Part shown: one piece after another, positions 1-64,000 of the stretch
Layout of the letters: every line of letters begins with the position of its first letter
Position numbering within the stretch: the first letter of the stretch is position 1
Source: an uncultured Clostridia bacterium
Lineage (GTDB): Bacteria; Bacillota_I; Bacilli_A; RF39; UBA660
Reading direction: 5' to 3'
NCBI GenBank assembly: GCA_947643225.1
Contig: CANRVH010000002.1
Location: 9,628 to 73,627, forward strand
Length of the DNA stretch: 64,000 nt
Program-made: the position numbers and the translations under genes
Notes under the pieces: model-generated
The model's database searches: none
What the model saw: only the letters and a program-made list of their open reading frames with translations
Told to the model about the DNA's origin: nothing

Positions 1-1743
1 TCTATTAGTAAAATTCCTTTTAATGGACCAGTTGCTGGAGTAAAAGTAGGTTATGTAAATAAAAAATATATCATTAATCCAACTCCAGAAGAATTAGAAA
101 ACTCTCTAATCGATTTAACTGTAGCAGGAACGAAAGAGGCTATTAATATGGTCGAATCAAGTGCCCATGAAGCCAGTGAAGAAATAATGTTAAAAGCCTT
201 AGAAAAAGGGCATAAAGCAATCAAAGAATTAATTGAATTTGAACAAGATATCATCAAAGAAATTGGTGAAGAAAAAATGGAATATGAACATCTAGAAATA
301 TCAGAACAGTTAAGAGAAGAAATCGATCATTTAGTGGCCACTCGTCTAAATAAGGCGCTACGTATTAAAGAAAAATTAGAAATGCACAAAGAAGTAGATG
401 CCATCAAGGAAGAAATAGAAGAAAAATATAAAGAAGAATTTGACTCAAAAATAAAAGAAGAAGAATTAATGCAACTTCTAACCAAAGTTCGTATAGTATT
501 AGATGATATAGAATACCTCGAATTCCGAAAAATTGTAGTAAACGAACATATTCGTGCAGATGGCCGAAAAATGGATGAAATAAGACCACTTTCAACAGAT
601 ATTGATATTCTACCAAGAACACATGGGTCAGCGTTATTTACTAGAGGAGAAACACAAAGTTTATCAATTACCACTTTAGGTGCTTTAGGAGAACATCAAA
701 TATTAGATGGATTAGAGATAGAAGATCAAAAAAGATTTATGTTACATTATAATTTTCCTCAATTCTCAGTTGGGGAAACGGGAAGATATGGAGCTCCTGG
801 ACGTCGTGAAATAGGCCATGGTGCCCTAGGAGAAAAAGCCTTAAAAGAAGTTCTTCCAACAGAAGAAGAATTCCCCTATACCATAAGAGTAGTATCAGAA
901 ATTTTAGAAAGCAATGGTTCATCCTCACAAGCTAGTATTTGTGCAGGATGTATGTCTTTAATGGCAGCAGGGGTTCCTATAAAAGCACCTGTTGCAGGAA
1001 TTGCGATGGGCTTAATTACCTCACCTGATGAAAAAAATTATACGATCTTAACCGATATACAAGGAATGGAAGATCATTTAGGAGATATGGATTTTAAAGT
1101 AGCAGGAACAAAAAATGGAATTTGTGCTCTTCAAATGGATATTAAAATAAAGGGAATAACTAAAAAAATCTTAGAAGAGGCACTAGAACAGGCAAAAAAA
1201 GCCCGTGAACAGATACTAGATGTTATAACAAAACAAATTAAAGAACCTAGAAAAGAAGTATCAAAATATGCTCCAAAGACTTTAACTTTTACCATTAATC
1301 CAAATAAAATAAAAGATGTAATTGGAAAAGGTGGAGAAATGATTACAAAAATCATTTGCGAAGCCTCTAATGTAACTGAAGTAAATAATATCAATGCAGT
1401 TAAAGTAGACTTAGAAGATGATGGACGTGTCATTATTTATCATACAGACCAAGAAATACTAGAAAAAACAAGAAAAATGATCGAGGATGTAGTACGTGAA
1501 GTAGAAGAAGGAAAAACTTATACAGCGAAAGTGATCAAAGTAGAAGATTTTGGTTGTTTTGTAGAAATTTGGCCTGGTTGTGAGGGATTAGTTCATATCT
1601 CCCAACTATCCGATAAAAGAGTAGAAAAATGCAGTGATATTGTAAAATTAGGTGATGAAATTATAGTCAAATCTCTAGGTGTAGATAAAAAGGGTAGATT
1701 AAACTTTTCTAGGAAAGAAGCATTAACAAAAACAAAAAAATAA
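1..1743 (+). CDS. pnp: polynucleotide phosphorylase (PNPase), 5'-truncated at window edge
   Basis: Frame 1 is open from nt 1 (SISKIPFNGPVAG...). It carries the RNase PH-like second core domain (RPLSTDIDILPRTHGSALFTRGETQ), a KH region (GKGGEMITKI) and an S1 domain (AKVIKVEDFGCFVEIWPGCEGLVHISQL). Stop TAA at 1741-1743. Confidence 0.9.
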   Translation, partial: SISKIPFNGPVAGVKVGYVNKKYIINPTPEELENSLIDLTVAGTKEAINMVESSAHEASEEIMLKALEKGHKAIKELIEFEQDIIKEIGEEKMEYEHLEISEQLREEIDHLVATRLNKALRIKEKLEMHKEVDAIKEEIEEKYKEEFDSKIKEEELMQLLTKVRIVLDDIEYLEFRKIVVNEHIRADGRKMDEIRPLSTDIDILPRTHGSALFTRGETQSLSITTLGALGEHQILDGLEIEDQKRFMLHYNFPQFSVGETGRYGAPGRREIGHGALGEKALKEVLPTEEEFPYTIRVVSEILESNGSSSQASICAGCMSLMAAGVPIKAPVAGIAMGLITSPDEKNYTILTDIQGMEDHLGDMDFKVAGTKNGICALQMDIKIKGITKKILEEALEQAKKAREQILDVITKQIKEPRKEVSKYAPKTLTFTINPNKIKDVIGKGGEMITKIICEASNVTEVNNINAVKVDLEDDGRVIIYHTDQEILEKTRKMIEDVVREVEEGKTYTAKVIKVEDFGCFVEIWPGCEGLVHISQLSDKRVEKCSDIVKLGDEIIVKSLGVDKKGRLNFSRKEALTKTKK

Positions 1744-1772
1744 AAGAAAGAAAAAGAGAAAAGGGATTAACA

Positions 1773-2477
1773 ATGAAAAAGGGATTAAAAATAATCATTT
1801 CAATAATAATCATTATACTTTTAGTTTATATTGGTTATAGAAATATCAATCTAAGAAAAATTGCAAGTACAAATTTAATTAAAGATGAACAAACCTCTTC
1901 CTTATATCATAGAATTTTACCAAATACAGTAAAAGGAGAATGGATAAACTGTTACTATAGTAATAAATCTCTAACAACAGAAGAAATTCCAAAGGAAATA
2001 AAATATAATATAGCTTACAAAAACACTAATAGTAGTGATAATAAAATAGCAGAAGAAAAAATGAAAAATTCCTATGAACGCATTTTTGGTGCCAATACAT
2101 ATCAAGCAGTCGAAAATTTTATTGGCGGGTGTAACACTTATACATATGATAAAAATACAAGAAGTTACAATAAAACAACAAATGAAATTTGTAAACCATC
2201 TAATATTTATATTTTATCAAAAATAGTAGATGCAAACATGACAGAGGATACTATGGAAATAACAGTAGTAATTGCTTATTTAGATAAAATAAAAAAAATA
2301 GTTTATAACAATTGTAATAAAGATCTAAGCATATGTAGTGACATATTAGAAAGTTCATTTAATGAGTTTGATGAAGCAAATTTAGATCCAAAAAAGTATA
2401 ATTTATCAAAATATAAATTTACATATAAGATGGTTAATGATGAATATTATTTTAAATCAGTTAAGAAGGCAAAATAG
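1773..2477 (+). CDS. hypothetical membrane-anchored protein (single N-terminal TM, Cys-containing extracytoplasmic domain)
   Basis: 234-aa ORF with GGA-rich RBS. Hydrophobic N-terminus IIISIIIIILLVYIGY. No recognisable catalytic motif. Confidence 0.5.
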   Translation: MKKGLKIIISIIIIILLVYIGYRNINLRKIASTNLIKDEQTSSLYHRILPNTVKGEWINCYYSNKSLTTEEIPKEIKYNIAYKNTNSSDNKIAEEKMKNSYERIFGANTYQAVENFIGGCNTYTYDKNTRSYNKTTNEICKPSNIYILSKIVDANMTEDTMEITVVIAYLDKIKKIVYNNCNKDLSICSDILESSFNEFDEANLDPKKYNLSKYKFTYKMVNDEYYFKSVKKAK

Positions 2478-2538
2478 ACTTCTTTTTTTTGTATTAAATT
2501 TCTTCCTTCCTTCATAAACTTTAACAAAGGAGAAATTT

Positions 2539-3126
2539 ATGAATATAGAAGAATATCGTAGAAAAAGAAACAAAAATATCCAAAAAAATAGTAAATTCAA
2601 AAAATATGTAACAGGTCTAATTAGTAGAGTATTAGTAACAATCATTCTTTTTTTAGTTACTTTAATTATGACAAAAAATAATGCCTCATTAAAAGATCTA
2701 ATTAATAAAAATGTATATACAAAAAATTTCAAATTCACAAAAGCAAGAAACATATATAATAAATATTTTGGTAAGCATTTTGCTCAACCAAAAGAAGTAT
2801 CACAAGTCTTCTCCGAAAAGATTAATTATACAAAAAGTAATCTTTATAAAGATGGAGTAAAATTAACAGTAGCCTCCAATTATCTAGTCCCTGCCATAGA
2901 AAGTGGAATAGTAGTATTCATAGGAGATAAAGAAGGGTATGGGAACACTCTAATTATAGAACAAATAGATGGAGTAGAGGTTTGGTATTCCAACATCGAG
3001 ATAAAAGATGTAAAGATGTATGATTATGTTGAAAAAGGATCTTTAATTGGAGAAGTAATAGATAAGAATCTATATTTATTATTTCAAAAAGATGGAAAGT
3101 ATTTAAACTATAAAGAATATCTCTAA
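2539..3126 (+). CDS. M23/LytM-domain protein, SpoIVFA-like (degenerate peptidase M23 C-terminal domain)
   Basis: N-terminal TM segment. C-terminal GYGNTLIIEQIDGVEVWYSNIE...YVEKGSLIGEV matches the M23 fold signature. It lies directly upstream of, and overlaps, an M50 SpoIVFB-like gene, as spoIVFA does in Bacillus. Confidence 0.55.
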   Translation: MNIEEYRRKRNKNIQKNSKFKKYVTGLISRVLVTIILFLVTLIMTKNNASLKDLINKNVYTKNFKFTKARNIYNKYFGKHFAQPKEVSQVFSEKINYTKSNLYKDGVKLTVASNYLVPAIESGIVVFIGDKEGYGNTLIIEQIDGVEVWYSNIEIKDVKMYDYVEKGSLIGEVIDKNLYLLFQKDGKYLNYKEYL

Positions 3127-3232
3127 TTACATCTATATTAGTCCATTAACGATTCTTTTTGCTTTTACTTCTGTCCTAATAGGGGCCTTCCTACCTTTTT
3201 TAATAATTTCAATTTTAATATCTATTCATGAA

Positions 3233-3871
3233 ATGGGACACTTCTTAACAGCCAAATATTATCAATTTGATATCGACAAAATCTACTTTTATCCTTATGG
3301 GGGAATATCAAAATTTAATTTAAAAATGAATGTTAGTCTCAAAAAGGAATTAATAGTTCTGCTTATGGGACCAATATTTCAAATTATAGCATATTTAATA
3401 TTAATCAATATAGATTTCTTTATAAATGACAAGTTACTAATCAAATCAGTTCACTATTCAATTTTAGCTTTTAACCTATTACCAATATATCCATTAGATG
3501 GGGGAAAGTTATTAAATATTTTCTTAAATTATAGGTTTAACTTTCAATTAAGTATGAAAATAGTAATTTTTTTATCCTATTTTGTTGTTTTCATTTTGTT
3601 TATTTATTTTTTTAAAACAGAATTTAGCCTAAATATAGTGTTAATGTTATGCTTTTTACTTTATAAAATAAAAGTAGAAAACAACAAAAGAAATTTTTAT
3701 TATGATAAATTCTTGTTAGAACGGTACTTGAATAATTACAGTTTTAAAAAAAAGAAAAAAGTCGCTTCTATAAATCACTTATATAGAGATAGATCACATC
3801 TTATAAAAGGGAAGAATAGATACTATACAGAAAAAGAAATACTTACTAAAAAATTTTCCCAAAAATATTGA
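3233..3871 (+). CDS. spoIVFB: site-2 protease, M50 family, SpoIVFB-like (pro-sigma-K processing protease-like); true start probably upstream, non-canonical
   Basis: HEMGH is at the very start of the ATG-ORF. NLLPIYPLDGGKLL and FLLERY motifs match B. subtilis SpoIVFB. The same frame is open upstream to 3107 and encodes the expected TM1 (LTILFAFTSVLIGAFLPFLIISILISIHEMGH), but has no ATG/GTG/TTG. Confidence 0.75.
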   Translation: MGHFLTAKYYQFDIDKIYFYPYGGISKFNLKMNVSLKKELIVLLMGPIFQIIAYLILINIDFFINDKLLIKSVHYSILAFNLLPIYPLDGGKLLNIFLNYRFNFQLSMKIVIFLSYFVVFILFIYFFKTEFSLNIVLMLCFLLYKIKVENNKRNFYYDKFLLERYLNNYSFKKKKKVASINHLYRDRSHLIKGKNRYYTEKEILTKKFSQKY

Positions 3872-3897
3872 CAGAAAAAATAATACTATGCTATAAT
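3868..3897 (+). promoter_or_regulatory. sigma-A-type promoter for tRNA-Ala (TTGACA-N18-TGcTATAAT)
   Basis: TTGACA at 3868-3873. Extended -10 TGCTATAAT at 3889-3897, about 33 nt upstream of the tRNA 5' end. Confidence 0.6.
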
Positions 3898-3929
3898 CAA
3901 TTTACTGGTTAAATAAATCAGTATTAAAT

Positions 3930-4005
3930 GGGGCATTAGCTCAGCTGGGAGAGCGTCACGTTTGCACCGTGAAGGTCAGCGGTTCGATCCCGCTATGCTC
4001 CACCA
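3930..4005 (+). tRNA. tRNA-Ala (anticodon TGC)
   Basis: Cloverleaf folded by hand. Acceptor GGGGCAT/ATGCTCC; D arm GCTC..GAGC; anticodon stem TCACG/CGTGA with loop TTTGCAC; T arm GGTTCGATCC; encoded CCA. Confidence 0.9.
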
Positions 4006-4115
4006 GATTGATAGGAAACTCGAACTTTTCGAGTATTAAGTAAAACGACTTGTCAAAAAGTCGTTTTTATGATATTATGAATATGTCAAGGAAACTTGCA
4101 TAAAATAAAAAAGGG
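4006..4115 (+). repeat. tRNA-adjacent ~110-bp repeat module, copy A (hairpin ACTCGAA..TTCGAGT; terminator-like hairpin AAAACGACTtgtcaaaaAGTCGTTTTT; conserved core ATATGTCAAGGAAACTTGCATAAAATAAAAAAGG)
   Basis: Near-identical to 49627-49738 (after tRNA-Arg) and to the inverted copy at 51873-51988. Starts at the first base after the tRNA CCA. Confidence 0.8.
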
Positions 4116-4205
4116 GAATACTTAACGCTCCAATGTTGAGTACTCGCCACTAATTTGTGTAAGCACTTAATTTACTGAATGTAAATTGAGTGCTTTTCTC
4201 TTATT
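4103..4205 (+). ncRNA. putative small antisense RNA (candidate type I antitoxin) A; convergent with peptide gene 4214-4297
   Basis: TTGCAT -35-like in the module core. Ends in an intrinsic terminator (GCACTTAATTTACtgaatgTAAATTGAGTGC + TTTTCTC, 4165-4203). No ORF. Its 3' end abuts or overlaps the 3' end of the minus-strand peptide gene. Boundaries are approximate. Confidence 0.3.
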
Positions 4206-4213
4206 ATAGATTA

Positions 4214-4297
4214 CTACTTTACTAAAGTAAAAAGTAAGGCTATGAGTAAGATGATAATTAAAATAAGAGATGAGATTAAAAAATCTTTCTTATGCAT
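4214..4297 (-). CDS. 27-aa hydrophobic peptide MHKKDFLISSLILIIILLIALLFTLVK (candidate type I toxin, Fst/SprA1-like)
   Basis: Hand-translated minus-strand ORF with RBS AGGAGG 8 nt upstream of ATG. Paralogous to the peptide at 51710-51793 (MNKKDFLIFALVIIIFLLLLLLFITLI). Not in the ORF track because it is under 60 aa. Confidence 0.5.
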   Translation of the reverse strand: MHKKDFLISSLILIIILLIALLFTLVK

Positions 4298-4420
4298 ATC
4301 ATCAGCCTCCTTTCTTACGAAAGTTGGCAAGCATTCAACTGCTAATATATTCCCTAAGTAAATTATAGCAAGAGATTTGCTGTATAACAATATGATTGAC
4401 TAAATTTTGTCAATTTAATA

Positions 4421-4458
4421 AAAAACACGCTTGTATATTGCCAAATCAATATACATTA
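4421..4458 (+). promoter_or_regulatory. conserved promoter/operator motif copy 1 (AAACACgCTTGtATATTGcCAAATCAATATACATTA), upstream of the DUF1653 pseudogene
   Basis: One of four copies of a ~30-bp motif. It contains the dyad ATATTG-N6/7-CAATAT and lies between -35-like and -10-like hexamers. Confidence 0.45.
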
Positions 4459-4480
4459 ACTAAAGAAAGGAAACAATATT

Positions 4481-4732
4481 ATGAATGAAATACAAGTAAA
4501 CAAGATTTATAAGCATTTTAAGGGGAAATTCATTAGAGTCGTATGTGTAGGACTTGATGCAGAAACAAAAAAAGAAATGGTAGCAATCGAAGAACTAGAG
4601 GAATCAGAAGGATATCCAAAAGGTCAAATATGATTTAGAGATAAAAGTGATTTTTTTAAAGAAGTTGATCATGAAAAATATCCAGATATAAAGCAAAAAT
4701 ACAGATTTGAGTTACAGGATGATATAAATTAG
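4481..4732 (+). pseudogene. DUF1653-family gene with in-frame TGA at the conserved Trp position
   Basis: Translates MNEIQVNKIYKHFKGKFIRV...GYPKGQI*FRDKSDFFKEV...KQKYRFELQDDIN. The stop aligns with W in the intact paralog at 8352-8576 (..NSPLWVRPYSLFLDEV..RFELQ). Good RBS. Confidence 0.6.
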
Positions 4733-4860
4733 TTGTTAAACGTCCTCTCTTATGGCACCCTATAGATAGGAAACTTGAACTTTTAATGTTTCGAGTTTTA
4801 ATATGCTTAAATTTATGATAAAATATCTATAGAAATCTAATTGATTTATGTCAATTTAGT

Positions 4861-4896
4861 AAACACACTTGCATATTGTCAAAATCAATATACATT
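4861..4896 (+). promoter_or_regulatory. conserved promoter/operator motif copy 2, upstream of the NUDIX gene
   Basis: AAACACACTTGCATATTGTCAAAATCAATATACATTA. The dyad ATATTG-N7-CAATAT ends ~16 nt before the GGAGG RBS. Confidence 0.45.
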
Positions 4897-4911
4897 ATTT
4901 GGAGGATAGTT

Positions 4912-5379
4912 ATGGAATATATAAAAATGATGCGAAAATATGTAGGACATTCGCCAATCATGATATGTGCTTGTGGATGTTTGATATTTAACGACAAAGG
5001 TCAAGTCTTGCTTCAGAAAAGATCTGATGATGGTTTATGGGGAAATCCAGGAGGTTCTATGGATTTAGGAGAAACTATATATGAAACCATTATTAGAGAA
5101 ATAAAAGAAGAAACAAATTTGCATATTAAAAAGGAAAATTTAAAAGTATTCAATATATATTCAGGAGAAGAACAACACCATATTTATCCTAATAAAGATG
5201 AAGTTTATTTTGTTAATATTATATTTGAAACTCACATTTACAATGGGGAAATAGTAAGCGATTTTGAGAGTTATGAATTAAAGTTTTTTGATCTTGATAA
5301 ATTACCATCTAATATCACTAAACCATTTGAGTCGGTGTCAAAAGATTTAAAAGAAAGAATACAAAATAGTGATATATAA
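4912..5379 (+). CDS. NUDIX hydrolase
   Basis: NUDIX box GGSMDLGETIYETIIREIKEETNL (GX5EX7REUXEEXGU). ATG at 4912 follows GGAGG; the track ORF at 4876 probably over-extends into the promoter. Confidence 0.75.
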   Translation: MEYIKMMRKYVGHSPIMICACGCLIFNDKGQVLLQKRSDDGLWGNPGGSMDLGETIYETIIREIKEETNLHIKKENLKVFNIYSGEEQHHIYPNKDEVYFVNIIFETHIYNGEIVSDFESYELKFFDLDKLPSNITKPFESVSKDLKERIQNSDI

Positions 5380-5625
5380 AATTTGTTGTACGTCCTCTCT
5401 TAGGACACCATAGGGAAATTAGCCGAACTAATTCGACTTTCAAAATATAAAGGTTAATTTTGGTTAATCTTGGTTAATCTTTTTTGTTAGTTTTGAAAGG
5501 AGTTTGATTAATTATGCAGACAGTAAAAGAAAAAATGAGTAAACCAAAGAAAAATATAATATTTGATTGCTAAATTATAATTAGGAAAATGATATAAAGT
5601 AGAAATTTATGGAAATGGTGGGAAT

Positions 5626-6177
5626 ATGACAATGATACAGGTAATAAAAAAAATAGATTCTTCCTTATTAGAAAATCAGTCTATAATGGAATATTTAAAA
5701 CAATTTAAAAAATACAAAATAGTAAATGAAGATATAGAAATAGACAATGGTGAAATAAATATATTATCCGAAAATGAGTTAATAAAAATAATATATATAA
5801 GGATTAGTGGGGGTAAATGGTGGAGTATATATAGATATCATTCAGATGGTACGAAATATGAACAGATAGATTCAATATTATTTGATGAAGTCAATGAAAA
5901 TGGATACAATAGAGTCATTAAATTTTCAGGACATATGGAAGATGATAATTATTCTTACATAACTTGTTCTTGTTTTTCGTATTTAGATAACGAGTTTATA
6001 AGAAGTTGGAAAAAAACTAGAGTAGTTCCTATACAAAATTTATATGAAATCCAATATTCTAAAGATATGAATTTAACAGAACTTATTTGTATGACTGATG
6101 CTATAAGTAATAATATTATAAGAAAAGAGGATCAAAAAGATACAAAAACATTAGTTTTAAAATTGGAAAAATTATAA
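5626..6177 (+). CDS. hypothetical protein (183 aa), islet cargo
   Basis: Clean ORF with RBS GGTGGGAAT. No recognisable motif. Confidence 0.4.
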   Translation: MTMIQVIKKIDSSLLENQSIMEYLKQFKKYKIVNEDIEIDNGEINILSENELIKIIYIRISGGKWWSIYRYHSDGTKYEQIDSILFDEVNENGYNRVIKFSGHMEDDNYSYITCSCFSYLDNEFIRSWKKTRVVPIQNLYEIQYSKDMNLTELICMTDAISNNIIRKEDQKDTKTLVLKLEKL

Positions 6178-6440
6178 TTATTAGGAATTGTTAATTAATT
6201 CTATTTCAAAAGTATAGTTAATTTTAAGTGATTTTTTATAAGTTCTTAAATGTCGTTATAACCTTTGTTTATAAGAGTTTACGACATTTTTATTTTTGGA
6301 AGATGTTCACATATATTTTTATAATTTCTTATATTTTTGCTTTCAAAAGTAGTAAATCAGTAGTAAAATAACTTAAAAATTTTACATGTACATCTTAAAA
6401 TAAAGCATTTTAATCAAAAACTAAACTTTTATAGGTAATA

Positions 6441-6629
6441 AATCTGCAATTGCATTAGATTATGTAGAAAATTTAGGGTATTTTATAGAAATAGAAGTTA
6501 AAAATTATGATGAGAGTGCTACGAACGAATATGATAAATTACTTAAACTAGCAAAAAAGTTAAGATTAAATTTAGATAACATTGATAAAAGAGGATATCC
6601 TTATCATCTTATTTATAATTCTAAATAAG
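6441..6629 (+). pseudogene. 3' fragment of an XRE-HTH::CYTH paralog (CYTH C-terminal remnant)
   Basis: Translates ..NKSAIALDYVENLGYFIEIEVKNYDESATNEYDKLLKLAKKLRLNLDNIDKRGYPYHLIYNSK*. About 90% identical to the C-terminus of the minus-strand gene 50733-51485. An upstream in-frame stop means only the last ~60 codons remain. Confidence 0.7.
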
Positions 6630-6673
6630 ATTTAAGAAACTACATAAGAAATGAAATGCACCCATTAGGATAG

Positions 6674-6937
6674 ACATTTAATAAAAAAGGCATTGAATTA
6701 ATAAGAAATAAAATAGATTCAGAAGAATTAAAAACGATAGGAAGATTAAAGAAAATCAGTTTTACAAGAGAAAGAAAAATGGGATTTACGAAACTAATGA
6801 AATATGTTCTAAATAAGAAAGGGCTAACTACGAGCATAGAAATAAATAATTCTTATAACGATATCAATGAAGAAGAAAATATATTCAATCAGTCATTATT
6901 AGACCAAGAGTTAAAATTAAATCCAGAGATTTTTTAA
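6674..6937 (+). pseudogene. possible transposase-like N-terminal fragment (no start, preceded by in-frame TAG)
   Basis: Open frame ..EMHPLG*TFNKKGIELIRNKIDSEELKTIGRLKKISFTRERKMGFTKLMKYVLNKKGLTTSIEI... reminiscent of IS4-type transposase N-termini (SFTRxRKLxF..L). Truncated after ~90 codons. The family assignment is uncertain. Confidence 0.25.
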
Positions 6938-7053
6938 ACATTAAATCGAGATTATATGTAGTTTTATAGAACAAGCCAAGAAAGTTTCCCTCAAAAAAGA
7001 TTCGCAAAATAAAAACACTTAATAATTTAAGTGTTTCAAAAAAGAGTCTAAAA

Positions 7054-7212
7054 CTAATGATAGTCTGAACTGCCCCTACATCCGCTTCCAGAAAATAAGA
7101 AGAAGAGTATAAATACAATTATAATTATCCAAAGCCAACTAGAGCCAAAACCATCATTATTGTTGTTATTACAATAAGGATAACAACAAACAGGATATCC
7201 GTATGTATACAT
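7054..7212 (-). CDS. YjcZ-family small sporulation-associated membrane peptide (52 aa)
   Basis: Hand-translated MYTYGYPVCCYPYCNNNNNDGFGSSWLWIIIIVFILFFLFSGSGCRGSSDYH. It has the Gly/Tyr/Cys-rich N-terminus plus single TM typical of the YjcZ family. RBS AAAGGAGA. Absent from the ORF track because it is under 60 aa. Confidence 0.5.
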   Translation of the reverse strand: MYTYGYPVCCYPYCNNNNNDGFGSSWLWIIIIVFILFFLFSGSGCRGSSDYH

Positions 7213-7387
7213 AGATTCAATTCTCCTTTCATTATAGTATATTACAAAAACGAATAAGATAATATAATAGACACCTATAAGAATGAAATACTTTTTTATG
7301 AGAAGATAAATTTAATATTAAAAACGATAATTATGGAAACAACTAATAAACTTTTTTTTCATGTCCATACTAATACTAGGTGATGAA

Positions 7388-8317
7388 ATGAAAATAAGAC
7401 TAGGCTATGCCTGTATTAGTGAAACATTAACCAAGGTGACCTCATCTAGCAATTATACCTATACAGCCTATCAAAAAGAAAAGAATAACTTAAAATTAGA
7501 CCAAATTATCATCTCTAATTTTTTAGATTTAGAAAAAATACTAACTTACAACATCAAAAATAATATCCATTTTTATCGCTTATCCTCAAATATTATTCCT
7601 TTAGCAACAAAAAAAGAAGTTGATTTTGACTATTTAGAACCTTATCAAATTTATTATAAAAGAATAGGTGCATTAATTAATAACCATCACCTAAGAGTAG
7701 ACTTTCATATTAGTGAATACTGTGTTTTAAATAGTGTAAATCAAGAAGTAGTCGAAAATAGTATAGAAATATTAAAATATCATTACCAATTACTGGAAGC
7801 TTTCGAAATAAAAAATAAAGTACTAATTATGCACATAGGAAGCAATGCATTTGGAAAAAAGAACTCTCTTGCTAGATTTATCCATAACTTTAAAAGTCTT
7901 CCAAAATACTTGCAAGAATGTATTGTAATAGAAAATGATGATAAGACATTTACCATAGAAGATTGTCTTAATTTAAGTAAGCAGTTAAAGATACCAGTAT
8001 GCTTTGATTATCATCATTTTAAATGCAATGAAAGTTCCCTTAGTTATGAAAAGATCATTCAAAGTTGGAAAACAACGCCAAAAATGCATTTTTCTTCTCC
8101 AAAAAGTAAATTAAAAAAAGAGTTTAGAAGTCATCATGATTATATCAATAGTGACGACTTTATTATATTTCTAAATGAAATCAAACATCTAAATTGTGAT
8201 ATTGATATTATGATAGAAGCCAAGAAAAAAGATGAAGCTTTATTTCGTCTAGTTAGAGAATTAAAATATAAAACAAATTATCAGTTTATTGATGAAACAA
8301 CATTAATTATTAAGTAA
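7388..8317 (+). CDS. uvsE: UV damage endonuclease UvdE/UvsE
   Basis: MKIRLGYACISETL N-terminus, ~310 aa, TIM-barrel endonuclease pattern. ATG at 7388 follows AGGTGA; the track ORF start at 7361 is probably too early. Confidence 0.65.
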   Translation: MKIRLGYACISETLTKVTSSSNYTYTAYQKEKNNLKLDQIIISNFLDLEKILTYNIKNNIHFYRLSSNIIPLATKKEVDFDYLEPYQIYYKRIGALINNHHLRVDFHISEYCVLNSVNQEVVENSIEILKYHYQLLEAFEIKNKVLIMHIGSNAFGKKNSLARFIHNFKSLPKYLQECIVIENDDKTFTIEDCLNLSKQLKIPVCFDYHHFKCNESSLSYEKIIQSWKTTPKMHFSSPKSKLKKEFRSHHDYINSDDFIIFLNEIKHLNCDIDIMIEAKKKDEALFRLVRELKYKTNYQFIDETTLIIK

Positions 8318-8351
8318 ATTATGATATACTATTTAACAGGAGGAACTAGAA

Positions 8352-8576
8352 ATGGAAGTAAAAATAAAGGGAATTTATAAGCACTATAAAGGGGATTATT
8401 ACATTGTAGAAGACATTGCTATCCATAGTGAAACATTAGAAAAAATGATTATTTATAGAGGACTATATGAAAATAGTCCTCTATGGGTAAGACCCTATTC
8501 TTTATTTTTAGATGAGGTAAATAAAAATAACCAAAAATATAGATTTGAACTCCAAGAAATAAAAAGCAAAAGATAA
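8352..8576 (+). CDS. DUF1653 family protein (intact paralog)
   Basis: YKHYKG..Y.V..IA.HSET.E..V.Y..LY...W.RP...F...V.....RFEL pattern. RBS AGGAGG. Confidence 0.6.
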   Translation: MEVKIKGIYKHYKGDYYIVEDIAIHSETLEKMIIYRGLYENSPLWVRPYSLFLDEVNKNNQKYRFELQEIKSKR

Positions 8577-8625
8577 GTGTAATAATAAAACAAAATTACT
8601 TCTATAATTGAATAGAGGTGATTTT

Positions 8626-9255
8626 TTGTATCAGTTAGAAAAGCTAAATTATTTATATCAGGATATCGAACCATATATTGATACTCACACAATGGCATTA
8701 CATTATAATAAGCATACGAAAAAATATTTAAACAATCTTAATGAATTACTCATAAAAAACAAATTCAATTTTTCCATTAGTATGGAAGATCTTGCTAAGG
8801 AAATCAATAAATATAGTTTTGAAGATCAAGATAGTATTCTCTTTAATTTAGGAGGAGTATTAAATCATCAACTATACTTCCAATGTATATCAGAAAAGAA
8901 AAAAGATCCTGAAGGAATATTAAGAAAAGACCTAATTGAAAAATATGGATCAATTCCAGCATTTATAAATGAGTTGATCAAAACAGCAATGAAATTAAGA
9001 GGAAGTGGATATACCTTTTTAGAGATGGACGAGAATAACAATTTAATCATCAAAAATAGAAAAGATCAAGATAGCCCATTATTTACTAAAAACATTCCTC
9101 TTTTCACTGTAGATCTATGGGAACATGCTTATTATATTAATAATGAAAATGATAAAGAAAAATATCTAAAAAATTTTTTTGAAGTATCAGATTTTACTTA
9201 TGCAAATAAAATTTATGAACAACAAAAAATGACTAATGAATCTTCTATTCGTTAA
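8626..9255 (+). CDS. sodA: Fe/Mn superoxide dismutase
   Basis: N-terminal YLYQDIEPYIDTHTMALHYNKH, then GGVLNHQLYF and DLWEHAYY. All four metal ligands (H, H, D, H) are present. Probable TTG start at 8626 after GAGGTG; the ORF is open from 8608. Confidence 0.7.
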   Translation: MYQLEKLNYLYQDIEPYIDTHTMALHYNKHTKKYLNNLNELLIKNKFNFSISMEDLAKEINKYSFEDQDSILFNLGGVLNHQLYFQCISEKKKDPEGILRKDLIEKYGSIPAFINELIKTAMKLRGSGYTFLEMDENNNLIIKNRKDQDSPLFTKNIPLFTVDLWEHAYYINNENDKEKYLKNFFEVSDFTYANKIYEQQKMTNESSIR

Positions 9256-9832
9256 TCATTTTTTTAATAGTCCTATAAAGAAAAGGTTTAAACTCTTCCA
9301 TTGCTATTGGCTTGTTTTTAGTAATGACGCTAAAACAGGTAGAGCCAACTAGTTCAATAATCATAAATAAAGTAATATCAGGATTTTCAAGTTTAATATT
9401 ATTTTCCTTTACCCCTTTTAAAAATAAATCTTTCACTCCCAAATTATTTTCATCAATAATCTCTGATATTCGATCACTATAAAGTCCAAAAGACAAATTT
9501 CTAGAAATAAATTTTAATAAATGCTGATTCTTAATTAATTCGTCAATAACATCATTAATAATAAAAATAATCTCTTCATCAAATTCCTTCTTCTTCTCTT
9601 GCTCAAGTTTTTCTAGGGCATGATGAAACAATTCATAAGATTGTTTAATAATTAACTGTTCTTGAAGGTCATACTTATCCTTAAAATATAAATAAAAAGT
9701 CCCTTTAGCAACACCAGCACGATCAACAATTTCCTGAATAGAAGTATTTTCTGTTCCTTTCTGTTGAAATAAAAAAAATCCTTCTTTTAAAATTTTTTCT
9801 CTTTTTTCATTTTTTCCATTAAAAACATTCAT
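9245..9832 (-). CDS. TetR/AcrR family transcriptional regulator
   Basis: N-terminal HTH TENTSIQEIVDRAGVAKGTFYLYFKDK. Divergent from the MMPL transporter gene. Confidence 0.8.
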   Translation of the reverse strand: MNVFNGKNEKREKILKEGFFLFQQKGTENTSIQEIVDRAGVAKGTFYLYFKDKYDLQEQLIIKQSYELFHHALEKLEQEKKKEFDEEIIFIINDVIDELIKNQHLLKFISRNLSFGLYSDRISEIIDENNLGVKDLFLKGVKENNIKLENPDITLFMIIELVGSTCFSVITKNKPIAMEEFKPFLYRTIKKMINE

Positions 9833-9962
9833 AAAATTCTTCCTTTTCTTATATAAATTATAGAACAGAAAAAACGGTTAGTCAATTTTTTAATCCCATA
9901 TTGACTGTTAGTCATTTTTGTGTTATAGTACATACTGACTATTAGTCAGAAAGGAAGATACA

Positions 9963-12038
9963 ATGAAAAAACTTGGAAATCTCGTGTGTAAACATAAATG
10001 GATGATCATAATGGCTACTTTACTTTTAATTATTCCCTCTCTAATAGGAATGGAAAAAACAAAGATTAATTATGATATTCTAGTTTATTTACCAGAAGAT
10101 ATCGAAACCTTAAAAGGAGAGAAAATTTTAACAGAAGATTTTAATATGGGAGCTTTCTCTATTACTATAGTTGAAAATATGGCTAGTAAAGACCTCTTGT
10201 CTTTAGAGGAGAAAATAAAAGAAATAAAAGGAGTAGATAAGGTCGTAAGTATTCATGATATAACAGGAACGACTATTCCAATAGAATTATTACCTAAAAA
10301 TATTCGAGAAAAAGTAGTCAAAAAAGATTCTGAATTAATGTTAATTACATTTAATCAATCAACTAGTGATGAGATTACTTTATCTTCAGTTGAAGAAATA
10401 CGCTCTTTAACAGAAGATACTTGTAAAATAGGAGGAATGAGTTCTATGGTTCTAGATACAAAAGAACTATTTAACAGTGAAATGACTCTCTATATTGCAA
10501 TAGCAGTAGTATTATGCATTTTTGTATTATTATTTTCTCTAGACTCTTATTTAGTACCATTTTTACTCATTTTAAATATTGGTATTGCAATTTTATTAAA
10601 TATGGGAACAAATATCTTTTTTAAAGAAATATGCTATATTACAAAAGCAATTAGTTCGGTATTGCAATTAGGAGTAACAACAGACTTTTCCATATTTCTA
10701 TATCATAAATATAAACAGGCAAAAAAGAAAAGTAAAGATAAGAATAAAGCCATGAGTAAGGCAATTTATGATACTTTAGTGAGTGTCTTTGGAAGTTCTT
10801 TAACAACAATAGCTGGTTTTCTTGCGCTATGTACGATGAATTTAACCCTAGGAAAAGATATCGGTATTGTTATGGCAAAAGGAGTTTTATTTGGACTTAT
10901 TTGTGTTGTTACACTGTTTCCGGCCTTACTATTAATCTTTGATAAACAAATCGAAAAAACGACTCATAAAGAATGGTTACCCAATTTTACTAAGGCAAAA
11001 GAATTTGTCATAAAACACTATAAAGTAATATTTGTCTTGTTTTTCATTTTATTAATTCCAGCCTATCTTAGTCAAGGTAAAACAAAGGTTTATTATAATT
11101 TAGATCAATCCATTCCAGATAATTATCAATATACTAAGGCAACAAAAGCACTAAAAAAAGATTATGGGATCGTATCTCAAGAAATTATATTGGTCAATCA
11201 GAAAATGAAAAATTCCACTATGAATCAAATGGTTTCAGAAATAAAAAAAGTAGAAGGAGTAGATGCTGTTATTAGTCCCTCTATTCTTACAAAATATGGC
11301 ATAAACGATAATTTGTTAAATGATGAGATCAAAAAGATTTATGAAACAGATAAGTACAAAATGGTTTTAATCAGCTCTAAATATGAAATTGCAACTAGTA
11401 AGTTAAATAAACAAATTAAAGAGATTCAAAAGATAGTAGATAAATATGATAAAAAGGCCATCATTGCTGGAGAAGGACCGCTAATGAACGACTTAGTGGC
11501 AATAACAGATGAAGACTTTCATAATGTCAATTATACTTCAATTATTATTATCTTTATTTTGATGATTATGGTTTTAAAGTCTATTTCACTTCCAATTATC
11601 CTAGTTACCATTATTGAGTTTGCAATTTTCGTTAATATGGGAATTCCCTATTTTACCGATACAACTCTACCATTTATTGCTTCCGTCGTAATTGGGACAA
11701 TTCAACTAGGAGCAACGATTGATTATGCCATTTTAATGACCACAAAATATTTAGAAGAACGAAAAAATGGAAAAAACAAATTTGAAGCTACTCGTAGTAG
11801 TTTAGATCACTCCATTAGTTCAATTTTTGTTAGTGGAATGTGTTTCTTTGCAGCAACAATAGGGGTAGGAGTAGTTTCTAAAATAGATATGATTGCCTCA
11901 CTATGTACCTTAATATCAAGAGGAGCAATAATCAGTATGATTGTTGTCATTACTGTAGTACCTGCATTCTTACTTGTTTTTGATTCATTAATTTGTAAAA
12001 CAACAAGAGGCTTTAAAAAGGAGGAAAAAGAAAGATGA
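9963..12038 (+). CDS. MMPL-family (RND superfamily) membrane transporter
   Basis: 691 aa with two blocks of ~6 TM helices separated by soluble domains. Next to a divergent TetR gene. Confidence 0.7.
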   Translation: MKKLGNLVCKHKWMIIMATLLLIIPSLIGMEKTKINYDILVYLPEDIETLKGEKILTEDFNMGAFSITIVENMASKDLLSLEEKIKEIKGVDKVVSIHDITGTTIPIELLPKNIREKVVKKDSELMLITFNQSTSDEITLSSVEEIRSLTEDTCKIGGMSSMVLDTKELFNSEMTLYIAIAVVLCIFVLLFSLDSYLVPFLLILNIGIAILLNMGTNIFFKEICYITKAISSVLQLGVTTDFSIFLYHKYKQAKKKSKDKNKAMSKAIYDTLVSVFGSSLTTIAGFLALCTMNLTLGKDIGIVMAKGVLFGLICVVTLFPALLLIFDKQIEKTTHKEWLPNFTKAKEFVIKHYKVIFVLFFILLIPAYLSQGKTKVYYNLDQSIPDNYQYTKATKALKKDYGIVSQEIILVNQKMKNSTMNQMVSEIKKVEGVDAVISPSILTKYGINDNLLNDEIKKIYETDKYKMVLISSKYEIATSKLNKQIKEIQKIVDKYDKKAIIAGEGPLMNDLVAITDEDFHNVNYTSIIIIFILMIMVLKSISLPIILVTIIEFAIFVNMGIPYFTDTTLPFIASVVIGTIQLGATIDYAILMTTKYLEERKNGKNKFEATRSSLDHSISSIFVSGMCFFAATIGVGVVSKIDMIASLCTLISRGAIISMIVVITVVPAFLLVFDSLICKTTRGFKKEEKER

Positions 12039-13825
12039 AAAGAAATAGAAAAAAAATAGCAGTAATATCTACTGCCTTAATAATTACACTATCTTGCAAT
12101 AAGGTAGATGCATTAACAAAAGATGAAACAGTATTTGGCAAGCTAGATTCAACAGGTAAAGTAAAAAATATTATTGTAAATGAACATTTATCTTGTACAG
12201 AACAAAATAGTAAGACAATAGAAGATGTAACTAATCTTAAAAATATCTTAAATATCAATGGTGATGAAAAATATCAATTAAAAGATAACTACTTAACTTT
12301 TAATAATGAAAATAACGAAATATATTATAGTGGAGATACTAATCAAGAACTACCAATTAAGATGAACATCACATATAGTCTTAATGGCAAAGAAATATCT
12401 TTAAAAAAGCTTTTAGGTAGAAAAGGAAAAGTTCAAATTAAGATTCATTATACGAATGAATCTAGTAAAATAGTAGCTGTAAATGGGAAGAACAAAACAC
12501 TATATACACCATTTGTTGTTACATTAGGAACAATAATTCCAACAGAAAAGGTATCTAATGTTAAAGTAAATAATGGAAAGGTAATATCTAATGGTAGTAA
12601 TCACATAGTAGTTGCTTTAGCAACACCAGGATTAAGCGATAGCCTAAATTCACCTAACCTTGAAGGAATGGATGATATTATAATTTCCTATGATACTGAT
12701 GATTTTAGCCTAAATAGTCTATATTCCGTAGTCAGTCCAAAACTAATTGATCAGGATGACCTTATTATTTTTGATAAACTAGATACAGTATATAGTCGTA
12801 TTGATACTTTAACAACTTCAACCAATCAATTAATTGAGGGAAGTAATAATTTAATGAATGGATTAATAGAGTATCACACAAAATATAAAGAATATCAGAA
12901 TGGAATGAAAAATTTATTAGAGGGTTCAAATACCTTGACAGTAGGCTATCAAAAGCTAGATGATGGTATTCAAATATTAAATAGTAATATTACAAAGATA
13001 GAAAACCTAGTAATAGGATTAGAACAATTATCTAATGGCCTAAATACTCTAAATCAAAAATCCACAGAATTAGATCAATTATCAACAAATATTATCCCCA
13101 TAGTAATAGGTTTACTTGACAGTAATGAAGGAAAAACATTAATATCAAGAAAAATCAGTGAAATACAAAATTTAATCAATCAAACTACAACAGCTCTAGG
13201 TCAAGCAACAACAGAAGAAGAAAAAAATAATCTTATAGAACAATTAAAAACTCTTAATATACAAAAACAGGCAATTAGTAATCTATCAACATACTTAAAT
13301 ACAATTAAAGATGGTATCACAGGTATTCACACAGGAATCAATCAAAGTTATACAGGAGTATCAGCAATTACCTCAAATCAAAGTAATATTCAAGAATTAA
13401 TTAATGGATTAAATGCCTTAAGCACAGGAAGTAAGGAATTTCATGAAGGTTTCGATATGTTAAATAGTTCTATATCTACAATAGGTTCCTATACAGAACA
13501 ATTCATGACCGCTAATGAAACGATAGTTGAAGGAAGTAAAAATTTAACAAATGGACTAATCAAGTATAATAATGAAGGAATTAGTAAAATCGTAAGTTAC
13601 ATCAATAAAGATATGAAAGAATTAACGTTAACAATGAAAGAACTAATTAATCTAGGAGAAAATTATTTTACCTATACAATGAAGAAAGAAAGTGATGAAG
13701 GTAGTACCAAATTTATACTTGTAGTAGATGGGGAAAAGAAAATGGAAAAAATTACTCCTAAACAAAAGAAGAAACCAACAAAAAAGACACTGTGGAATAA
13801 AGTAACCGATATATGGAAAAAATAA
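12035..13825 (+). CDS. N-terminally anchored extracytoplasmic repeat protein (YhgE/Pip-like coiled-coil repeats), translationally coupled to the MMPL gene
   Basis: Start ATGA overlaps the MMPL stop. Single N-terminal TM. Repeated L..G...L..G motif (LIEGSNNLMNGLIEY, LLEGSNTLTVGYQKL, IVEGSKNLTNGLIKY). Lys-rich tail. Confidence 0.4.
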   Translation: MKRNRKKIAVISTALIITLSCNKVDALTKDETVFGKLDSTGKVKNIIVNEHLSCTEQNSKTIEDVTNLKNILNINGDEKYQLKDNYLTFNNENNEIYYSGDTNQELPIKMNITYSLNGKEISLKKLLGRKGKVQIKIHYTNESSKIVAVNGKNKTLYTPFVVTLGTIIPTEKVSNVKVNNGKVISNGSNHIVVALATPGLSDSLNSPNLEGMDDIIISYDTDDFSLNSLYSVVSPKLIDQDDLIIFDKLDTVYSRIDTLTTSTNQLIEGSNNLMNGLIEYHTKYKEYQNGMKNLLEGSNTLTVGYQKLDDGIQILNSNITKIENLVIGLEQLSNGLNTLNQKSTELDQLSTNIIPIVIGLLDSNEGKTLISRKISEIQNLINQTTTALGQATTEEEKNNLIEQLKTLNIQKQAISNLSTYLNTIKDGITGIHTGINQSYTGVSAITSNQSNIQELINGLNALSTGSKEFHEGFDMLNSSISTIGSYTEQFMTANETIVEGSKNLTNGLIKYNNEGISKIVSYINKDMKELTLTMKELINLGENYFTYTMKKESDEGSTKFILVVDGEKKMEKITPKQKKKPTKKTLWNKVTDIWKK

Positions 13826-13830
13826 TTTAT

Positions 13831-13878
13831 ACTAAATTGATACACTCGTATTGGGTTAGTATATTTTTTTTGTTTTCT
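13831..13878 (+). terminator. intrinsic terminator (TATACTAA..TTAGTATA + T8)
   Basis: 8-bp stem followed by TTTTTTTT, immediately after the 13825 stop. Confidence 0.5.
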
Positions 13879-13901
13879 AATAAACTAATAGTGGTGATAA
13901 A

Positions 13902-14357
13902 ATGAAAATAAATGTGAAAAAATTAATTTTTTCTATTGTGATAACTTTCATAATAGGAGGATTTTTTGCAATATTTACTAACATGAACTTTTATAAAAAC
14001 CTAAATAAACCATTAGAAGTTCCTGCAATTATTTTTCCAATAGTATGGAGCATTTTATATCTACTAATGGGGATATCTTTATATTTAATTAGTTCTAGTA
14101 ATGATAAAGAAAAAAACAGCTCAATGCTAATTTATTATATTCAGTTAATTGTAAATTCACTATGGACTTTATTCTTCTTTGGATTTAAATGGTTCTTATT
14201 TAGTTTTCTCTGGATCATATTATTAATCATATTAGTATTAATTATGCTTTATCAATTTTACAAAATAAATAAGACTGCTTTTTACATCAATATTCCATAC
14301 TTATTATGGTTATTATTTGCAGCATATTTAAACTTCTCGATTTATAATCTTAATTAG
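13902..14357 (+). CDS. tspO: TspO/MBR family (tryptophan-rich sensory protein)
   Basis: 151 aa, 5 TM. N-terminal NLNKPLEVPAIIFPIVWSILYLLMGISLYL matches the TspO consensus (KP.w.PP..F..vWt.LY..MG). Confidence 0.6.
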   Translation: MKINVKKLIFSIVITFIIGGFFAIFTNMNFYKNLNKPLEVPAIIFPIVWSILYLLMGISLYLISSSNDKEKNSSMLIYYIQLIVNSLWTLFFFGFKWFLFSFLWIILLIILVLIMLYQFYKINKTAFYINIPYLLWLLFAAYLNFSIYNLN

Positions 14358-14687
14358 GCTCTTTAGAGTCTATTTATTATTTAATGAATAATTGAATAAA
14401 AGAAAATAAAAAAACTTTTCACATAAATTGAATAGTAGTAAAATAAAAACATTTTTTATCGAACATTTTAGTTCTAAAAAAGAAAAAGCTTAGCTCCTAT
14501 AAAAAACTTCAAGCTTCTTATTTTAATCTTTGTAAAATTTATTTTAGTTACAGATGTATAAATACATTAAATTTAGTTAACTCCTTTTAATAAAAAATGA
14601 AATTGATAAGATTTAGTTTATATTAAAAGTTAATTTTTAAATAATTAAGATGAAAAAATTATCTCTTAAGTCTAACTAATAGCAATT

Positions 14688-15695
14688 TTACCCTGAATTT
14701 TTTTCATATAACTCCCTTTTTCTTTTTATTTTTTGACTTGTCCTATTTCTTTCTTTATCAAATTCATTTGATAATAAAACAGGATACATAGAGAGAATTT
14801 TATTTGTACCTAAAATTGTTTCTACACGAATATCATTTGTTAAATTTTCATTTACATATCCAATGGGTTTATCCATTCGAAGTGAATAATAATTTACTAA
14901 ATTGAGGTGATTTGGATTTAAATTCGAAATTTTTTCTCTAACTTCATCCAATAGAATATTTAAGTCAAGGCAATTTATGAAATAAGATAATTTTGCATCT
15001 TTACCACCTTTTTTATGATGGGAAATGTGTTTTAATAACGCTGGATCAGAATCCCATAATAGACGGAAAATCCAATATCCACGATTCAAATTTTCTTGAA
15101 TTTCCTGCTCATCCATTTTTCCTAAAAAATAAGAAAAATAAAGTTTCATCTGTTCATAATCCTTAGCTTGATCTGGTTTAAATCTACCAGTTTTCATTGA
15201 CTTAAGAGTTTCGTAACCTTTTTCATAATGATGCTCAATCATATATGAAAAACATTCCTCAAAAAGTCCCTGTGTTATATATTTTTTATCATATTTTAAT
15301 GTATCCAAAATTTTCCTGCCTTGTTTATAATTACCTAATTGAAATTCAAGCCTAGCTAAATTAAGTTTTATACATTGTTTTGAATCATCGTTAATCATCT
15401 GATAATACTTTTTACTTTCCTGATAATTATTTTCGATAGTTTCCAACTTTGCCCAAGCAAGCAGGGTAGTTTCCTCTTTATATTCTGTTAAAATTTTTCT
15501 TGCATGCAAATAATCTCCCATCTTAACATACAAAGATGCTAAGTAATCTACAGATGATGATCTATAGATTGGATCATCTAAAGCCTTTATAAATAATTCA
15601 ATAGCTCTTTTTATATTCTTTGAGTCTTTGGAAAAAGAAACCGCTCTTTCAAATTCCATCTCTTTTCCTCTTTTTCCAAAATTAATCTCTTGCAT
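14688..15695 (-). CDS. TPR-repeat protein
   Basis: Multiple 34-aa TPR-like repeats (ASLYVKMGDYLHARKIL, ARLEFQLGNYKQGRKIL). Confidence 0.55.
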   Translation of the reverse strand: MQEINFGKRGKEMEFERAVSFSKDSKNIKRAIELFIKALDDPIYRSSSVDYLASLYVKMGDYLHARKILTEYKEETTLLAWAKLETIENNYQESKKYYQMINDDSKQCIKLNLARLEFQLGNYKQGRKILDTLKYDKKYITQGLFEECFSYMIEHHYEKGYETLKSMKTGRFKPDQAKDYEQMKLYFSYFLGKMDEQEIQENLNRGYWIFRLLWDSDPALLKHISHHKKGGKDAKLSYFINCLDLNILLDEVREKISNLNPNHLNLVNYYSLRMDKPIGYVNENLTNDIRVETILGTNKILSMYPVLLSNEFDKERNRTSQKIKRKRELYEKNSG

Positions 15696-16115
15696 TTTTA
15701 TCTCTCCCCTTATTTAATTATCTACTTATTCAACCTCCATGTTATCTAATTATTTAGAAAACAAACAAGAATACATATTAAATATCCAAAATTTTCTACT
15801 TTCTTTTAATTTCTTATACTTAAATAAGTTCTAAAAATGTTAAATAACATACTTGATTTTAGATCTTTCTTGTCGCTAGTTGTTCCATTCACATACACAT
15901 AATGCCTCTCTCTTTAACAGAGTGATATTATATCACTTTAAGAAAAAAAAAACAAGAAAAATCGGTCATTATTCACAATCATATTAAAAATGGAAAAAGT
16001 AAGAATTCCAACCGATTTTTAATTAATTCTAAAATCAATTCTTAATAAAAAATCAAAAGATAGTTATAGGACTATAAATAGTAATGAAAAATTATTATTG
16101 TTAATTGAAAATGTT

Positions 16116-16243
16116 TGACATCATATATAGTCTTGTGATAGAATCTAGTTGTTTGAAGCCTCATCTTCAAACCGCATTGAAAAGGTTTAAAAACGATATG
16201 TACCTTAAAAGCGAGTCTTAAGATTTTATAAAGGAGGTAAGTT
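16116..16243 (+). promoter_or_regulatory. rplU promoter plus probable ribosomal-protein L21 leader
   Basis: TTGACA (16116) followed by an extended TGtgaTAGAAT -10. Hairpin GTTTGAAGcctcatCTTCAAAC in the 5' UTR, typical of the Firmicutes L21 leader position. Confidence 0.45.
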
Positions 16244-16546
16244 ATGAACGCTGTTATTAAAGTTGGTGGTAAACAATACTATGTTACTGAAGGTAGCGAA
16301 ATTTTTGTAGAAAAATTAGATGCTAATGTAGGAGATAGTGTAGAGTTTAACCAAGTATTAATGATTGATAGTAAAGTTGGAAGTCCTTATCTTACAGGAG
16401 CTACAGTTATTGGCGAAGTAATAAAAAATGGAAAGCAAAAAAAGATTAGAGTTTTTAAATATAAAAATAAATCAAGATCTAATCGTAAAACACAAGGACA
16501 CAGACAACCATATACTAAAATTAAAATTACTAAAATTAGTGCTTAA
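16244..16546 (+). CDS. rplU: 50S ribosomal protein L21
   Basis: MNAVIKVGGKQYYVTEGSEIFVEKL, 100 aa, RBS AAAGGAGG. Confidence 0.95.
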   Translation: MNAVIKVGGKQYYVTEGSEIFVEKLDANVGDSVEFNQVLMIDSKVGSPYLTGATVIGEVIKNGKQKKIRVFKYKNKSRSNRKTQGHRQPYTKIKITKISA

Positions 16547-16548
16547 TT

Positions 16549-16851
16549 ATGATTTGTGTAAGTGTAGAAAAAGATAGTGCTAAATATAAAAAAATCACTA
16601 TAGATGGTCATGCTATGTATGATGATTATGGTAAAGATATTGTCTGTAGTGCAGTAAGTAGTATAGTAATTACTACTGTAAATGGCATTTTAGCACTAAA
16701 TATTGATAGCATAAGCCATAAAGAAGTAGAGGGTAATGTAGAAATCAATGTAATAAATGAAGATCATACCACTCGTGTATTACTTCAAAATATGCTTAAT
16801 CTTTTAAAAGAATTAGAAAAAAGCTATCCAAATAATATACAAGTAAAGTAA
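16549..16851 (+). CDS. prp: ribosomal-processing cysteine protease Prp (YsxB/DUF464)
   Basis: 100 aa between rplU and rpmA. Conserved His (GHAMY) and Cys (DIVCSAVS) dyad. Confidence 0.85.
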   Translation: MICVSVEKDSAKYKKITIDGHAMYDDYGKDIVCSAVSSIVITTVNGILALNIDSISHKEVEGNVEINVINEDHTTRVLLQNMLNLLKELEKSYPNNIQVK

Positions 16852-16863
16852 GGAGGATGAAAC

Positions 16864-17154
16864 ATGAAATTGATGTTGTTAGATATTCAATTATTCGCTC
16901 ACCATAAAGGACAAGGATCTACATCAAATGGACGTGATTCAGCAGGACGTAGATTAGGAGCAAAAGTTGGAGATGGACAATTTATTAGTGCAGGTTCTAT
17001 TATCTATCGTCAAAGAGGAACCAAAATATATCCAGGCATTAATGTAAGACGTGGAAATGATGATACGTTATATGCAACAATAGATGGTATTGTAAAATTT
17101 GAACGCTTAGGAAGAGATAAAAAACAAGCTTCTGTTTATGAAGTTAACGAATAA
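16864..17154 (+). CDS. rpmA: 50S ribosomal protein L27 with N-terminal pro-peptide
   Basis: [12 protein letters not shown]|[22 protein letters not shown]... The Firmicutes L27 cleavage motif (FA|) is processed by Prp. Confidence 0.95.
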
Positions 17155-17190
17155 AGGGAAATGGTTATATTTCCCTTTTCTTTTAATATA
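17155..17190 (+). terminator. intrinsic terminator after rpmA
   Basis: AGGGAAATggttatATTTCCCT followed by TTTCTTTT. Confidence 0.6.
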
Positions 17191-17214
17191 GAATAAGACC
17201 TAGGAGGAAATACA

Positions 17215-18693
17215 GTGGAAGGACTACAAGCATTATTAAAATACCAAAAAGAAATATCTGATATTCAACATACAATTAATATTTTAAATTGGGAATTAAA
17301 AGTTTCAGCGCCAAAAAAAGCGGAAGAAGAAATGATAAACTTGGTTGCTAATTATGAAAATAAATTATTTATACTTCAAACAAAAGAAGAATATGGTACC
17401 ATACTACAAAATACCATAAGAGATCAATCATTCATAGAATTAGAGGAACAGGAACAAAGATATATTTTAAATTTATTAAAACGTTATAATGAAAATAAAA
17501 AAGTACCTGCAGATTTTTACACTGAATATATAACATTACAGAATAGAACTAATATTATATGGAAAGAGGCAAAAGAAAAGAATGATTATGCCTTATTTAA
17601 ACCCTATCTAAATAAAATGATTCAAATGACAAAAGAGTACTATAGATATATTGATAATGAAACACCAAATCTATATGATGTTATGCTAAATCAATATGAA
17701 ACAGGAGTTACTAGTGATTTAATCGACCAATGGTTTACTGAATTAAAAGAAAGAATTCTACCACTAATTCGTAAAAATAGAAAGAAAAGAGTTTATTCAC
17801 CTAAAATAAAATATACAGAAACAGAATTAATAGAATGCGCAAAATATTTACTAGAATACATTGGTTTTGATTTAGAAAAAGGAAAACTAGGGATTTATCC
17901 ACATGGGTTTACAGAAAAAATAAGTCAAAATGACATTAGAATTGCCTTTAAACATACAGACGATCCTTTAGATTTCATAACAACAATTATTCATGAAGGT
18001 GGACATGGGATCTTTGAACAAGGCATTAAAGACAACTTATCTAGATATGAAAATGTAACAATTGATAATTTATACGCCCTTCATGAAAGCCAATCAAGAT
18101 TTTATGAAAATATCTTAGGTAGAAATATAAATTTTTGGATACCAATTTATGATAAAATTAGTAAAAAACTACATTTAGAAATGTCCTTACAAGAATTTAT
18201 AGAAACTCTTAATACAGTTACTCCAAATTTAATTAGAACAGAATCAGATGAATTGACCTACTGTATGCATATTATTTTAAGATATGAAATAGAAAGAGAT
18301 ATATTTAATGATCAAATAACTGTTGACCATATACCACAAATTTGGAATCAGAAAATGAAAGAATACCTAGATATTGATGTTGAAAAGGATTCGGATGGAG
18401 TTTTACAAGATGTTCATTGGTCGCAAGGGTCCTTCGGATACTTTCCATCGTATCTATTAGGAACAATATATGATGGGATATTTATAGAATTAGTAGAAGA
18501 AAATTTAGGAAACATAGATGAATTATTAAAAAACGCACAAATAAGAAAGATAACAGATTATTTATGTGATACAATTTATCAAAATGGTGGGGCATATCGA
18601 TCAGAAGAAATCATAAAAAAAATGTATAAAAAAGAAATTTCAGTAGAGCCAGTAGTAAAATATTTTGAAAAAAAATATGGAAAAATAAAATAG
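17215..18693 (+). CDS. carboxypeptidase Taq (M32) family metallopeptidase
   Basis: GTG start after AGGAGG. HEGGHGIFEQ (HExxH), HESQSRFYEN, DVHWSQGSFGYFPSY (M32 signature motifs). Confidence 0.8.
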   Translation: MEGLQALLKYQKEISDIQHTINILNWELKVSAPKKAEEEMINLVANYENKLFILQTKEEYGTILQNTIRDQSFIELEEQEQRYILNLLKRYNENKKVPADFYTEYITLQNRTNIIWKEAKEKNDYALFKPYLNKMIQMTKEYYRYIDNETPNLYDVMLNQYETGVTSDLIDQWFTELKERILPLIRKNRKKRVYSPKIKYTETELIECAKYLLEYIGFDLEKGKLGIYPHGFTEKISQNDIRIAFKHTDDPLDFITTIIHEGGHGIFEQGIKDNLSRYENVTIDNLYALHESQSRFYENILGRNINFWIPIYDKISKKLHLEMSLQEFIETLNTVTPNLIRTESDELTYCMHIILRYEIERDIFNDQITVDHIPQIWNQKMKEYLDIDVEKDSDGVLQDVHWSQGSFGYFPSYLLGTIYDGIFIELVEENLGNIDELLKNAQIRKITDYLCDTIYQNGGAYRSEEIIKKMYKKEISVEPVVKYFEKKYGKIK

Positions 18694-18827
18694 CAAAAAG
18701 CGAAATCAAAAACTATTAACGATGCTTTTTGCAAAAAGAGGGGGGATTTGATATGAATGAATTTGAAAGAATAATTAATCCAACACAGGCACTAGAAGAA
18801 AAAAGAGAACTTGCCCAGCTGAAATAG

Positions 18828-19508
18828 TTGAAATTAATAACAGATAGTTTATGGGGACAAAACTTAAATCAAGCATTCCTGAAAAATGGTCTAAAAATAG
18901 ATAATAGATTACTTGTAAAAATTTTAAATATGAACTCAACAGAATATTGCTATACCATATCTAACTATACTTTTGTATTTATTCCTTTAATAGAAAGATA
19001 TCAACAATTTGGATCTTTAGATAGAATATTCTTACATGAAAATAGACATGCAATTGAATCAGGTCAAAATTGTAAGATAGGATTGATGGATAAAGCAAAA
19101 AGATTAATGATGATTAACGAAATTAGAACAGAGAAACATGCAATAGAAGATAACCAAAACTTTCCTACAATATTTTCGAAAAAAGTTACTAATCCTAATA
19201 TAGTAGATTATGAGTTTCTTTTCAAACTTTGTGAGAATTTATTCGAAGACTACGAATATTTATTTGATCAATGTGCTATTGAAAATGATATTACTAATCT
19301 TGCTCAAGTTTTTAATATAGTTGAATTAACTACATATGATAAAATGCTTTTAGAGGCATATGACTCAATTCAAAGAAAAATAAGAATAGGAGCAGAGAAA
19401 CTTATGATTAGAGGTACACCTTATTTTAAAATGCTTGAAAAATTAAAAGAAAACGCTCAAAATAGTGGGTTCAAAGTATATAGTAAATCAAATAGAAATA
19501 TTACATAA
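18828..19508 (+). CDS. hypothetical protein; TTG start directly follows an in-frame 24-codon ATG-ORF (18753-18827)
   Basis: 226-aa ORF from TTG. Upstream, in the same frame, MNEFERIINPTQALEEKRELAQLK-TAG begins at 18753 with a strong RBS (GAGGGGGG). Confidence 0.45.
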   Translation: MKLITDSLWGQNLNQAFLKNGLKIDNRLLVKILNMNSTEYCYTISNYTFVFIPLIERYQQFGSLDRIFLHENRHAIESGQNCKIGLMDKAKRLMMINEIRTEKHAIEDNQNFPTIFSKKVTNPNIVDYEFLFKLCENLFEDYEYLFDQCAIENDITNLAQVFNIVELTTYDKMLLEAYDSIQRKIRIGAEKLMIRGTPYFKMLEKLKENAQNSGFKVYSKSNRNIT

Positions 19509-19527
19509 ATAAACGTAATAGAAAGGA

Positions 19528-20811
19528 GTGAATACAATGTTTATAGATGAGGTTAAGATTAAAGTAATAGCGGGAAATGGTGGGGATGGATGTTGTGCAT
19601 TTCGTCGTGAAAAATATGTTGAAATGGGAGGACCTTTTGGTGGAAATGGAGGTCATGGATCAGATATTGTTTTCCAAGTTGATGAAGGTTTGCATACATT
19701 ACTTGATTTAAGATATCAAAAAATGATCAAGGGAAAAAAAGGCGAAAATGGTAAAGGAAAAAACCAACATGGAAAAAGTGCTGATGATATTGTAATTAAA
19801 GTACCTCAAGGTACAGTTGTAACAGATTTAGATACTGGATTAATTATCTGTGACTTAAAACAACAAAATGATCGCTTTATAGTATGTAAAGGAGGGCGAG
19901 GAGGACGAGGCAATACCGCTTTTAAAACCCAAAGAAATACTGCACCTGACTTTTGTGAAAATGGAGAACCAGGAGAAGAAAAAGTGTTAAAAGTAGAAGT
20001 GAAGATGATTGCTGATGTTGGACTAGTTGGCCTACCAAGTGTTGGCAAAAGTACCTTTATTTCAGCAGTTAGTCGTGCTAAACCCAAAATTGCAGCATAT
20101 CATTTTACAACACTAGTACCCAATTTAGGTGTTACCAAAAGTAGAAATAACTATAGTTTTGTTCTTGCTGATTTACCTGGATTAATTGAAAATGCATCAA
20201 TGGGAGAAGGTTTAGGAGATAAATTTTTAAGACATATAGAAAGAACAAAAGTGATTGCACATGTCGTAGATATGGCAGCAGTTGAAGGAAGAGATCCTTA
20301 TGAAGATTTCATTTTAATTAATAAAGAACTAGAAAGCTTCAATCCTAAACTAATGAAAAAACCAATGATTATAATTGCCAATAAAATGGATATAGAAGAT
20401 GCCGAAAAAAAATTAGAAAAGTTCAGAAAAAAAGTAGAAGATATAAAGATATTTCCAATAAGTGCTGCTAGTAATAAGGGCTTACAAGATGTTATTGATT
20501 ATTTAGCAGAAATATTAAAAGAGATGCCTGAAGAAGAATTGTTCTCAGAAGATGAAATAGAAAGTCATGTTCTTTATAAGTTTAAGAAAGAAGAACCTTA
20601 TACAATTACTTTTGAAGATGGGGTATTTGTAATTCGGGGAGAAAAAATAGAAAAATTATTTAAAATGACTAAATTTTCAAGTGAAGAAGGAGCAAAAAGA
20701 TTTGCTCGTAAGTTAACTAAAATGGGTATAGATGATAAATTAGAAAAAATGGGAGCAAAAGAGGGCGATCAGGTTCGTATATTAGACTTTTACTTTGATT
20801 ATAGACAATAA
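19528..20811 (+). CDS. obg: GTPase Obg/CgtA
   Basis: N-terminal Obg fold (FIDEVKIKVIAGNGGDGCCAFRREKY), G domain GLVGLPSVGKST / DLPGLIE / NKMD, C-terminal OCT domain. Confidence 0.95.
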   Translation: MNTMFIDEVKIKVIAGNGGDGCCAFRREKYVEMGGPFGGNGGHGSDIVFQVDEGLHTLLDLRYQKMIKGKKGENGKGKNQHGKSADDIVIKVPQGTVVTDLDTGLIICDLKQQNDRFIVCKGGRGGRGNTAFKTQRNTAPDFCENGEPGEEKVLKVEVKMIADVGLVGLPSVGKSTFISAVSRAKPKIAAYHFTTLVPNLGVTKSRNNYSFVLADLPGLIENASMGEGLGDKFLRHIERTKVIAHVVDMAAVEGRDPYEDFILINKELESFNPKLMKKPMIIIANKMDIEDAEKKLEKFRKKVEDIKIFPISAASNKGLQDVIDYLAEILKEMPEEELFSEDEIESHVLYKFKKEEPYTITFEDGVFVIRGEKIEKLFKMTKFSSEEGAKRFARKLTKMGIDDKLEKMGAKEGDQVRILDFYFDYRQ

Positions 20812-20842
20812 GGAATAAATTGATTATTTATTCCTTTTTAAA
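20812..20842 (+). terminator. bidirectional intrinsic terminator between obg and the convergent gene
   Basis: AGGAATAAATtgatTATTTATTCCT followed by TTTT. Confidence 0.65.
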
Positions 20843-20849
20843 TACTATT

Positions 20850-21206
20850 TTATTGATTTTTAAGTAATTCTTTTTCCTCCTTTGTATAGGATATTTTTAA
20901 AATTTCTCCGATTTCAAGATTCTCAGTCGTATGAGGCTTCAACAGATAAATATAAAAAGTACCCTTTTTTCCAAAAAGAAACTTTTCACTAGGAGTATTT
21001 TTAGAAATTTTTAATATTTTATTATTTTTATCAGTAAAAATAACATCTACTTTTTGACAAAAAAGATAGGTATTAATAATTCTTTTCTTATAAAAACAAA
21101 TTCCATTTTCAATAGGTTCTAATCTAAAACGAAAACTTTTTATCTTTTCCGAAAAACTATTTAATAAATCGATTGATATCCTTTTCTTATCTATTTTTAA
21201 AATCAT
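20850..21206 (-). CDS. DUF192-like hypothetical protein
   Basis: 118 aa; GICFYKKRIINTYLFCQKVDVIFTD resembles the DUF192 core. Weak. Confidence 0.35.
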   Translation of the reverse strand: MILKIDKKRISIDLLNSFSEKIKSFRFRLEPIENGICFYKKRIINTYLFCQKVDVIFTDKNNKILKISKNTPSEKFLFGKKGTFYIYLLKPHTTENLEIGEILKISYTKEEKELLKNQ

Positions 21207-21306
21207 TAATATTCACCTAAATTAATCATAACATAAAGAAAAGAATATAACTAGAAAAACACTGAAATTTGTGCTATGATAAGAAATATGAAAGGGAGGG
21301 AAAGTT

Positions 21307-22032
21307 ATGAGTGGACATTCTAAATGGGCAACAATTCATCGTAAAAAAGGAGAATTAGATGCAGCACGTGGTAAAGTATTCCAAAAACTAGCTAAAGAAA
21401 TTTATGTAGCAGCTAAAAGTGGTAGTCCAGATCCTGATAGCAATGCATCCTTAAGAATGGTTATTGAAAAGGCAAGAGGAGCCAATATGCCTAAAGATAA
21501 TATCGAAAAAGCAATTCAAAAGGCAAAGGGCGGAGCAGAAAGTGAAAATTATGATGCTATTCGTTATGAAGGATATGGGCCAAGTGGTGTTGCGATTATG
21601 GTAGATTGCTTAACAGATAACAAAAATAGAACAGCAAGCGAAGTTAGAAGTAGTTTTACTAAAAGAGGTGGAAATCTAGGAACAAGTGGTAGTGTTAGTT
21701 ATTTGTTTGAACGCCGTGGAATAATTGATATTCCAAGTGACTATGATGAAGAAGAAATGATGATGACTGCACTTGATAATGGAGCACTAGATTTTATTGT
21801 AATGGATGATGCATATGAAATTATCACTCTTGCCGAAAATTTTATAAAAGTAAAAAAAGCTTTAGAAGAAATAGGAGTACAAGAATTCTTAACTAGTGAA
21901 GTTACCTTTATTCCAAATAATACAGTGGAAATAACAGATCCTGAACAAATAGAAAAAATTCATAATTTGATTACTCAATTAGAAGAATTAGACGATGTTC
22001 AAGATGTATACTGCAATTTAAAAGAAGATTAG
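21307..22032 (+). CDS. yebC: YebC/PmpR family transcriptional regulator
   Basis: MSGHSKWATIHRKKG N-terminus, 241 aa. Confidence 0.9.
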   Translation: MSGHSKWATIHRKKGELDAARGKVFQKLAKEIYVAAKSGSPDPDSNASLRMVIEKARGANMPKDNIEKAIQKAKGGAESENYDAIRYEGYGPSGVAIMVDCLTDNKNRTASEVRSSFTKRGGNLGTSGSVSYLFERRGIIDIPSDYDEEEMMMTALDNGALDFIVMDDAYEIITLAENFIKVKKALEEIGVQEFLTSEVTFIPNNTVEITDPEQIEKIHNLITQLEELDDVQDVYCNLKED

Positions 22033-22105
22033 AAACAAACGTTTGTAAAGAGCTTGCTTTAAAGCTCTTTTTCTACTATAATAAAAAAAGAAGAGAGTGA
22101 TGTAA

Positions 22106-22669
22106 ATGTATGGATATATAAAAGGAACCATAACAGAAATTAAAAGTAATAGTATTGTTCTAGAAAATAATGAAATTGGTTACTTGATTTATACAGCTAA
22201 TCCTTATGCTTTTAATGAAAATGAGATTTATAAGGTGTATTTATATCAAATGGTAAAGGAAGATGAATTAAGCTTATTCGGTTTCAAAAAAGAAGAAGAA
22301 AGAGAACTTTTTTTGAAATTAATAAATGTAAAAGGATTAGGACCAAAAATGGCACTTCCTATTCTAGCAACAGGATCCATACCTGGAATTATTGATGCCA
22401 TTAATAGAGAAAATATCCTTTATTTAAAGAAATTCCCTAAGATTGGAGATAAACTTGCTAAACAAATCATATTAGATTTAAAAGGAAAATTGGGAAATAT
22501 TTCAACAGATTCAAACATCGAAGAAACAACTAGTACTGTTGAATTGCGCGATGTATTATTAGGACTTGGATATAAAGAAAAAGAAGTAATTAGTGTGATT
22601 CCTAAAATACCAACAGAATTAGTAATAGAAGAACAAGTAAAAGAAGCTTTAAAATTACTCTTAAAGTAG
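22106..22669 (+). CDS. ruvA: Holliday junction helicase subunit RuvA
   Basis: MYGYIKGTITEI...LINVKGLGPKMAL (HhH), 187 aa, upstream of ruvB. Confidence 0.9.
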   Translation: MYGYIKGTITEIKSNSIVLENNEIGYLIYTANPYAFNENEIYKVYLYQMVKEDELSLFGFKKEEERELFLKLINVKGLGPKMALPILATGSIPGIIDAINRENILYLKKFPKIGDKLAKQIILDLKGKLGNISTDSNIEETTSTVELRDVLLGLGYKEKEVISVIPKIPTELVIEEQVKEALKLLLK

Positions 22670-22678
22670 GAGGATGGA

Positions 22679-23701
22679 TTGATGGAAAATGAAGATATTC
22701 TAAATAAAGAAGAAATAGAAGGAGACTTAAAATTAGATACTTCCATAAGACCAGAAAGAATAGATGAATATATTGGCCAAGAAGATGTAAAAGAAAATAT
22801 TAAAGTTTTTATAGAATCAGCTAAAAAAAGAGATGAAGTCTTAGATCATGTACTTCTATATGGTCCTCCAGGATTAGGAAAAACAACCCTTGCTAGTATT
22901 ATTGCCAATGAGTTGGGAAGTAATATTAAAACGGCAAGTGGTCCTAGTATTGAAAAAAGTGGAGACTTAGCAGCAATTTTATCCTCCCTTGAACCAGGCG
23001 ATGTTTTATTTATAGACGAGATTCATAGAATGCCTCGCTTTATTGAAGAAATATTGTATCCAGCAATGGAAGATTTTACGTTAGATATTATAATAGGAGC
23101 AGAGACAAATACAAGAAGTATCAAGATAGACCTTCCTCCCTTTACCTTAGTTGGAGCAACTACAAGAGCAGGAGATTTAACAGCACCACTACGAGATCGA
23201 TTTGGAATAACCTGTAAAATGCAATATTACACAAAAGAGGAATTATCTTTGATTATAAAAAGAACAGCTAGAGTATTAGAAACAGGTATCAGTAATGAGG
23301 CGGCTGAGGATTTAGCAAGCCGTAGTAGGGGAACACCAAGAATTGCTAATCGCTTATTTAAAAGAGTTAGGGACTTTGCTATTGTTGATAATAAAATAGA
23401 AATAGATAAAGAAATTTGTGATAAAGCATTAAAAAGGCTAAAAGTAGACCAATATGGATTAGATGGAACAGATCATGAACTACTACTCGCTATTATTAAT
23501 AAATTTAATGGGGGTCCAGTAGGAATTGAAGCCATTGCATCAGCAATCGGCGAAGAGGTAACAACAATAGAAGATGTTTATGAACCATATTTAATGCAAA
23601 ATGGTTTATTAAAAAGGACATCAAGAGGGCGGGTAGCGACCCCTAAAGCTTATGAAGTATTACAAATTAATTATCAAAAAAGTGTATTTGAGGAGATGTA
23701 A
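22679..23701 (+). CDS. ruvB: Holliday junction helicase RuvB
   Basis: Walker [17 protein letters not shown], sensor motifs, 340 aa. Confidence 0.95.
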
Positions 23702-23735
23702 AAATGAAAAACAATAGGAAGGAAATAAATATTTT

Positions 23736-24764
23736 ATGAAAGTAGAAGAATTCGATTACGATTTACCAGAAGATTTAATTGCTCAAACCCCTTTAAAAGA
23801 AAGATCTTCTTCAAGACTTCTCGTTCTAGATAAAACAACAGGGGAAATAGCTCATAGAAAATTCTATAATATTATAGATTATTTAAGACCAGGAGACACC
23901 TTAGTCCTAAATGATACAAAAGTATTGCCTGCTAGATTAATTGGCGAAAAAAAGGAAACAAAAGCAATTATAGAAATTTTACTATTAAAAAATATCGAAA
24001 AAAATCTTTGGGAGTGTTTGGTTAAGCCAGCTAGAAGAGTGAAAATAGGAACAATCGTTAACTTTGGAGATGGAAGATTAGTAGCAAAATGCATCAAAGA
24101 ATTTGATAATGGTATCCGTCATTTCGAACTAATATATGAAGGAATATTTTATGAGTTATTAGAAGAACTAGGAACAATGCCACTTCCTCCATATATTCAT
24201 GAAAAATTAAAAGATGATTCAAGATATCAAACAGTTTATGCCAAGGAACCTGGAAGTGCAGCAGCACCAACAGCAGGTCTTCATTTTACAAAAGAATTAT
24301 TAGAAAAAATTAGCGAAAAGAAAATTAAAATTTGTTATGTAACACTTCATGTTGGATTAGGAACATTTAGACCCGTTAATGTTGAGAAAATTGAAGATCA
24401 TAAAATGCATAGTGAATATTATATTATGACCAAAGAAGTAGCTAAAATACTGAATGAAACAAAAAAACAAGGAGGAAGAATTATTAGTGTAGGGACAACC
24501 TCAACTAGAGTATTAGAAACTATAACCAATAAAAATAAAGGAATATTTAAAGAAGAAAGCGGTTTCACTAATATTTTTATTTATCCAGGATATCAATTTA
24601 GAGGAGTAGATGCCTTAATTACTAATTTTCATCTACCAAAATCAACGTTATTCATGTTAGTATCTGCTTTAGCAAAAAAAGAAAACGTAATGAGTGCTTA
24701 TAAAATAGCTATTAAAGAAAAATATCGCTTCTTTTCTTTTGGCGATGCAATGTTTATTCATTAG
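23736..24764 (+). CDS. queA: S-adenosylmethionine:tRNA ribosyltransferase-isomerase
   Basis: [21 protein letters not shown]-terminus, 342 aa, upstream of tgt. Confidence 0.9.
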
Positions 24765-24826
24765 AAAAAAATTAAAATAAAAGCCAAAATTGATATAACG
24801 ATATAATATATAAAACGGAGGATTAT

Positions 24827-26480
<1,654 letters not shown>

Positions 26481-26565
26481 ATGACATCTTTTTTCTATAT
26501 TGTAAATTTATCCACACAAAAACCTCATTTCTTTATTTTCAAGAAATAAGGCTAATTCATTCCCT

Positions 26566-26898
26566 CTAAATAAAAAATATAGGTTTTTCACTATCTTCTA
26601 CTATACTATTTTGGCTTGTAGATTGTTCTGGAGTAGTAGTAACCACATTACTTTTTGTTGTTGGTTGATCATCTTTTAATGTATTAGCAATTTTAAACAT
26701 TGTTTTAGCATTATTAATAATTGGTTTAATTTGATATACAATAGGAATAGTTTGATTAATCACACCTAAAGTTTTTTGAGTATTAGAAAGAATACCTCCC
26801 CAATTTATACCTCTAAGTCCACCTAAGAGACCACGAGAAATAGCTGGTCTTGCGACATTAGACATATATTGACCATACATAAAAGGGTTATTATACAT
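26566..26898 (-). CDS. hypothetical protein (110 aa)
   Basis: ORF with RBS. Gly/Leu-rich N-terminus and Thr/Ser-rich C-terminus. No family assigned. Confidence 0.35.
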   Translation of the reverse strand: MYNNPFMYGQYMSNVARPAISRGLLGGLRGINWGGILSNTQKTLGVINQTIPIVYQIKPIINNAKTMFKIANTLKDDQPTTKSNVVTTTPEQSTSQNSIVEDSEKPIFFI

Positions 26899-27004
26899 AA
26901 ATTCACCTCTTTATTTTAGTATATGACAAATTTCATAAAAGTTTATCTTTAAAAATAAATAATAATTTGCTATAATTTATATAGAATAGATTGGGAGTGT
27001 ATAT

Positions 27005-28828
27005 ATGAATAATCAATCCAATGTTTTGTATATATTTAAATATAGTGCTCTTAATGAAAAGAATAAGCAAGTAAATGATTTTTTCCTTGCTGAAAGTTTA
27101 GACGAATGTAAACTATTTTTAGATATGTTAGGCTTTAAAAACATCAATGTTGTTCCCTTAAAACAAGGAGAAGCAATGCCCAATCTAAATAAAAAGTTAG
27201 ATCTAAATAGTATAGGAGTAGAATTTGGAAATTTAGCCAATTATATTCGTTATGGAACAGATATTCTTCAAAGCATAATGAGAATAGGAAAAGAATGCAA
27301 AAGTTCCAATAAAAATATTTACTTTAGATTATCGTATTTCTTATATAAAGGTGATTCACTAGCAAATGCTATGAAAAAACTTGGAAACGTTATTCCTCCT
27401 GAAATCATTAGTGAAATTGAAATCGGTGAGATAAATCACAATCTTTCCCGAAGACTGACTAATATTGTTAAAAAATATGCAAAAGTAAAAAAGGAAGGAC
27501 TATTTAGTAAACTTTTTAAAAAGAAAGAAGAAAATAAAGAAATAAATATAAATCAAACAGCAAATGATAATCTAAATGGAATTTCTAGAGAAGAGACAAA
27601 TACTAAAGATGCATTAGCACTATTTCCTTTTAAATACCGTGCAGTAATGGAAAATGGCAAAAAAACATCAGGATTTTTTAATGCAGAAAGTAAAGAAGAT
27701 TGTATTCATTTTTTAAAAGTACAGGGATATACAAATATTAAAGTTGAACCCCGAAAAAGTTATGATATAGAAATAGTATTGAATAAAAAGGTAAAAGTAG
27801 CAGATCTTGCCTTTGATTTAACTCAATTATCAACCTATTTAAAGGCAGGAATTCCTTTAGTTGAAGGGGTAACAATTTTAGCAAAGCAAGCAAAAAGTCC
27901 AGCTAGTAAAAATGCCTATGGAAAGTTAGTATATGATTTATTAAAAGGATATAATTTAAGTACCGCAATGGAAAAACAAGGAACCGCCTTTCCTAAACTC
28001 TTAATTAATATGATCAAATCTGCGGAAATGACAGGGGATCTTCCTACAATCTTAGATGATATGGCAGATTATTATGAAGACATTATTCAAACTAGAAAAG
28101 CAATGCAAAGTGCAATGACTTATCCTGTAATCGTTCTAATATTAGCGATTGCAGTATTAATCTTTATGCTAGTTGAACTTGTTCCACAATTTATTGTTTT
28201 ATATGAGTCAAATGGAGCAACCCTTCCTGGAATAACACTTGCAGTTATTGCCGCTTCTAATTTTATGCAAAATAACTATATAGTTTTATTATTGGGGCTT
28301 TTGATCCTGATTATGATTTTTTATTTATGTTATAAATACATTATTGGGTTTAGAAGAACAATACAGATAATATTAATGAAAATACCAGCTTTCGGCAAGA
28401 TTATTATTTATAATGAAGTATATAATTTTACCAAAACTTTTTCTTCATTAATTAATCACGGTGTATTTATTACAGATAGTATGGAGATTTTATCAAAAAT
28501 AACAAACAATGAAATTTATAAGGAAATCATTGCAAAGACTATGTCTAACTTAGCTAAGGGGGAAAATATCTCCAACTCTTTTAAGGGAGTTTGGGCATTT
28601 CCAACAGTTGCCTATCATATGTTAGTAACAGGAGAAAATACAGGACAACTCGGTTTAATGATGGAAAAAGTTTCCCAACATTATCAACAACTACATAAAG
28701 CAATGGTTGATCAATTAAAAAGTTTAGTAGAACCAGCAATGATTTTATTAGTAGCATCTATCGTTGGAGTAATCTTAATTTCTATTATTACACCAATGTT
28801 TGGTATATATAGTCAAATTCAGGGATAG
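27005..28828 (+). CDS. pilC: type IV pilus/T2SS platform protein PilC/GspF family (extended, 607 aa)
   Basis: Two T2SSF-like membrane repeats in the C-terminal 350 aa. Two N-terminal GspF-type cytoplasmic domains (..FKYSALNEKNKQVNDFFLAESLDEC.. and ..FKYRAVMENGKKTSGFFNAESKEDC..). Confidence 0.65.
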   Translation: MNNQSNVLYIFKYSALNEKNKQVNDFFLAESLDECKLFLDMLGFKNINVVPLKQGEAMPNLNKKLDLNSIGVEFGNLANYIRYGTDILQSIMRIGKECKSSNKNIYFRLSYFLYKGDSLANAMKKLGNVIPPEIISEIEIGEINHNLSRRLTNIVKKYAKVKKEGLFSKLFKKKEENKEININQTANDNLNGISREETNTKDALALFPFKYRAVMENGKKTSGFFNAESKEDCIHFLKVQGYTNIKVEPRKSYDIEIVLNKKVKVADLAFDLTQLSTYLKAGIPLVEGVTILAKQAKSPASKNAYGKLVYDLLKGYNLSTAMEKQGTAFPKLLINMIKSAEMTGDLPTILDDMADYYEDIIQTRKAMQSAMTYPVIVLILAIAVLIFMLVELVPQFIVLYESNGATLPGITLAVIAASNFMQNNYIVLLLGLLILIMIFYLCYKYIIGFRRTIQIILMKIPAFGKIIIYNEVYNFTKTFSSLINHGVFITDSMEILSKITNNEIYKEIIAKTMSNLAKGENISNSFKGVWAFPTVAYHMLVTGENTGQLGLMMEKVSQHYQQLHKAMVDQLKSLVEPAMILLVASIVGVILISIITPMFGIYSQIQG

Positions 28829-28848
28829 TAGGATAAAGGAGAAATTTT

Positions 28849-29613
28849 ATGGATACTTTGTATATCATTTTCTTTTTTATTTTAGGAAGTACTCTAGGTT
28901 CCTTCTTTGGGGTACTTGGAGAGCGACTTCCAAAAAAAGAAAATTTCACTACTAGCCACTCACATTGTAATAATTGTAATAAAACCTTGCATTTTTATGA
29001 TATGATTCCAATATTATCCTATTTATTGCATTTAGGAAGATGCAGGTATTGTAAAGAAAAAATCCCAACAATATTACCACTATTAGAACTAATAACAGGG
29101 CTTTTATTTTCTGTTAGTTACTATAGTTTTGGACTTAGTTATGACTTGTTGTTAGCTTTAGGAGTAGTCTCTCTTTTAGTGATTATTTTAGTAACAGATT
29201 TAACTTATTATATTATTCCCGATGAAGTAGTGATATTTTTTATTTTCTATTTTACTTTTATTCAGTTTTTTAAAGTAGGTTTTAATGAGACTTGTACTCA
29301 TATTACAACAGGACTTTTCCTTTTTTCTTTAATGTATTTTATCATGTGGCTTGGAGAAAAAATATTTAAGAAAGAAAGTTTAGGTGGAGGAGATGTTAAA
29401 ATTTTATTTGTTTTTGGATTAGTCTTAGAACCAATGTTAGGAGTACTAACGATTTTTTTAGGAAGTTTAATTGCCCTGCCTGTTGCGATTGTAATCTTAT
29501 TTACCAATAAAGAACATATGATTCCATTTGGACCATTTTTGACTATATCCTTTGCTCTGATTTTCTTTAGCAAAATTACAACTACAGATTTTCTTCACTT
29601 TCTTGGACTGTAA
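28849..29613 (+). CDS. pilD: prepilin peptidase (A24 family, PilD/ComC)
   Basis: N-terminal CNNC...CRYC zinc tetrad, multi-TM, catalytic Asp-containing loops. Next to pilC. Confidence 0.8.
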   Translation: MDTLYIIFFFILGSTLGSFFGVLGERLPKKENFTTSHSHCNNCNKTLHFYDMIPILSYLLHLGRCRYCKEKIPTILPLLELITGLLFSVSYYSFGLSYDLLLALGVVSLLVIILVTDLTYYIIPDEVVIFFIFYFTFIQFFKVGFNETCTHITTGLFLFSLMYFIMWLGEKIFKKESLGGGDVKILFVFGLVLEPMLGVLTIFLGSLIALPVAIVILFTNKEHMIPFGPFLTISFALIFFSKITTTDFLHFLGL

Positions 29614-29714
29614 TAAACAAATAGTTTGTTACTTTTTTCTTTTTTTATCTAAATCTTTTTACTTTTTACTTATTTTTAGATATAATGTTTTTAGTTTAAT
29701 AAAAGAGGTGAAAA

Positions 29715-32012
29715 TTGATGAAAGAGAAAAAAGAAAAAAAAGCTATCCAAGGAAAAAGGAAAGTAATAATAACTAGTATAGTTTTAGTAATACTAACAGT
29801 TACAATGTGTTTTTGTTTTCCACCATTATTTAAAAGTTTAAATTTTGGACTTGATTTACAAGGAGGATTTGAAGTTTTATATGAGGTGAAATCTATTGAT
29901 GGATCTAAAATGACAGATGAAAAGATGAACAGTACTTATAAAACATTGAGCAAAAGAATTGATAGTTTAGGAGTTAGTGAGCCAGAAATTATTATTGAGG
30001 GCAACAATAAAATCAGAGTAAAACTTGCAGGAGTTAAAAATGAAGATGATGCACGTAGGCAGTTAGCCACAGTTGCGACTTTATCCTTTAGAGATACAGA
30101 AGACAAACTCTTAATGACCAGTGATGTTTTAGCAAGTGGAAAGGCAAAAGTAACAGAAGATGCATCAGGTAATCCAGCTGTTTTGTTAAGTGTCAAAGAT
30201 AAAGATAAATTTTATGCTGTTACCAACAGAGTAAAAGATTATAAAGAAAATATGATTGTCATATGGCTTGATTATGATCCGAATACTAACCATTTCGCAA
30301 CAGAAAAAAATTCATGTGGAACAAGTGGATCGAATTGTTTAAGTGCCGCAACAGTATCACAAGGATTTGCTAGTGATGTAATCATCCAAGGAAATTTTAC
30401 AACAGAAGAAGTCAATAATTTAGTAGATTTAATTAATTCAGGAAGTCTTCCTTCAAAACTTACAGAAATATCTAGTAAAACAGTAGGGGCTAGTTTTGGA
30501 GATGAAACTCTACAAAAAACATTAATAGCAGGTATAATTGGTGTAATTTGCATAGTGATTATTTTAGTTTTAATTTACCATTTTGCAGGAATCGTTTCAT
30601 CAATTAGTATGATTATGTACACACTATTAGTCTTTTTCATTTTTTGGCTAATAGGGGGCGTACTAACATTACCAGGAATTGCAGCCTTAGTATTGGGGAT
30701 TGGAATGGCAGTAGATGCTAATGTCATTACTTATTCTCGTATTAAAGAAGAATTGTATAAAGGAAGAAGCTTAGAAATGGCTTTTAAAATAGGTTCAAAA
30801 GAAAGTTTTTCTTCTATCTTTGATAGTAATGTAACAACACTATTAGTTGCAGTAATTATGTTTATTTTTGGAGAATCTAGTGTTAAAGGTTTCGCAACAA
30901 TGTTAATGATCACAATATTTGTAACCATTATAACCATGATTATCATAACAAGATCACTTTTAAAAGTATTGATCAATACAGGTTATTTCAGTAATAAAAC
31001 AAATTTATTTATTCACGTTAAAGAAACAGAAATACCAGATATTAAAAAAGAGGAAAAACCTAAGGTTATTCCCTTTAGAAATACAAACTTTTTAAAACCA
31101 ACTAAAATTTTCGTTATTATCTCCTGCATAATATTGCTAGGAGGAGGAATCTTCTTAATCAGTCAAGGAGGCTTTAATCTGGGAGTTGATTTTAAAGCAG
31201 GAAGTGATATTAGTCTAGTAACAAAACAAAAAATAACAAAAAAACAAATTAAAGAAGACATGAAAGAGTTAAAACTAAAGGAAACAGAGATTACAATTAA
31301 TCAAGAAAATATTGATATCATGATTAGCAATGTTTTAAATGCCAATCAAGTAAAAAAAGTAAAAAATCACTTTACAGATAAATACACTGCTAAAGTAGAT
31401 ATTGGTGTTGTAAGTAATGTAGTGAAAGAACAGTTAATTAATAATGCCATTCTATCTGTTATAGTAGCTATATTAGGGATTATTATTTATATTTCTCTTA
31501 GATTCAAATTTAGTTATGGTCTAGCTAGTGTTATTGCCTTAATACACGATATTGGAATGATCTTTGCTATTTTTGCGATCACTAGATTAGAAGTATCTAC
31601 TATGTTTATTGCAGCAGTACTAGCAATTATTGGTTATTCTATTAACGATACAATAGTTTGCTTTGATAGAATTAGAGAAAATTTAGATAAAATTAATGAT
31701 AAAAAATTAACAAAGGAAAAATTAGAGGAAGTTACTAATCAAAGTATTAGGGAAACCTTTACAAGAACAATTTGGACTTCTCTTACTACAATTATTCCTG
31801 TTCTTACTTTAATTTTCTTAGGAAGCAGAGAAATATTAGAATTTAATATTGCCATGTTAATTGGGTTAATAAGTGGTACATATTCATCAATATTTATTGC
31901 AACAACCATTTTCTTATTAGTAGAAAAAAAGAATATCGGAAAAAAGAAAAAAATAAAAAAAGTATATAAAGATGATCTAGAAGAAAAAATGATTAAGGGA
32001 GTTAATTGTTAG
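29715..32012 (+). CDS. secDF: protein translocase subunit SecDF (fusion)
   Basis: 765 aa. SecD periplasmic domain plus 6 TM, then SecF periplasmic domain plus 6 TM. Confidence 0.9.
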   Translation: MMKEKKEKKAIQGKRKVIITSIVLVILTVTMCFCFPPLFKSLNFGLDLQGGFEVLYEVKSIDGSKMTDEKMNSTYKTLSKRIDSLGVSEPEIIIEGNNKIRVKLAGVKNEDDARRQLATVATLSFRDTEDKLLMTSDVLASGKAKVTEDASGNPAVLLSVKDKDKFYAVTNRVKDYKENMIVIWLDYDPNTNHFATEKNSCGTSGSNCLSAATVSQGFASDVIIQGNFTTEEVNNLVDLINSGSLPSKLTEISSKTVGASFGDETLQKTLIAGIIGVICIVIILVLIYHFAGIVSSISMIMYTLLVFFIFWLIGGVLTLPGIAALVLGIGMAVDANVITYSRIKEELYKGRSLEMAFKIGSKESFSSIFDSNVTTLLVAVIMFIFGESSVKGFATMLMITIFVTIITMIIITRSLLKVLINTGYFSNKTNLFIHVKETEIPDIKKEEKPKVIPFRNTNFLKPTKIFVIISCIILLGGGIFLISQGGFNLGVDFKAGSDISLVTKQKITKKQIKEDMKELKLKETEITINQENIDIMISNVLNANQVKKVKNHFTDKYTAKVDIGVVSNVVKEQLINNAILSVIVAILGIIIYISLRFKFSYGLASVIALIHDIGMIFAIFAITRLEVSTMFIAAVLAIIGYSINDTIVCFDRIRENLDKINDKKLTKEKLEEVTNQSIRETFTRTIWTSLTTIIPVLTLIFLGSREILEFNIAMLIGLISGTYSSIFIATTIFLLVEKKNIGKKKKIKKVYKDDLEEKMIKGVNC

Positions 32013-32033
32013 CAAGATAAAAGGGGTGAATTT

Positions 32034-34187
32034 ATGTCACATTCTAAAGATAAAATAACCTTTGATGAAGTGATAGAACAAGTAAAAACATATATTACAA
32101 GTGAACAAGAGATAAAAAATATCGAAAAAGCCTATCAACTGGCCTTTACCAAACATGATGGTCAATACCGAAAAAGCGGGGAACCTTATATTATTCATCC
32201 ACTCAATGTAGCAAAAATTTTAACAACAGTATATGCAGATAGTACAACAATTCAAGCTGGACTTTTACATGATGTATTAGAAGATTGTGATTGTACAAAT
32301 GAAGAAATGGAGAGTATTGTAGGCAGTGAGGTTACAAAATTAGTAGAAGGAGTAACCAAACTATCTAAATTACACTTTTCAACAGAAAATGAATACTTAA
32401 TTGAATATTATAAAAAAATCATTGTAGGAATGAGCGAAGATGTCCGTGTAATCATTATTAAACTTGCTGATAGGCTACATAATATGAGAACTCTTTGGGC
32501 TTTACCAGAAGAAAAAAGAGTAAAAAAAGCTAATGAATCTCTAGAAATTTTAGCTCCTATTGCCCATCATTTAGGAATTCATAAAGTTAAAAGTGAATTA
32601 GAAGATTTAGCGCTTCGTTATTTAAAACCAGAAGTTTTTTATGATATTGCAGAAAGACTAAATAAGACAAAACTAGAGCGAGACTGGACTGTTCATCAGA
32701 TGATGGAAGAGGTGAAAGATCTCCTTACTGAACATAATATTACTTTTGAAATGAAAGGACGTAGCAAAAGTATTTATAGTATTTACAATAAATTAGATAA
32801 AGGAAAAAAGTTTGGAGAAATATATGATTTACTTGCTATGAGAATTCTTGTTCATACGAAACAAGAATGCTATTTAGCACTTGGATTAATTCACTCAAAA
32901 TATAGACCAATGCCAAAAAGATTTAAAGACTATATAGCTATGCCTAAACCAAATATGTATCAATCTCTTCATACAACTGTTTTTGGTATTGATGGTTATT
33001 TATTTGAAATTCAAATTCGAACATACGAAATGGATGAATTAGCAGAAAATGGTGTTGCGGCACATTGGGCTTATAAAGAAAAGGAAAACACCAAAGCCAA
33101 TTTACAATCTAGTACAGAACAAAAACTACAATTTTTTAAATCAATAATTGATTTATCTAATGACAAAATGAGCAGTGAAGACTTTGTGAATAGCATAAAA
33201 GAAGAAGTGCTAAACAATAATATTTATTGCTTTACTCCTAAAGGAGATGTTTTTGAACTTCCAAAAGGAGCAACCCCACTTGATTTTGCTTATAAGATTC
33301 ATACCCAAGTAGGTGAAACTACAGTCGGTGCTTTAGTTAATAACACTATCGCCCCACTTGACTATGAGCTTCATAATAATGATATTGTAAAAATCATTAC
33401 TAATAAATCCTCTAAACCATCAAAAGAATGGATCAATATGGTTAAATCTACTGCTGTAAAGAATAAGATTAGAAGTTATTTTAGTAGAAATGAAAAAGAT
33501 ATTTATATAGAAAGAGGAAAAGAATCTCTTGAAAAAGAATTAAGAAAAAGAAAATTTTCTATCACTGAGTTCTTCAATCAAGAAAATACAGAAAAACTAA
33601 TCAAAGAATTTAAAGTAGAGAATATTAATGAACTATATTTAAATGTTGGAAATGGGAAACATTCTCCCAAAACAGTAATTAACATTATTCATAAACTAGA
33701 GGAAGATCAACAACCAAAAAAGATGCCTCATCAGATAGAACAGGATCTAGATACAGATATTATTGTATCAGGAATTGATAAAGTAAAAGTAAATATTGCT
33801 AATTGTTGTAATCCAGTATATGGAGATGATATTATTGGTTATATCACAAAAGGAAATGGAATTAGTATTCACCGTGTTGTTTGTCATAATTTATCTACTT
33901 TGGATGATCGTATAGTAGAAGTAAAATGGAATAAAAAATCTAATACTAAAAAATATTTAACTATTATTCTAGTTTATTGTAAAGACAACGAAAATTATAT
34001 GGCTGACATCATTCAAAAAACTAGCATGATAGGAATTTCAGTTGATTATATTAAAAATGTTACTGGTTCAAATCATTCCATTTATCAAGCGAATTGCTAT
34101 GTTTCTAGTAAAGAAAAATTAGATAAGTTATTTCTAGAATTAAACAAACAAAATTACATCGATAAAGTAGAAAGGATTATGAGATAA
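32034..34187 (+). CDS. relA: bifunctional (p)ppGpp synthetase/hydrolase RelA/SpoT
   Basis: HD domain (HPLNVA..LHDVLED), synthetase core (RSKSIYSIYNKL, GY.SLHT), TGS and ACT domains, 717 aa. Confidence 0.95.
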   Translation: MSHSKDKITFDEVIEQVKTYITSEQEIKNIEKAYQLAFTKHDGQYRKSGEPYIIHPLNVAKILTTVYADSTTIQAGLLHDVLEDCDCTNEEMESIVGSEVTKLVEGVTKLSKLHFSTENEYLIEYYKKIIVGMSEDVRVIIIKLADRLHNMRTLWALPEEKRVKKANESLEILAPIAHHLGIHKVKSELEDLALRYLKPEVFYDIAERLNKTKLERDWTVHQMMEEVKDLLTEHNITFEMKGRSKSIYSIYNKLDKGKKFGEIYDLLAMRILVHTKQECYLALGLIHSKYRPMPKRFKDYIAMPKPNMYQSLHTTVFGIDGYLFEIQIRTYEMDELAENGVAAHWAYKEKENTKANLQSSTEQKLQFFKSIIDLSNDKMSSEDFVNSIKEEVLNNNIYCFTPKGDVFELPKGATPLDFAYKIHTQVGETTVGALVNNTIAPLDYELHNNDIVKIITNKSSKPSKEWINMVKSTAVKNKIRSYFSRNEKDIYIERGKESLEKELRKRKFSITEFFNQENTEKLIKEFKVENINELYLNVGNGKHSPKTVINIIHKLEEDQQPKKMPHQIEQDLDTDIIVSGIDKVKVNIANCCNPVYGDDIIGYITKGNGISIHRVVCHNLSTLDDRIVEVKWNKKSNTKKYLTIILVYCKDNENYMADIIQKTSMIGISVDYIKNVTGSNHSIYQANCYVSSKEKLDKLFLELNKQNYIDKVERIMR

Positions 34188-34621
34188 TGAAAGTACTAAT
34201 ACAACGTAGCAATTATGCCAGTGTTACAATCTCTAATGAGATAGTAGGAGAGATTAAGGAAGGTTTAGTTGTTTTTGTAGCCTTCTGTGAAGGAGACAAT
34301 GAAGAAAAAATTGATTATTTAGTGAAAAAAATTATCAATTTAAGAATATTTCCAGACAAAAATGGTATAATGAACCAATCCATTTTAGATTATGGAGGAA
34401 GTATTTTATCGATTTCCCAATTTACCTTATATGCTGATACAGCAAAAGGAAACAGACCTAGTTATAAAAAAGCTCTTAATAAAGGATATAGTAAAGATCT
34501 CTATTTATTATTTAATCAGAAATTAAGAGCATATACTAATGTTGAAGAAGGAATTTTTGGAGCTGATATGATAGTTAACATGAATAATATTGGACCAACC
34601 ACAATAATGATAGAGAGGTAG
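34187..34621 (+). CDS. dtd: D-aminoacyl-tRNA deacylase
   Basis: SQFTLYAD and NIGPTT motifs, 144 aa. Start overlaps the relA stop (TAATG). Confidence 0.9.
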   Translation: MKVLIQRSNYASVTISNEIVGEIKEGLVVFVAFCEGDNEEKIDYLVKKIINLRIFPDKNGIMNQSILDYGGSILSISQFTLYADTAKGNRPSYKKALNKGYSKDLYLLFNQKLRAYTNVEEGIFGADMIVNMNNIGPTTIMIER

Positions 34622-34625
34622 AAAA

Positions 34626-35684
34626 ATGAAAGAAAATAAATTAAATTATCGCTTAATTAATATTACAGCCTTAATGTTATTACTATATATTACCGTTACT
34701 AATATAGGAACATGGTACAACATTTTTGGAGAACTAATTAGAATCATTTTGCCCTTTATCATAGCCTTTGCAATTGCATATAGCTTAACTCCAGGAGTAA
34801 AGTGGTTACAAAATAAGGGACTTCCTAAATGGCTTTCCGTAACACTAATCACCCTTATTGCTATCTTAATCATTACTTTTATTTTAGCAACAACACTCCC
34901 ATTATTATATGATCAATTAATTTCACTTTCTAAAAATTTTACTAAGATTTCTAGTACAATTAGTAATAAATTTGATTTAAACCTAGGGACAGTAGAAGGA
35001 AATATAGAGGATTATTTAGATCTTGCCATTAAAAATATTGGAAAGTTTATTAGTGATGGAACAGCTGACTTTGTTTCAAAATCAATTGGTGCACTAGGAA
35101 ATGTAATTGTAGGTTTTGTAGCATCCATTTACTTTTTAGCTTATATGGAGAATATTCGTAATGGTTTAAAAAAATTTTTAAAAAGCATTTCTAAAAGAAT
35201 GTTAAAATATGTTCAGTGCCTAGATATCGAGATAGGAAACTATTTAAAAGGATTAACAATTTTTATGGTGATTCAATTCTTTGAATATTCTATTCTTTTT
35301 AGAATAGTCAACCATCCAAACTGGTTAATTCTAGGGGTTCTTGCATGTATTACAACAGTCATTCCTTATTTTGGAGGATTAATTACCAACTTAGTTGCAC
35401 TTGCTTTGGCTAGTATAACTACACCATATACTTTATTCGGAACACTGATAATTTGCGTCATTTTCCCACAATTAGATGGTTATTTAATCTCTCCAAAGGT
35501 ATATGGCAAAACTAATAATGTTAATCCCCTAATTACAATTATGGCCGTAAGTGTTGGTGGGACACTGGCAGGAGTAATCGGAATTATTGCCTCTCTTCCT
35601 ATTTATCTACTAATTAGAACAACTTATAATTTCTTTAAAAGAGATTTAAAAGAAAAAGTAAAAGATCTTAAACAAGCCATTTAA
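34626..35684 (+). CDS. AI-2E family transporter (UPF0118/PerM-like)
   Basis: 352 aa, ~8 TM, family-typical size and hydropathy. Confidence 0.5.
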   Translation: MKENKLNYRLINITALMLLLYITVTNIGTWYNIFGELIRIILPFIIAFAIAYSLTPGVKWLQNKGLPKWLSVTLITLIAILIITFILATTLPLLYDQLISLSKNFTKISSTISNKFDLNLGTVEGNIEDYLDLAIKNIGKFISDGTADFVSKSIGALGNVIVGFVASIYFLAYMENIRNGLKKFLKSISKRMLKYVQCLDIEIGNYLKGLTIFMVIQFFEYSILFRIVNHPNWLILGVLACITTVIPYFGGLITNLVALALASITTPYTLFGTLIICVIFPQLDGYLISPKVYGKTNNVNPLITIMAVSVGGTLAGVIGIIASLPIYLLIRTTYNFFKRDLKEKVKDLKQAI

Positions 35685-35742
35685 GACTTTTCTTTTTAAC
35701 AAAATTATGATATAATAACAAATATATTTTTGAGGTGATTAG

Positions 35743-36786
35743 ATGAGAATATTTAACCAAGATATTGTAGCTATTCAAAGGCATATTGAGGATGCCATTA
35801 GCCAATTATCTGAATTAATAAAACCAGATAAATTCATGGAAGTCCTTTATTTGATTAATGGTTTAAATGAAAATATTATTTATCATAGTGATATAGATAT
35901 TTATCAATCAAATAGAGAAAAAATAGATTCTGCCTATGGGATAGTTAAACAGGTAGTAGGATATTGGAAAATAGGAAATAGATTTTCAAAAAATTCTCAT
36001 AATATTGCTAACAATTATGGAATTTTATCTTCAGTTTCAAGTAGGATACTATATGGTTTAGATAAGAAAATAGATGTAGATGAAAACATGCTAAAAAGGG
36101 AAGAATATACAGAAGAGGAAATGTATGCTATCATTGAAAAATATTATCAAAAACAATTCGATTTCGAGAGTCTAGATCTTCTTCGATATCTATCAGAACA
36201 TGGGTTCATTTATGATATAGATTTAGGAGAAGAATTTGCTGGACTTAGCATGAGTTCAAGTGTTCTGGGGAAATATTTTATTCTTATACCTAATCATCAC
36301 AATTTTAATACCATAGTAACCTTAATTCATGAACTGAAACATATAAAAGAATGGCAAAAGATAAACAATTTACATCGTTCATTGAAATATAAGACAAATA
36401 ATAATTTTTTAGAAGTAGGGGCCATGTATGCAGAAAAACAGTTTTTAGAACACTTAAGTAAAGATACAAGTTTCAAAAAACAAGCCATTAATTGTCATTA
36501 TATGAATTATATGGAATTACAAAATCAGTTAAAATCGATTCTTCATTTATATTCTTCATCTACTGAATTAAGTGTTGAAGATGAAATTTACCTAGTTAAT
36601 AGTATTTGTGGTAACATTTTTAGTGATATTTTACTATCTGCAGATAAAAATATTAAAAAACAATTTTATGAAAGTTTAAAAAAGAGAAAAAATTTATTTT
36701 TAGATTCATTTGACTTCGCAGCTTTTGGGCTTACAAATTATGGAGCAGCAGATAAGGTCATAAAACAATATCAAAAGTACAAATAG
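35743..36786 (+). CDS. hypothetical protein with HExxH motif (possible metallopeptidase)
   Basis: VTLIHELKHIKEW; no other assignable motifs. Confidence 0.35.
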   Translation: MRIFNQDIVAIQRHIEDAISQLSELIKPDKFMEVLYLINGLNENIIYHSDIDIYQSNREKIDSAYGIVKQVVGYWKIGNRFSKNSHNIANNYGILSSVSSRILYGLDKKIDVDENMLKREEYTEEEMYAIIEKYYQKQFDFESLDLLRYLSEHGFIYDIDLGEEFAGLSMSSSVLGKYFILIPNHHNFNTIVTLIHELKHIKEWQKINNLHRSLKYKTNNNFLEVGAMYAEKQFLEHLSKDTSFKKQAINCHYMNYMELQNQLKSILHLYSSSTELSVEDEIYLVNSICGNIFSDILLSADKNIKKQFYESLKKRKNLFLDSFDFAAFGLTNYGAADKVIKQYQKYK

Positions 36787-37039
36787 AACAGTTATAGAAG
36801 AAAAATTTAAATATTAAATAGATTTACTACACAAAAAAATAACAACCTTTTGTGAAATAGATGCCAAAGTCTTTAAATAACCACCTATTCTTTTAAAAAG
36901 AAAACTTAATGGAATACGATCAAAATAATGATCATGAGGATGCGACTTATTAAGCGATCAATCACTAGATATTACTAGTAAAGAAGTAATGAAATTTTTA
37001 GATAAAAAAATAGAAAATTGAGAAGAAATATTGTATAAT

Positions 37040-37225
37040 ATAATTAACTTCTAAATAAAAGGAGTAAATTTCAAAAATTAGAGAGATATGATTAGGTGAA
37101 AAATCAGGAAGTTGAAGATACTTATAGAAAATAGAAGCGTATCTACTGCGATAAAGTAAACTAAGTAAAAAATAAGGTGGCACCGCGGGAAATCACGCCC
37201 TTAGTAGCCATCTTTTTATATTAAT
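37040..37225 (+). promoter_or_regulatory. T-box leader upstream of hisS
   Basis: Conserved T-box AATAAGGTGGCACCGCGG at 37171-37188, followed by terminator-like structure and a T-run (CCATCTTTTTAT). Lies in the 450-nt leader of a tRNA synthetase gene. Confidence 0.65.
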
Positions 37226-37236
37226 AGGAGGCAAAA

Positions 37237-38592
37237 ATGATAACAAAACCAAAAGGAACAAATGATTTATATGGAAAAGAGTCAAAGATTTGGAAATACA
37301 TAGAAGAAGTAATGGATAGTATTATGGAAAAATACAACTATAATTATATAAGAACTCCACTTTTTGAATCAAGCGAGTTATTTCATAGAGGAATAGGGGA
37401 TTCTACTGATATTGTCACAAAAGAAACTTACGACTTTAAAGATCGCGGAGATCGAAATATGACTTTAAGACCAGAAGGGACAGCTGGAGTAGTTCGTAGT
37501 TTTATTGAACACAAAATGTATGGAGAATCTCTTCCTGTAAAAGTATATTATAATGGAACGATGTACCGTTATGAAAGACCACAAGCTGGAAGAGAAAGAG
37601 AACTTACCCAATTTGGAATGGAAATTCTAGGAAGTAATGATCCTCTAAGTGATGCCGAAATCATTTCAGTAGCAGTCAATATATATAAAATGTTAGGCTT
37701 AAAAAATATAAAGGTTGAAATTAATTCATTAGGAGATAAAGAATCTCGTGATCGCTATAGAGAAGCTTTAGTAAATTATTTTAAACCTCATATGAAAGAT
37801 CTATGTGAAGATTGTAATGAAAGAATTAATAAGAATCCTCTTAGAATCCTTGATTGTAAAGTAGATGATGAAAAAGATATCATGAAAAATGCTCCTACGA
37901 CGATTGATTACTTAAATGAAGAATCGAAAAAAAGATTTGAACAAGTAAAAGAATATTTAGATATCTTAGAAGTAGAATATGTAGTAAATCCTAAAATCGT
38001 TAGAGGACTTGACTATTATAATCATACGGTTTTTGAAATTAAGGTAGATACAGAAAGTATTAGTAATCTTGCTCTTGGTGCTGGTGGAAGATATAATGGT
38101 CTAGTAAAACAACTAGATGGACCAGACACTGCTTGTATTGGCTTTGCCACTGGCCTTGACCGACTAGTAATGGCTCTTAAAGAGCAAGTTGTAGAAGTTC
38201 CAATTAAAGATTATCTTGATTGCTTTATTATGTATGTAAATGAAGAAGAAAAAAAATATGCCACATATTTATCACAAGAGCTTAGAATGGCTGGCTTTAT
38301 TTGTGATACTGAATATACTAGTAGAAGTTTAAAAGCTCAATTTAAGCAAGCAGATAGATTAAATAGCAAATATTTAATTATCTTAAATAGTGAAGATATA
38401 AATAATGGTCAGGTTAAAATTAAAAATAATGAAACCAAAGAAGAAGATTTGATCGAAATAGAATATTTAATTTATTATTTAGATGAACATTTAACAGAAC
38501 AAGATAGTTTTCAAATAGATGATTTAATGCATGAACATTGCCATTGTGATGATGATTGTTGTGATGGAGCTTGCAAACATCACCATGAATAA
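37237..38592 (+). CDS. hisS: histidine--tRNA ligase with C-terminal Cys/His-rich tail
   Basis: Class II motifs (MYRYERPQAGRERELTQFGMEILG; GGRYNGLV). Ends ..HEHCHCDDDCCDGACKHHHE. Confidence 0.9.
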   Translation: MITKPKGTNDLYGKESKIWKYIEEVMDSIMEKYNYNYIRTPLFESSELFHRGIGDSTDIVTKETYDFKDRGDRNMTLRPEGTAGVVRSFIEHKMYGESLPVKVYYNGTMYRYERPQAGRERELTQFGMEILGSNDPLSDAEIISVAVNIYKMLGLKNIKVEINSLGDKESRDRYREALVNYFKPHMKDLCEDCNERINKNPLRILDCKVDDEKDIMKNAPTTIDYLNEESKKRFEQVKEYLDILEVEYVVNPKIVRGLDYYNHTVFEIKVDTESISNLALGAGGRYNGLVKQLDGPDTACIGFATGLDRLVMALKEQVVEVPIKDYLDCFIMYVNEEEKKYATYLSQELRMAGFICDTEYTSRSLKAQFKQADRLNSKYLIILNSEDINNGQVKIKNNETKEEDLIEIEYLIYYLDEHLTEQDSFQIDDLMHEHCHCDDDCCDGACKHHHE

Positions 38593-38618
38593 TAATTTAT
38601 TTTAAGGGGAAACGGTTT

Positions 38619-39575
38619 ATGATTAATTTAGAACAAGGTCTACTAAAAAAGAGTGAAGTAGAGATTAGAGAATTATACACAACAGAAAAAGTACCATATT
38701 TACTTTTATTGATTACAGAAGAAGACAATATTAGTGCAACTTCAACATATGATATAGAATTCTACAAGATGTATAAAAAGGCTACTAAGAAAGTAAAAGA
38801 AGGTAAATTAAATTGTGCTGATTCTAAAACAAAAGAATTATTAGAACTTGGAATTGAAGAAATATATGAGAGATTTAATTATCCAAAAGAAGTTTACACT
38901 GAAGGAGAAAATAGTTATACATATAATAAATTATATAGATTAATGAAAGATGCAAAAGAATTTCAGCAAATATCACTATATGATTGGAAAAGTGATTATA
39001 TCAGAAATTTGCAAAGTCTAGGGTATGAACTTTACACAACCTCTGATGATATGTTTTATGTAAAAATTGAACAAAAAAAGAGAACATCCAAAATAATATT
39101 ATGGGAAGATTTAAATGAACAGAGTAAGAAATATTTTGCAGTTAATGTATGTTTTACAATATTACTAAGATATTTTAATAGTGAGAAAAAAACAAACCTC
39201 GGTTATTTGAATACTAGTAGGGAGGATACGCCAAATATTAAAGAACCTAATATTAAGAATATCGATGAAGAAACTGTAGTTATTCTTATTGGCCAGTTTG
39301 AGTTCGATATAGAGAGGTTTACAAGACAATTGGTTCTTCCTTATGATGATTTTACTAAAAAATTAAATAAATATGGGAATAAAGATGAATTTGAGATTCT
39401 TGATTACCTATGTATAGAATATAATTATCCACGCTCAGAAATCAAAAAAAGAATCATAGAATGCAATTTAATAAAAGAAATGGAAAGAAATAATTCTGTT
39501 TTAAGTAACAACCCTAAACAGAAAACAAAAGGCAAATTACGAGAATTAATTGGATTTAAAAGAAGGAGTAGTTAA
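38619..39575 (+). CDS. hypothetical protein (318 aa) inserted between hisS and aspS
   Basis: Clean ORF with RBS; no known motif. The Bacillus hisS-aspS operon has no gene here. Confidence 0.4.
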   Translation: MINLEQGLLKKSEVEIRELYTTEKVPYLLLLITEEDNISATSTYDIEFYKMYKKATKKVKEGKLNCADSKTKELLELGIEEIYERFNYPKEVYTEGENSYTYNKLYRLMKDAKEFQQISLYDWKSDYIRNLQSLGYELYTTSDDMFYVKIEQKKRTSKIILWEDLNEQSKKYFAVNVCFTILLRYFNSEKKTNLGYLNTSREDTPNIKEPNIKNIDEETVVILIGQFEFDIERFTRQLVLPYDDFTKKLNKYGNKDEFEILDYLCIEYNYPRSEIKKRIIECNLIKEMERNNSVLSNNPKQKTKGKLRELIGFKRRSS

Positions 39576-40895
39576 ATGAAAAGTATAAGTATAAATAAAC
39601 TAAAAGATCATTATGAAGAGGAAGTTGTAGTAAGTGGCTTCGTCGATAATATTAGAAACTTACAATGGGTACAATTTGTAATATTAAAAGATAATACGAA
39701 TAAAGTACAAATAACAATTGAAAAAAGTGATGAGAACAATAGGAAAATGGTTGAACTAATTAATAATTTAACCCTTGAGAGTACAGTAAAAGTAACAGGA
39801 ATTATTAAAGAATCTCCTAAGGTAAAACTAAATGGAATGGAAATTATTCCAACAAAAATTGAAGTAACTAGTAGAAGTGAAGAAGAACTACCTTTTACTT
39901 ACAAAAATATAGAAGGGGTAAATTTAGATACGAGGCTTGACTACCGTTTTATTGACTTAAGAAGCGATAAAAATATTCTAATGTTTCAAGTACAATCTGC
40001 TTTTATCAGATATATGCGTGAATATTTATATCAAAATAATTTCATCGAAATTCATACTCCGAAACTAATTGGAGCAGCAAGTGAAAGTGGGGCAGAAGTA
40101 TTTGAAGTAAAATATTTCGATAGACTAGCTTATCTTGCTCAATCTCCCCAATTTTATAAACAAATGGCTATGGCAAGTGGAATGAATAAAATATTTGAAG
40201 TAGCACCAAGTTTTAGAGCAGAAAATTCAAATACATCTCGTCATGCTACAGAGTTTACCAGCTTTGATGTAGAATTTAGTTATATTGATTCATACGAAGA
40301 TGTAATGAATTTAGAAGCAGAAATGCTTACCTATGCACTTTCCAAATTAAAAGAAGAATATAACGAAAAAATAAAAGAAGTTTTTGGCGAAGAAATTATT
40401 GTTCCAACACTACCATTTCCTACAATGACACTAGAAGAAGTTTATAAGGAACTAGAAGAAAGATATAACTATAAAGTAGAAGAAAATGAAAAGACTGATT
40501 TAACAACGGAAGCAGAAAGATTGACATATAAATTAGCGAAGGAAAAATATAATCATGAATTTTTATTTGTCGTAGACTACCCAGCAGAAAAACGTGCATT
40601 CTATCACATGAGAAACGAAGAAGGTAAACTTCAAGGTTACGATCTAATATGGCGTGGTGTAGAGATTACTACTGGAGCTCAAAGAGAACATCGTTATGAG
40701 GAAATATGTAAAAATACAGAGAGTAAAGGCCTAAAAGAAGATGTTCAATTTTATTTAGAATTCTTTAAATATGGTTGTCCTCCACATGGTGGCTTTGCTA
40801 TAGGAATAGATAGAATTACTATGCTTCTTTTAAATATACCTAGTGTAAAAGAGTCGCAATTTTTATTTAGAGGACCAAATAGACTAAATCCATAG
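39576..40895 (+). CDS. aspS: class IIb aminoacyl-tRNA ligase, type-2 (archaeal-like) aspartate--tRNA ligase (AsnRS not excluded)
   Basis: 439 aa. N-terminal OB fold, FRAE motif (PSFRAENSNTSRHATEF), motif 3 GGFAIGIDRITMLLL. Position after hisS favours AspRS. Confidence 0.6.
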   Translation: MKSISINKLKDHYEEEVVVSGFVDNIRNLQWVQFVILKDNTNKVQITIEKSDENNRKMVELINNLTLESTVKVTGIIKESPKVKLNGMEIIPTKIEVTSRSEEELPFTYKNIEGVNLDTRLDYRFIDLRSDKNILMFQVQSAFIRYMREYLYQNNFIEIHTPKLIGAASESGAEVFEVKYFDRLAYLAQSPQFYKQMAMASGMNKIFEVAPSFRAENSNTSRHATEFTSFDVEFSYIDSYEDVMNLEAEMLTYALSKLKEEYNEKIKEVFGEEIIVPTLPFPTMTLEEVYKELEERYNYKVEENEKTDLTTEAERLTYKLAKEKYNHEFLFVVDYPAEKRAFYHMRNEEGKLQGYDLIWRGVEITTGAQREHRYEEICKNTESKGLKEDVQFYLEFFKYGCPPHGGFAIGIDRITMLLLNIPSVKESQFLFRGPNRLNP

Positions 40896-40978
40896 GTGGT
40901 ATGATAAAACCACTTTTTTCTTTTACATAAAAATTTTAATATGATAAAATAAAAATAGATAAGAGTAGGTGTAGTAGA

Positions 40979-41710
40979 ATGTTTGATAAATTATGTCATT
41001 GGTTTATGATTTTTTTCATTGCCTCAATAATTGGTTATTTTATAGAAATTTTTTTCTGTTCCATTCAAAGTAAAAAAGTAGTATTAAATAGAGGTTTTTT
41101 AATAGGTCCATATATTCCTATTTATGGGGTGGGAACCATTTTAGTGGCAATATTCTTATACCGATATAGAAATGATCCTTTCGTCTTCTTTTGGATGACT
41201 GTCATACTTTGTAGTTTTGTTGAATATTTAACCAGTTATATTATGGAGAAAATTTTTAAAGTTAGATGGTGGGATTATAGTCATGAACCCTTTAATTTAA
41301 ATGGAAGAATTTGTTTGCAGAACTCTATGATTTTTGGTATAGCAGGCTTACTTGTTATTTATACCCTATATCCTTTTCTTTGTCATATTTTAAATCTCAT
41401 CCCTTCACTGATTCTAGAAATTATCACTATCTTATTTGCTATGATTTTTTTAATAGACTTAATCATTACAACTACCGCTTTAATTGATGTAAGAAGTAAT
41501 TTAGCTAAATTTAAAGGCAAAGATGTGACTAATGAGGCTCGTGAAGAAGTAATTAAGAAAATTAAAAAGCATACATTCTTTATTAGCAAAATACTACAAG
41601 CCTTTCCTCATAGTAGTCAGTTTAATAGAGATGAATTTGACGAATTTAGAAAAATCGTTATAGAGTATAGGAGAAAAAGAAAAGAATTAAGATTAGAAAG
41701 AAAAAAATAA
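40979..41710 (+). CDS. integral membrane protein (PF06541/DUF1113-like)
   Basis: 243 aa, ~5 TM; ..RWWDYSHEPFNLNGRICLQNS.. resembles the 'putative ABC-transporter type IV' family. Confidence 0.35.
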   Translation: MFDKLCHWFMIFFIASIIGYFIEIFFCSIQSKKVVLNRGFLIGPYIPIYGVGTILVAIFLYRYRNDPFVFFWMTVILCSFVEYLTSYIMEKIFKVRWWDYSHEPFNLNGRICLQNSMIFGIAGLLVIYTLYPFLCHILNLIPSLILEIITILFAMIFLIDLIITTTALIDVRSNLAKFKGKDVTNEAREEVIKKIKKHTFFISKILQAFPHSSQFNRDEFDEFRKIVIEYRRKRKELRLERKK

Positions 41711-41994
41711 AGAAAAAGAAAACCAAGATCAGTTTAAACCGTTAGAAACTGAAAGACCAATACAAAAAATAGTGGTTAATAATGTACTAAAAAAGTAGGA
41801 ATAAAGGAAAAAAGAATAAGACATAAATCATACTTTTTAGGCGGAAAGCACTATGAACAAAAAGTTAATATTCAAATAATAATTTGATATAGAGAGTAAT
41901 TTTTTCTTAAAAATTATTGTCAATTAGGTGTAAAATTTTATGAAAAAAGGCAGCTATAACTATTCAATATGGTACTATTAATATAGAAAAGAGG

Positions 41995-43374
41995 ATGGAT
42001 ATGAAGATTAAAGATAATATCAATAAAAATATATTTAGAGGCTATGATATAAGAGGCATATACCCAAATGAGTTAGATGAAGAGACTGCTTATACAGTAG
42101 GTTTAGGATTTGGGAGCCATATTAAAAATCTAGGAAAAACAACTTGTATAATTGGCCATGATAATAGACTCTCTTCACCAGCATTATTTGAAGCATTAAA
42201 ACAAGGAATTTTAGAAACAGGAATAGATGTTATTTCACTTGGGCTTTGTACCACACCAATGTATTATTATGCCTGTATCAAATTACAAATATATAGTGGA
42301 ATAATGGTAACAGCAAGTCATAACCCTAAAGATGATAATGGATTTAAATTTGCTTTTGATGAATCAGGAAATTGTAAGGGACAAGAAATTCAAGACTTTT
42401 TAGCAATGATTCAAAAAGGTGAATTTGCAAGTGGTAGCGGGGAAGTTACCAACTACAATATTGAGAATGATTACTTAACCTTATTTAAGAAAAATTTACA
42501 CTTTGGTTCTAGAAGAATAAAAGTAGTAGCAGACCCAGGTAATGGAACAGCAAGTGTGATCCTGAAAAAACTTTATGATTTATTTCCAATAGATGTTACT
42601 TATATTAACATAGAAAGTGATGGAACCTTTCCTAATCATCATCCAGACCCTTGTGTTGAAGAAAATCTACAACAACTAAAAGAAAAAGTACTAGAAGAAC
42701 ATGCCGATTTAGGAGTAGGCTTTGATGGTGATGGGGATAGAATGGGATTAATTTCTAATACAGGAAAATTTATTCCAACTGATAAATATATGATTATCAT
42801 GATTCGCGATTTAATCGATAAAGTAGAAAAAAAAGAATTCTTATATGATGTAAAATGTTCTAAATCACTAAGCGACGAAATAGAAAAATTAGGGGCAAAA
42901 GGAATCTGTTATAGAACAGGTAATTCCTATACTAAAGCAAAAGTTAGAGATGAAGATTTACCTTTTGGAGGAGAATTATCAGGGCATGTCTATTTTAGAG
43001 ATAGATGGCCAGGTTTTGATAGTGGACTATATGCAGGACTTCGTATATTAGAACTTTTATCTAAAACTGATCAGACTATTGATGAATTATTAATAGGAAT
43101 TAACGAGTATGAGTCAACACCAGAAATAAAATTTAAAAGCAGTGATGACAAAAAATTTGAAGTTATTAATCAAGTAAAAAAATATGCTGATGATAGAAAA
43201 TACGAATATTTAGATATTGATGGAGTTAGAGTTTTATTTGATGATGGTTGGGCATTAGTGCGTGCTAGTAATACAGGTCCAAATATAACGGCAAGATTTG
43301 AGGCAAAAACAAAAGAGCGACTAGATCAAATCAAAGAGGAATTTACAGCTTTAATTCATGAATTAAATAGATAA
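41995..43374 (+). CDS. phosphohexomutase (phosphomannomutase/phosphoglucomutase family)
   Basis: FRGYDIRG N-terminus, active-site TASHNP, Mg loop DGDGDR. Confidence 0.8.
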   Translation: MDMKIKDNINKNIFRGYDIRGIYPNELDEETAYTVGLGFGSHIKNLGKTTCIIGHDNRLSSPALFEALKQGILETGIDVISLGLCTTPMYYYACIKLQIYSGIMVTASHNPKDDNGFKFAFDESGNCKGQEIQDFLAMIQKGEFASGSGEVTNYNIENDYLTLFKKNLHFGSRRIKVVADPGNGTASVILKKLYDLFPIDVTYINIESDGTFPNHHPDPCVEENLQQLKEKVLEEHADLGVGFDGDGDRMGLISNTGKFIPTDKYMIIMIRDLIDKVEKKEFLYDVKCSKSLSDEIEKLGAKGICYRTGNSYTKAKVRDEDLPFGGELSGHVYFRDRWPGFDSGLYAGLRILELLSKTDQTIDELLIGINEYESTPEIKFKSSDDKKFEVINQVKKYADDRKYEYLDIDGVRVLFDDGWALVRASNTGPNITARFEAKTKERLDQIKEEFTALIHELNR

Positions 43375-43421
43375 AAGGTGGACTACCTTTTTCTTGGTAA
43401 AAATTGATGGAGGGTAGTAAT

Positions 43422-45452
43422 ATGGCAGTTGTAGGAAAGGAATTAGAAAAGGAAAAGAAGATTCTGAAATTAACTACTAATCTTCTAAATGAAACACTAA
43501 ATAATCTAAAACAAGAAGTGAAAATAGGAGAGGAAGAGTTAAAAGAATTTAAAAAAGTAATTTGGAGTGATGTCCATTCCTTTGATGAGGGTGATATAGG
43601 CCAAGCAAAACTAATGACTTCAGATGAAGAGAGAAAAACATTACAAAAAGAGCAATATTATAAAAAGCTTCGTGGAATAAAAAACAAACCTTATTTTGGA
43701 TCCTTAGTCTTTATTGATGAAGATGGGGATGTGAATAATATTTATATTTCCCTAACTTATTTAAAGGACCAAAACTTAAATAATATCTTATATGATTGGA
43801 GAAGTCCAATTTGTAGTTTATTCTATGACTATGAAACAGGACCTTGCAGTTATCAAGCACCAGGGGGATTAATTAGTGGTAAATTAGAGAGAAAAAGACA
43901 ATATAAAATAGAAGAGAATATACTTCAAGGAGTTTTCGATAACTCCTTAAATATAGATGACGAAGTACTACAAGAAGTTTTATCCACAGAGTCAAGTGAA
44001 AGAATGAAAAATGTTGTAAATACCATCCAGCAAGAACAAAATAAAGTAATTAGAAACTTAGAAGATGAAGTGTTAATTGTTCAAGGAATAGCGGGAAGTG
44101 GCAAAACAACAGTTGCACTTCACCGAATCGCTTTCCTTTTATATCGACTAGAGAGATTAACTAGTAATAATATTCTTATTTTTTCACCCAATAATATTTT
44201 TACAGAATATATATCAGACGTATTACCCTCTCTTGGAGAGTGTAATACCTTGCAAACGACTTTTCAAGATTATTTATCATCCTTTATTAAAGAATATAAA
44301 GAAGTAGAGGACTTTACCGATTTCATTGCAAGGTATTATCGTTATGAAGAGACCAATCAAGAATTCATTCGTTATAAACAAAGTGATGAAATAATAAAGG
44401 ATATAGACAACTATTTAGATGATTATATCAAAAGATGTAAGTGTGTTAGTGATTTTACTGAAGGAATAAATAATAAAGTAACAAAAGAAGAAATCAATGA
44501 AATGCTTCATTATAAATATAATGTAATGCCTCTTTTTGAAAGAATAGAGGAAATCGCCAATCGCCTATCTTCGAATTTTTACCAAGGAAAATTGAAAAAA
44601 GCTACAACTTTTAAAAAACTAATATATAAAAATGTTAATTTCAAACAAGATTATCAAGAAATATATCTAAACTTTTTTCAATCAGACTATTGTAAAATCA
44701 AACTAAGTAAAGAAATGATGAAACAATTTGTTAAAAAGGATGCTATTAATTATGAAGATGCTTTAATTTTTTCCTATATAAAAGGAACTTTAGAGGGTTT
44801 TCCCTATGAAACAAATATCAAGCAAGTTGTTATTGACGAAGCTCAAGATTATAATAAACTTCAATACATTATTATAGCAAAAATTTTTAAAAAAGCGGAA
44901 TTTACCATTTTAGGAGATATCAATCAAAATATTAATCCTTATTATCAGTATGAGTCATTAGAAGAATTAAAAACAATATTTGCTAAAAATTCTCATTATA
45001 TTGAACTTCTAAAAACATATCGATCTTCTCCAGAAATCATTAATTATACCAATAAAATATTAGGCCTAAAACATGTTAATGCAATTAGAAAGGAAACTGG
45101 TAAACCAGTAGTAATTAGAAAAAATATTGAAAATTTAAAAAATAATTTAATTGAAGATATTGCATACTTTACGAACGAATATAAAAGTTGTGCGATTATT
45201 ACGAAAGATTTCAAAGAAGCAGAAAAGCTTTATCAATTAGTAAAAGATGAGTTTGACATTTCTTTAATTGATATTCAAACTAGAAAGTTCACAAAAGATT
45301 TAGTAATTATTCCAGCTTACATTGCTAAAGGTCTAGAATTTGATAGTGTCTTAGTCTATAATGATCGAGAAAACTCCTATCGAAAAAACGAACGAAATCT
45401 TTTGTATGTAGCTTGCACTAGATGCCAGCATGAATTATTGATTTATAATTAG
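43422..45452 (+). CDS. helD: DNA helicase IV / HelD-like UvrD-family helicase
   Basis: N-terminal coiled-coil region, Walker A GIAGSGKTTVALHRIAFL, UvrD-like C-terminal motifs. ATG at 43422 follows GGAGGG; the ORF is open from 43404. Confidence 0.75.
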   Translation: MAVVGKELEKEKKILKLTTNLLNETLNNLKQEVKIGEEELKEFKKVIWSDVHSFDEGDIGQAKLMTSDEERKTLQKEQYYKKLRGIKNKPYFGSLVFIDEDGDVNNIYISLTYLKDQNLNNILYDWRSPICSLFYDYETGPCSYQAPGGLISGKLERKRQYKIEENILQGVFDNSLNIDDEVLQEVLSTESSERMKNVVNTIQQEQNKVIRNLEDEVLIVQGIAGSGKTTVALHRIAFLLYRLERLTSNNILIFSPNNIFTEYISDVLPSLGECNTLQTTFQDYLSSFIKEYKEVEDFTDFIARYYRYEETNQEFIRYKQSDEIIKDIDNYLDDYIKRCKCVSDFTEGINNKVTKEEINEMLHYKYNVMPLFERIEEIANRLSSNFYQGKLKKATTFKKLIYKNVNFKQDYQEIYLNFFQSDYCKIKLSKEMMKQFVKKDAINYEDALIFSYIKGTLEGFPYETNIKQVVIDEAQDYNKLQYIIIAKIFKKAEFTILGDINQNINPYYQYESLEELKTIFAKNSHYIELLKTYRSSPEIINYTNKILGLKHVNAIRKETGKPVVIRKNIENLKNNLIEDIAYFTNEYKSCAIITKDFKEAEKLYQLVKDEFDISLIDIQTRKFTKDLVIIPAYIAKGLEFDSVLVYNDRENSYRKNERNLLYVACTRCQHELLIYN

Positions 45453-45489
45453 AAAATTTCCGTTAAAGCAAATGAAAAGATGTTATTCA

Positions 45490-46275
45490 TCAAAGAACAA
45501 CATCTTTTTCATTGATAAAACTTTCAATAATTAAATGGACAGCATCACTATACTCCAAATAGGTAAAATGGCTTCCCTCAGGAAAAACAATTAAAGCTGA
45601 ATCTTTAATCTTTTTATGAATAAAGTATCCATCTTTTAAAGGAGTATCAATATCTTTAGCTCCCCAAATAAGTAATACTTCACTAGAAATTTTTTCAAAA
45701 TATTCTTTTAGATCTTCATTCACAATATTTCTAAATGTAGATAACATATTAACTGGTAATGTATTATAATCAACAGAACCATATTTTTTTCTTAATTGAT
45801 CGAGTTTTTTTTCTTTATTTTTTTTGCAAAATTTTTGAATACAAACCTTTTTCAACTTGTAAATCTTTTCTTTAATGATCGTTTTTAATTTTTTTCTAGG
45901 CTTAATCCCTGCAGTATCCATATAAACCATTTTACTAATCTTTACCTGATAAACAGCAGTTAAAATTGTAGCAATTCTACCACCAAAGGAATGACAAATG
46001 AGAATAGGATCTGTGATATGAAGTTCTTCTAAAAAATCCTTAATCAAACTACTATATTGATAAATATCTAGATCAAAATTAGGAAAAGGACTATTTCCAA
46101 ATCCTGGATAATCTATAATATAAATTGTATAGTTATTTTTAAAATAATGAATCAATTTAAAAAAAGTATTTCTTGTTTCTCCCCAACCAGGTAATATAAC
46201 CATATTTTTTTCCCCTTTACCATATTTTTCATAGTAAAGTTCAAACTCCTCTTTTTCAAAATACATAATCTTCAC
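45490..46275 (-). CDS. alpha/beta-fold hydrolase
   Basis: Nucleophile elbow CHSFGG, 261 aa. Confidence 0.65.
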   Translation of the reverse strand: MKIMYFEKEEFELYYEKYGKGEKNMVILPGWGETRNTFFKLIHYFKNNYTIYIIDYPGFGNSPFPNFDLDIYQYSSLIKDFLEELHITDPILICHSFGGRIATILTAVYQVKISKMVYMDTAGIKPRKKLKTIIKEKIYKLKKVCIQKFCKKNKEKKLDQLRKKYGSVDYNTLPVNMLSTFRNIVNEDLKEYFEKISSEVLLIWGAKDIDTPLKDGYFIHKKIKDSALIVFPEGSHFTYLEYSDAVHLIIESFINEKDVVL

Positions 46276-46389
46276 CTATAGTAATTTATGCTAAAATATA
46301 GTTTATGCCCCAAAAAACATTTTGATGAAAAAAATCTATTTTTCTTTTATTTTTAAAAAAAATATCGTATTATTGATATAGGTGATTGC

Positions 46390-47700
46390 ATGAAAGAACT
46401 AACTACATTACCTGCTGATAGTTATACAGTAGTAAATAAGAGTATTATAAACAGCTTAGATAAAAATATTATTAGTATGTTATATCAACCAATAATTGGT
46501 CATACAGCAGTATCATTATATTTAACACTTATTAATGACTTAGATAAAGCAATGATGATGAGTAGTGATTATACTCACCATCACCTAATGGCAACTATGC
46601 AATTACGTCTTGAAGATATTGTCATTTCAAGGCAAAAACTAGAAGCAGTAGGACTATTAAAGACTTATTTAAAAACAGATAGTATTAATCATTATATTTA
46701 TTTAATTTATTCGCCTCTTCCTGCTAATGAATTCTTTACTCATCCGATATTAAATATCGTGTTATATAATAATCTAGGAAAAGAAGAGTATGATAAGTTA
46801 TTGAACTTTTATAAAATACCACGACTAAATTTAAAAGACTATCAAGATATTACAAAGAGTTTTTCAGACGTTTTTAGAACAACTCCTGGAAAAAGTGAAT
46901 TAATTGTTCCTGATATTGCCTCAAAAAATTCAAATTTTTTACAACTAAAAGAACAAATAGATTTTAATTTGTTAATTTCTAGCATTCCTAAAAATATGTA
47001 CAATGAAAAATGCTTTTCAAAGGAGACAAAAAAATTAATAAATTCTTTAGCCTTTACATATAATATAGATGACTTTACGATGCAAGGACTAGTAAAAGAT
47101 TGCTTAAATGAAAAAGGATTAATTGACAAAACTTTACTTCGTAAAAACTGTCGCAATTTTTATCAATTTGAAAATGAAGGCTCACTTCCTACAATTATTT
47201 ATAGAACACAACCTACCTATTTAAAAAAGCCTATCGGAGATTCCTCAAAATGGGCAAAAATGGTTTACACTTTTGAAAATACAAGCCCTTATCGTTTTTT
47301 ACAAGCTCAATATAAAGGAACGACCCCAACAGCTAGAGACTTAAAATTGATCGAATCATTACTAATTGATCAAAAATTAAATCCAGGGGTAGTTAATGTT
47401 TTAATATCTTACGTTTTAAAAGTAAATAACCAAAAATTAAATAAAAATTATATTGAAACTATTGCTGGACAGTGGAAAAGACTAAATATTGAAACAGTTG
47501 AAGATGCCATGTTAATAACCGAAAAAGAACATAAAAAGATGAAAAAAATATTAGAAAAGAAAAAAGATTCATCTAAATATGCAAAATATCCAAAGAAAGA
47601 AGAAACCTTACCAGAATGGTTTGATAAAGAACTAGATAAAGAAGAAATAACAAAAGAAGAAGAAGAAGAAATGGATCAATTATTAAGAAATATGGTGTAA
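46390..47700 (+). CDS. dnaB: replication initiation and membrane attachment protein DnaB (Bacillus-type helicase loader, DnaD-domain)
   Basis: N-terminus ..ISMLYQPIIGHTAVSLYLTL...PLPANEFFTHPILNIVLYNNLGKEEYDKL..ITKSFSDVF matches B. subtilis DnaB nearly motif-for-motif. Acidic C-terminal tail. Confidence 0.75.
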   Translation: MKELTTLPADSYTVVNKSIINSLDKNIISMLYQPIIGHTAVSLYLTLINDLDKAMMMSSDYTHHHLMATMQLRLEDIVISRQKLEAVGLLKTYLKTDSINHYIYLIYSPLPANEFFTHPILNIVLYNNLGKEEYDKLLNFYKIPRLNLKDYQDITKSFSDVFRTTPGKSELIVPDIASKNSNFLQLKEQIDFNLLISSIPKNMYNEKCFSKETKKLINSLAFTYNIDDFTMQGLVKDCLNEKGLIDKTLLRKNCRNFYQFENEGSLPTIIYRTQPTYLKKPIGDSSKWAKMVYTFENTSPYRFLQAQYKGTTPTARDLKLIESLLIDQKLNPGVVNVLISYVLKVNNQKLNKNYIETIAGQWKRLNIETVEDAMLITEKEHKKMKKILEKKKDSSKYAKYPKKEETLPEWFDKELDKEEITKEEEEEMDQLLRNMV

Positions 47701-47771
47701 ACCTTCACAAATATTTCACTTGAAAGAATAAACATCTTATGATATTATTAAAGAGTGCTAAGAGTTAAAGG

Positions 47772-48293
47772 GTGGAAAGTATGAAAAGTATAAAAGAAAA
47801 TTATGATTTAGAAAATGAAAATTTTTATTATATAATTGATGATATACTACAAAATCAAGAATTCCAAAAATTAAAGGAAATTAAACATCACGGAATAACT
47901 AGATATAATCACTTATTAAGAGTGGCTTACTATACATATGTTGTAAGTAAAAAGTTTGGTTTAAAATATGTAGAAGCAACAAGAGGAGCATTATTACATG
48001 ATTTTTTCTTTGATGAAACGAATGACAAAAAGACTTATCAAGCTTTGAAATCACATCCAGATTATGCTTTAAAAAATGCAACGAAATATTTTGAGTTAAC
48101 AGAATTAGAAAAAGACATTATAAAAAAACATATGTTCCCAATAACAAAATCAATCCCTCATTATAAAGAAAGTTATTTAGTAGATATCATTGATGATATA
48201 TGTGCTTGTTATGAAAGAACATATAGTATTAGAAATCAATTACAAACAGCTTCTACATTTTTGTTTGTATTGATTATGACGAAGCTAAAATAG
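47772..48293 (+). CDS. HD-domain phosphohydrolase
   Basis: HH...R..H...V (HLLRVAYYTYVV) and LLHD motifs. Confidence 0.6.
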   Translation: MESMKSIKENYDLENENFYYIIDDILQNQEFQKLKEIKHHGITRYNHLLRVAYYTYVVSKKFGLKYVEATRGALLHDFFFDETNDKKTYQALKSHPDYALKNATKYFELTELEKDIIKKHMFPITKSIPHYKESYLVDIIDDICACYERTYSIRNQLQTASTFLFVLIMTKLK

Positions 48294-48331
48294 AAGCACT
48301 TAAAGTGCTTTTTATTGTATAAGGAGGAATT

Positions 48332-49477
48332 ATGTACTGTAGGAATTGTGGCAATAAATTAGAGGAAGAGGATCTTTTTTGCCCAGAATGCGGGAGAAGA
48401 ATAAAAATCAAAAAAGAACCATTAATAGATTATAAAAACTTAGAGAAAAAATATCAAAAACAACTAATAGGATTAGCAGTATTATTAACAGTTATTCTAG
48501 TACACAATTTTTTAAATAATACTTTTTTTAGTGAAGAAGCAATTATTAAAAAATATGTAAAATCTTATGCTAATAAAGATTATATGAACATAATTGAACT
48601 ATCAGATATGAAGAAAAATAGATTCATAACAAATAAAAACATTCAAAAAAAATATGGCGATAGTACTCATAATAAGGTTGATATTAAAATATTGACTACA
48701 AATAAAAATAAAAAAGAACATACAAGAACAGTTAGTTATAAAACAAATGACTATTCAAATATAATCAATTTAAAAATTAAAAGAAAAGGACATAAATATT
48801 TAATCTTTAATAACTATGTAATAACATCTGCCAATCTAGTAGCAGAAAATGTTAAAATCACTATTCCTAAAGATTCTAAATTAATAGTCGATCATGTAGA
48901 ATTATCTAATCAAGATAAAGTATCAGAAAAAAAATTAACTACTACCTATAAAATAGATAGTATTTTAAAAAAGGATGTTACCATTTCGGTAAAATTGAAA
49001 AACGGTATAACAATAACGGATATAAAATCAGTATTTAATAATGAAGAAATTGATTATACAAAGCTAAATTACACTGAAATTGACAAGAAAAATACTCAAA
49101 AAATAACAAGTGATATAAAGAAAAGTATCCAAGATATAGTAACAAATGCAGTCGAAGAAAAAGAATTTAATACGATAAGAGAAAGTAATATATATACTGA
49201 AAGGTTAAAGAGTGATGTTCTATTTGAAGAAAATTACCATAAGCTAAAAGAAAAATATAAAAATAAATCAGTTACAGAATTTGAAACAACAAAAGTAAAG
49301 ATTAACAATATTAAATTAGATAAGGATAAAAATATAACTTTAAATGTGACTATTCAATATAAATATAAAGATAAAGAATCCAAATTACGTGAAACAACGA
49401 GAAGAATAAATATTACATTAAATCATAATTTATTAATTGATGAGCTTTATTTAAATAATCTATTTTATTTATTTTAA
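48332..49477 (+). CDS. zinc-ribbon membrane protein
   Basis: N-terminal CRNCGN...CPECG, one TM, Lys-rich extracytoplasmic domain. Confidence 0.5.
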   Translation: MYCRNCGNKLEEEDLFCPECGRRIKIKKEPLIDYKNLEKKYQKQLIGLAVLLTVILVHNFLNNTFFSEEAIIKKYVKSYANKDYMNIIELSDMKKNRFITNKNIQKKYGDSTHNKVDIKILTTNKNKKEHTRTVSYKTNDYSNIINLKIKRKGHKYLIFNNYVITSANLVAENVKITIPKDSKLIVDHVELSNQDKVSEKKLTTTYKIDSILKKDVTISVKLKNGITITDIKSVFNNEEIDYTKLNYTEIDKKNTQKITSDIKKSIQDIVTNAVEEKEFNTIRESNIYTERLKSDVLFEENYHKLKEKYKNKSVTEFETTKVKINNIKLDKDKNITLNVTIQYKYKDKESKLRETTRRINITLNHNLLIDELYLNNLFYLF

Positions 49478-49503
49478 AGACTAGTATTTCTATAAAAAAA
49501 TAG

Positions 49504-49531
49504 TTCAAAAACTAAAAAAATGTGCTATACT
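49504..49531 (+). promoter_or_regulatory. promoter for tRNA-Arg (TTCAAA-N16-TGtgcTATACT)
   Basis: Extended -10 TGTGCTATACT ends ~19 nt upstream of the tRNA. Confidence 0.5.
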
Positions 49532-49549
49532 TAAATAGTATATTTTTAT

Positions 49550-49626
49550 ATCCCCGTAGCTCACCTGGATAGAGCAAAAGTTTCCTAAACTTTAGGTAGT
49601 AGGTTCAAGTCCTATCGGGGATACCA
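49550..49626 (+). tRNA. tRNA-Arg (anticodon CCT)
   Basis: Hand-folded. Acceptor ATCCCCG/CGGGGAT; D arm GCTC..GAGC; anticodon stem AAAGT/ACTTT with loop TTCCTAA; T loop TTCAAGT; encoded CCA. Confidence 0.85.
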
Positions 49627-49738
49627 GATTGATAACAAACTCGAACTTTCGAGTAACAAGAGAAAGAACGACTTGTCAAAAAGTCGTTTTTATGTTACTA
49701 TGAATATGTCAAGGAAACTTGCATAAAATAAAAAAGGA
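49627..49738 (+). repeat. tRNA-adjacent ~110-bp repeat module, copy B
   Basis: GATTGATAacAAACTCGAACTTTCGAGTA...AACGACTTGTCAAAAAGTCGTTTTTATG..ATGAATATGTCAAGGAAACTTGCATAAAATAAAAAAGG. Same start position relative to the CCA as copy A. Confidence 0.8.
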
Positions 49739-49827
49739 TACATTTGATTGTGAGAATCAGATGTAATCCCTTGAAGGATAGCATCTGAAATCAACTAATG
49801 TTGAAATCAGATGCTTTGTCTATTTTA
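49725..49827 (+). ncRNA. putative small antisense RNA (candidate type I antitoxin) B
   Basis: No ORF. Terminator GCATCTGAAATCAA..TTGAAATCAGATGC + TTTGTCTATTTT (49781-49827) overlaps the stop of the minus-strand peptide gene. Contains GCATCTGA, complementary to ATCAGATGC in the peptide mRNA 5' UTR. Boundaries approximate. Confidence 0.3.
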
Positions 49828-49897
49828 GGAGTAAAATGATTACTACTAAAAATAGGAGTAATATTATAATAAACTGAAATAGTTCTCTTTTTGTCAT
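49820..49897 (-). CDS. 25-aa hydrophobic peptide MTKRELFQFIIILLLFLVVIILLLK (candidate type I toxin)
   Basis: Internal Met of track ORF 49820-50041, with RBS AAAGGTGGTGA. Charged N-terminus plus a single TM, like peptides A and C. Confidence 0.45.
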   Translation of the reverse strand: MTKRELFQFIIILLLFLVVIILLLK

Positions 49898-50034
49898 AAA
49901 TATCACCACCTTTCTTTTATCTTTGATAAATAGAAAGGGAAAGCATCTGATATTTTCAAACGTATCCATTAACATTATAGCAAACATTTGTTCTTCATAC
50001 AATAAATTTAATACTAAATGTTGTGATAATTTAG

Positions 50035-50060
50035 AAAACACACTTGCATATTGTCATAAT
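50035..50060 (+). promoter_or_regulatory. conserved promoter/operator motif copy 3 (AAAACACACTTGCATATTGTCATAAT), upstream of the MTase pseudogene
   Basis: Left half of the motif is conserved and the -10-like TGtCATAAT sits at the expected position. The right dyad arm is lost. Confidence 0.4.
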
Positions 50061-50102
50061 AAGCAAGATGCATTTGGGTATTAGTTAGAAGGGGAAATTT
50101 AT

Positions 50103-50669
50103 ATGACTTTTAAAGAAAAGGCTAAAAATTATGATAATGAATCAAGAGAAAAACGATCTCAAATCATTGCAGAAAAGATATTGAACATTGTTGGAGATAA
50201 ACAAAACTCTATGATGATGGAATATGGCTGTGCAACTGGATTAATATCGTTTCATTTATATGATAGATTTAAAAAATTAACTTTGATTGATTCTGAAGAG
50301 TAAATAATAAATATAGTAAGAAAAAAAGTTATTAATTATAATATATCTAATGTTATACCTATTAGAAAAGATTTAACAAAAGAAAAATATAATGTAGAAA
50401 AATTTGATGTTATTTTTACTTCATTGACACTTTATCACATAGTAGATGTAAAAAATATGATAAAGACATTTTATAGTATGTTAAATAAAGATGGTATATT
50501 AATTATAGATTTAGATAAAGAAGATGGTAGTTTTCATATGGATACAAAAGATTTTAGTGGTCATAATGGATTTGAACATAAATATATGGAAAATATATTA
50601 AAATCTGTTGGATTGTTTAATATTAAATCTGAAACATTTTTCAATAGCGAAAAGAAGATAAAAAAATAA
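50103..50669 (+). pseudogene. class I SAM-dependent methyltransferase interrupted by one in-frame TAA (50301-50303)
   Basis: Two track ORFs (50103-50303, 50424-50669) share one frame. Read through: motif I EYGCATG, post-I LIDSEE*, motif II FDVIFTS, motif III LNKDGILII. Confidence 0.6.
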
Positions 50670-50732
50670 AGTTATAATACCTCCTCTTTTAGGGTACCTT
50701 AAAGGATGACGTTCAACAACTTCCTTGTAATA

Positions 50733-51485
50733 CTATTTAGAACTATATATAAGATGATAAGGATATCCCCTTTTATCAATATTATCTAAATTTAGGTTTA
50801 AATCTTTAGCTAATTTAAGTAATTTATCATATTCGTTCATAGCGCTTTCATCATAATTTTTAACTTCTATTTCTATAAAATATCCTAAATTTTCTACATA
50901 ATCTAAGGCAATTTCATATTTATTTAAGTAAAAATATGTATCCCTTACTTTATTAACTATTGCGATTTCTTCCATTCCTAGAATTTTAAAAATTTTATCT
51001 AAATTAACTTCATTATCTATTTCAACTTCATATTCATCACAATACATATTGTTGTACCAATTTTTGTAATTTAGTATTTTTTTATTACCTCTTATTCCTA
51101 TTCTAAGCCATTCGTTTATCATTTTTTTACCATCATTTAGAAACCTTCTATGAGTCGGTTGATAATATGCATCAACTTGTTTACTCTCATTTAAAAATTT
51201 AGCATTATTTTTCATAAAAATTTCAATTTTATGAAATTCATTTTTTGAAAGTTTTATTTTTACCTCTGTTTCTATATCATTTTTCTTTGTATTTCCATGA
51301 ATTAAGTAACTAGCATTACAATTAAATAACTCGCTTAATTTAATTATAGTTTCTAAACTGGGTTCTGTTCTATTAGATTCCCAACTTGAAATTGTTTTAT
51401 CAGTTACAAAAATTTTATTTGCCAAATCATTTTGGGTCCATTTTTTATTTTTTCTCAAATCTGCTATTCGATTTCCTAAATTCAT
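50733..51485 (-). CDS. XRE-family HTH fused to CYTH domain (CyaB-like class IV adenylyl cyclase/triphosphate tunnel fold)
   Basis: N-terminal HTH (RIADLRKNKKWTQNDLANKIFVTDKTISSWESNRTEPSLETIIKLSELFN). CYTH motifs ETEVKIKL, VDAYYQPT, WLRIGIRGNKKILNYK, EYEVEID, RDTYFYL, LDYVENLGYFIEIEV. Start assigned to the internal ATG at 51485 (RBS GGTGA); the track ORF extends to 51632 across its own promoter. Confidence 0.65.
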   Translation of the reverse strand: MNLGNRIADLRKNKKWTQNDLANKIFVTDKTISSWESNRTEPSLETIIKLSELFNCNASYLIHGNTKKNDIETEVKIKLSKNEFHKIEIFMKNNAKFLNESKQVDAYYQPTHRRFLNDGKKMINEWLRIGIRGNKKILNYKNWYNNMYCDEYEVEIDNEVNLDKIFKILGMEEIAIVNKVRDTYFYLNKYEIALDYVENLGYFIEIEVKNYDESAMNEYDKLLKLAKDLNLNLDNIDKRGYPYHLIYSSK

Positions 51486-51550
51486 TTTTATCACCAAATT
51501 AATTGTATCATAATACAACATGTTATATGCTCTACATTTTGTAGAATGAT

Positions 51551-51587
51551 AGTCGTTATTTGATTTTGTCAAATTGCAAGTGTGTTT
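51551..51587 (-). promoter_or_regulatory. conserved promoter/operator motif copy 4 (AAAACACACTTGCAATTTGACAAAATCAAATAACGAC), upstream of the HTH-CYTH gene
   Basis: Dyad ATTTG-N7-CAAAT; TATCAT -10-like just downstream. Candidate autoregulatory site. Confidence 0.45.
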
Positions 51588-51709
51588 TCTATATTGAAAA
51601 AATTTAATATAAAACCGCCGATTTAAGAACAAATGTTTACTATAATAAATTTAGGAACGCTTAATAAGTTGGGTGGAGCCAAACTTCATAAAAGAAGGGA
51701 GGCGATATA

Positions 51710-51793
51710 ATGAACAAGAAAGATTTCTTAATCTTTGCTCTAGTAATTATTATCTTCCTTTTACTATTATTGTTATTTATAACTTTAATATAA
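51710..51793 (+). CDS. 27-aa hydrophobic peptide MNKKDFLIFALVIIIFLLLLLLFITLI (candidate type I toxin, paralog of peptide A)
   Basis: RBS AAGGGAGG. TATAAT -10 at 51643-51648. The 3' end abuts the hairpin TCCACCTAA..TTAGGTGGA. Confidence 0.5.
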   Translation: MNKKDFLIFALVIIIFLLLLLLFITLI

Positions 51794-51885
51794 AAGAAAT
51801 CCACCTAACTCTAGCATAGATTTAGGTGGAACCAAATACATGGTGACACTCAACACTGCAATATTGAATGTTCCTTTTATTTTAT
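51787..51885 (-). ncRNA. putative small antisense RNA (candidate type I antitoxin) C
   Basis: Minus-strand terminator TCCACCTAAatctatgctagagTTAGGTGGA + TTTCTTTTAT. The segment TTTGGTTCCACCTAAA can pair with 15 contiguous nt (2 G-U) of the peptide mRNA 5' UTR (TTGGGTGGAGCCAAA). Its 5' part (CAGTGTTGAGTGTC) is homologous to sRNA A (CAATGTTGAGTACTC). Confidence 0.35.
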
Positions 51886-51988
51886 GCAAGTTTCCTTGAC
51901 ATATTGACCATAACATAAAAACGCACCTTTATCAAGTACGTTTTTTAATTACTACTCGAACTCTCACTATTTTATGTATTCGAGTTTT
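51873..51988 (-). repeat. repeat module, copy C (inverted orientation, no adjacent tRNA)
   Basis: Reverse complement carries ACTCGAA..TTCGAGT, then AAAAAACGTAC..GTGCGTTTTTATG and the identical core ATATGTCAAGGAAACTTGCATAAAATAAAAGG. Confidence 0.75.
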
Positions 51989-52088
51989 AATTTGAACAAA
52001 ATATGATATTGCCAATAAATATTTTGCTAATAATAAAAAATATGATATGATATAAAACATCAAATAAAGGGGGAGGAATGAAAAAAGT

Positions 52089-52433
52089 ATGAAAATTTAT
52101 AGGGATATACCTCTTTTTTTAAGAAAAAGAGGAGGTCACGAATTTAATAGTTTAGCAGACGATCTATCTGAAGAAGGAAAATATTTCTATTTATTTGCTG
52201 AAGATGCAATTATACAGGGAAATGATTTACTTGGAAAGTATCATAGATTAACAATAGATACCTTTCTAGTTGTCGAATATGACATTCCAAAAGAAATAAT
52301 TTTAAAAAACATTGGATATGGTGATTATACTGAAGGAATTAATCCCTTATATTTAATAGAATCGTATATTGAAAGGAGTGACTTAGGTAACAAAAAAACA
52401 ACCACATATGAAATACCTGACGAAAAGAATTAA
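52089..52433 (+). CDS. hypothetical protein (114 aa)
   Basis: Clean ORF with RBS GGGGGAGG; no motif. Confidence 0.4.
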   Translation: MKIYRDIPLFLRKRGGHEFNSLADDLSEEGKYFYLFAEDAIIQGNDLLGKYHRLTIDTFLVVEYDIPKEIILKNIGYGDYTEGINPLYLIESYIERSDLGNKKTTTYEIPDEKN

Positions 52434-52498
52434 AGATTTTAAGTCAATCTTTAAAAGATTCTTTAAAATTAACACAGGAATATATAAGTTTATCTGAT

Positions 52499-52846
52499 AT
52501 GTTTTTTTATCTTGATTGCTTTGACACTCATGATTTAAAATCAATAATAGATAATGAAGAAAAAATTCAAAATACAATTATAGATAGCCCATTTTATCAA
52601 AGTTTTATGAATGAAAATGGAGAGCTAATTGAATCACCTTACATTACTGGAAAAATAATACCAGTCAACATGAATTTTATGTCTCACAAATTAAAAAATG
52701 ATGATGAAATTACTAAGTATTATCAAAGCAAAGGAATAAATTGTGATTTTTCTAAAGAACAACAAGAATATAAAGATGAATTATTATATTTTATAAAGAA
52801 ACAAGAAAAAGTAAAAGTAAAAAGTTTGTTAGAAAAGAAAAAATAA
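52499..52846 (+). CDS. hypothetical protein (115 aa)
   Basis: ORF after 52089-52433 on the same strand; no motif. Confidence 0.35.
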   Translation: MFFYLDCFDTHDLKSIIDNEEKIQNTIIDSPFYQSFMNENGELIESPYITGKIIPVNMNFMSHKLKNDDEITKYYQSKGINCDFSKEQQEYKDELLYFIKKQEKVKVKSLLEKKK

Positions 52847-52994
52847 CATGCACTTTTTATTAAATTGACTAATAATTCTAATTTTTATTGAAAGCAAATA
52901 ACTTCAAAAAAAGTAGTTTTTATGCTATGATAACGATATCGAAATATCTTTTATCAAAAAGAAATATTTAAATGGTCTTAATTGAAATAACAAA

Positions 52995-54614
52995 GTGGTG
53001 ATGCAAGGAATGAATACAAATATTAATTTTATTTTTAGGAGTCTCAATAAAAAGAAGATAATTGTTTGTTTATTGATAGAGGCATTTTTAGACTTTATTT
53101 ATTTTTTAGTTCCCTTTGCTTTCACATTATTTTTAACTTTACCTTTTACCATTGAAAAGGCAGTCATTGTAATAGCAATATTTATGATCTCTAAAACATT
53201 TCGTGTTGCAGGAAACTATTTATTAAGAAAATATAGGGATAATTATTTATATGAACATTCAAAGATACAATATCAAGAATATTATAAAAAATTAAGTAAA
53301 TTACCTGTAGAAACGATATCAAAGTATCAAACTGGATATTTTGAAAATATAATCGAGAAAATTAGTGGATTAGTAAGAAACATATTACAGGCAGAGTATA
53401 TAAGTATAGTAATAACTTTTATTTTCTTGTTTTATACATTATATAATCAGTCAATACTACTATTTATCAGTTCATTTATTACAAGTAGTATTTGTATAGT
53501 TTTAAGCATTAGAATATTACAAAAAGCAAATAAACAAGTGGAAAAATTATATGACCAAGAGTATCAATATTCATCAAATTATAATGATTATATTAATAAT
53601 ATTCGTACAGTTAAACTATTAAATAACAATAATTACTTTGCTAATAAAATTGGTAAGGAAGGTAAAAAATGTTATCATGAAGAACAGAAATATGTTAAAT
53701 ATTATTCTTTAGAAGAAGTTTTACGCAATATATTAATCGTTATTCCATTTTTTCTTGGTTTAATAAAAGCTACTATTGACCTAGAAAAGGGGATTGATAC
53801 ACTAGGAATTATTACTTTTTATATTTCGCTACATATCGAAATGGGATTTATATTTGAAGAGTTATCTGGAACAATAATCAATTGGTACGAGTTGAAAGCA
53901 ATAAAAAACAAATTAAATTGTATATTTAAAGATTTAGATTATAGAAAAGAGCTGAAAACCTTTCATAAAATTGAGTTATCTAATATTATAATAGAGTATC
54001 CCAAATCAACGTTAAAAATAGGAGTAGATCACTTAATCATAAATGATAATGATAAAATATCGATTACAGGTCAATCAGGCCAAGGGAAAACTTCTATAAT
54101 TAATTTAATTTTAGGCAACATTAATTCGTATAAAGGAAAGATTTTAATTGATGGTAAAAATTTAAAGTATGTAAAGTTAGATATTGGTGTTGTAAGTCAA
54201 GAAATAGAATTATTTAATATGTCTATCAAAGATAATTTATGTCTAGGAAGAAGAATACCAGATGAAGAAATTAAAAAATATTTGAAGGAACTTGAATTAG
54301 ATGAAATACTAATGTTTGAAGACGGAATTAATACAGTTATTGGTGAAAAAGGATTAAAATTATCTACTGGTCAAAAAAGAAGAATAAATATATTAAGAAG
54401 TTATTTAATGAAAAAAGATATCTATATTTTAGATGAACCAACCTCTAATTTAGATAGTCACACAGAAGAAATAGTAATTAACTTTATCCTAAAATATTTT
54501 AAAGATAAAACCTTAATTATTGCTACACATAATAAGAAAATAAATACAATATGTAATCAATTTTATACCTTTAAAAATCACAAATTAATAAAAATCGATC
54601 ACTTTGCTTCTTAG
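52995..54614 (+). CDS. ABC exporter, fused permease-ATPase (type I exporter; no C39 peptidase domain)
   Basis: N-terminal 6-TM domain. Walker A GQSGQGKTS, signature LSTGQKRR, Walker B ILDEPTSNLD. Confidence 0.8.
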   Translation: MVMQGMNTNINFIFRSLNKKKIIVCLLIEAFLDFIYFLVPFAFTLFLTLPFTIEKAVIVIAIFMISKTFRVAGNYLLRKYRDNYLYEHSKIQYQEYYKKLSKLPVETISKYQTGYFENIIEKISGLVRNILQAEYISIVITFIFLFYTLYNQSILLFISSFITSSICIVLSIRILQKANKQVEKLYDQEYQYSSNYNDYINNIRTVKLLNNNNYFANKIGKEGKKCYHEEQKYVKYYSLEEVLRNILIVIPFFLGLIKATIDLEKGIDTLGIITFYISLHIEMGFIFEELSGTIINWYELKAIKNKLNCIFKDLDYRKELKTFHKIELSNIIIEYPKSTLKIGVDHLIINDNDKISITGQSGQGKTSIINLILGNINSYKGKILIDGKNLKYVKLDIGVVSQEIELFNMSIKDNLCLGRRIPDEEIKKYLKELELDEILMFEDGINTVIGEKGLKLSTGQKRRINILRSYLMKKDIYILDEPTSNLDSHTEEIVINFILKYFKDKTLIIATHNKKINTICNQFYTFKNHKLIKIDHFAS

Positions 54615-54784
54615 GACAAAGATTATATTTTAACTAAAATCAACTAGAAAACAGAAATAATTATTATATAAATAAGACTAAACTCTGGTAAAGAGTTTGG
54701 CAAAATAGGCCACAGTAAATAGATAGTAATACGAATTAGCAATAACAGGAAATAAACTTCATAAAAGGTAATGGAGGTATAAAA

Positions 54785-55804
54785 ATGAATAAGTTTACAA
54801 ATATCAATAGCAAAAAAATAAAAAATAAAAAACTCCTATTTTTAATGATAGGAATATTTTTAATTGGAGTATCCTTCATTTTTTTATATACTAGTCAAAA
54901 AGCAAAAAATGATGCCGATAAAGAAATAACAAACCTAAATTCCATTATTATTTCATCTAAGGAAAAAGAAGATAAATTAGCCTTTTTAAATATCCAATCT
55001 AAACCATATAAATTTGCTGTATATGATGATACAAAAAATAGTTATTATATTGTATCAGATGGTCAGTATTTATATGTTGTCTTTATGTCACCTGAAGACT
55101 ATCAAAAATTAGACAAAAAAGATACTCATAATAGTCCAGTGCGAGTAAAAGGAGTTACTAAAACAACAACTAAAGAGATAAAAAAGCTAGCAATAGAAGC
55201 CTATAATAGAACACTTCAAGAAAATGATAAAAAATTAACCATCTCAGATTATGATCATTATTTTGGTGCTGTATATTTAGATATGATTACAACATCAACT
55301 ACAACATCTTTAATTTTTCTTTCCATATTTTTCTTCATTGCTTTTTTTGGAGCAGTATTTGCTTTGTCAAATCTTTTCGAATTAATAGGAATAGCATATT
55401 CTATTAAAAAGTTAGAGGTTGCTAAAATAGAAGAGCTTGATCAAGAAATGAATAGTTCAGATACTATTTTCTATAACAAAGCAAATTTATATCTAACTAA
55501 AAACTATATCATTAGTTTTGAAAACAGATTAAAAGTAATTAATTATAAAGATATCTTATGGATTTACCTATATGAACAAAGAACAAATGGTATAAAAACA
55601 ACACAAAGTATCAAAATCTTAACAAATGATGGGAAAATATCAACTATTGCGACAATTGCTTTGATAACAAAGAAAAAGAAAAAAATGTATAATGAAATTT
55701 GGAATACCATCATTAATAAAAATGATCAAATCTTAATTGGCTTTACCAAAGAAAACATTGATGCTATGAATCAAAAAGTGAAAGAAATAAAAAATAAAAA
55801 TTAA
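54785..55804 (+). CDS. hypothetical membrane protein (2 TM, 339 aa)
   Basis: TM near residue 20 and a long hydrophobic segment near residue 180 (LIFLSIFFFIAFFGAVFALSNLF). No motif. Confidence 0.4.
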   Translation: MNKFTNINSKKIKNKKLLFLMIGIFLIGVSFIFLYTSQKAKNDADKEITNLNSIIISSKEKEDKLAFLNIQSKPYKFAVYDDTKNSYYIVSDGQYLYVVFMSPEDYQKLDKKDTHNSPVRVKGVTKTTTKEIKKLAIEAYNRTLQENDKKLTISDYDHYFGAVYLDMITTSTTTSLIFLSIFFFIAFFGAVFALSNLFELIGIAYSIKKLEVAKIEELDQEMNSSDTIFYNKANLYLTKNYIISFENRLKVINYKDILWIYLYEQRTNGIKTTQSIKILTNDGKISTIATIALITKKKKKMYNEIWNTIINKNDQILIGFTKENIDAMNQKVKEIKNKN

Positions 55805-55971
55805 ACCCTTGTTTCTAAAAAAGAGATACAAGGGTTTTAGTAAAACAGAAAAAAGATAGACTAAGATATAGAAATATATTTCGAGATTATAATAATTTTA
55901 GTGAACATATCATGGTATAATCAAAATGAGATTAAAAAAGAATACAAAATTTAATAAAAAAGGAGCCAAAA

Positions 55972-56634
55972 ATGAAAAAAATTCTAATTATAGAAGATGA
56001 TCAAAGTTTATGCACTGAATTATCAACTTTACTAGAAAATTCAGGTTATAATCCCATCATTCTAAAAGATTTTCAAAATGTTAAAGAAGAAATCAAAAAA
56101 AATTTACCTGATTTAATTTTATTAGATATCAATATTCCTTACACTAATGGAGAATTGTTATTACAAGAAATTCGCAAAGAGTGGAATATGCCAATTATTA
56201 TGGTAACAAGTAGAAATAATGAACTAGATGAGGTTTTATCTATTTCTTATGGAGCAGATGACTATATTACTAAACCATACAATCCCACAATCCTTCTTTT
56301 AAGAATAGGAGCGATATTTAAGAGAATAGAAAAAACATCAATTATAGAAAAATACAAAGAACTGAATATTAATATGCAAAAGGGAATAATTTCCAAAGGT
56401 AATCAAGAAATAACTTTAACAAAGAATGAGATGATCATCTTTAATTATTTATTAACTCACCAAAATAAAATTGTAACTAGAGATGAATTAATGACTGATT
56501 TATGGAATAATAACGAATATATAAATGATAATGCTTTAACAGTAAATATCAGTAGATTAAGAAGCAAATTAAGAGATATAGGATATAAAGATATGATTGA
56601 AACGAGAAAAGGACAAGGGTATATTTTAACATGA
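55972..56634 (+). CDS. OmpR-family response regulator (BceR-like)
   Basis: Receiver domain (DDD...LLDINIP..T..K) and winged-helix C-terminus, 220 aa. Confidence 0.85.
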   Translation: MKKILIIEDDQSLCTELSTLLENSGYNPIILKDFQNVKEEIKKNLPDLILLDINIPYTNGELLLQEIRKEWNMPIIMVTSRNNELDEVLSISYGADDYITKPYNPTILLLRIGAIFKRIEKTSIIEKYKELNINMQKGIISKGNQEITLTKNEMIIFNYLLTHQNKIVTRDELMTDLWNNNEYINDNALTVNISRLRSKLRDIGYKDMIETRKGQGYILT

Positions 56635-57647
56635 AATTAAAAGAATATTTAAAAGATCAACTATCATTTATCATCACATTTATTTTAAATATAATGATTA
56701 TCTTATTAATGCTAACAACTTTTAAAGTAGAAAAAAATCTAATAATCGCTATTATATTCATATTACTAATCAGTAATTTATACTATCTTTTCTTTAACTA
56801 TTTTCGAAAAAAAGGGTTCTATCAGGAATTACTCAATAACATCGAATTACTAGATAAAAGTTATTTAGTTTTAGAAACCCTCCAAAAACCATCCTTTTAT
56901 GAAGGAAAGTTATTACATCAGGCATTGTATGATATTAATAAATCAATGAATGAATATGTAAAAAACTTAGAAATTCAGGTAAATGACTTCAAAGAATACA
57001 TTGAAATGTGGATTCATGAAGTAAAAGTTCCCTTAGCAAGTTTAACCTTAATGCTTCATAATAATAAAAAGGAAGAAAAAAACTTAAATGAACAACTGAG
57101 AAGAATAGAAGATTACTTAGAACAAGTCTTATACTATGTAAGAAGTGAAAATGCTGAAAAAGATTATTTAATTAAAGAGACAAAATTAGAAAAAATCATG
57201 AATAGTATCGCTTTAAAAAACAAAGATGATTTATTAGAAAATAAAATAGATTTAATTGTAAAAAATATAGATTATCAAGTTCTTACTGATTCAAAATGGT
57301 TAGAATTTATGATGAATCAAATCATCAACAACAGTATTAAATATAGAAAAAAAGAAACGAATTCTTATATTAAAATATCTGCCATTGAAAAAGAAAAAAA
57401 AGTAGTTTTAACAATAGAGGATAATGGAATAGGAATACCTCAATCAGATATAAATAGAGTATTTGAAAAATCATTTACTGGACAAAATGGAAGAAAAAAA
57501 TCAAAATCAACGGGAATGGGTTTATTTATCGCTAACAACTTATGTCATAAACTAGGGCATAAAATCATGATAGAATCAGTTGAAAATCATTATACTAAGG
57601 TATCCATCATCTTTGTTAAAAATAAGTATTATGATGTGACAAAGTAA
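56631..57647 (+). CDS. intramembrane-sensing histidine kinase (BceS-like)
   Basis: Two N-terminal TM with a minimal loop; H box MWIHEVKVPLAS; HATPase N/G boxes (EDNGIGIP, GMGLFIANNL). Confidence 0.8.
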   Translation: MKLKEYLKDQLSFIITFILNIMIILLMLTTFKVEKNLIIAIIFILLISNLYYLFFNYFRKKGFYQELLNNIELLDKSYLVLETLQKPSFYEGKLLHQALYDINKSMNEYVKNLEIQVNDFKEYIEMWIHEVKVPLASLTLMLHNNKKEEKNLNEQLRRIEDYLEQVLYYVRSENAEKDYLIKETKLEKIMNSIALKNKDDLLENKIDLIVKNIDYQVLTDSKWLEFMMNQIINNSIKYRKKETNSYIKISAIEKEKKVVLTIEDNGIGIPQSDINRVFEKSFTGQNGRKKSKSTGMGLFIANNLCHKLGHKIMIESVENHYTKVSIIFVKNKYYDVTK

Positions 57648-57653
57648 ATTTAT

Positions 57654-57680
57654 CTTACAAAATTGTAAGATTCTGTAAGA
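57654..57680 (+). promoter_or_regulatory. candidate response-regulator operator upstream of the bceA-like gene (CTTACAAAATTGTAAG palindrome plus TGTAAGA half-site)
   Basis: Near-perfect 16-bp palindrome followed 4 bp later by a third half-site, ~60-85 nt upstream of the ABC ATPase start. Confidence 0.4.
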
Positions 57681-57740
57681 TAAAACAAACGACAAGAAGT
57701 AGTATTTCATCTAATATGGTAAATAAGGAGGAGAAATATT

Positions 57741-58508
57741 ATGGAAAATATTTTAAAAATATCACAAATAGAAAAATATTATGGAAACAGATCATCCTTA
57801 ACAAAAGCAATTGATAACATCTCATTCGAAGTAGAAAAAGGAGAATTTGTAGCCATTATGGGTGCATCAGGAAGTGGAAAAACAACGTTATTAAATGTCA
57901 TTTCAACAATTGATAAAGTAACAAGTGGTCATATTTATGTAGCGGGAGAAGATATCACCAAATTAAAAGGAAATAACCTAAATAAATTTAGAAGGGAAGA
58001 ATTAGGATTTATTTTTCAAGACTTCAACCTATTAGATACTCTAACTGCTTATGAAAATATCGCACTAGCTTTGTCCATTCAAAATAAAGATGCAAAAGAA
58101 ATAGACAAAAAAATCAAAAAAGTCGCAGAAGATTTAGACATTAAAAACATTTTAAAAAAATATCCCTATCAAATGAGTGGAGGACAAAAGCAAAGGGTTG
58201 CATCAGCAAGAGCGATTATCACTGATCCTAAACTTGTTTTAGCTGATGAACCAACAGGAGCTTTAGATTCAAAATCATCAAAAATGCTGTTAGAAAGATT
58301 TAACTATTTAAATAAAGAATTAAAAACAACAATTCTAATGGTTACTCATGATGCCTTTACCGCCTCTTATGCTTCACGTGTAATTTTCATTAAAGATGGC
58401 AAAATATTTAACGAAATAAATAGAGGAAATGGTTCTCGAAAAGAGTTTTTTGATTCAATTATCAATGTTGTAACTTTACTTGGTGGTGACTTAAATGATG
58501 CTCTTTAA
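57741..58508 (+). CDS. ABC transporter ATP-binding protein (BceA/MacB-type)
   Basis: Walker A GASGSGKTT, signature MSGGQKQR, Walker B LADEPTGALD. Confidence 0.9.
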   Translation: MENILKISQIEKYYGNRSSLTKAIDNISFEVEKGEFVAIMGASGSGKTTLLNVISTIDKVTSGHIYVAGEDITKLKGNNLNKFRREELGFIFQDFNLLDTLTAYENIALALSIQNKDAKEIDKKIKKVAEDLDIKNILKKYPYQMSGGQKQRVASARAIITDPKLVLADEPTGALDSKSSKMLLERFNYLNKELKTTILMVTHDAFTASYASRVIFIKDGKIFNEINRGNGSRKEFFDSIINVVTLLGGDLNDAL

Positions 58509-60537
58509 ACTTTCTTTAAAAAACATTACCAAAAGTATTAAAGACTATGCCATCTACTTTTTTACCTTAATACTTGGAGTAGCAATATTTTATGTTTTTA
58601 ATGCTTTAGACTCCCAAACAGTAATGATGAATGTTTCTAAATCCACCTACGATATTATTAAATTAATGAATAATATGTTAGCAGGAGTCAGTGTATTTGT
58701 CTCTTTCATATTAGGATTTTTAATTATCTATGCAAGTAGATTTCTAATCAAAAGAAGAAATAAAGAATTTGGAATTTATTTAACCTTAGGAATGAGTCGA
58801 AGAAAAATATCTATAATTTTATTTATTGAGACCCTAGTAATAGGAATATTTTCATTAATTGTAGGTCTTGGAATAGGATTCATCTTATCGCAATTTATGA
58901 GTATATTAGTCGCAAATATGTTTGAGGCTGACATTACAAATTTTAAATTTATCTTTTCAACAAGTGCTTGTATTAAATGTCTAATTTATTTTGGAATCAT
59001 GTATTTACTTGTTATGATCTTTAATACGATTAGTGTTAGTAAATGTAAATTAATTGACTTATTATACTCTAATAAAAAATCTGAAAAAATAAAATTGAAA
59101 AATCCACTTTTATGCACGATTATTTTTATAATATTTGCAACTATTCTAGGAATCGCTTACTATTTAGTAACAGGTGGAGTAGATAAATTGCAAAGTGCTA
59201 GTCAAATATTGCTTCCTATGGTTATGGGAGTAGTATCTACTTTCTTTATTTTTTGGTCACTCTCAGGCTTACTTCTTAGAATATTTACTAGTATGAAAAA
59301 GACTTACTATAAAGGGTTAAACAGCTTCACGCTAAGACAATTTAGTAGTAAAATTAATACTACTGTCTTTTCAATGACAATCATTTGTTTAATGCTATTT
59401 GTTACAATTTGCGTTCTTTCATCTTCTTTATCCATTAAAAATTCTATGACTAAAAACCTAGAAGAGTTAGCACCTGTAGACATACAATTGACCAAAATAA
59501 TAGCACCGGACATAGAAAATAAAGAGATTGTTATTGATTACGATTTATCAATAAAAGAAACTTTAGAAAAAAATCATTTTGATACAAAAAATAATCTAAA
59601 AGATTTAATTGAATTTAATATTTACGAAGAAGATAATTTGACTTTAGGAAATACATTAGGAGAAAGTTTTTCAAAAATTTACGCTAAATATAAAAATTTA
59701 CAATACGATAGTGTAGAAACAGTTATGAAAATTAGCGACTATAATAAAATTGCTAAATTATATGGAAATAAGCAATATCAATTAAAAGAAAATGAATATC
59801 TAATTATTGCCGATTTTAATAGTATGATTGAAGTGAGGGATGAGGTCTTAAAAGAAGGTCAAAAGTTAATAATAGGAGGAAAAAATTACTATCCAAAATA
59901 TAAAGAATGCCAAAATGGATTTATAGAAATTTCTTCTAATCATATTAACGATGGAATTATCTTAGTACCAGATCATGCCATAGAAAAATTAAAAGTAGGT
60001 TATAAAGGTTTAATTGCTAATTATAAAGAAAAAAGTAAAGAGAAAAGGGTAAAAATAGAAAGCGAGTTACATGAGATCATCGAAAAAATTTGGGATAATA
60101 CTAGTTTAACCACACTAAATACAAAACTTGATATAGCTGAATCGAGTATTGGATTAGGGGCTTTGGTAACTTTTATTGGTCTTTATTTAGGAATCATTTT
60201 CTTAATTAGTAGTGCAGCCATTTTAGCCTTAAAAGAGTTATCAGAAAGTAGTGATAACAAGGAAAGATTTAGAATGCTAAGAAAAATAGGGACGGATGAG
60301 AAAATGATTAATCAAGCACTATTTAGACAAATTGCCATCTTCTTTATGTTTCCTTTAGTAATAGCAATAATTCATTCCATTTTTGGAATTATGTTTTGTA
60401 ACTTCATTTTAGAAACTTTTGGGAATGACCAATTGCTTCCGTCAATTATTATGACAGCAATATTTATTATTATCATTTATGGAGGTTACTTCTTAATTAC
60501 TTATATCTGTAGCAAAAATATTATTAGAGAAAGATAA
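58495..60537 (+). CDS. ABC transporter permease, FtsX-like (BceB-type, 10 TM with large extracytoplasmic domain)
   Basis: 680 aa. 4 TM, a ~220-aa extracellular domain, then 6 TM. Overlaps the ATPase gene by 14 nt. Confidence 0.8.
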   Translation: MMLFKLSLKNITKSIKDYAIYFFTLILGVAIFYVFNALDSQTVMMNVSKSTYDIIKLMNNMLAGVSVFVSFILGFLIIYASRFLIKRRNKEFGIYLTLGMSRRKISIILFIETLVIGIFSLIVGLGIGFILSQFMSILVANMFEADITNFKFIFSTSACIKCLIYFGIMYLLVMIFNTISVSKCKLIDLLYSNKKSEKIKLKNPLLCTIIFIIFATILGIAYYLVTGGVDKLQSASQILLPMVMGVVSTFFIFWSLSGLLLRIFTSMKKTYYKGLNSFTLRQFSSKINTTVFSMTIICLMLFVTICVLSSSLSIKNSMTKNLEELAPVDIQLTKIIAPDIENKEIVIDYDLSIKETLEKNHFDTKNNLKDLIEFNIYEEDNLTLGNTLGESFSKIYAKYKNLQYDSVETVMKISDYNKIAKLYGNKQYQLKENEYLIIADFNSMIEVRDEVLKEGQKLIIGGKNYYPKYKECQNGFIEISSNHINDGIILVPDHAIEKLKVGYKGLIANYKEKSKEKRVKIESELHEIIEKIWDNTSLTTLNTKLDIAESSIGLGALVTFIGLYLGIIFLISSAAILALKELSESSDNKERFRMLRKIGTDEKMINQALFRQIAIFFMFPLVIAIIHSIFGIMFCNFILETFGNDQLLPSIIMTAIFIIIIYGGYFLITYICSKNIIRER

Positions 60538-60644
60538 AACAAGGGAGGAAACGGAAACAATAACAAAAAAATATTAGTATTAACCCTTTCTATTTATTAT
60601 TCTATTAACTATTGTTCTATTATTTAAAAAAGAAAAAGAAAGAT

Positions 60645-60675
60645 GAGGATTAGTAAAAAAAACTAATCCTTTTAT
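60645..60675 (+). terminator. intrinsic terminator after the Bce-like operon
   Basis: AGGATTAGTaaaaaaaaACTAATCCT followed by TTTTAT. Confidence 0.6.
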
Positions 60676-61150
60676 GAGAACAAACAATTTTAGTGACTTA
60701 AGCAGAGACATTTTTCTAATAATCATCTCTATATTTACATAAATATGGATTGATGGGCAAATTTAGAGTACTAATAGGTTTGCTTTTATTCTTTATTACC
60801 TAACCATTTATTGTCTAGTCTATCGTTAATCTGTAGAAGACGAAACAAAATAAGCGTCTAGAAAATGATATCATTCACCTTAATCTTTAATATTAAAAAA
60901 GATAAATATTAGATAACAGACCTAAAAAGAACTATATTTCAATGATAGTTTTTTTCTGTAATTTATCTATAGTCTTATTATCAATTAAAAATAAAATTAA
61001 TAAATCCACAATAAAATTTTAGAGGAAAGTTTGATTTTCTCTTTATCAACCTCAAAATATAAAATGTTAACAACAGTTGACAAAATTCATCACAAAGTTG
61101 GTAGATGTAAACTTAAAAAAATAGTAAAATTTTATTGAAAGGAGAAATTT

Positions 61151-61759
61151 ATGAATTTAGGAGAAAAACTATATCAACTTAGAAAAGCTAAAAATTTATC
61201 ACAAGAAGAGACAGCCGAAAAATTAAATGTTACAAGACAGACAATTTCAAAATGGGAAACGAATCAAAGCACACCAGATTTTGATAAAATTCTTCCCTTA
61301 TGCAAATTATATGAAATTTCAACAGATGAATTATTAACAGATCAAATAATTGAAAAAGACAGAATTATGGAACCAAATAACCAGAATGAAGAAAAAATAA
61401 AAAGAGCAAGAGCAGTAAGTACAAGTGTTTTTTTGTATTTCATTTCAATAATTTGGATTATCATAGCAGAATCAATAGAAGAAATAACTGAAAATCTCTT
61501 AGTAGGAATTTTTATGTTCATATGTGCCATTGCAACAGTTAATTTAATTTATCAATTTATGAGTACTTCTAATAAAATTAATCAGAAATCTAAAAAAAAA
61601 TATAAAGATATAGATAGTATAATAGCAATAACTTTTTTCCTTATCTATATGATAATAAGTTTTATAACTATGGCATGGTATATTACTTGGTTAATTTGGA
61701 TCGTATATTTATTAGTAACAAAAATTATTCACTTAATACTAGAACTAAGGGAGAAGTAA
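61151..61759 (+). CDS. XRE-family HTH protein with C-terminal transmembrane segments
   Basis: HTH LYQLRKAKNLSQEETAEKLNVTRQTISKWE, then 3-4 TM. Confidence 0.7.
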   Translation: MNLGEKLYQLRKAKNLSQEETAEKLNVTRQTISKWETNQSTPDFDKILPLCKLYEISTDELLTDQIIEKDRIMEPNNQNEEKIKRARAVSTSVFLYFISIIWIIIAESIEEITENLLVGIFMFICAIATVNLIYQFMSTSNKINQKSKKKYKDIDSIIAITFFLIYMIISFITMAWYITWLIWIVYLLVTKIIHLILELREK

Positions 61760-61760
61760 A

Positions 61761-62600
61761 ATGAAAGAGCGAAAAACAATAAATATAATTTTAATTATCT
61801 TCTTAACATTAATAGCAGGGTCAATCATGATTTTGATGTTTGCTATAATAAAGGAAAGAAAAAATTTTGTATCTTTTATTAAAGAAGAGAAGAAAAGTAT
61901 AATATTTGAAAAAACCTATAATCCTATAAATATCAAAAAATTGAAAATTAATAATAAAGTTTCTGATATCGAAATCAGAAATTCCAAAGAAAATCAAATA
62001 AAAGTAATAATATATGGAAAAGAACAAGAAAAAATAACAAGTGATTTAGAAAATAATGTCTTAAATATTACTAAAAATAGTGAAGGAAGAATTTGTTTTG
62101 GATTTTGTATTTATGAAGAAGATAAAGTTATTATTTATCTTCCGAAAGAAATAAAATTGCTTTTAGAAATACAAAATAGATCAGGAGATATGATAATAGA
62201 ACAGTTTCCCAATTTAGAATTAAATATTCATAACACTAGTGGGAATATTGAAGTAGAAAAAATAAATAAAATTAATATCAACTCAATTAGTGGAGATATC
62301 ATCTTAAATGAAGCTTCAGCAATTAAAATTAAAAATAGAAGTGGAGAAATAACTATAGATCAAATTTTAACTTTAGCTAATATAGAAACAGCAAGCGGAG
62401 ATATCGAGGTAACAAACCTTAATATGTTAGAAAATTCTAGTATGAAAGCAACATCAGGTAACATTACTATTTTAAACATAAACGATATAGCCATATTGCC
62501 TCATACTCGAAGTGGAGACATGCAAATAAAAAGGAATAATCAAAAGGCTAAACCTACATTAAATATCTATACAACAAGTGGAGATATTACAATAAAATAA
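61761..62600 (+). CDS. DUF4097 (putative adhesin / LiaG-YvlB-like beta-repeat) protein
   Basis: N-terminal TM, then repeated SGDI/SGNI/SGEI beta-strand units (TSGNIEVEK, ISGDIILNE, RSGEITIDQ, ASGDIEVTN, TSGNITILN, TSGDITIK). Coupled to the upstream HTH gene (ATGA overlap). Confidence 0.7.
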   Translation: MKERKTINIILIIFLTLIAGSIMILMFAIIKERKNFVSFIKEEKKSIIFEKTYNPINIKKLKINNKVSDIEIRNSKENQIKVIIYGKEQEKITSDLENNVLNITKNSEGRICFGFCIYEEDKVIIYLPKEIKLLLEIQNRSGDMIIEQFPNLELNIHNTSGNIEVEKINKININSISGDIILNEASAIKIKNRSGEITIDQILTLANIETASGDIEVTNLNMLENSSMKATSGNITILNINDIAILPHTRSGDMQIKRNNQKAKPTLNIYTTSGDITIK

Positions 62601-62668
62601 AAAAATAACAAAATTGCAATATTCATAAAGATAAATTTGATATATAATGAAAGAGAGTTAGGAAGTGC

Positions 62669-63241
62669 ATGATGAAAAAAGAAAAAAAACTAAAAATCAT
62701 TTTTAAAGCTATAACAGTTATAGTAACAATATTACTAATTATATTTATTATTTATGCTCTTAAATTAGGAATTTTTAAGGACCAAGAAATTTTGATTAAT
62801 TATATGAAAAAATTTGGTTTTTTCGCTCCATTATTTTTTCTTTTTTTACAAATTATTCAAGTTGTCTTTCCTGTTATCCCTGGTGGTGCAAGTTGTCTAG
62901 CAGGTGTCCTAGCTTTTGGTCCAATAATGGGATTTATTTATAATTATATCGGATTGACAATAGGATCACTTTGCGCTTTTCTTCTATCAAGAAAATGTGG
63001 TCTAAATTTAGTAAAGAAACTTTTCAAAAAAGATACAATCGATAAATATTTAAAATATATTAGAATAAATAAATTTGATCAACTTTTCTTTTGGGGGATT
63101 CTCCTTCCAGGGTTTCCAGATGACTTATTATGTTATGTTGCTGGTTTAAGTAAGATGAAATTAAAAAAGTTTACAATTATCATTTTAATAGGAAAACCAT
63201 TAGCATTAATTTTTTATAGTATTTTCATAAAATTACTTTAA
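62669..63241 (+). CDS. DedA/TVP38 (SNARE-associated) family membrane protein
   Basis: VFPVIPGGASCLAGVLAFGP and LLPGFPDDLLCYVAGLSKM motifs. Confidence 0.7.
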   Translation: MMKKEKKLKIIFKAITVIVTILLIIFIIYALKLGIFKDQEILINYMKKFGFFAPLFFLFLQIIQVVFPVIPGGASCLAGVLAFGPIMGFIYNYIGLTIGSLCAFLLSRKCGLNLVKKLFKKDTIDKYLKYIRINKFDQLFFWGILLPGFPDDLLCYVAGLSKMKLKKFTIIILIGKPLALIFYSIFIKLL

Positions 63242-63283
63242 AGTATAGATATACATGTTATAATAAAATAGAGGTGAAATAAA

Positions 63284-63961
63284 ATGAGAAATCTAAATAA
63301 AATATTATGGGGGTTAACATTTGTAGTAATAGGAGTAATAATTGGTACAAATAGTTTAGAAATAACAAATATTAACATCTTTTTTGATGGTTGGTGGACC
63401 TTATTCATTATTATTCCTTGTTTTATTGGATTATTTGATGAAAAAAAGGAGTTAATCAATCATCTAATAGGTTTATTAATAGGAGTATTATTGTTGTTAT
63501 CAACAAGAGGAATAATAGAATTTGAAGTAGTTGCAAAGTTAATTATTCCAATAATCTTTATTCTAATAGGATTAAGTATTATTTTTAATAATACAATAAA
63601 AAGTACAGTAATGAAAAAAATAAAAGAGGAAAATAAAAATGGATTAGATACGATTACTGCAACCTTTTCAGAACAAAAAATAGACAAAGATAATGAAGAA
63701 TTTCAGGGAGCTGCCTTAGATTCTGTATTCGGAAATATCGTTTTGGATTTAAGAAAGGCAAAGCTTAAGGATGAAACTGTAATCGATATTAGTGCTATAT
63801 TTGGAGGGGCTGTAATCTATGTTCCTCAAGATGCCAACGTTAAAATAAAATCAACTCCAATATTTGGAGGAGTTTCCAATCATAGTCTAAAATCAAAAGA
63901 TAATAAAAAAACAATTTATATTTCTGCTTTTTGTATGTTTGGAGGAGTTGAGATAAAATGA
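63284..63961 (+). CDS. LiaF-like cell-wall-active antibiotic response protein (DUF2154 C-terminal domain)
   Basis: 4 N-terminal TM; C-terminal ..GNIVLDLRKAKL..ISAIFGGAVIYVPQDANVKIKSTPIFGGV..FGGVEIK, a beta-repeat typical of LiaF/YvqF. Confidence 0.6.
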   Translation: MRNLNKILWGLTFVVIGVIIGTNSLEITNINIFFDGWWTLFIIIPCFIGLFDEKKELINHLIGLLIGVLLLLSTRGIIEFEVVAKLIIPIIFILIGLSIIFNNTIKSTVMKKIKEENKNGLDTITATFSEQKIDKDNEEFQGAALDSVFGNIVLDLRKAKLKDETVIDISAIFGGAVIYVPQDANVKIKSTPIFGGVSNHSLKSKDNKKTIYISAFCMFGGVEIK

Positions 63962-64000
63962 CAGGAATTCAAAAAGGAATCAAAATTTTTGCAATTTGTC

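Follow-up and report, generated by a model that had tools for sequence, protein, structure and literature searches.

The window, i.e., the whole 64,000-nucleotide stretch analysed here, contains a tRNA-Ala(tgc) gene at 3930-4005 (+; ARAGORN, and Rfam RF00005 with 64.5 bits) and a tRNA-Arg(cct) gene at 49550-49626 (+; ARAGORN and Rfam), and a repeated module begins right after the CCA end of each. Its 30-nt core, ATATGTCAAGGAAACTTGCATAAAATAAAA, is found exactly at three sites in the window, 4081-4110 (+), 49704-49733 (+) and 51875-51904 (−), two of which lie directly 3′ of the tRNA genes (Ala and Arg), and 100 shuffles gave no chance match to it. The initial annotation, which described a repeated module behind the two tRNAs and an inverted third copy, thus reported a real repeat, and the hairpins it described in the module are present. 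However, the copies were called identical, which is correct for the core only: 4006-4115 and 49627-49738 share 89% identity (101/113 aligned columns), and the inverted copy is ~72% identical to either tRNA-linked module. The length given for the module, ~110 bp, is likewise too short, since the homology spans ~450 bp with divergence. Because it goes on, diverged, over this distance and because the flanks are unlike one another, the copies are not duplicates created by the assembly, which had been named as a possible refutation.

Each copy consists of four parts, i.e., a putative tRNA-terminating hairpin that carries a −35 element, an extended −10 element, a predicted ~120-nt sRNA and a convergent hydrophobic ORF on the opposite strand. 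In the copy downstream of tRNA-Ala (cassette A), these are preceded at 4006-4036 (+) by GATTGATAGG and the hairpin H0 (ACTCG 4018-4022 / CGAGT 4030-4034). This first third of the module (GATTGATA plus the ACTCGAAC hairpin) is the generic tRNA trailer of the lineage, which also follows cassette-free tRNAs in related MAGs and in which H0 covaries (ACTCGA/TCGAGT, ACTCAGA/TCTGAGT, GTTCGAAC/..CGAAC); it is part of the tRNA gene and lies outside the cassette. A second hairpin, T1 (AAAACGACT / AGTCGTTTT), followed by a T-run, occupies 4042-4068 and holds the −35 element TTGTCA (4050-4055) in its loop, as seen in the sequence and in the promoter scan. Although the scan did not call T1 as a terminator, T1 is likely the terminator of the tRNA transcript. 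The extended −10 element of the sRNA promoter, TGaTATTAT, lies at 4070-4078 (+), with a predicted start at ~4083-4085 in the promoter scan. The module had been proposed to bring its own terminator and promoter, and both a terminator-like hairpin and a promoter are indeed present, but the promoter is not located at the −35-like hexamers of the core (TTGCAT forward, TTGACAT reverse). These hexamers have no conserved −10 partner and are absent from the promoter scan, which places the promoter upstream of them (TTGTCA-17-TATTAT).

The first two thirds of the core form P1 (4082-4102, +; UAUG(U)CAAG-GAAA-CUUGCAUA), the 5′-terminal hairpin of the sRNA in the predicted folds, and the last third is an A-run (4103-4112, +; GGCGAGTACTCAAC..GTTAAGTATTCCCC TTTTTTATTTTAT on the reverse strand). 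They are followed by a variable sRNA hairpin, P2 (4113-4148, +; fold and covariation), and by P3, the predicted intrinsic terminator of the sRNA (4161-4204, +; stem 4161-4195 plus U-run; terminator scan and covariation). On the other strand, candidate toxin ORF A (4214-4297, −; MHKKDFLISSLILIIILLIALLFTLVK, 27 aa) has the SD AGGAGG 8 nt upstream, and the scan found a promoter for the peptide mRNA, TTGTTA-17-TGcTATAAT with the conserved AACAAATGTTTGnTATAAT, at 4355-4390 (−). The promoter scan and the mRNA fold predict that mRNA A starts at ~4355 and ends at ~4103. A right-hand constant block (GTATATTG-N6-CAATATACAAGCGTGTTTT...ATTGACAAAATTTAGT), located by fuzzy match, lies at 4398-4454 (−).

The left side of cassette B, downstream of tRNA-Arg, spans 49627-49821 (+), with H0/trailer at 49639-49654, T1 at 49667-49691, the −35 at 49673-49678 and the −10 at 49696-49701; its predicted sRNA (+) comprises P1 (49705-49725), the A-run (49726-49735), P2 (49736-49769) and P3 (49776-49821). 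Candidate toxin ORF B (MTKRELFQFIIILLLFLVVIILLLK, 25 aa) is found at 49820-49897 (−) within a predicted mRNA that runs from ~49967 to 49726 and has its −10 at 49979-49974, and the right-hand constant block lies at 50028-50060 (−). Cassette C is inverted and has no tRNA (51791-51985, −). It shows an H0-like stretch at 51954-51985, T1 at 51917-51946, a −10 at 51907-51912 and an sRNA (−) with P1 at 51883-51903, the A-run at 51875-51882, P2 at ~51842-51874 and P3 at 51800-51830 plus a U-run; candidate toxin ORF C (MNKKDFLIFALVIIIFLLLLLLFITLI, 27 aa) lies at 51710-51793 (+), with a −10 at 51641-51646 and the right-hand block at 51563-51595. Identity between cassettes A and B is mosaic, amounting to 87-100% over 4042-4113, 27-40% over 4114-4345 and 70-83% over 4404-4448, and on this comparison the module is one of two constant arms, the left one, that flank a variable core in a mosaic cassette. 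A degenerate remnant had also been noted at ~52905-52940. Its hairpin and promoter part is indeed alike (52895-52939, +; ~73% over 44 nt by sequence comparison, with a T1-like hairpin and a TGcTATGAT promoter), but it lacks the 30-nt core and P1, and it is probably the terminator/promoter ahead of an ABC-transporter ORF at 52995-54614.

Across 123 copies, the sRNA promoter shows a TG-extended −10 in 119 and a −35 TTGnnA at 17-nt spacing in 107, and a TAnnnT hexamer is fixed 4 nt before the P1 20-mer. Downstream of this conserved promoter, the 30-nt core is the putatively transcribed 5′ hairpin and A-run of a predicted antisense sRNA. RNAalifold recovered P1, P2 and P3 from 110 sequences, with compensatory changes at 13 pairs; most of the eight pairs of P2 carry such changes. 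Single-sequence folds of the sRNA gave z = −7.6 and −6.8, the MFE for cassette B being −42.9 kcal/mol (z = −7.6). Variants of P1 were gathered without a P1 requirement (nhmmer; metagenome scan with N20), and the hairpin is kept in 25/25 of them via compensatory changes, with five inner stems (CAAG/CUUG, UAAG/CUUA, UUAA/UUAA, GCAA/UUGC, GGAG/CUCC) and a purine-rich, GNRA-type loop; the wobble pairs of P1 do not tell which strand is selected. No stretch of the peptide mRNA is evidently complementary to P1, which lies outside the sRNA/mRNA overlap, is common to all peptide subfamilies and most likely either stabilises the sRNA at its 5′ end or serves as a handle for a protein. The sequence class of P2, on the other hand, follows the peptide subfamily, and its complement serves the peptide mRNA both as terminator hairpin and as the 3′ side of the 5′-3′ pairing; the A-run is complementary to the U-tract of the same terminator. 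The Rfam check that had been suggested for the module matched no known RNA family. At gathering thresholds, only tRNA and the L21 leader were found in the whole window, and a scan of cassette A (3900-4520) at E ≤ 10 returned noise only, with no antitoxin family (RNAII/Fst, RatA, SprA1AS, Sok, Sib and others).

In 83 of 110 evaluable copies, a hydrophobic ORF of 24-31 aa with an SD in front runs convergently to the sRNA, its start lying at a set distance (+179 to +215); a recognisable ORF is missing in the other 27, some of which are truncated or decayed. [quoted passage not shown] The numbers of variable sites per codon position, 68/34/77, fit the pattern expected for a transmembrane coding region. 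Pfam and NCBIfam profiles (Fst, Ldr, Hok, TisB, Ibs, TxpA and others) detected no toxin family in the peptides, the best E values of 0.17-4.7 coming from unrelated transmembrane segments, and an exact look-up of 10 peptides, including those of the three window ORFs, found none of them in a collection of 15 billion proteins.

The peptide mRNA is predicted to be ~220-250 nt long. Its terminator would be exactly complementary to P2 and the A-run together, and therefore the two RNAs would be perfectly complementary over ~95 nt. This overlap takes in the 3′ UTR of the mRNA and, in some subfamilies, the last codons too. A 5′-3′ pairing was predicted in 53/53 distinct mRNAs: between 13 and 29 of the 30 nt at the 5′ end are paired to the 3′-terminal 70 nt (median 26, vs. 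5 after shuffling of the first 30 nt; p about 1e-24). In 45 of these 53 folds, most of the SD is base-paired. For mRNA B, the fold reaches an MFE of −79.3 kcal/mol (z = −10.6), with the 5′-3′ pairing formed and the SD paired. Chimeric mRNAs used as a specificity control still had a median of 19/30 nt paired, vs. 26, as the subfamilies have related 5′ ends; the pairing is subfamily-specific only in part, and this control discriminates only partly. The predicted folds thus show a blocked mRNA of the kind known from type I TA systems, and the sRNA, so far as sequence can tell, has the promoter and terminator of its own and the complementarity to the mRNA that mark an antisense RNA of such a system.

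The cassette is probably a tRNA-linked type I TA system, as computed from sequence, in which an antisense sRNA faces a tiny membrane-peptide gene. The tRNA transcript would pass the trailer hairpin H0 and reach the T1 hairpin and its T-run. The promoter with its −35 in the T1 loop and its extended −10 after T1 would then fire the ~120-nt sRNA consisting of P1, the A-run, P2 and P3, and the convergent promoter on the opposite strand would drive the peptide mRNA up to its terminator opposite P2 and the A-run. On its own, this mRNA would fold shut, with its first ~30 nt paired to its last ~70 nt and the SD buried. By analogy with bsrG/SR4 and txpA/RatA, the sRNA may pair with the 3′ region of the mRNA, starting at the complementary P2/P3 loops, and this pairing may lead to an RNase III-type cleavage and/or a locked ribosome-binding site. 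If the sRNA were lost, the peptide would be made and might damage the membrane. At a tRNA flank, the sRNA promoter would be embedded in the tRNA terminator, and read-through from the strong tRNA promoter may add to the sRNA.

Gut MAGs and metagenomes yielded more than 160 related copies, whose peptides fall into at least seven subfamilies. Searching the genome collection with a 20-nt P1 probe gave matches in at least 119 stretches, nearly all of them in MAGs of uncultured gut Bacilli, 'Tenericutes' or Erysipelotrichaceae, and the carriers come from the gut of rabbit, chicken, mouse, goat and human. Genomes hold several paralogous copies, tandem arrays among them, and decayed copies occur. Literature searches turned up neither this cassette family nor any type I system linked to tRNAs. 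The association with tRNAs extends beyond the window, the left arm adjoining 11 tRNA species and tmRNA across many genomes; 39% of the copies lie 3′ of a tRNA or tmRNA gene, and ~60% have no tRNA yet retain the promoter, P1, P2 and P3. Some copies sit after a mere 3′ remnant of a tRNA.

The same anatomy would also fit a harmless small membrane protein (e.g., a regulator or an accessory subunit) accompanied by an ordinary cis-antisense RNA, and the lack of a match between the peptides and the known toxin families agrees with such a protein. However, the multiple paralogues and tandem arrays within one genome are type I toxin-like, and the decayed copies, the fast divergence of at least seven subfamilies, the patchy intergenic placement and the closed mRNA with its 5′-3′ pairing and buried SD all speak against it, leaving this alternative improbable.

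The initial annotation had compared the module to an att-like or MITE-like element at the boundary of a mobile or recombinogenic cassette, with a terminator and promoter of its own. The occurrence of one arm behind 11 tRNA species and tmRNA, the constant arms around a variable core, the copies behind tRNA 3′ remnants and the identity of cassettes between MAGs (80-90%, with housekeeping genes at about 74-76%) are all consistent with mobility. However, an att site of an island that targets tRNAs is contradicted by the 3′ 25-mer of either tRNA, which is single in the window even with ≤3 mismatches allowed, and by the flanking ORFs (DUF1653, NUDIX, HTH-CYTH and ABC transporter), among which there is no integrase or transposase. 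Terminal inverted repeats, as would be expected of a MITE, were not found at the cassette ends, the inverted pairs being internal hairpins or cassette B vs. cassette C. BLAST against phages and plasmids and a scan of viral contigs with the 20-mer gave no matches. In addition, the part that abuts the tRNA is the generic trailer found without the cassette as well, and the core is accounted for as predicted transcribed RNA and terminator complement. A mobile-element boundary is thus very unlikely.

A conserved tRNA terminator/trailer, with no separate sRNA and with the downstream conservation due to the terminator of the convergent gene, would account for 4006-4068 only. There, H0 is indeed the generic trailer, T1 is terminator-like, and the GATTGATAnnAAACTCGAAC hairpin lies 3′ of many tRNAs without the cassette; further downstream, the complementarity of the A-run to the U-tract of the convergent terminator also agrees with it. 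However, this explanation leaves the promoter, P1, P2 and P3 unaccounted for, and it is opposed by the tRNA-free copies that keep all four, by the fixed distance of the extended −10 in 119/123 copies and by P3, which qualifies as a terminator only on the sRNA strand. Moreover, ~257 G·U cells are found on the sRNA strand, vs. ~14 that would be G·U on the opposite strand, and P1 covaries though it lies beyond the convergent terminator, so that a trailer without an sRNA is hardly credible. Equally hard to credit is a constraint on the core as a DNA operator (TATGnCAAG / CTTGCATA) or as a leaderless mini-ORF (ATG TCA AGG AAA CTT GCA TAA = MSRKLA), since the cassette is not consistently accompanied by a candidate DNA-binding protein, although TATGCAAG is found again as a motif of the right-hand block and the ORF is present in every copy with the canonical 20-mer. 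The mini-ORF was rejected on the P1 variants, in which the start changes to ACG/AGG/GCG and the frame and stop are not kept, but the hairpin always is.

As a type I TA system, the cassette resembles bsrG/SR4, txpA/RatA, bsrE/SR5 and yonT/SR6 of B. subtilis in its convergent genes, its 3′-overlapping antisense RNA (~100-200 nt, sometimes reaching the last codons), its small hydrophobic toxin and its structured 5′ UTR that hides the SD. However, neither the peptides nor the RNAs show sequence or profile similarity to these systems, and the cassette peptides are shorter (24-31 aa). The bsrG/SR4-type loci of B. subtilis sit on prophage-like elements and not behind tRNA genes. No constant 5′ hairpin common to toxin subfamilies is known from the 3′-overlapping systems of B. 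subtilis. A 3′-sided, partly overlapping antisense RNA is the rule for the Gram-positive families in T1TAdb (PMC8594479), with which the cassette layout agrees. SR4 both promotes decay and tightens the SD sequestration from a distance (PMC3834814), and this dual mechanism is the one proposed for the cassette.

The par locus of Enterococcus faecalis (Fst/RNAII) and the Fst-like loci share with the cassette the convergent RNAs with terminator hairpins in the overlap, a ~30-aa peptide with one transmembrane helix and many chromosomal paralogues in Firmicutes. However, pairing in par proceeds via 5′ direct repeats outside the overlap (PMC8594479), whereas in the cassette it is the 3′ overlap that is complementary. 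The Fst profiles of Pfam and NCBIfam do not match the peptides, and no Fst antitoxin of Rfam was matched at the gathering score or in the E-value scan of cassette A. According to PMC5416894 and to Franch et al. 1997 as cited in PMC8594479, the toxin mRNAs of aapA1/IsoA1 (Helicobacter pylori) and hok/Sok (plasmid R1) are closed by a long-distance 5′-3′ interaction that buries the SD, which is the fold predicted in 53/53 cassette mRNAs. In these two systems, however, the antisense RNA acts on the 5′ portion of a toxin mRNA that becomes active upon 3′ trimming, whereas the cassette sRNA would cover the 3′ partner of the long-distance pairing; these systems also belong to other host phyla and have no sequence similarity to the cassette.

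Type I modules of Clostridioides difficile lie next to CRISPR arrays (PMC5961336). Like the cassette, they are multi-copy, were unannotated earlier, belong to a gut Firmicute and recur beside another RNA-producing locus (PMC5961336); however, the neighbour is a CRISPR array or prophage rather than a tRNA/tmRNA gene, and the peptides and RNAs are different. In Staphylococcus aureus, the antitoxin RNAs of SprA1/SprA1AS and SprA2/SprA2AS combine a 3′ overlap with a non-overlapping 5′ domain (PMC6393315; PMC8594479). The 5′ domain of SprA1AS and SprA2AS pairs in trans with the toxin RBS, whereas P1 of the cassette would instead act as a conserved hairpin.

Type I systems are hard to find by homology, and databases list few phyla and mostly cultured species (PMC12390103, PMC8594479). 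The cassette family is abundant in uncultured small-genome gut Bacilli and was missed by gene callers, Rfam, Pfam and NCBIfam; it would yield an RNA model and several small-ORF models for the annotation of such MAGs. A further step, tentative and on balance unlikely, is to regard the family as one modular system, in which all toxin subfamilies share a left arm (the tRNA-terminator-embedded promoter, P1 and the A-run) and a palindromic right arm. If so, toxin/antisense cores could be swapped by homologous recombination at tRNA/tmRNA 3′ flanks without an integrase, a single host factor, an RNase or a chaperone, could use P1 as a shared handle and thereby determine how long every antitoxin RNA in the cell persists, and the antitoxin supply could be tied to tRNA transcription and hence to growth rate or the stringent response. 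The recurrent placement at tRNA/tmRNA terminators suggests that toxin control is linked to tRNA transcription. With at least seven toxin cores joined to one constant antitoxin 5′ hairpin, the family would amount to a natural experiment on the stability of antitoxin RNAs, and it illustrates that a repeat beside tRNAs is not necessarily an att site.

Directly 3′ of tRNA-Ala(tgc) (3930-4005) and tRNA-Arg(cct) (49550-49626), both called by ARAGORN and Rfam, the initial annotation described an identical module of ~110 bp, with a third copy inverted elsewhere. The repetition was confirmed, with exact matches of the 30-nt core ATATGTCAAGGAAACTTGCATAAAATAAAA at 4081-4110 (+), 49704-49733 (+) and 51875-51904 (−) and none in any shuffle (0/100). 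Both tRNA-linked modules do begin one base past CCA, but their mutual identity is 89%, and that of the inverted copy to either is ~72%; the repeat is therefore real and not an assembly artefact. Homology among the three copies (cassette A after tRNA-Ala, B after tRNA-Arg, C inverted) extends well beyond 110 bp, to ~450 bp in an alignment of ~530 nt per copy. Between A and B it forms a mosaic, in copy A coordinates: 87-100% identity over 4042-4113, 27-40% over 4114-4345, 70-83% over 4404-4448 and background beyond 4448.

In cassette A, the tRNA is followed by GATTGATAGG, a short hairpin H0 (4018-4034) and a second hairpin with a T-run, T1 (4042-4068), whose loop includes TTGTCA. A −10 region, TGaTATTAT, lies 17 nt past TTGTCA (promoter scan 10/12 with TG), and the core starts 5-7 nt past this box. 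The predicted fold of 4079-4204, a candidate small RNA (sRNA), contains three hairpins (z = −6.8): P1 (4082-4102; UAUG(U)CAAG-GAAA-CUUGCAUA), P2 (4113-4148) and P3 with a U-run (stem 4161-4195), the last being the sole terminator called by the scan. Read on the opposite strand, P2 and the A-run between P1 and P2 form a canonical intrinsic terminator (GGCGAGTACTCAAC..GTTAAGTATTCCCC TTTTTTATTTTAT) downstream of a small ORF with a predicted promoter of its own (TTGTTA-17-TGcTATAAT, 4390-4362, promoter scan). From the fold and this terminator, the core is read as P1 of the predicted sRNA followed by a stretch complementary to the U-tract in the terminator of the convergent gene. The module carries a promoter and a terminator, as had been claimed, but the −35-like hexamers within the core have no −10 partners and were rejected as promoters. 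P2 and P3 resemble each other within one sRNA (in A, ACTTAAC..GTTGAGTACT and ACTTAAT..ATTGAGTGCT; 4113-4195 and equivalents in other loci), and the 5′ hairpin of the predicted peptide mRNA matches P2 in sense and sequence type; this likeness suggests alternative pairings or an origin by duplication.

Each copy carries a short ORF with a Shine–Dalgarno (SD) site on the opposite strand, within the variable middle: 4297-4214 in A (MHKKDFLISSLILIIILLIALLFTLVK), 49897-49820 in B (MTKRELFQFIIILLLFLVVIILLLK) and 51710-51793 in C (MNKKDFLIFALVIIIFLLLLLLFITLI). Relatives were sought with a 20-mer from P1, ATGTCAAGGAAACTTGCATA, which matched at least 119 stretches in a species-representative genome collection; carriers among the matches listed, from which 127 instances were drawn for counting, are nearly all uncultured gut Bacilli, 'Tenericutes' or Erysipelotrichaceae MAGs. 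Of the 110 evaluable instances among these matches, 83 have, at a fixed distance, a convergent ORF with an SD site in front that encodes 24-31 hydrophobic aa; these ORFs form at least seven subfamilies (e.g., MTKRExSQFIIILLLF.., MKTKTFIxKVLKLIAIILFLL.., MRKxEKYLCTIIILLIIV.., MKKKDLLISFLILIIILLIV..). Variable sites fall at codon positions 1/2/3 as 68/34/77, which is the pattern expected of a coding transmembrane segment. An exact-sequence look-up of ten peptides in a 15-billion-protein collection returned none of them, and comparison of the peptides with Pfam and NCBIfam gave no match.

Of 123 distinct upstream regions among the matches listed, 119 retain the sRNA promoter, with a −10 hexamer TAnnnT, preceded by TG at one base, that ends 4 nt ahead of the 20-mer; 107 of these regions also have a −35 box at 17-nt spacing. 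RNAalifold of 110 sequences recovered P1, P2 and P3, with compensatory changes in 13 of 15 P2/P3 pairs and ~257 G·U cells on the sRNA strand vs. ~14 if the opposite strand is read, indicating that the hairpins are maintained on the sRNA strand. The sequence classes of P2 and P3 follow the peptide subfamily, as expected where an RNA pairs with its mRNA, and the promoter/P1 arm is constant across all subfamilies. The invariance of P1 in the 20-mer set results from its use as probe, so searches were run without it. A P1-free nhmmer profile found 11 further copies within the loci, and replacing P1 by N20 in a scan of metagenomes yielded 44 members of the family, among which P1 took 20 different sequences. 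All P1 variants (25/25) fold to a hairpin with a purine-rich loop, on five different inner stems (CAAG/CUUG, UAAG/CUUA, UUAA/UUAA, GCAA/UUGC and GGAG/CUCC). A six-codon ORF in P1, MSRKLA, is not the conserved feature, since its AUG turns to ACG, AGG or GCG in variants. 5′-end-dependent decay is known in Firmicutes, and P1, at the very 5′ end of the predicted sRNA and outside the mRNA overlap, would most likely act as a 5′ stem-loop that stabilises the RNA or as a handle for a protein. The RNA has no Rfam match.

For copy B, the mRNA predicted to span 49967 to 49726 has a fold of −79.3 kcal/mol (z = −10.6) in which the 5′ and 3′ ends pair with each other and the SD site is also paired. In 53 distinct predicted mRNAs drawn from every subfamily, 13-29 (median 26) of the 30 nt at the 5′ end are base-paired to the 3′-terminal 70 nt. 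In 45 of these mRNAs the SD site is mostly paired, and the median falls from 26 to 5 when the 5′-terminal 30 nt are shuffled (p about 1e-24). Inter-subfamily chimeras still pair a median of 19 nt, owing to related 5′ ends, so the 5′-3′ specificity is partial. The sRNA is predicted to cover exactly the 3′ partner segment of this pairing. A closed fold is a hallmark of type I toxin mRNAs, e.g., hok and aapA1 (PMC5416894), and the predicted folds here share that principle. Judged from sequence, there are two convergent transcription units with ~95 nt of perfect complementarity, covarying hairpins and a closed mRNA fold, and the cassettes are probably unannotated type I toxin–antitoxin systems. 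They would work like Gram-positive 3′-overlap systems such as bsrG/SR4 and txpA/RatA (PMC3834814; PMC8594479): the sRNA would pair with the mRNA 3′ region, so that the mRNA undergoes RNase III-type decay and/or its ribosome-binding site is blocked more tightly, and the peptide, once made, would damage the membrane. Profile tests placed the cassette in no described toxin or antitoxin family, and no literature report was found of this family or of tRNA-linked type I modules.

Among ~118 listed instances with enough upstream sequence, 46 lie downstream of a tRNA gene, with 11 anticodons represented, or of tmRNA (2 cases); the end of that gene lies 42-109 nt, most often 75-79 nt, ahead of the 20-mer. 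One tRNA species occurs with different peptide subfamilies and vice versa, and ~60% of listed cassettes have no tRNA; a plain TTGACA −35 box is frequent in those. The tRNA-abutting GATTGATAnnAAACTCGAAC... also stands 3′ of cassette-free tRNAs in the same MAGs, there usually as a full terminator with GTTCGAGTTTT. The first 30 nt of the module are therefore a lineage-wide tRNA trailer, and the cassette proper starts at T1. This GATTGATAnnAAACTCGAAC-loop-GTTCGAGTTTT trailer is common to different tRNA species and genomes of these MAGs (L014, L015, L016, L031, L033, L052, L074, L108; 4006-4036 and 49627-49656 here); conservation of a tRNA terminator at the sequence level throughout a lineage is unusual. 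In the cassettes, T1 would terminate transcription of the tRNA and provide the −35 box; a coupling of antitoxin level to tRNA transcription by read-through is speculative.

The MITE-like and att-like readings fail, as the window has no terminal inverted repeat, att-type repeat or integrase. The proposed recombinogenic boundary survives as a recombination-prone constant arm, and the initial interpretation is thus partly supported. A tRNA 3′ remnant (..GCACCA) stands alone ahead of some cassettes, after a conserved AAAGTTGTnGTACTTCTTCC motif and ~60-100 nt upstream of the 20-mer (L003, L031, L056, L074, L103; also L012, L036, L097); it resembles the terminus of an element that inserted into the tRNA gene and displaced the original 3′ end of that gene. 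Searches of phage, plasmid and viral-contig collections for the cassette gave no matches. Between MAGs, cassette identity is 80-90% where that of housekeeping genes is ~74-76%, a difference that strong constraint, inter-lineage exchange or both could explain. Some cassettes stand in tandem at spacings of 331-479 nt, others as nearby pairs (L016 at 1166 and 1645, L038 at 4773 and 5172, L073 at 4671 and 5002, L069 at 1874 and 3053, L057 at 2201 and 2948), often with different peptide subfamilies. A further conserved palindromic element, CCCCTAGGTATTTTGACAAGTATATCAAAATACCT, recurs beside cassettes of several MAGs, upstream of the peptide promoters (L004, L037, L076, L083, L089).

At the far end of the cassettes lies a right-hand constant block (4398-4454, 50028-50060, 51563-51595), in which a palindrome ATATTG-N-CAATAT, GCAAGTGTGTTTT and a hairpin ACTAAATTGACAAAATTTAGT follow one another upstream of the peptide promoter. 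It is present at a fixed distance in 15 of 106 listed cassettes, mostly tRNA-linked ones. TATGCAAG occurs both in the block and in the complement of the 3′ arm of P1. The block may serve as an operator or be left over from a neighbouring cassette. The supposed degenerate remnant (52895-52939) resembles the module in its hairpin-plus-promoter part and not in the rest: a T1-like hairpin and TGcTATGAT promoter without P1 stand ~55 nt before an ABC-transporter ORF (52995-54614), suggesting that the terminator-with-embedded-promoter design is reused beyond cassettes.

Between cassettes B and C, 50103-50669 holds a pair of neighbouring ORF fragments of 66 and 81 aa (no Pfam domain in either), read as a broken gene, and is 90% identical to L091 4980-5640 of another MAG, whose housekeeping genes differ by ~25%. 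A gene fusing XRE-type HTH_3 (Pfam E = 2.7e-15) with CYTH (1.2e-18), at 50733-51485 (−), is divergent from the candidate toxin ORF of C; the constant block separates the two. A truncated DUF1653 ORF (50 aa, 4481-4633) lies directly past cassette A, with a full-length paralogue (74 aa, 8352-8576) 4 kb downstream, and a ribosomal protein L21 leader lies at 16159-16228 (+) (Rfam RF00559, 38.1 bits vs. a gathering score of 36).

Follow-up and report, generated by a model that had tools for sequence, protein, structure and literature searches.

In bsrG/SR4, bsrE/SR5 and txpA/RatA of Bacillus subtilis, convergent genes put the antisense RNA 3' of an mRNA for a small hydrophobic single-helix peptide, and such 3'-overlap systems of the bsrG/SR4 type act through duplex formation and RNase III (T1TAdb, PMC8594479). 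Transcription is also convergent in par (Fst, RNA I/RNA II) of Enterococcus faecalis pAD1 and in SprA1/SprA1AS of Staphylococcus aureus, and in Fst/RNAII and SprA1 the small RNA ends before the toxin stop codon (PMC8594479). The Ibs/Sib, Ldr/Rdl and Zor/Orz families of Escherichia coli comprise several diverged, partly tandem copies per genome that encode very short hydrophobic peptides, with the antisense RNA fully inside the mRNA or divergent from it and with a variable RNA segment that sets cognate specificity. The Gram-negative systems hok/sok (with its fbi-tac pairing) and aapA1/IsoA1 of Helicobacter pylori direct the antisense RNA at the 5' region of the mRNA, and a lock between the 5' and 3' ends keeps the primary transcript inert. 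The toxin RNA of par is stabilised by a helix in which its 5' end takes part.

The locus described here (locus A, Table 1) lies in a window of 64,000 nt, the whole stretch of DNA that was analysed. It has two of the features by which the type I class is recognised: a non-coding RNA gene on the + strand, with its own predicted promoter and terminator, stands opposite a small hydrophobic peptide gene (<60 aa) with its own ribosome-binding site. This architecture is far beyond chance, since there are two more copies in the window and about 150 elsewhere, and the fold of the small RNA (minimum free energy -39.8 kcal/mol) has z = -7.1. Locus A is likely to be one copy of a previously undescribed multicopy type I toxin-antitoxin (TA)-like family of uncultured low-GC gut Bacilli. 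Like the three B. subtilis systems, it has convergent genes with the antisense RNA 3' of the toxin mRNA, a predicted perfect 3' overlap (roughly 75-125 nt) and a small hydrophobic single-helix peptide, and by analogy with the bsrG/SR4 type, duplex formation and RNase III would be expected to operate in these modules. They differ from the B. subtilis systems in having no peptide or RNA sequence similarity to them (no toxin or antitoxin homology was found with Pfam, NCBIfam or Rfam), in peptides of 24-30 aa rather than 38-59 aa, in a small RNA that at locus A stops short of the ORF, in being chromosomal and tRNA-linked rather than prophage-borne and in an mRNA 5' end that is complementary to its own predicted terminator, a property not known for the B. 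subtilis systems. With the E. coli families they share the diverged and partly tandem copies, the very short hydrophobic peptides and the variable RNA segment that encodes cognate specificity, but the host phylum and the gene arrangement are different and there is no sequence similarity.

Table 1. Features of locus A and of its two paralogues in the window
Feature	Position	Strand	Basis or remark
Convergent module (locus A)	4043-4390	both	small RNA on +, peptide gene on -
tRNA-Ala(UGC), upstream neighbour	3930..4005	+	ARAGORN; Rfam 64.5 bits
Spacer palindrome ACTCGAA-ctt-TTCGAGT, between tRNA 3' end and module	4018..4034	+	sequence reading
Perfect 10-bp hairpin, A-run and T-run on flanks	4042..4067		inverted repeat I5, 100% complementary
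Small-RNA promoter TTGTCA, 17 nt, TG-n-TATTAT (extended -10)	4050..4078 (-35 4050-4055; extended -10 4070-4078)	+	promoter scan, 10/12 matches with TG; start near 4084
Candidate antitoxin small RNA, ~120 nt, no ORF	~4084-4205	+	promoter, fold, covariation, covariance model
HP1, CAAG-GAAA-CUUG tetraloop hairpin	4082-4102	+	part of small RNA
A-tract	4103-4112	+	between HP1 and HP2
HP2	4113-4148	+	second hairpin; linker, then terminator hairpin
Terminator hairpin, 15 pairs, then TTCTCTTATT	4161-4195	+	U-run to ~4205
Peptide-mRNA promoter TTGTTA, 17 nt, TG-n-TATAAT	4362..4390	-	promoter scan; start near 4355
5' end of peptide mRNA (x5)	4324..4355	-	same-sense near-copy of HP2
Weak hairpin holding the Shine-Dalgarno (SD) sequence, GCC..CUUUC-GUAA-GAAAG..GGC	4329->4305	-	folding
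SD, AGGAGG (reverse complement)	4306-4311	-	9 nt before ATG
Candidate toxin ORF, 27 aa, MHKKDFLISSLILIIILLIALLFTLVK	4297..4217, stop TAG 4216-4214	-	same family and length in 20+ other units
Predicted intrinsic terminator of peptide mRNA, antisense-HP2 (4148->4113), then UUUUUUAUUUUAU (4112->4100)	4100..4148	-	hairpin -10.8 kcal/mol
Paralogous module C, near tRNA-Arg (49550-49626)	49704..49967		covariance model 94.2 bits
Module C small RNA	49704-49823	+	part of module C
Module C peptide MTKRELFQFIIILLLFLVVIILLLK	49897->49820	-	part of module C
Paralogous module B	51653..51935		covariance model 96.9 bits
Module B small RNA	51904->51792	-	part of module B
Module B peptide MNKKDFLIFALVIIIFLLLLLLFITLI	51710-51793	+	part of module B

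Anatomy and conservation of the two genes

The covariance model of the small RNA scores 103.9 bits on the + strand of locus A and 16.6 bits on the - strand. The consensus structure contains 25 pairs, 13 of them with compensatory changes; 97.2% of its cells are paired, compared with 86% after shuffling and no more than 36% when the structure is slid, double-change cells in the helices number 141 versus 38 in shuffles, and many of the pairs are G-U. The motif TGnTAnnnT occupies the same promoter position in 123 of 129 distinct units. The near-invariance of HP1 is in part ascertainment, because HP1 served as the search key for collecting the family. A first-pass annotation had proposed an ORF-less + strand unit with a strong intrinsic terminator and T-run, next to tRNA-Ala; no conserved ORF is present in the unit, the terminator is the sole terminator-like site in 3600-4800 (scan; 0.3 expected) and the tRNA gene is identified by both ARAGORN and Rfam. 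The start of the locus, which had been set at 4103, lies too far downstream, for the + strand unit follows its extended -10 promoter from near 4084.

On the - strand, the 27-aa hydrophobic peptide gene and its AGGAGG ribosome-binding site were found where they had been annotated, and the peptide stop codon does lie beyond the T-run of the small-RNA terminator, at a distance given as 14 nt, with the end of the T-run read as falling between ~4199 and 4205; the interval 4103-4297 leaves the peptide promoter outside. In 92 of 94 units a -10 box, mostly TATAAT preceded by TG, occupies the equivalent position. Single-base codon differences in the peptide ORFs comprise 2934 synonymous and 2312 non-synonymous changes, a synonymous share of 56% in the peptide frame versus 30% and 9% in the other frames and a random expectation of 24%, and the second codon position is the least variable. 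By these substitution patterns, the ORFs are under codon-level purifying selection and evolve as coding sequence. That the ORF is a chance occurrence beside an ordinary tRNA terminator region has a probability close to nil: AT-rich genomes do yield many short ORFs rich in Ile, Leu, Phe and Lys, and tblastn of the peptide returns many weak hydrophobic matches in the window, but length, frame, start and SD are conserved in ~100 units, and the small RNA is preceded by a promoter of its own and also occurs at locus B with no tRNA nearby, so that unit conservation, synonymous excess and RNA covariation already refute this explanation. A reading of TGA as Trp (code 4) in the window, suspected from a DUF1653 ORF that crosses a TGA, was rejected; with translation table 4 the long ORFs gain only 9% in length, and TGG versus in-frame TGA codons number 85 and 31. 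Peptides of family F5 consequently end at TGA, after KK.

Copies in other genomes and position behind tRNA genes

The 5' 21-mer of the small RNA, GTCAAGGAAACTTGCATAAAA, occurs exactly in at least 119 contigs from ~105 species-level metagenome-assembled genomes (MAGs) of uncultured gut Bacilli, the MAGs with modules coming from the gut of rabbit, mouse, chicken, goat and human, and 149 RNA copies are present among the nhmmer matches listed, including tandem arrays in which the copies are spaced at 390-480 nt. Of 118 complete units, 97 have opposite the small RNA a convergent hydrophobic ORF (24-30 aa, with an SD in front) that belongs to one of six peptide families (F1 to F6), and 21 consist of the small RNA with no peptide gene. 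The modules are multicopy per genome, partly tandem and at variable genomic sites. The family would give the uncultured, genome-reduced gut Bacilli a large unannotated set of type I TA modules (~150 copies, at least 105 species-level genomes), with peptides of a length that routine gene calling passes over. No description of a type I TA system from these gut Bacilli came up in a literature search, which also gave nothing specific on type I TA in Mollicutes or RF39, and a full-text search for the small-RNA sequence found nothing. At gathering score, Rfam recognises in the window only tRNAs and the L21 leader, and nothing better than E = 1 besides the tRNA in 3900-4480; a set of 5.8 billion proteins queried with the 58-aa extended ORF gave no match, and PHROGs gave none either.

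The presumed toxin is a single-helix transmembrane peptide with a basic N-terminus. Alternatively, the peptide may be a small membrane protein that does no harm and has, for instance, a regulatory or accessory role, its expression being tuned by a cis-antisense RNA with no TA pair involved. Many bacterial single-helix proteins of 20-30 aa are non-toxic, the toxicity of this peptide is a prediction, and Pfam and NCBIfam scans (E<=10) gave only non-significant matches to generic transmembrane segments, all of which suit such a protein. It is nevertheless unlikely, because the modules are multicopy, arrayed in tandem and variably sited, six peptide families share one regulatory scaffold, orphan RNA copies exist, the predicted RNA control is tight and double-layered, and no conserved partner gene was seen close by; these properties are those of a selfish or addictive module rather than of a housekeeping micro-protein.

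An unusually large share of the modules lies ~80 nt 3' of a tRNA gene. A same-strand tRNA gene ends 51-158 nt upstream in 46 of 126 units (76-92 nt in 42 of these), with seven different tRNA species represented, and 15 further units have only a tRNA-3'-end-like signature. The spacer palindrome of locus A is also found 3' of tRNA-Arg in locus C, and a CTCGA..TCGAG palindrome in 20 of 45 tRNA-linked units. At locus A the hairpin at 4042..4067 probably terminates transcription of the tRNA gene, and its loop contains the -35 box of the small-RNA promoter. Across 94 units, the hairpin upstream of the small-RNA promoter has terminator character in the small-RNA direction in 40 and in the peptide direction in 27; it was considered as the terminator of the peptide mRNA and set aside as not general, because of the latter count. 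The nearly fixed distance from tRNA genes could also be that of a selfish repeat linked to tRNA genes or of a miniature mobile element, whose hairpins would function in insertion into, or recombination at, the 3' ends of tRNAs and for which the RNAs and the ORF would be secondary. The left arm (spacer, promoter and HP1) is 92-97% identical between the window copies while the remainder has diverged, and the module ends form an inverted repeat, as such an element might. Little probability attaches to this explanation: there is no transposase or integrase beside the units in the window, IMG/VR, PLSDB and phage genomes contain no match to the module, and codon-level selection on the ORF together with strand-specific G-U covariation indicates that both products are functional; moreover, mobility and TA function are compatible.

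Ends of the peptide mRNA and pairing between the transcripts

Each peptide mRNA opens with ~32 nt (x5) that are a family-specific, same-sense copy of HP2, 86% identical to it, and are therefore complementary to the peptide-strand antisense of HP2. At locus A, the duplex of x5 with antisense-HP2 is predicted at -30.4 kcal/mol versus -12.7 kcal/mol with HP2 itself. Over all units (92 of 92, a count that is not of independent cases because the units are phylogenetically related) the mean is -32.8 kcal/mol versus -17 kcal/mol with the small RNA itself. The cognate pair is better than pairs with other families by 15.3 kcal/mol, and transitions in the x5/HP2 pairing are skewed 161:49 toward those that keep a wobble pair, although the similarity of x5 to HP2 could be due in part to shared ancestry (inverted duplication) rather than to selection for pairing. 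In the minimum free energy fold of the whole - strand transcript of locus A, nt 2-31 pair with nt 207-242, and at all three loci (A, B and C) the fold of the whole transcript brings the 5' end back onto antisense-HP2. A 5'-3' fold-back of the hok/sok type is thus predicted in the full-length mRNA and accompanied by covariation, as in the 5' end:3' end lock of hok/sok and aapA1/IsoA1, but the antisense RNA here is on the 3' side, there is no Hok match, and no mok-type leader ORF is present. Because the small RNA and the mRNA 5' end are complementary to the same 3' segment, they would compete for it.

The antisense of HP2 with the U-tract that follows is probably the peptide mRNA's own terminator. 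Across all families this hairpin has a mean of -8.2 kcal/mol with ~10 U in the next 12 nt; it is weaker than HP2 (-12.0 kcal/mol) and was not called at locus A by a simple terminator scan, and for these reasons the mRNA 3' end could be elsewhere. The hairpin at 4161-4195 has a U-run on the + strand only; thus each strand appears to have its own terminator, with none shared bidirectionally. Provided that transcription of the mRNA stops at the predicted antisense-HP2 terminator, the + and - transcripts are perfectly complementary over ~95 nt, a 3' overlap that is deduced from the predicted terminators. The small RNA of locus A ends before the peptide stop codon, outside the ORF, and the ORFs of F4-F6 overlap the RNA 3' end by 12-25 nt.

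Sequestration of the SD is a common hallmark of type I systems. Here it is clear only in F2, F5 and F6, and is not above shuffled controls in F1, F3 and F4 or at locus A, where the SD pairing probability is 0.59 versus 0.54 in shuffled controls and so not significant; as a hallmark of the whole family it was discarded. The 5' UTR of the locus A mRNA alone folds with z = -1.4, and the 5' UTRs were analysed sequence by sequence because RNAalifold gave no consensus structure for the cross-family alignment. Pairing of the small RNA with the peptide 5' UTR in trans was likewise rejected, being much weaker than the antisense-HP2 pairing: computed on short segments, as whole-length RNAduplex was noisy, it shows a cognate advantage of 3.6 kcal/mol overall and none in F5 and F6.

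The first-pass annotation had called a type I TA locus of the Fst/Ldr/TxpA/SprA1 type. Comparison strongly supports the general call, with predicted promoters and terminators conserved on both strands, covarying helices, purifying selection, multicopy and tandem occurrence and co-evolving genes, but not the narrower membership, as there is no Pfam, NCBIfam or Rfam match, no direct repeats and no shared terminator, and the peptide, basic at its N-terminus, is without the charged C-terminal tail of Fst. A strict par/Fst-type module, with a shared bidirectional terminator, 5' direct repeats at the start codon and an Fst-family peptide, is accordingly very improbable. Apart from convergence, the modules do share with par and SprA1/SprA1AS a peptide of ~30 aa, 5'-UTR structure around the SD and, at locus A, a small RNA that ends before the stop codon; with par they also share a helix, here predicted, that engages the 5' end of the toxin RNA, and x5 is partly complementary to the small-RNA terminator arm (-16.6 kcal/mol at locus A, and stronger for cognate than for non-cognate pairs in F1-F4). 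The peptide, however, matches neither Fst_toxin nor any other toxin family; the charge of the peptide is N-terminal, whereas that of Fst and SprA1 is in the C-terminal tail; the pairing of x5 with antisense-HP2 is about twice as strong as its pairing with any part of the small RNA; the ORF overlap in F4-F6 and the + strand confinement of the terminator U-run do not fit; and blastn of the locus against itself and a repeat scan found no par-type (DRa/DRb) direct repeats linking the RNA 5' part to the start-codon region, the sole direct repeat in 4040-4400 being that of the HP2 3' arm and the terminator 3' arm.

Proposed control of the toxin mRNA

For the TA-like module, the following sequence of events is proposed. 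A sigma-70-type promoter on the - strand (4390->4362) would drive an mRNA of ~250 nt for the 27-aa peptide, a presumed membrane-damaging toxin, and the convergent extended -10 promoter (4050-4078) would drive a non-coding RNA of ~120 nt, the presumed antitoxin, composed of the near-invariant 5' GNRA hairpin HP1, the A-tract, the family-specific HP2 and its own terminator. Each transcript would have its terminator inside the other gene, the peptide mRNA stopping at antisense-HP2 and the U-tract opposite the A-tract, and the 3' ends of the RNAs would therefore have the ~95 nt of complementarity given above, as txpA/RatA and bsrG/SR4 are arranged. Pairing of the mRNA's initial ~32 nt with its own 3' terminator region would form a 5'-3' clamp, like fbi/tac of hok or the AapA1 primary transcript, and the clamp would keep the mRNA stable and poorly translated. 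By competing for the same 3' segment, the small RNA would form a long duplex with the mRNA, in which a cut by RNase III is expected and the 5' end would be exposed, so that no peptide would be synthesised while the small RNA is made.

A broader reading, in which the modules form a lineage-wide, tRNA-linked, modular type I TA superfamily with a new clamp-displacement control logic, is tentative. If it is true, a near-invariant antitoxin 5' module (promoter, GNRA hairpin and A-tract) is combined with at least six interchangeable toxin/recognition-hairpin cassettes; the 5' end of the toxin mRNA is clamped onto the terminator hairpin of that mRNA, which mirrors the recognition hairpin of the antitoxin; the antitoxin acts by competitive strand displacement at the clamp and not by masking the ribosome-binding site; the A-tract is both the linker of the antitoxin and the terminator U-tract of the toxin; and the antitoxin -35 box in the tRNA terminator loop couples the system to tRNA transcription. 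A predicted clamp contested by the antitoxin would link Gram-positive 3'-overlap systems with the fold-back systems of hok and AapA1. With six toxin families on one antitoxin 5' domain, and with recognition hairpin, toxin 5' end and both terminators covarying as a set, the modules offer a natural experiment in RNA specificity. LexA-box-like sites are found in many toxin promoters, with the form GAAC-N4-GTTT in those of loci B and C; these sites and the fixed position behind tRNA genes are leads to the regulation of the modules.

Organization of locus A and its copies

Locus A consists of a small RNA on the + strand, the candidate antitoxin, and a convergent gene for a 27-aa peptide, the candidate toxin. 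The first-pass annotation had described an ORF-less + strand unit with a strong terminator, a 27-aa peptide gene with an AGGAGG ribosome-binding site on the - strand and a neighboring tRNA-Ala, all of which were confirmed, and the terminator hairpin with its T-run is the sole terminator-like site within 3600-4800. The start that it gave to the + strand unit, 4103, is replaced by one near 4084, given the extended -10 promoter; because the promoters of both genes are located, the functional unit is about 4043-4390. The search for similar peptides that it had proposed, run within the window with tblastn and extended by blastn of the locus, yielded two paralogues, modules B and C. Identity among A, B and C is 92-97% over the promoter and the initial ~30 nt of the RNA; the remainder has diverged. 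R1, a covariance model of the small RNA, recognizes three copies in the window and no more, scoring 94-104 bits on the RNA strand versus 17-23 bits on the opposite strand.

Features of the three modules and their surroundings in the window
Feature	Position	Strand	Basis or remark
tRNA-Ala	3930-4005		
A, small-RNA promoter, extended -10	4050-4078	+	promoter scan
A, small-RNA terminator: 15-pair hairpin, then TTCTCTTATT	4161-4195	+	terminator scan
A, peptide ORF, MHKKDFLISSLILIIILLIALLFTLVK	4297-4217, stop TAG 4216-4214	-	read from sequence
A, Shine-Dalgarno AGGAGG ahead of ORF	reverse complement of 4306-4311	-	read from sequence
A, peptide-gene promoter TTGTTA-17-TATAAT	4390->4362	-	promoter scan
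A, palindrome AGCAA-N5-TTGCT	4367-4381		
L21 ribosomal-protein leader	16159-16228	+	Rfam RF00559, 38.1 bits, just above gathering score
C, small RNA	49704-49823	+	adjoins tRNA-Arg
C, peptide, MTKRELFQFIIILLLFLVVIILLLK		-	
C, GAAC-N4-GTT[CT]	49982-49993	-	
Two fragments, possibly one split gene	50103-50303, 50424-50669		between C and B
HTH_3 + CYTH-domain gene	50733-51632	-	between C and B
B, GAAC-N4-GTT[CT]	51627-51638	+	
B, peptide, MNKKDFLIFALVIIIFLLLLLLFITLI		+	
B, small RNA	51904-51792	-	

Conservation of the small RNA and the peptide gene

The common 21-mer GTCAAGGAAACTTGCATAAAA has exact matches in at least 119 stretches (one genome per GTDB species). The matches listed come from at least about 105 distinct assemblies. 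With few exceptions these are gut MAGs (rabbit, mouse, chicken, goat and human) whose labels read uncultured Bacilli, Tenericutes or Mollicutes; Candidatus Ventrenecus and Candidatus Onthousia are among the hosts. The window's own genome is absent among the matches listed, and flank identity is at most about 90%. A profile search of DNA fetched around the matches identified 149 RNA copies; on several contigs the copies lie in tandem, spaced by 390-480 nt.

The spacing between TG-n-TAnnnT and the RNA's 5' hairpin is constant in 123 of 129 distinct units. Alignment of 40 RNAs spanning all six peptide families defines three helices: the first hairpin, HP1 (AUGU-CAAG-GAAA-CUUG-CAU), the second, HP2 (8 pairs, compensatory change in 5), and the terminator (9 pairs, compensatory change in 8). 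HP1 has no compensatory pairs and is essentially invariant in this exact-match-selected set, which is partly ascertainment because HP1 was the search key; rare diverged copies keep a hairpin, with a different stem, such as AUGGAG-GGAA-CUCCAU in locus L098 of another genome. Across the 40 RNAs, 97.2% of cells are paired; shuffled alignments reach 86%, and sliding the partners leaves no more than 36%. Double-change cells number 141 versus 38 expected. The frequency of G-U pairs indicates that the helices are optimised on the RNA's own strand. For the RNA of locus A the folding energy is -39.8 kcal/mol (z = -7.1), and a search of Rfam gave no match. As judged from sequence comparison, the small RNA is genuine and specific to one strand. 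The HP2 and terminator hairpins look like paralogues, because their 3' arms (4136-4155 and 4186-4205) form a direct repeat with 70% identity over 20 nt. This repeat ('X') occurs a third time at the 5' end of the peptide mRNA. In L034, the HP2 3' arm is joined directly to the terminator U-tail, as if by recombination between the repeated 'GUUGAGU.C' arms.

A convergent, Shine-Dalgarno-preceded ORF of 24-30 aa is present in 97 of the 118 units having enough downstream sequence, each encoding a peptide with a basic N-terminus and a single hydrophobic helix; in 21 of 118 (L032, L033, L034, L039, L043 and 16 others) the small RNA has no recognizable peptide gene. The peptides sort into six families: F1 (M[HSNY]KKDFLI..., 27 aa, loci A and B), F2 (MTKKDFLIF..., 24 aa), F3 (MTKRE.SQFIII..., 25 aa, locus C), F4 (MKKKDLLISF...IKK, 29 aa), F5 (MKTKTFIIKVLK...IKK, 30 aa) and F6 (MRKSEK...IVPTV, 30 aa), with F2, F4, F5 and F6 having no locus in the window. 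Synonymous changes make up 56% of the single-base codon differences seen inside families, versus 30% and 9% in the other two frames and 24% for random change, and the second codon position changes least; by this codon comparison, the peptide gene is real. Pfam, NCBIfam and PHROGs contain no family matching the peptides, and a large protein collection queried with the 58-aa extended ORF gave no match; thus, the peptide genes are unannotated.

Coupling of the two genes and comparison with known systems

The small-RNA 3' end and the ORF stop are close together in every family: they are +14 nt apart in locus A, as first described, and +11 nt apart in F2, and abut in most of F1. In F4 and F5 the ORF extends 12-13 nt into the RNA, the terminator T-run becoming the C-terminal KK codons, and in F6 it extends 25 nt. 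On the peptide strand the + strand terminator lacks a U-run, and the peptide mRNA should therefore read through. The antisense of HP2 still forms a hairpin (mean -8.2 kcal/mol; -10.8 kcal/mol in locus A), followed directly in every family by UUUUUUAUUUUAU, the antisense of the small RNA's conserved A-tract. We read these two elements as the putative intrinsic terminator of the peptide mRNA, which would explain the conservation of the A-tract and predicts that the 3' parts of both RNAs are perfectly complementary for about 95 nt.

The first ~32 nt of the peptide mRNA are a same-sense, family-specific near-copy of HP2 (86% identity), which makes them complementary to the 3' terminator region of the same mRNA. 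The duplex of this 5' end with antisense-HP2 averages -32.8 kcal/mol in 92 of 92 units, versus ~-17 with anything in the small RNA; cognate pairs have an advantage of 15.3 kcal/mol over those with other families, and 58 of the 92 are better than every non-cognate. Wobble-keeping transitions are favored 161:49 between the 5'-end copy and HP2, and 195:7 when parsed as a duplex, and every MFE fold of hypothetical full-length transcripts of A, B and C closes the 5' end onto antisense-HP2. The mRNA 5' end would thus be clamped on its own 3' terminator region, from which the small RNA should displace it, being perfectly complementary to the same 3' segment; this detailed clamp-and-competition mechanism is tentative, with slightly less than an even chance of being correct. 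For pairing in trans between the small RNA and the 5' UTR, the cognate advantage is only modest. Sequestration of the Shine-Dalgarno sequence was rejected as a general feature, being not above controls in F1, F3 and F4, including A, B and C; it is clear in F2, F5 and F6 (pairing probability 0.9-0.97 versus ~0.7 in controls). A hairpin upstream of the small-RNA promoter was rejected as the mRNA terminator, being terminator-like on the peptide strand in only 27 of 94 units.

Fst/RNAII, TxpA/RatA, SprA1, SprG and BsrE/G/H have a 3'-side antisense organization (T1TAdb, PMC8594479). By organization, the predicted module belongs with these Gram-positive systems. The earlier assignment to the Fst/Ldr/TxpA/SprA1 type does not hold for sequence, the family being a member of none of Fst, Ldr, TxpA, SprA1, SprG, Bsr, hok or aapA1. 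In its working the module would come closest to txpA/RatA and bsrG/SR4, by way of a predicted long 3' overlap, and the mRNA fold-back lock of hok and aapA1 resembles the predicted 5'-3' clamp. The features that define par (a match to its profile, direct repeats and a shared terminator) are missing here, alignment of the locus with the window and a repeat search finding no par-type direct repeats at the locus. Viral, plasmid and phage collections do not contain the module, and a literature search found no report of the small RNA or peptides. Type I systems are so far known solely from Proteobacteria, Firmicutes and Tenericutes, according to a statement in a 2025 paper (PMC12390103). On sequence evidence, the peptide and antisense-RNA module is genuine, conserved and co-evolving; there is a good probability that it is type I toxin-antitoxin-like, with a candidate toxin and predicted transcription, and it is most probably a new type I toxin-antitoxin family of uncultured gut Bacilli.

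Genomic surroundings

In 46 of 126 units, the RNA 5' motif follows the end of a tRNA on its own strand (Leu, Arg, Thr, Met, Ala, Gln or Lys) at a distance of 51-158 nt, versus a chance expectation of about 1%; the distance is 76-92 nt in 42 of the 46. Near-fixed spacing is seen in the window (4006-4083, 49627-49706) and in L004, L008, L013, L017, L026, L032, L040 and others. The tRNA-3'-end-like signature 'CCA + GATTGATA' occurs alone, without a full tRNA, in 15 further units, and the spacer CCAGATTGATA..AAACTCGAAC..TTCGAGTA is kept behind different tRNAs. The small-RNA -35 box sits inside the loop of the tRNA terminator hairpin.

In 22 of 92 units (35 with [AG]AAC; expectation 0.1-0.2 units), GAAC-N4-GTT[CT] lies directly against the peptide promoter's -10 box. 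Its resemblance to the LexA/Cheo box of Firmicutes suggests that toxin transcription may be damage-inducible, as for tisB and dinQ; locus A has a different palindrome as its counterpart.

Modules C and B are mutually inverted (49700-51935), with RNAs outside and peptide promoters inside, flanking a 1.7-kb segment. A DUF1653 gene (4481-4700, +) is broken by an in-frame TGA (4631-4633), which the Pfam match (E = 2e-11) spans when TGA is read as Trp; a pseudogene, a sequencing error and local recoding are possible explanations. Genetic code 4, suspected from this ORF, was rejected, as the window overall behaves as code 11. At F5 loci (e.g., L007, L015, L066), the peptide ends ...IKK then TGA, with KK encoded by the terminator T-run, and would gain 4-14 residues if the host read TGA as Trp. 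The L21 leader match fits a Bacillota host.

Follow-up and report, generated by a model that had tools for sequence, protein, structure and literature searches.

Locus B consists of a structured, ORF-less RNA gene on the + strand (~49706-49829) convergent with a 25-aa hydrophobic ORF on the - strand (49897-49820). It is part of a stretch of 64,000 nt that was analysed as a whole (hereafter the window), in which the cassette begins approximately 80 nt past the 3' end of a tRNA-Arg gene and its conservation stops at or just beyond the -35 box of the toxin promoter. The elements of the locus, and the two related cassettes in the window, are the following.

49550-49626, + strand: tRNA-Arg(CCT) (ARAGORN; Rfam tRNA, 61.2 bits)
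49639-49654, + strand: trailer hairpin ACTCGAA-CTTT-CGAGT, with repeated copies in the window
49667-49693, + strand: terminator-like hairpin AACGACTT-GTCAAA-AAGTCGTT followed by TTTTT; contains the -35 box of the sRNA promoter (TTGTCA, 49673-49678)
49673-49701, + strand: sRNA promoter, TTGTCA, 17 nt, TG-extended TACTAT (consensus of all copies, CTTGnnAAAAnnnnnTTTTTATGnTATnATGAATnTGT)
49706-49724, + strand: sRNA 5' stem-loop AUG(U)CAAG-GAAA-CUUGCAU with a GNRA-type loop, common to all peptide subfamilies
49725-49735, + strand: A-rich linker AAAATAAAAAA; on the - strand, the U-tract of the presumed toxin mRNA terminator
49736-49769, + strand: sRNA hairpin 1 (HP1), GGATACATTTGATT-GTGAG-AATCAGATGTAATCC (RNAalifold pairs, MFE fold)
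49776-49829, + strand: sRNA hairpin 2 (HP2), an intrinsic terminator with its T-run over the peptide stop codon (RNAalifold, MFE fold)
49722-49771, - strand: presumed mRNA 3' end of the peptide gene: HP1 in reverse complement (-12.4 kcal/mol), then UUUUUUAUUUU
ATG 49897 to stop TAG 49822-49820, - strand: 25-aa hydrophobic peptide ORF MTKRELFQFIIILLLFLVVIILLLK, a putative toxin, with 16 orthologous loci
49913-49903, - strand: Shine-Dalgarno (SD) sequence AAAGGTGGTGA, 6 nt upstream of the ATG and conserved throughout the B-type loci
49932-49939, - strand: anti-SD CCCTTTCT, predicted to pair with AGAAAGG of the SD region
49938-49967, - strand: 5' hairpin of the peptide mRNA, GGATACGTTTGA...TCAGATGCTTTCC, containing the motif at 49951-49943
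49974-50002, - strand: promoter of the peptide mRNA, TTGTAT (50002-49997), 17 nt, TG-extended TATAAT (49979-49974)
4044-4375: cassette A, behind tRNA-Ala; sRNA on the + strand, peptide MHKKDFLISSLILIIILLIALLFTLVK on the - strand (4297-4214)
51640-51960: cassette C, inverted; sRNA on the - strand (module 51902-51879), peptide MNKKDFLIFALVIIIFLLLLLLFITLI on the + strand (51710-51793)

As the original prediction had it, the ORF-less + strand segment runs into a terminator whose T-run overlies the stop codon of the - strand gene. The arms of this terminator (HP2) occupy positions 49780-49795 and 49800-49815, with 14 of 16 pairs formed, and are followed by TTTGTCTATTTTAGG. In the sRNA alignment, RNAalifold pairs columns 39-46 with 56-63 (HP1, where compensatory changes are present) and columns 103-110 with 133-140 (HP2); altogether, double compensatory changes are seen in 12 of the 21 consensus pairs. 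The same alignment holds ~196 G-U cells against 8 A-C cells and the fold therefore belongs to the strand of the module, on which the HP1-HP2 region is the more stable in 79 of 90 loci among the matches listed. The predicted fold of the locus B sRNA has an MFE of -43.4 kcal/mol (z = -7.4).

Transcription of the sRNA by read-through from the tRNA gene is unlikely, since the hairpin and T-run at 49667-49693 separate the tRNA from the sRNA promoter. Terminator-like hairpins (-5 kcal/mol or lower, with a T-rich tail) are found, with varied stem sequences, in 65 of 121 unique copies among the matches listed. A tRNA gene on the same strand lies 51-186 nt (mostly 76-92 nt) upstream of 45 of 126 module copies, with eight isoacceptors represented, and trailer hairpins of the CTCGAA..TTCGAG type occur in 22 of 129 unique upstream regions, both counts again being those among the matches listed. 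Within the window, further copies of the trailer hairpin follow tRNA-Ala (4018-4036), precede locus C, and lie at 4771-4800.

Peptide B opens with a charged head (MTKRE), continues as a 19-residue hydrophobic helix and closes with a Lys. The pattern of substitutions shows purifying selection on the peptide frame, with a pN/pS of 0.31 for the family as a whole and of 0.18 for subfamily B, the shifted frames giving 0.59 and 1.86 (all subfamilies pooled); of the three codon positions, the second is the least variable. The predicted probability of the SD core being unpaired is 0.25 in locus B and 0.26 over 90 toxin loci among the matches listed, versus 0.61 in 31 ordinary genes of the window (p = 1e-8 against the toxin loci). 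The -10 box of the peptide promoter reads TATAAT in 66 of 90 loci among the matches listed, and we infer a transcription start near position 49967. When modelled at full length, the toxin mRNA folds with an energy of -79.3 kcal/mol (z = -10.9); its 5' hairpin has a sequence like that of sRNA HP1 (same sense) and complements the 3' end of the same mRNA. According to this model, mRNA and sRNA probably overlap by ~100 nt of perfect complementarity, over two hairpins and beyond the terminator T-run alone, a length that presupposes an mRNA ending in the reverse complement of HP1 and its U-tract.

Cassettes A, B and C are paralogous and can be aligned end to end; cassette C has no adjoining tRNA. 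A 71-nt module of locus B (49667-49737) is 97% identical to 4044-4114, downstream of tRNA-Ala. The claim that locus B shares the type I toxin-antitoxin (TA) architecture of locus A, with another peptide and another sRNA, is well supported by comparative evidence, namely the paralogues, purifying selection, sRNA covariation, the G-U signature, conserved promoters and terminators, tandem arrays and toxin-less remnants.

By an exact 21-nt scan, the sRNA 5' module is present on at least 119 contigs; these belong to ~105 MAGs of uncultured Bacilli/'Tenericutes' from the gut of rabbit, mouse, chicken, goat and human. Among the matches listed, a hydrophobic ORF of 24-30 aa, preceded by an SD, converges on the RNA gene at a fixed distance in 90 of 113 full-length copies. 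The peptides of these 90 listed loci fall into six related subfamilies; six toxin variants on one RNA scaffold would constitute a natural experiment on the evolution of antisense specificity and of mRNA fold-back locks. Genomes carry several cassette copies, in places as tandem arrays with a spacing of ~345-475 nt (L045, L066, L072, L109), although copy number and context may be affected by binning because all the genomes are MAGs. In ~15% of the copies among the matches listed, the peptide gene is deleted or mutated and the sRNA is intact. Between MAGs, cassettes are 82-90% identical, versus 73-78% for housekeeping genes, and show no synteny; in one case (L111), another cassette type is found at the same flank. 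The cassettes could mark strain variation. Multiple copies, tandem arrays, toxin-less remnants and reshuffling are hallmarks in common with type I TA systems. Chance cannot yield the recurrence of the whole arrangement in 134 module copies of other genomes among the matches listed.

Locus B is, with good probability, one copy of a new type I TA family: a compact (~340 bp), self-contained TA-like cassette in the usual Gram-positive 3'-overlap layout. The features expected of such a system are a small (<60 aa) hydrophobic ORF with its own SD and promoter, which is present at the locus; a non-coding antisense RNA with extended complementarity to the toxin mRNA, which the two genes would specify in their predicted transcripts; and a toxin mRNA made inert for translation by sequestration of its SD, as predicted here. 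Like loci of the Fst/SprA1 type, locus B has its antisense RNA at the 3' side, over the 3' UTR and without the ORF, the T-run of the sRNA ending on the stop codon; another feature of that type, an interaction outside the overlap at the translation initiation region, is at odds with the predictions for locus B.

The assignment to type I is one of architecture, since Pfam and NCBIfam yielded no toxin match and Rfam no antitoxin match. None of nine peptides tested matched a Pfam or NCBIfam model even at E <= 10, and the Pfam Fst model and other toxin models likewise gave nothing at E <= 10 for the cassette peptides. In permissive Rfam scans, tRNA alone passed the threshold in loci A, B and C, and no antitoxin family appeared. 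Exact look-up retrieved none of eight peptides tested from a collection of 15 billion proteins, nor any record of a flanking 381-aa protein; phage, plasmid and viral collections contained no cassette match. Peptides of 24-30 aa are below gene-caller limits and the RNA has no Rfam family; therefore, an abundant family of a widespread uncultured gut lineage is invisible to standard annotation. If confirmed, it would bring uncultured gut Bacilli, among them MAGs labelled Tenericutes/Mollicutes, into the range of type I TA systems.

We envisage the system working as follows. The + strand would yield a ~124-nt untranslated RNA made of the 5' GNRA stem-loop, the A-rich linker, HP1, and HP2 as terminator. 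The - strand would yield an mRNA of ~245 nt for a 25-residue membrane peptide, whose 3' part most likely includes the complements of the two sRNA hairpins and ends in a terminator formed by the reverse complement of HP1 and the complement of the A-rich linker. By itself, this mRNA would stay translationally silent, with the local anti-SD on the SD and the 5' end paired with the 3' end. The sRNA would pair with the 3' UTR, probably from loop-loop contacts onward, and, much as in RatA/txpA and SR4/bsrG, the long duplex would lead to degradation. If the sRNA were lost, the peptide could be made and the membrane damaged. Small peptides predicted to be membrane-active, combined with matched RNA off-switches, might find use in synthetic biology.

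The original prediction favoured a different mode of action, SprA1AS-like regulation in trans at the 5' UTR. In an SprA1AS/RNAII-like scheme the sRNA would act mainly on the 5' UTR, with GGAUAGCAUCUGAAAU in the 5' arm of the terminator pairing to AUAUCAGAUGCUUUCC and blocking translation, and the 3' overlap would be incidental. We consider this scheme unlikely, even though the complementary motif from which it starts is real and family-specific. The peptide mRNA 5' UTR does carry the complementary ATCAGATGC (- strand, 49951-49943), and a 16-nt direct repeat (14 of 16 nt identical) joins 49776-49791 and 49938-49953. The statement that GCATCTGA occurs twice in the sRNA has to be amended, as its two + strand sites lie in the sRNA (49781) and in the DNA of the peptide 5' UTR (49943); the sRNA additionally has the inverse TCAGATGC at 49807, plus TCAGATGT at 49757. 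In every subfamily, the best contiguous sRNA:5' UTR helix has 7-15 bp, with differing sequences, and it joins the linker and the 5' arm of HP2 with the 3' arm of the toxin's 5' hairpin; that of locus C (15 bp) reaches into the sRNA-specific linker, past what the cis partner offers. Between the HP2 5' arm and the toxin 5' UTR, compact duplexes have a mean energy of -14.7 kcal/mol with cognate partners versus -9.1 kcal/mol across families and, for B-type UTRs, -15.1 kcal/mol versus -2.9 to -5.4 kcal/mol. Such compact segments, together with accessibility-corrected helices, replaced an all-against-all comparison of sRNA and 5' UTR by whole-sequence RNAduplex (-31.2 kcal/mol cognate versus -27.1 kcal/mol), in which long interior loops inflate the energies and the cognate advantage is weak. 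A precedent is provided by Fst/RNAII and SprA1/SprA1as, which interact outside their own overlap (PMC8594479).

The postulated duplex around the ribosome binding site, however, is not borne out by the predictions. The complementary site lies 45-54 nt upstream of the ATG, inside the 5' hairpin, and includes neither the SD nor the start codon. Both partners are held within stable hairpins and the motif helix is outside the best four in locus B, where the best duplex corrected for accessibility is not below +0.6 kcal/mol net, which, by the refuting condition given with the original prediction, counts against pairing in trans; the corresponding net means for the whole family range from +7 to +15 kcal/mol. 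Blocking the 5' UTR site leaves the modelled accessibility of the SD unchanged. The 9-bp helix is unconvincing by itself because 99 of 2000 shuffles (5%) reach it. Moreover, the 5' UTR segment pairs more strongly in cis, RNAduplex energies being -32 to -37 kcal/mol with the 3' end of its own mRNA and -17 to -24 kcal/mol in trans. Closure of the toxin mRNA between its 5' and 3' ends is part of the MFE structure in 87 of 90 loci among the matches listed, with 20-29 of the first 32 nt paired. On these models, fold-back of the toxin mRNA explains the complementary motif better than pairing in trans.

In thermodynamic models the SD is sequestered alike with the 3' UTR free, blocked or trimmed; the lack of a switch speaks against the TA reading. 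A transition-asymmetry test of the 5'-3' pairing in cis scored 179 compatible versus 66 incompatible changes, and 11 versus 25 in the B subfamily, both counts being confounded by G-U pairs within hairpins. A global alignment of 5' UTRs across subfamilies was too poor for RNAalifold to find a consensus, and the 5' UTRs were folded per sequence in place of consensus folding.

Antitoxins of the TxpA/RatA and BsrG/SR4 type act mainly by forming a duplex, which then undergoes RNase III-dependent decay. The Bacillus subtilis systems TxpA/RatA, BsrG/SR4, BsrE/SR5 and YonT/SR6 resemble cassette B in their convergent genes, in a long 3' overlap (tens to ~120 nt) of the kind predicted for the cassette, in the partly sequestered SD of the toxin and in being chromosomal and multicopy. 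In the TxpA/BsrG types the antisense RNA overlaps the ORF (PMC8594479), whereas, outside the MRKSEK subfamily, the cassette sRNA goes no further than the stop codon. The cassette toxins are half the size of those of the TxpA/BsrG type, to which they have no homology, and have no phage or plasmid match, while the latter systems reside on prophage-like elements.

In Gram-positive type I families, the antisense RNA lies at the 3' side and overlaps the 3' UTR, sparing the ORF (PMC8594479). Fst/RNAII (par of Enterococcus faecalis pAD1) and SprA1/SprA1AS of Staphylococcus aureus share with cassette B the convergent genes, a 3'-side antisense RNA over the 3' UTR and terminator, a short single-helix peptide, and short repeats that create, beyond the overlap, an extra complementarity to the 5' region of the toxin (PMC8594479). 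Cassette B differs from them in that the extra complementarity misses the SD and the AUG and is predicted to be inaccessible, in an overlap that probably amounts to ~100 nt, more than the shared terminator, and in a peptide whose charges are N-terminal, with only 1-2 Lys in the C-terminal tail; Pfam and Rfam reveal no sequence relationship to the Fst/PepA1 peptide family or to its antitoxin RNAs.

The predicted 5'-3' closure of the cassette mRNA has its counterpart in the inert full-length mRNAs of the Gram-negative hok/Sok and aapA/IsoA systems (PMC6733600). In hok and aapA a 3' element masks the SD and 3' trimming activates translation, whereas the cassette has a local anti-SD upstream of the SD, its predicted closure leaves the SD out, and trimming has no modelled effect. 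The cassette also differs in having its antisense RNA complementary to the 3' end of the mRNA rather than to the 5' region, in being without a leader ORF, and in its unrelated host lineage. Type I toxins of Clostridioides difficile are ~34-53 aa long, carry Lys-rich tails and occur in association with CRISPR arrays and prophages. As described in two reports (PMC5961336, PMC6563280), the C. difficile modules are like the cassette in belonging to a low-GC gut Firmicute and in having small hydrophobic peptides and multicopy convergent antisense RNAs; Pfam, NCBIfam and Rfam gave no sequence similarity between the two.

The peptide might, alternatively, be a non-toxic small membrane protein, such as a modulator of a transporter or sensor, whose level is tuned by a cis-antisense RNA, the two having no toxin-antitoxin relationship of addiction or defence. 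Purifying selection fits any functional small protein, the toxicity of the peptide is a prediction, and the cassettes are chromosomal, with no counterpart in the phage, plasmid or viral collections. We nonetheless think this quite improbable: multicopy, tandem and rapidly reshuffled cassettes with six peptide variants are unlike a housekeeping modulator, as are the recurrent peptide-less remnants that keep the RNA, and the peptide is hardly more than one membrane helix. Silencing that the models predict to be tight and multilayered, by a sequestered SD, closure of the mRNA between its 5' and 3' ends and a full-length antisense against the 3' UTR, points in the same direction.

It is very improbable, finally, that the RNA is the main actor, a trans-acting sRNA family with the constant 5' module as seed or protein-binding handle and the peptide as passenger. 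The 5' stem-loop and A-rich linker are present in all subfamilies, the constant module has no complementary partner in the toxin mRNA and is left unexplained by the TA model, sRNA copies survive without the peptide gene, and many copies sit at a fixed distance of ~80 nt behind tRNA genes. However, the variable two-thirds of the RNA (HP1 and HP2) track the peptide subfamily and the toxin 5' UTR, and no candidate target was found. Moreover, the constant module was the search key and its invariance is partly by construction: the exact identity of the stem-loop was partly forced by the search pattern, and nearby copies from a relaxed search differ by 1-2 nt.

A rather doubtful step beyond one more type I TA family would be to regard the cassettes as a modular exchangeable system with a constant left end, an optional constant right end, a swappable core, a shared handle and a fold-back lock. 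The left end would comprise the tRNA-trailer hairpin, the terminator that embeds the promoter, the invariant 5' stem-loop handle and the A-rich tail; the optional right end would carry the ACACTTGCATATTG motif, and the core would include the peptide, both hairpins of the sRNA and the 5' hairpin of the mRNA. Through the handle, a common host factor such as an RNase or a chaperone would be brought to every antitoxin RNA in the cell; the conserved ends would let recombination exchange the core, or would direct it to the 3' side of tRNA genes. The family-specific hairpin, present three times (HP1, HP2 and the mRNA 5' hairpin), would then represent a Gram-positive version of the hok/aapA fold-back lock.

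Other readings of the sequence were discarded. A leaderless mini-ORF in the module (ATG TCA AGG AAA CTT GCA TAA, MSRKLA) loses its stop in 3 of ~10 variant copies and starts with ACG or TCG in two aligned copies. Antisense ORFs across the module (...FLFYASFLDIF...) change reading frame between loci. The repeat that might suggest MITE-like terminal inverted repeats (HP1 and the mRNA 5' hairpin) is internal to the conserved unit, with both promoters outside it. An alternative genetic code was rejected too, table 11 giving uninterrupted ORFs as long as 765 aa.

The sRNA gene of locus B, on the + strand, faces a gene for a 25-aa hydrophobic peptide on the - strand. The following features were identified at the locus, the peptide ORF by reading region 49200-50400 together with an ORF listing.

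49550-49626, + strand: tRNA-Arg(CCT)
49639-49654, + strand: small hairpin 3' of tRNA-Arg
49667-49693, + strand: terminator-like hairpin AACGACTT-GTCAAA-AAGTCGTT followed by TTTTT
sRNA promoter, + strand: -35 box TTGTCA within the 49667-49693 hairpin, 17 nt, TG-extended TACTAT
from about 49706, + strand: predicted sRNA start and 5' stem-loop with GAAA loop, then an A-rich linker
49736-49769, + strand: sRNA hairpin 1 (HP1)
49780-49795 and 49800-49815, + strand: arms of sRNA hairpin 2 (HP2), with a T-run over the peptide stop codon
49897 (ATG) to 49822-49820 (TAG), - strand: peptide ORF MTKRELFQFIIILLLFLVVIILLLK
49913-49903, - strand: SD AAAGGTGGTGA, 6 nt ahead of the ATG

The peptide gene with its RBS, and the overlap between the HP2 T-run and the peptide stop codon, agree with the original prediction. 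The GCATCTGA motif, said to lie twice in the sRNA, occurs there only once (49781, + strand); the other + strand copy, at 49943, belongs to the DNA encoding the peptide 5' UTR. Also present in the sRNA are an inverse copy (49807) and a near-copy (49757). The predicted fold of the sRNA has an energy of -43.4 kcal/mol (z = -7.4).

The 71-nt module (49667-49737) is 97% identical to 4044-4114, 3' of tRNA-Ala in cassette A, and a pattern search of the window revealed a third, inverted copy at 51902-51879 (cassette C). A short hydrophobic ORF lies opposite every one of the three (peptide MHKKDFLISSLILIIILLIALLFTLVK in A, MNKKDFLIFALVIIIFLLLLLLFITLI in C). The three loci can be aligned from the upstream hairpin as far as the peptide promoter, which bears out the shared architecture claimed for A and B. 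A repeat finder also returned a weak, 65% match to the module region at 52897-52967, upstream of a gene at 52995; it is devoid of the sRNA 5' stem-loop.

GTDB species representatives were scanned for exact matches to the key GTCAAGGAAACTTGCATAAAA, which occurs in at least 119 contigs. Among the matches listed, these come from about 105 assemblies, all of them MAGs of uncultured gut 'Bacilli/Tenericutes/Mollicutes/Erysipelotrichaceae' (named taxa include Candidatus Ventrenecus and Candidatus Onthousia; hosts include rabbit, mouse, chicken, goat and human). Within this listed set, a hydrophobic ORF of 24-30 aa, preceded by an SD and convergent with the sRNA, stands opposite 90 of 113 full-length copies, its ATG 177-215 nt from the module; the peptides form six related subfamilies, of which the B type (MTKRE...) accounts for 16 loci. 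Tandem arrays are present in four of the listed contigs (L045, L066, L072 and L109), and in about 15% of the listed full-length copies the sRNA is orphan, the peptide gene being deleted, truncated or start-less. Orphans with an intact RNA gene include those in L043, L061, L086, L107 and L072:5777-5911. Cassette identity between MAGs is 82-90%, as against 73-78% for flanking housekeeping genes, and synteny is lost. The module was not found in IMG/VR, PLSDB or INPHARED. Altogether, the sRNA/peptide cassette is genuine, conserved and multicopy.

When pooled from comparisons inside each subfamily, pN/pS of the peptide ORF is 0.31, and the B type alone gives 0.18; values in the two shifted frames are 0.59 and 1.86, and the second codon position varies least. 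This pattern indicates purifying selection on the peptide frame for a hydrophobic helix. None of nine peptides matched a Pfam or NCBIfam family, even at E <= 10, Rfam recognized only tRNA in loci A, B and C, and full-text literature searches turned up no account of type I TA systems from these lineages. The layout matches that of the Gram-positive type I families of the T1TAdb paper (PMC8594479), which have the asRNA on the 3' side; in Fst/RNAII and SprA1/SprA1as it leaves the ORF uncovered. The kind of system is known, but in the resources searched neither the family nor its constant sRNA 5' module nor its tRNA-flank habit is described.

To characterize the sRNA, 89 distinct regions were aligned and folded with RNAalifold. 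The consensus comprises the 5' stem-loop, HP1 and HP2, and 12 of its 21 pairs show pair-keeping changes on both sides. G-U/U-G cells number about 196 and A-C/C-A cells about 8; therefore, selection for the structure acts on the module strand rather than the peptide strand. HP1-HP2 stability is likewise higher on the module strand in 79/90 loci. The promoter consensus CTTGnnAAAA-N5-TTTTTATGnTATnAT is conserved, and in 65 of 121 unique copies among the matches listed the -35 box sits inside a hairpin with a T-rich tail and a variable stem. Judged from sequence, the hairpin intervening between tRNA and sRNA in locus B argues against simple read-through from the tRNA. A possible leaderless mini-ORF at the head of the constant module, ATG TCA AGG AAA CTT GCA TAA (MSRKLA; 49706-49726, also 4083-4103 and 51902-51882), begins with A, T or G (ATG, TTG, GTG) in most copies; it is probably non-coding because the stop is missing from several variant copies and the start from two.

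On the peptide side, the -10 box reads TATAAT in 66/90 loci, and cassette conservation ends just past the -35 box. A few nucleotides upstream of the SD, all subfamilies carry an anti-SD, which differs in sequence from one to the next, and the predicted unpaired probability of the SD core is 0.26, against 0.61 in 31 ordinary genes of the window (p = 1e-8). The complement of HP1 on the - strand (-12.4 kcal/mol) and the UUUUUUAUUUU that comes after it resemble a terminator for the peptide mRNA; with its 3' end here, the mRNA would overlap the sRNA perfectly over about 100 nt. At its 5' end, the first ~30 nt resemble HP1 in the same sense (about 83% identity) and would therefore be complementary to the mRNA's own 3' end. 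Both ends are paired in the modelled 246-nt mRNA (-79.3 kcal/mol, z = -10.9), and the MFE structure shows 5'-3' closure in 87/90 loci, covering all six subfamilies. The predicted closure is similar to the long-distance interaction described for hok and aapA mRNAs (PMC6733600), except that the SD of the cassette mRNA is, by prediction, masked locally. Modelling of the peptide mRNA produced no SD switch, whichever condition was modelled.

The original prediction envisaged that the sRNA regulates in trans at the peptide 5' UTR, in the manner of SprA1AS, with a duplex around the RBS. The complementary ATCAGATGC is indeed present in the mRNA; however, it lies 45-54 nt upstream of the AUG, away from the RBS, and the 9-bp helix by itself was matched in 5% of shuffles. 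In each subfamily the best contiguous helix between sRNA and 5' UTR has the linker and the 5' arm of HP2 on one side and the 3' arm of the hairpin at the mRNA 5' end on the other, with subfamily-specific sequences, and compact duplexes are stronger for cognate than for cross-family pairs (-14.7 vs -9.1 kcal/mol; with B-type UTRs, -15.1 vs -2.9 to -5.4 kcal/mol). This family-specific complementarity favours a trans contact, but the pairing site excludes the SD and both partners are predicted to be buried: with opening energies included, no duplex in locus B fell below a net +0.6 kcal/mol, at odds with the favourable pairing expected near the RBS. Moreover, the cis partner of the 5' UTR segment is far stronger (-32 to -37 vs -17 to -24 kcal/mol in trans). 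The complementary motif is real and selected, and in these models it is more economically explained by 5'-3' fold-back, or by a three-hairpin repeat system, than by an SprA1AS-like block of the RBS. A kinetic, co-transcriptional contact between sRNA and 5' UTR may nevertheless occur.

Cassettes are found preferentially on the 3' side of tRNA genes, both in the window (49550-49708, 3930-4085) and in the matching contigs (L001-L119). A same-strand tRNA ends 51-186 nt upstream, mostly 76-92 nt, in 45 of 126 module copies among the matches listed, where about 1-2 would be expected by chance. Eight isoacceptors are represented (Leu, Arg, Met, Thr, Ala, Val, Gln and Lys), with a common trailer, ACCA-GATTGATAnnAAACTCGAAC..TTCGAGTA.

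At the other end, the window has four copies of the motif AACACACTTGCATATTGTCA (4424-4443, 4862-4881, 50037-50056 (+) and 51586-51567 (-); zero expected by chance), each just past a cassette's peptide promoter and upstream of a neighbour gene. The motif and the sRNA 5' module have ACTTGCATA in common. In other genomes, the motif lies 117-142 nt past the peptide ATG in 22/90 loci among the matches listed. It may serve as an outward promoter or operator, or mark the right end of the cassette. The 4728-4900 segment resembles a cassette that has been emptied: its GGCACC-CTATAGATAGG trailer and ACTTGAAC..TTTCGAGT hairpin are separated from the right-end motif by about 60 nt holding neither sRNA nor peptide. 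Sequences of a similar kind, which are not tRNAs but end in ..GCACCA, stand ahead of cassettes in L003, L006, L007, L021, L023, L038 and L043. At L111:4542-5640 in another MAG, compared with window 49550-50670, an F4-type cassette (MKTKTF..., 30 aa) stands between tRNA-Met and the methyltransferase flank of cassette B (90% identity from window 49997 onward). A different cassette type and tRNA at the same flank suggests that cassette cores are exchanged between conserved ends.

Two genes in the window have interrupted frames. A small ORF at 4481-4733 (YKHFKGK...), which may be DUF1653-like, is broken in frame by a TGA (4631-4633) at a position that would suit Trp (..PKGQI-W-FRDKS..), the frame being open on to 4733. 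TGA terminates only 4/51 long ORFs, and a general change of genetic code is unlikely since table 11 leaves ORFs as long as 765 aa uninterrupted; the TGA may reflect a pseudogene or a local recoding event. The class I methyltransferase-like gene at 50103-50669 is probably a pseudogene, given an in-frame TAA (50301-50303) beyond which the frame stays open on to 50669.
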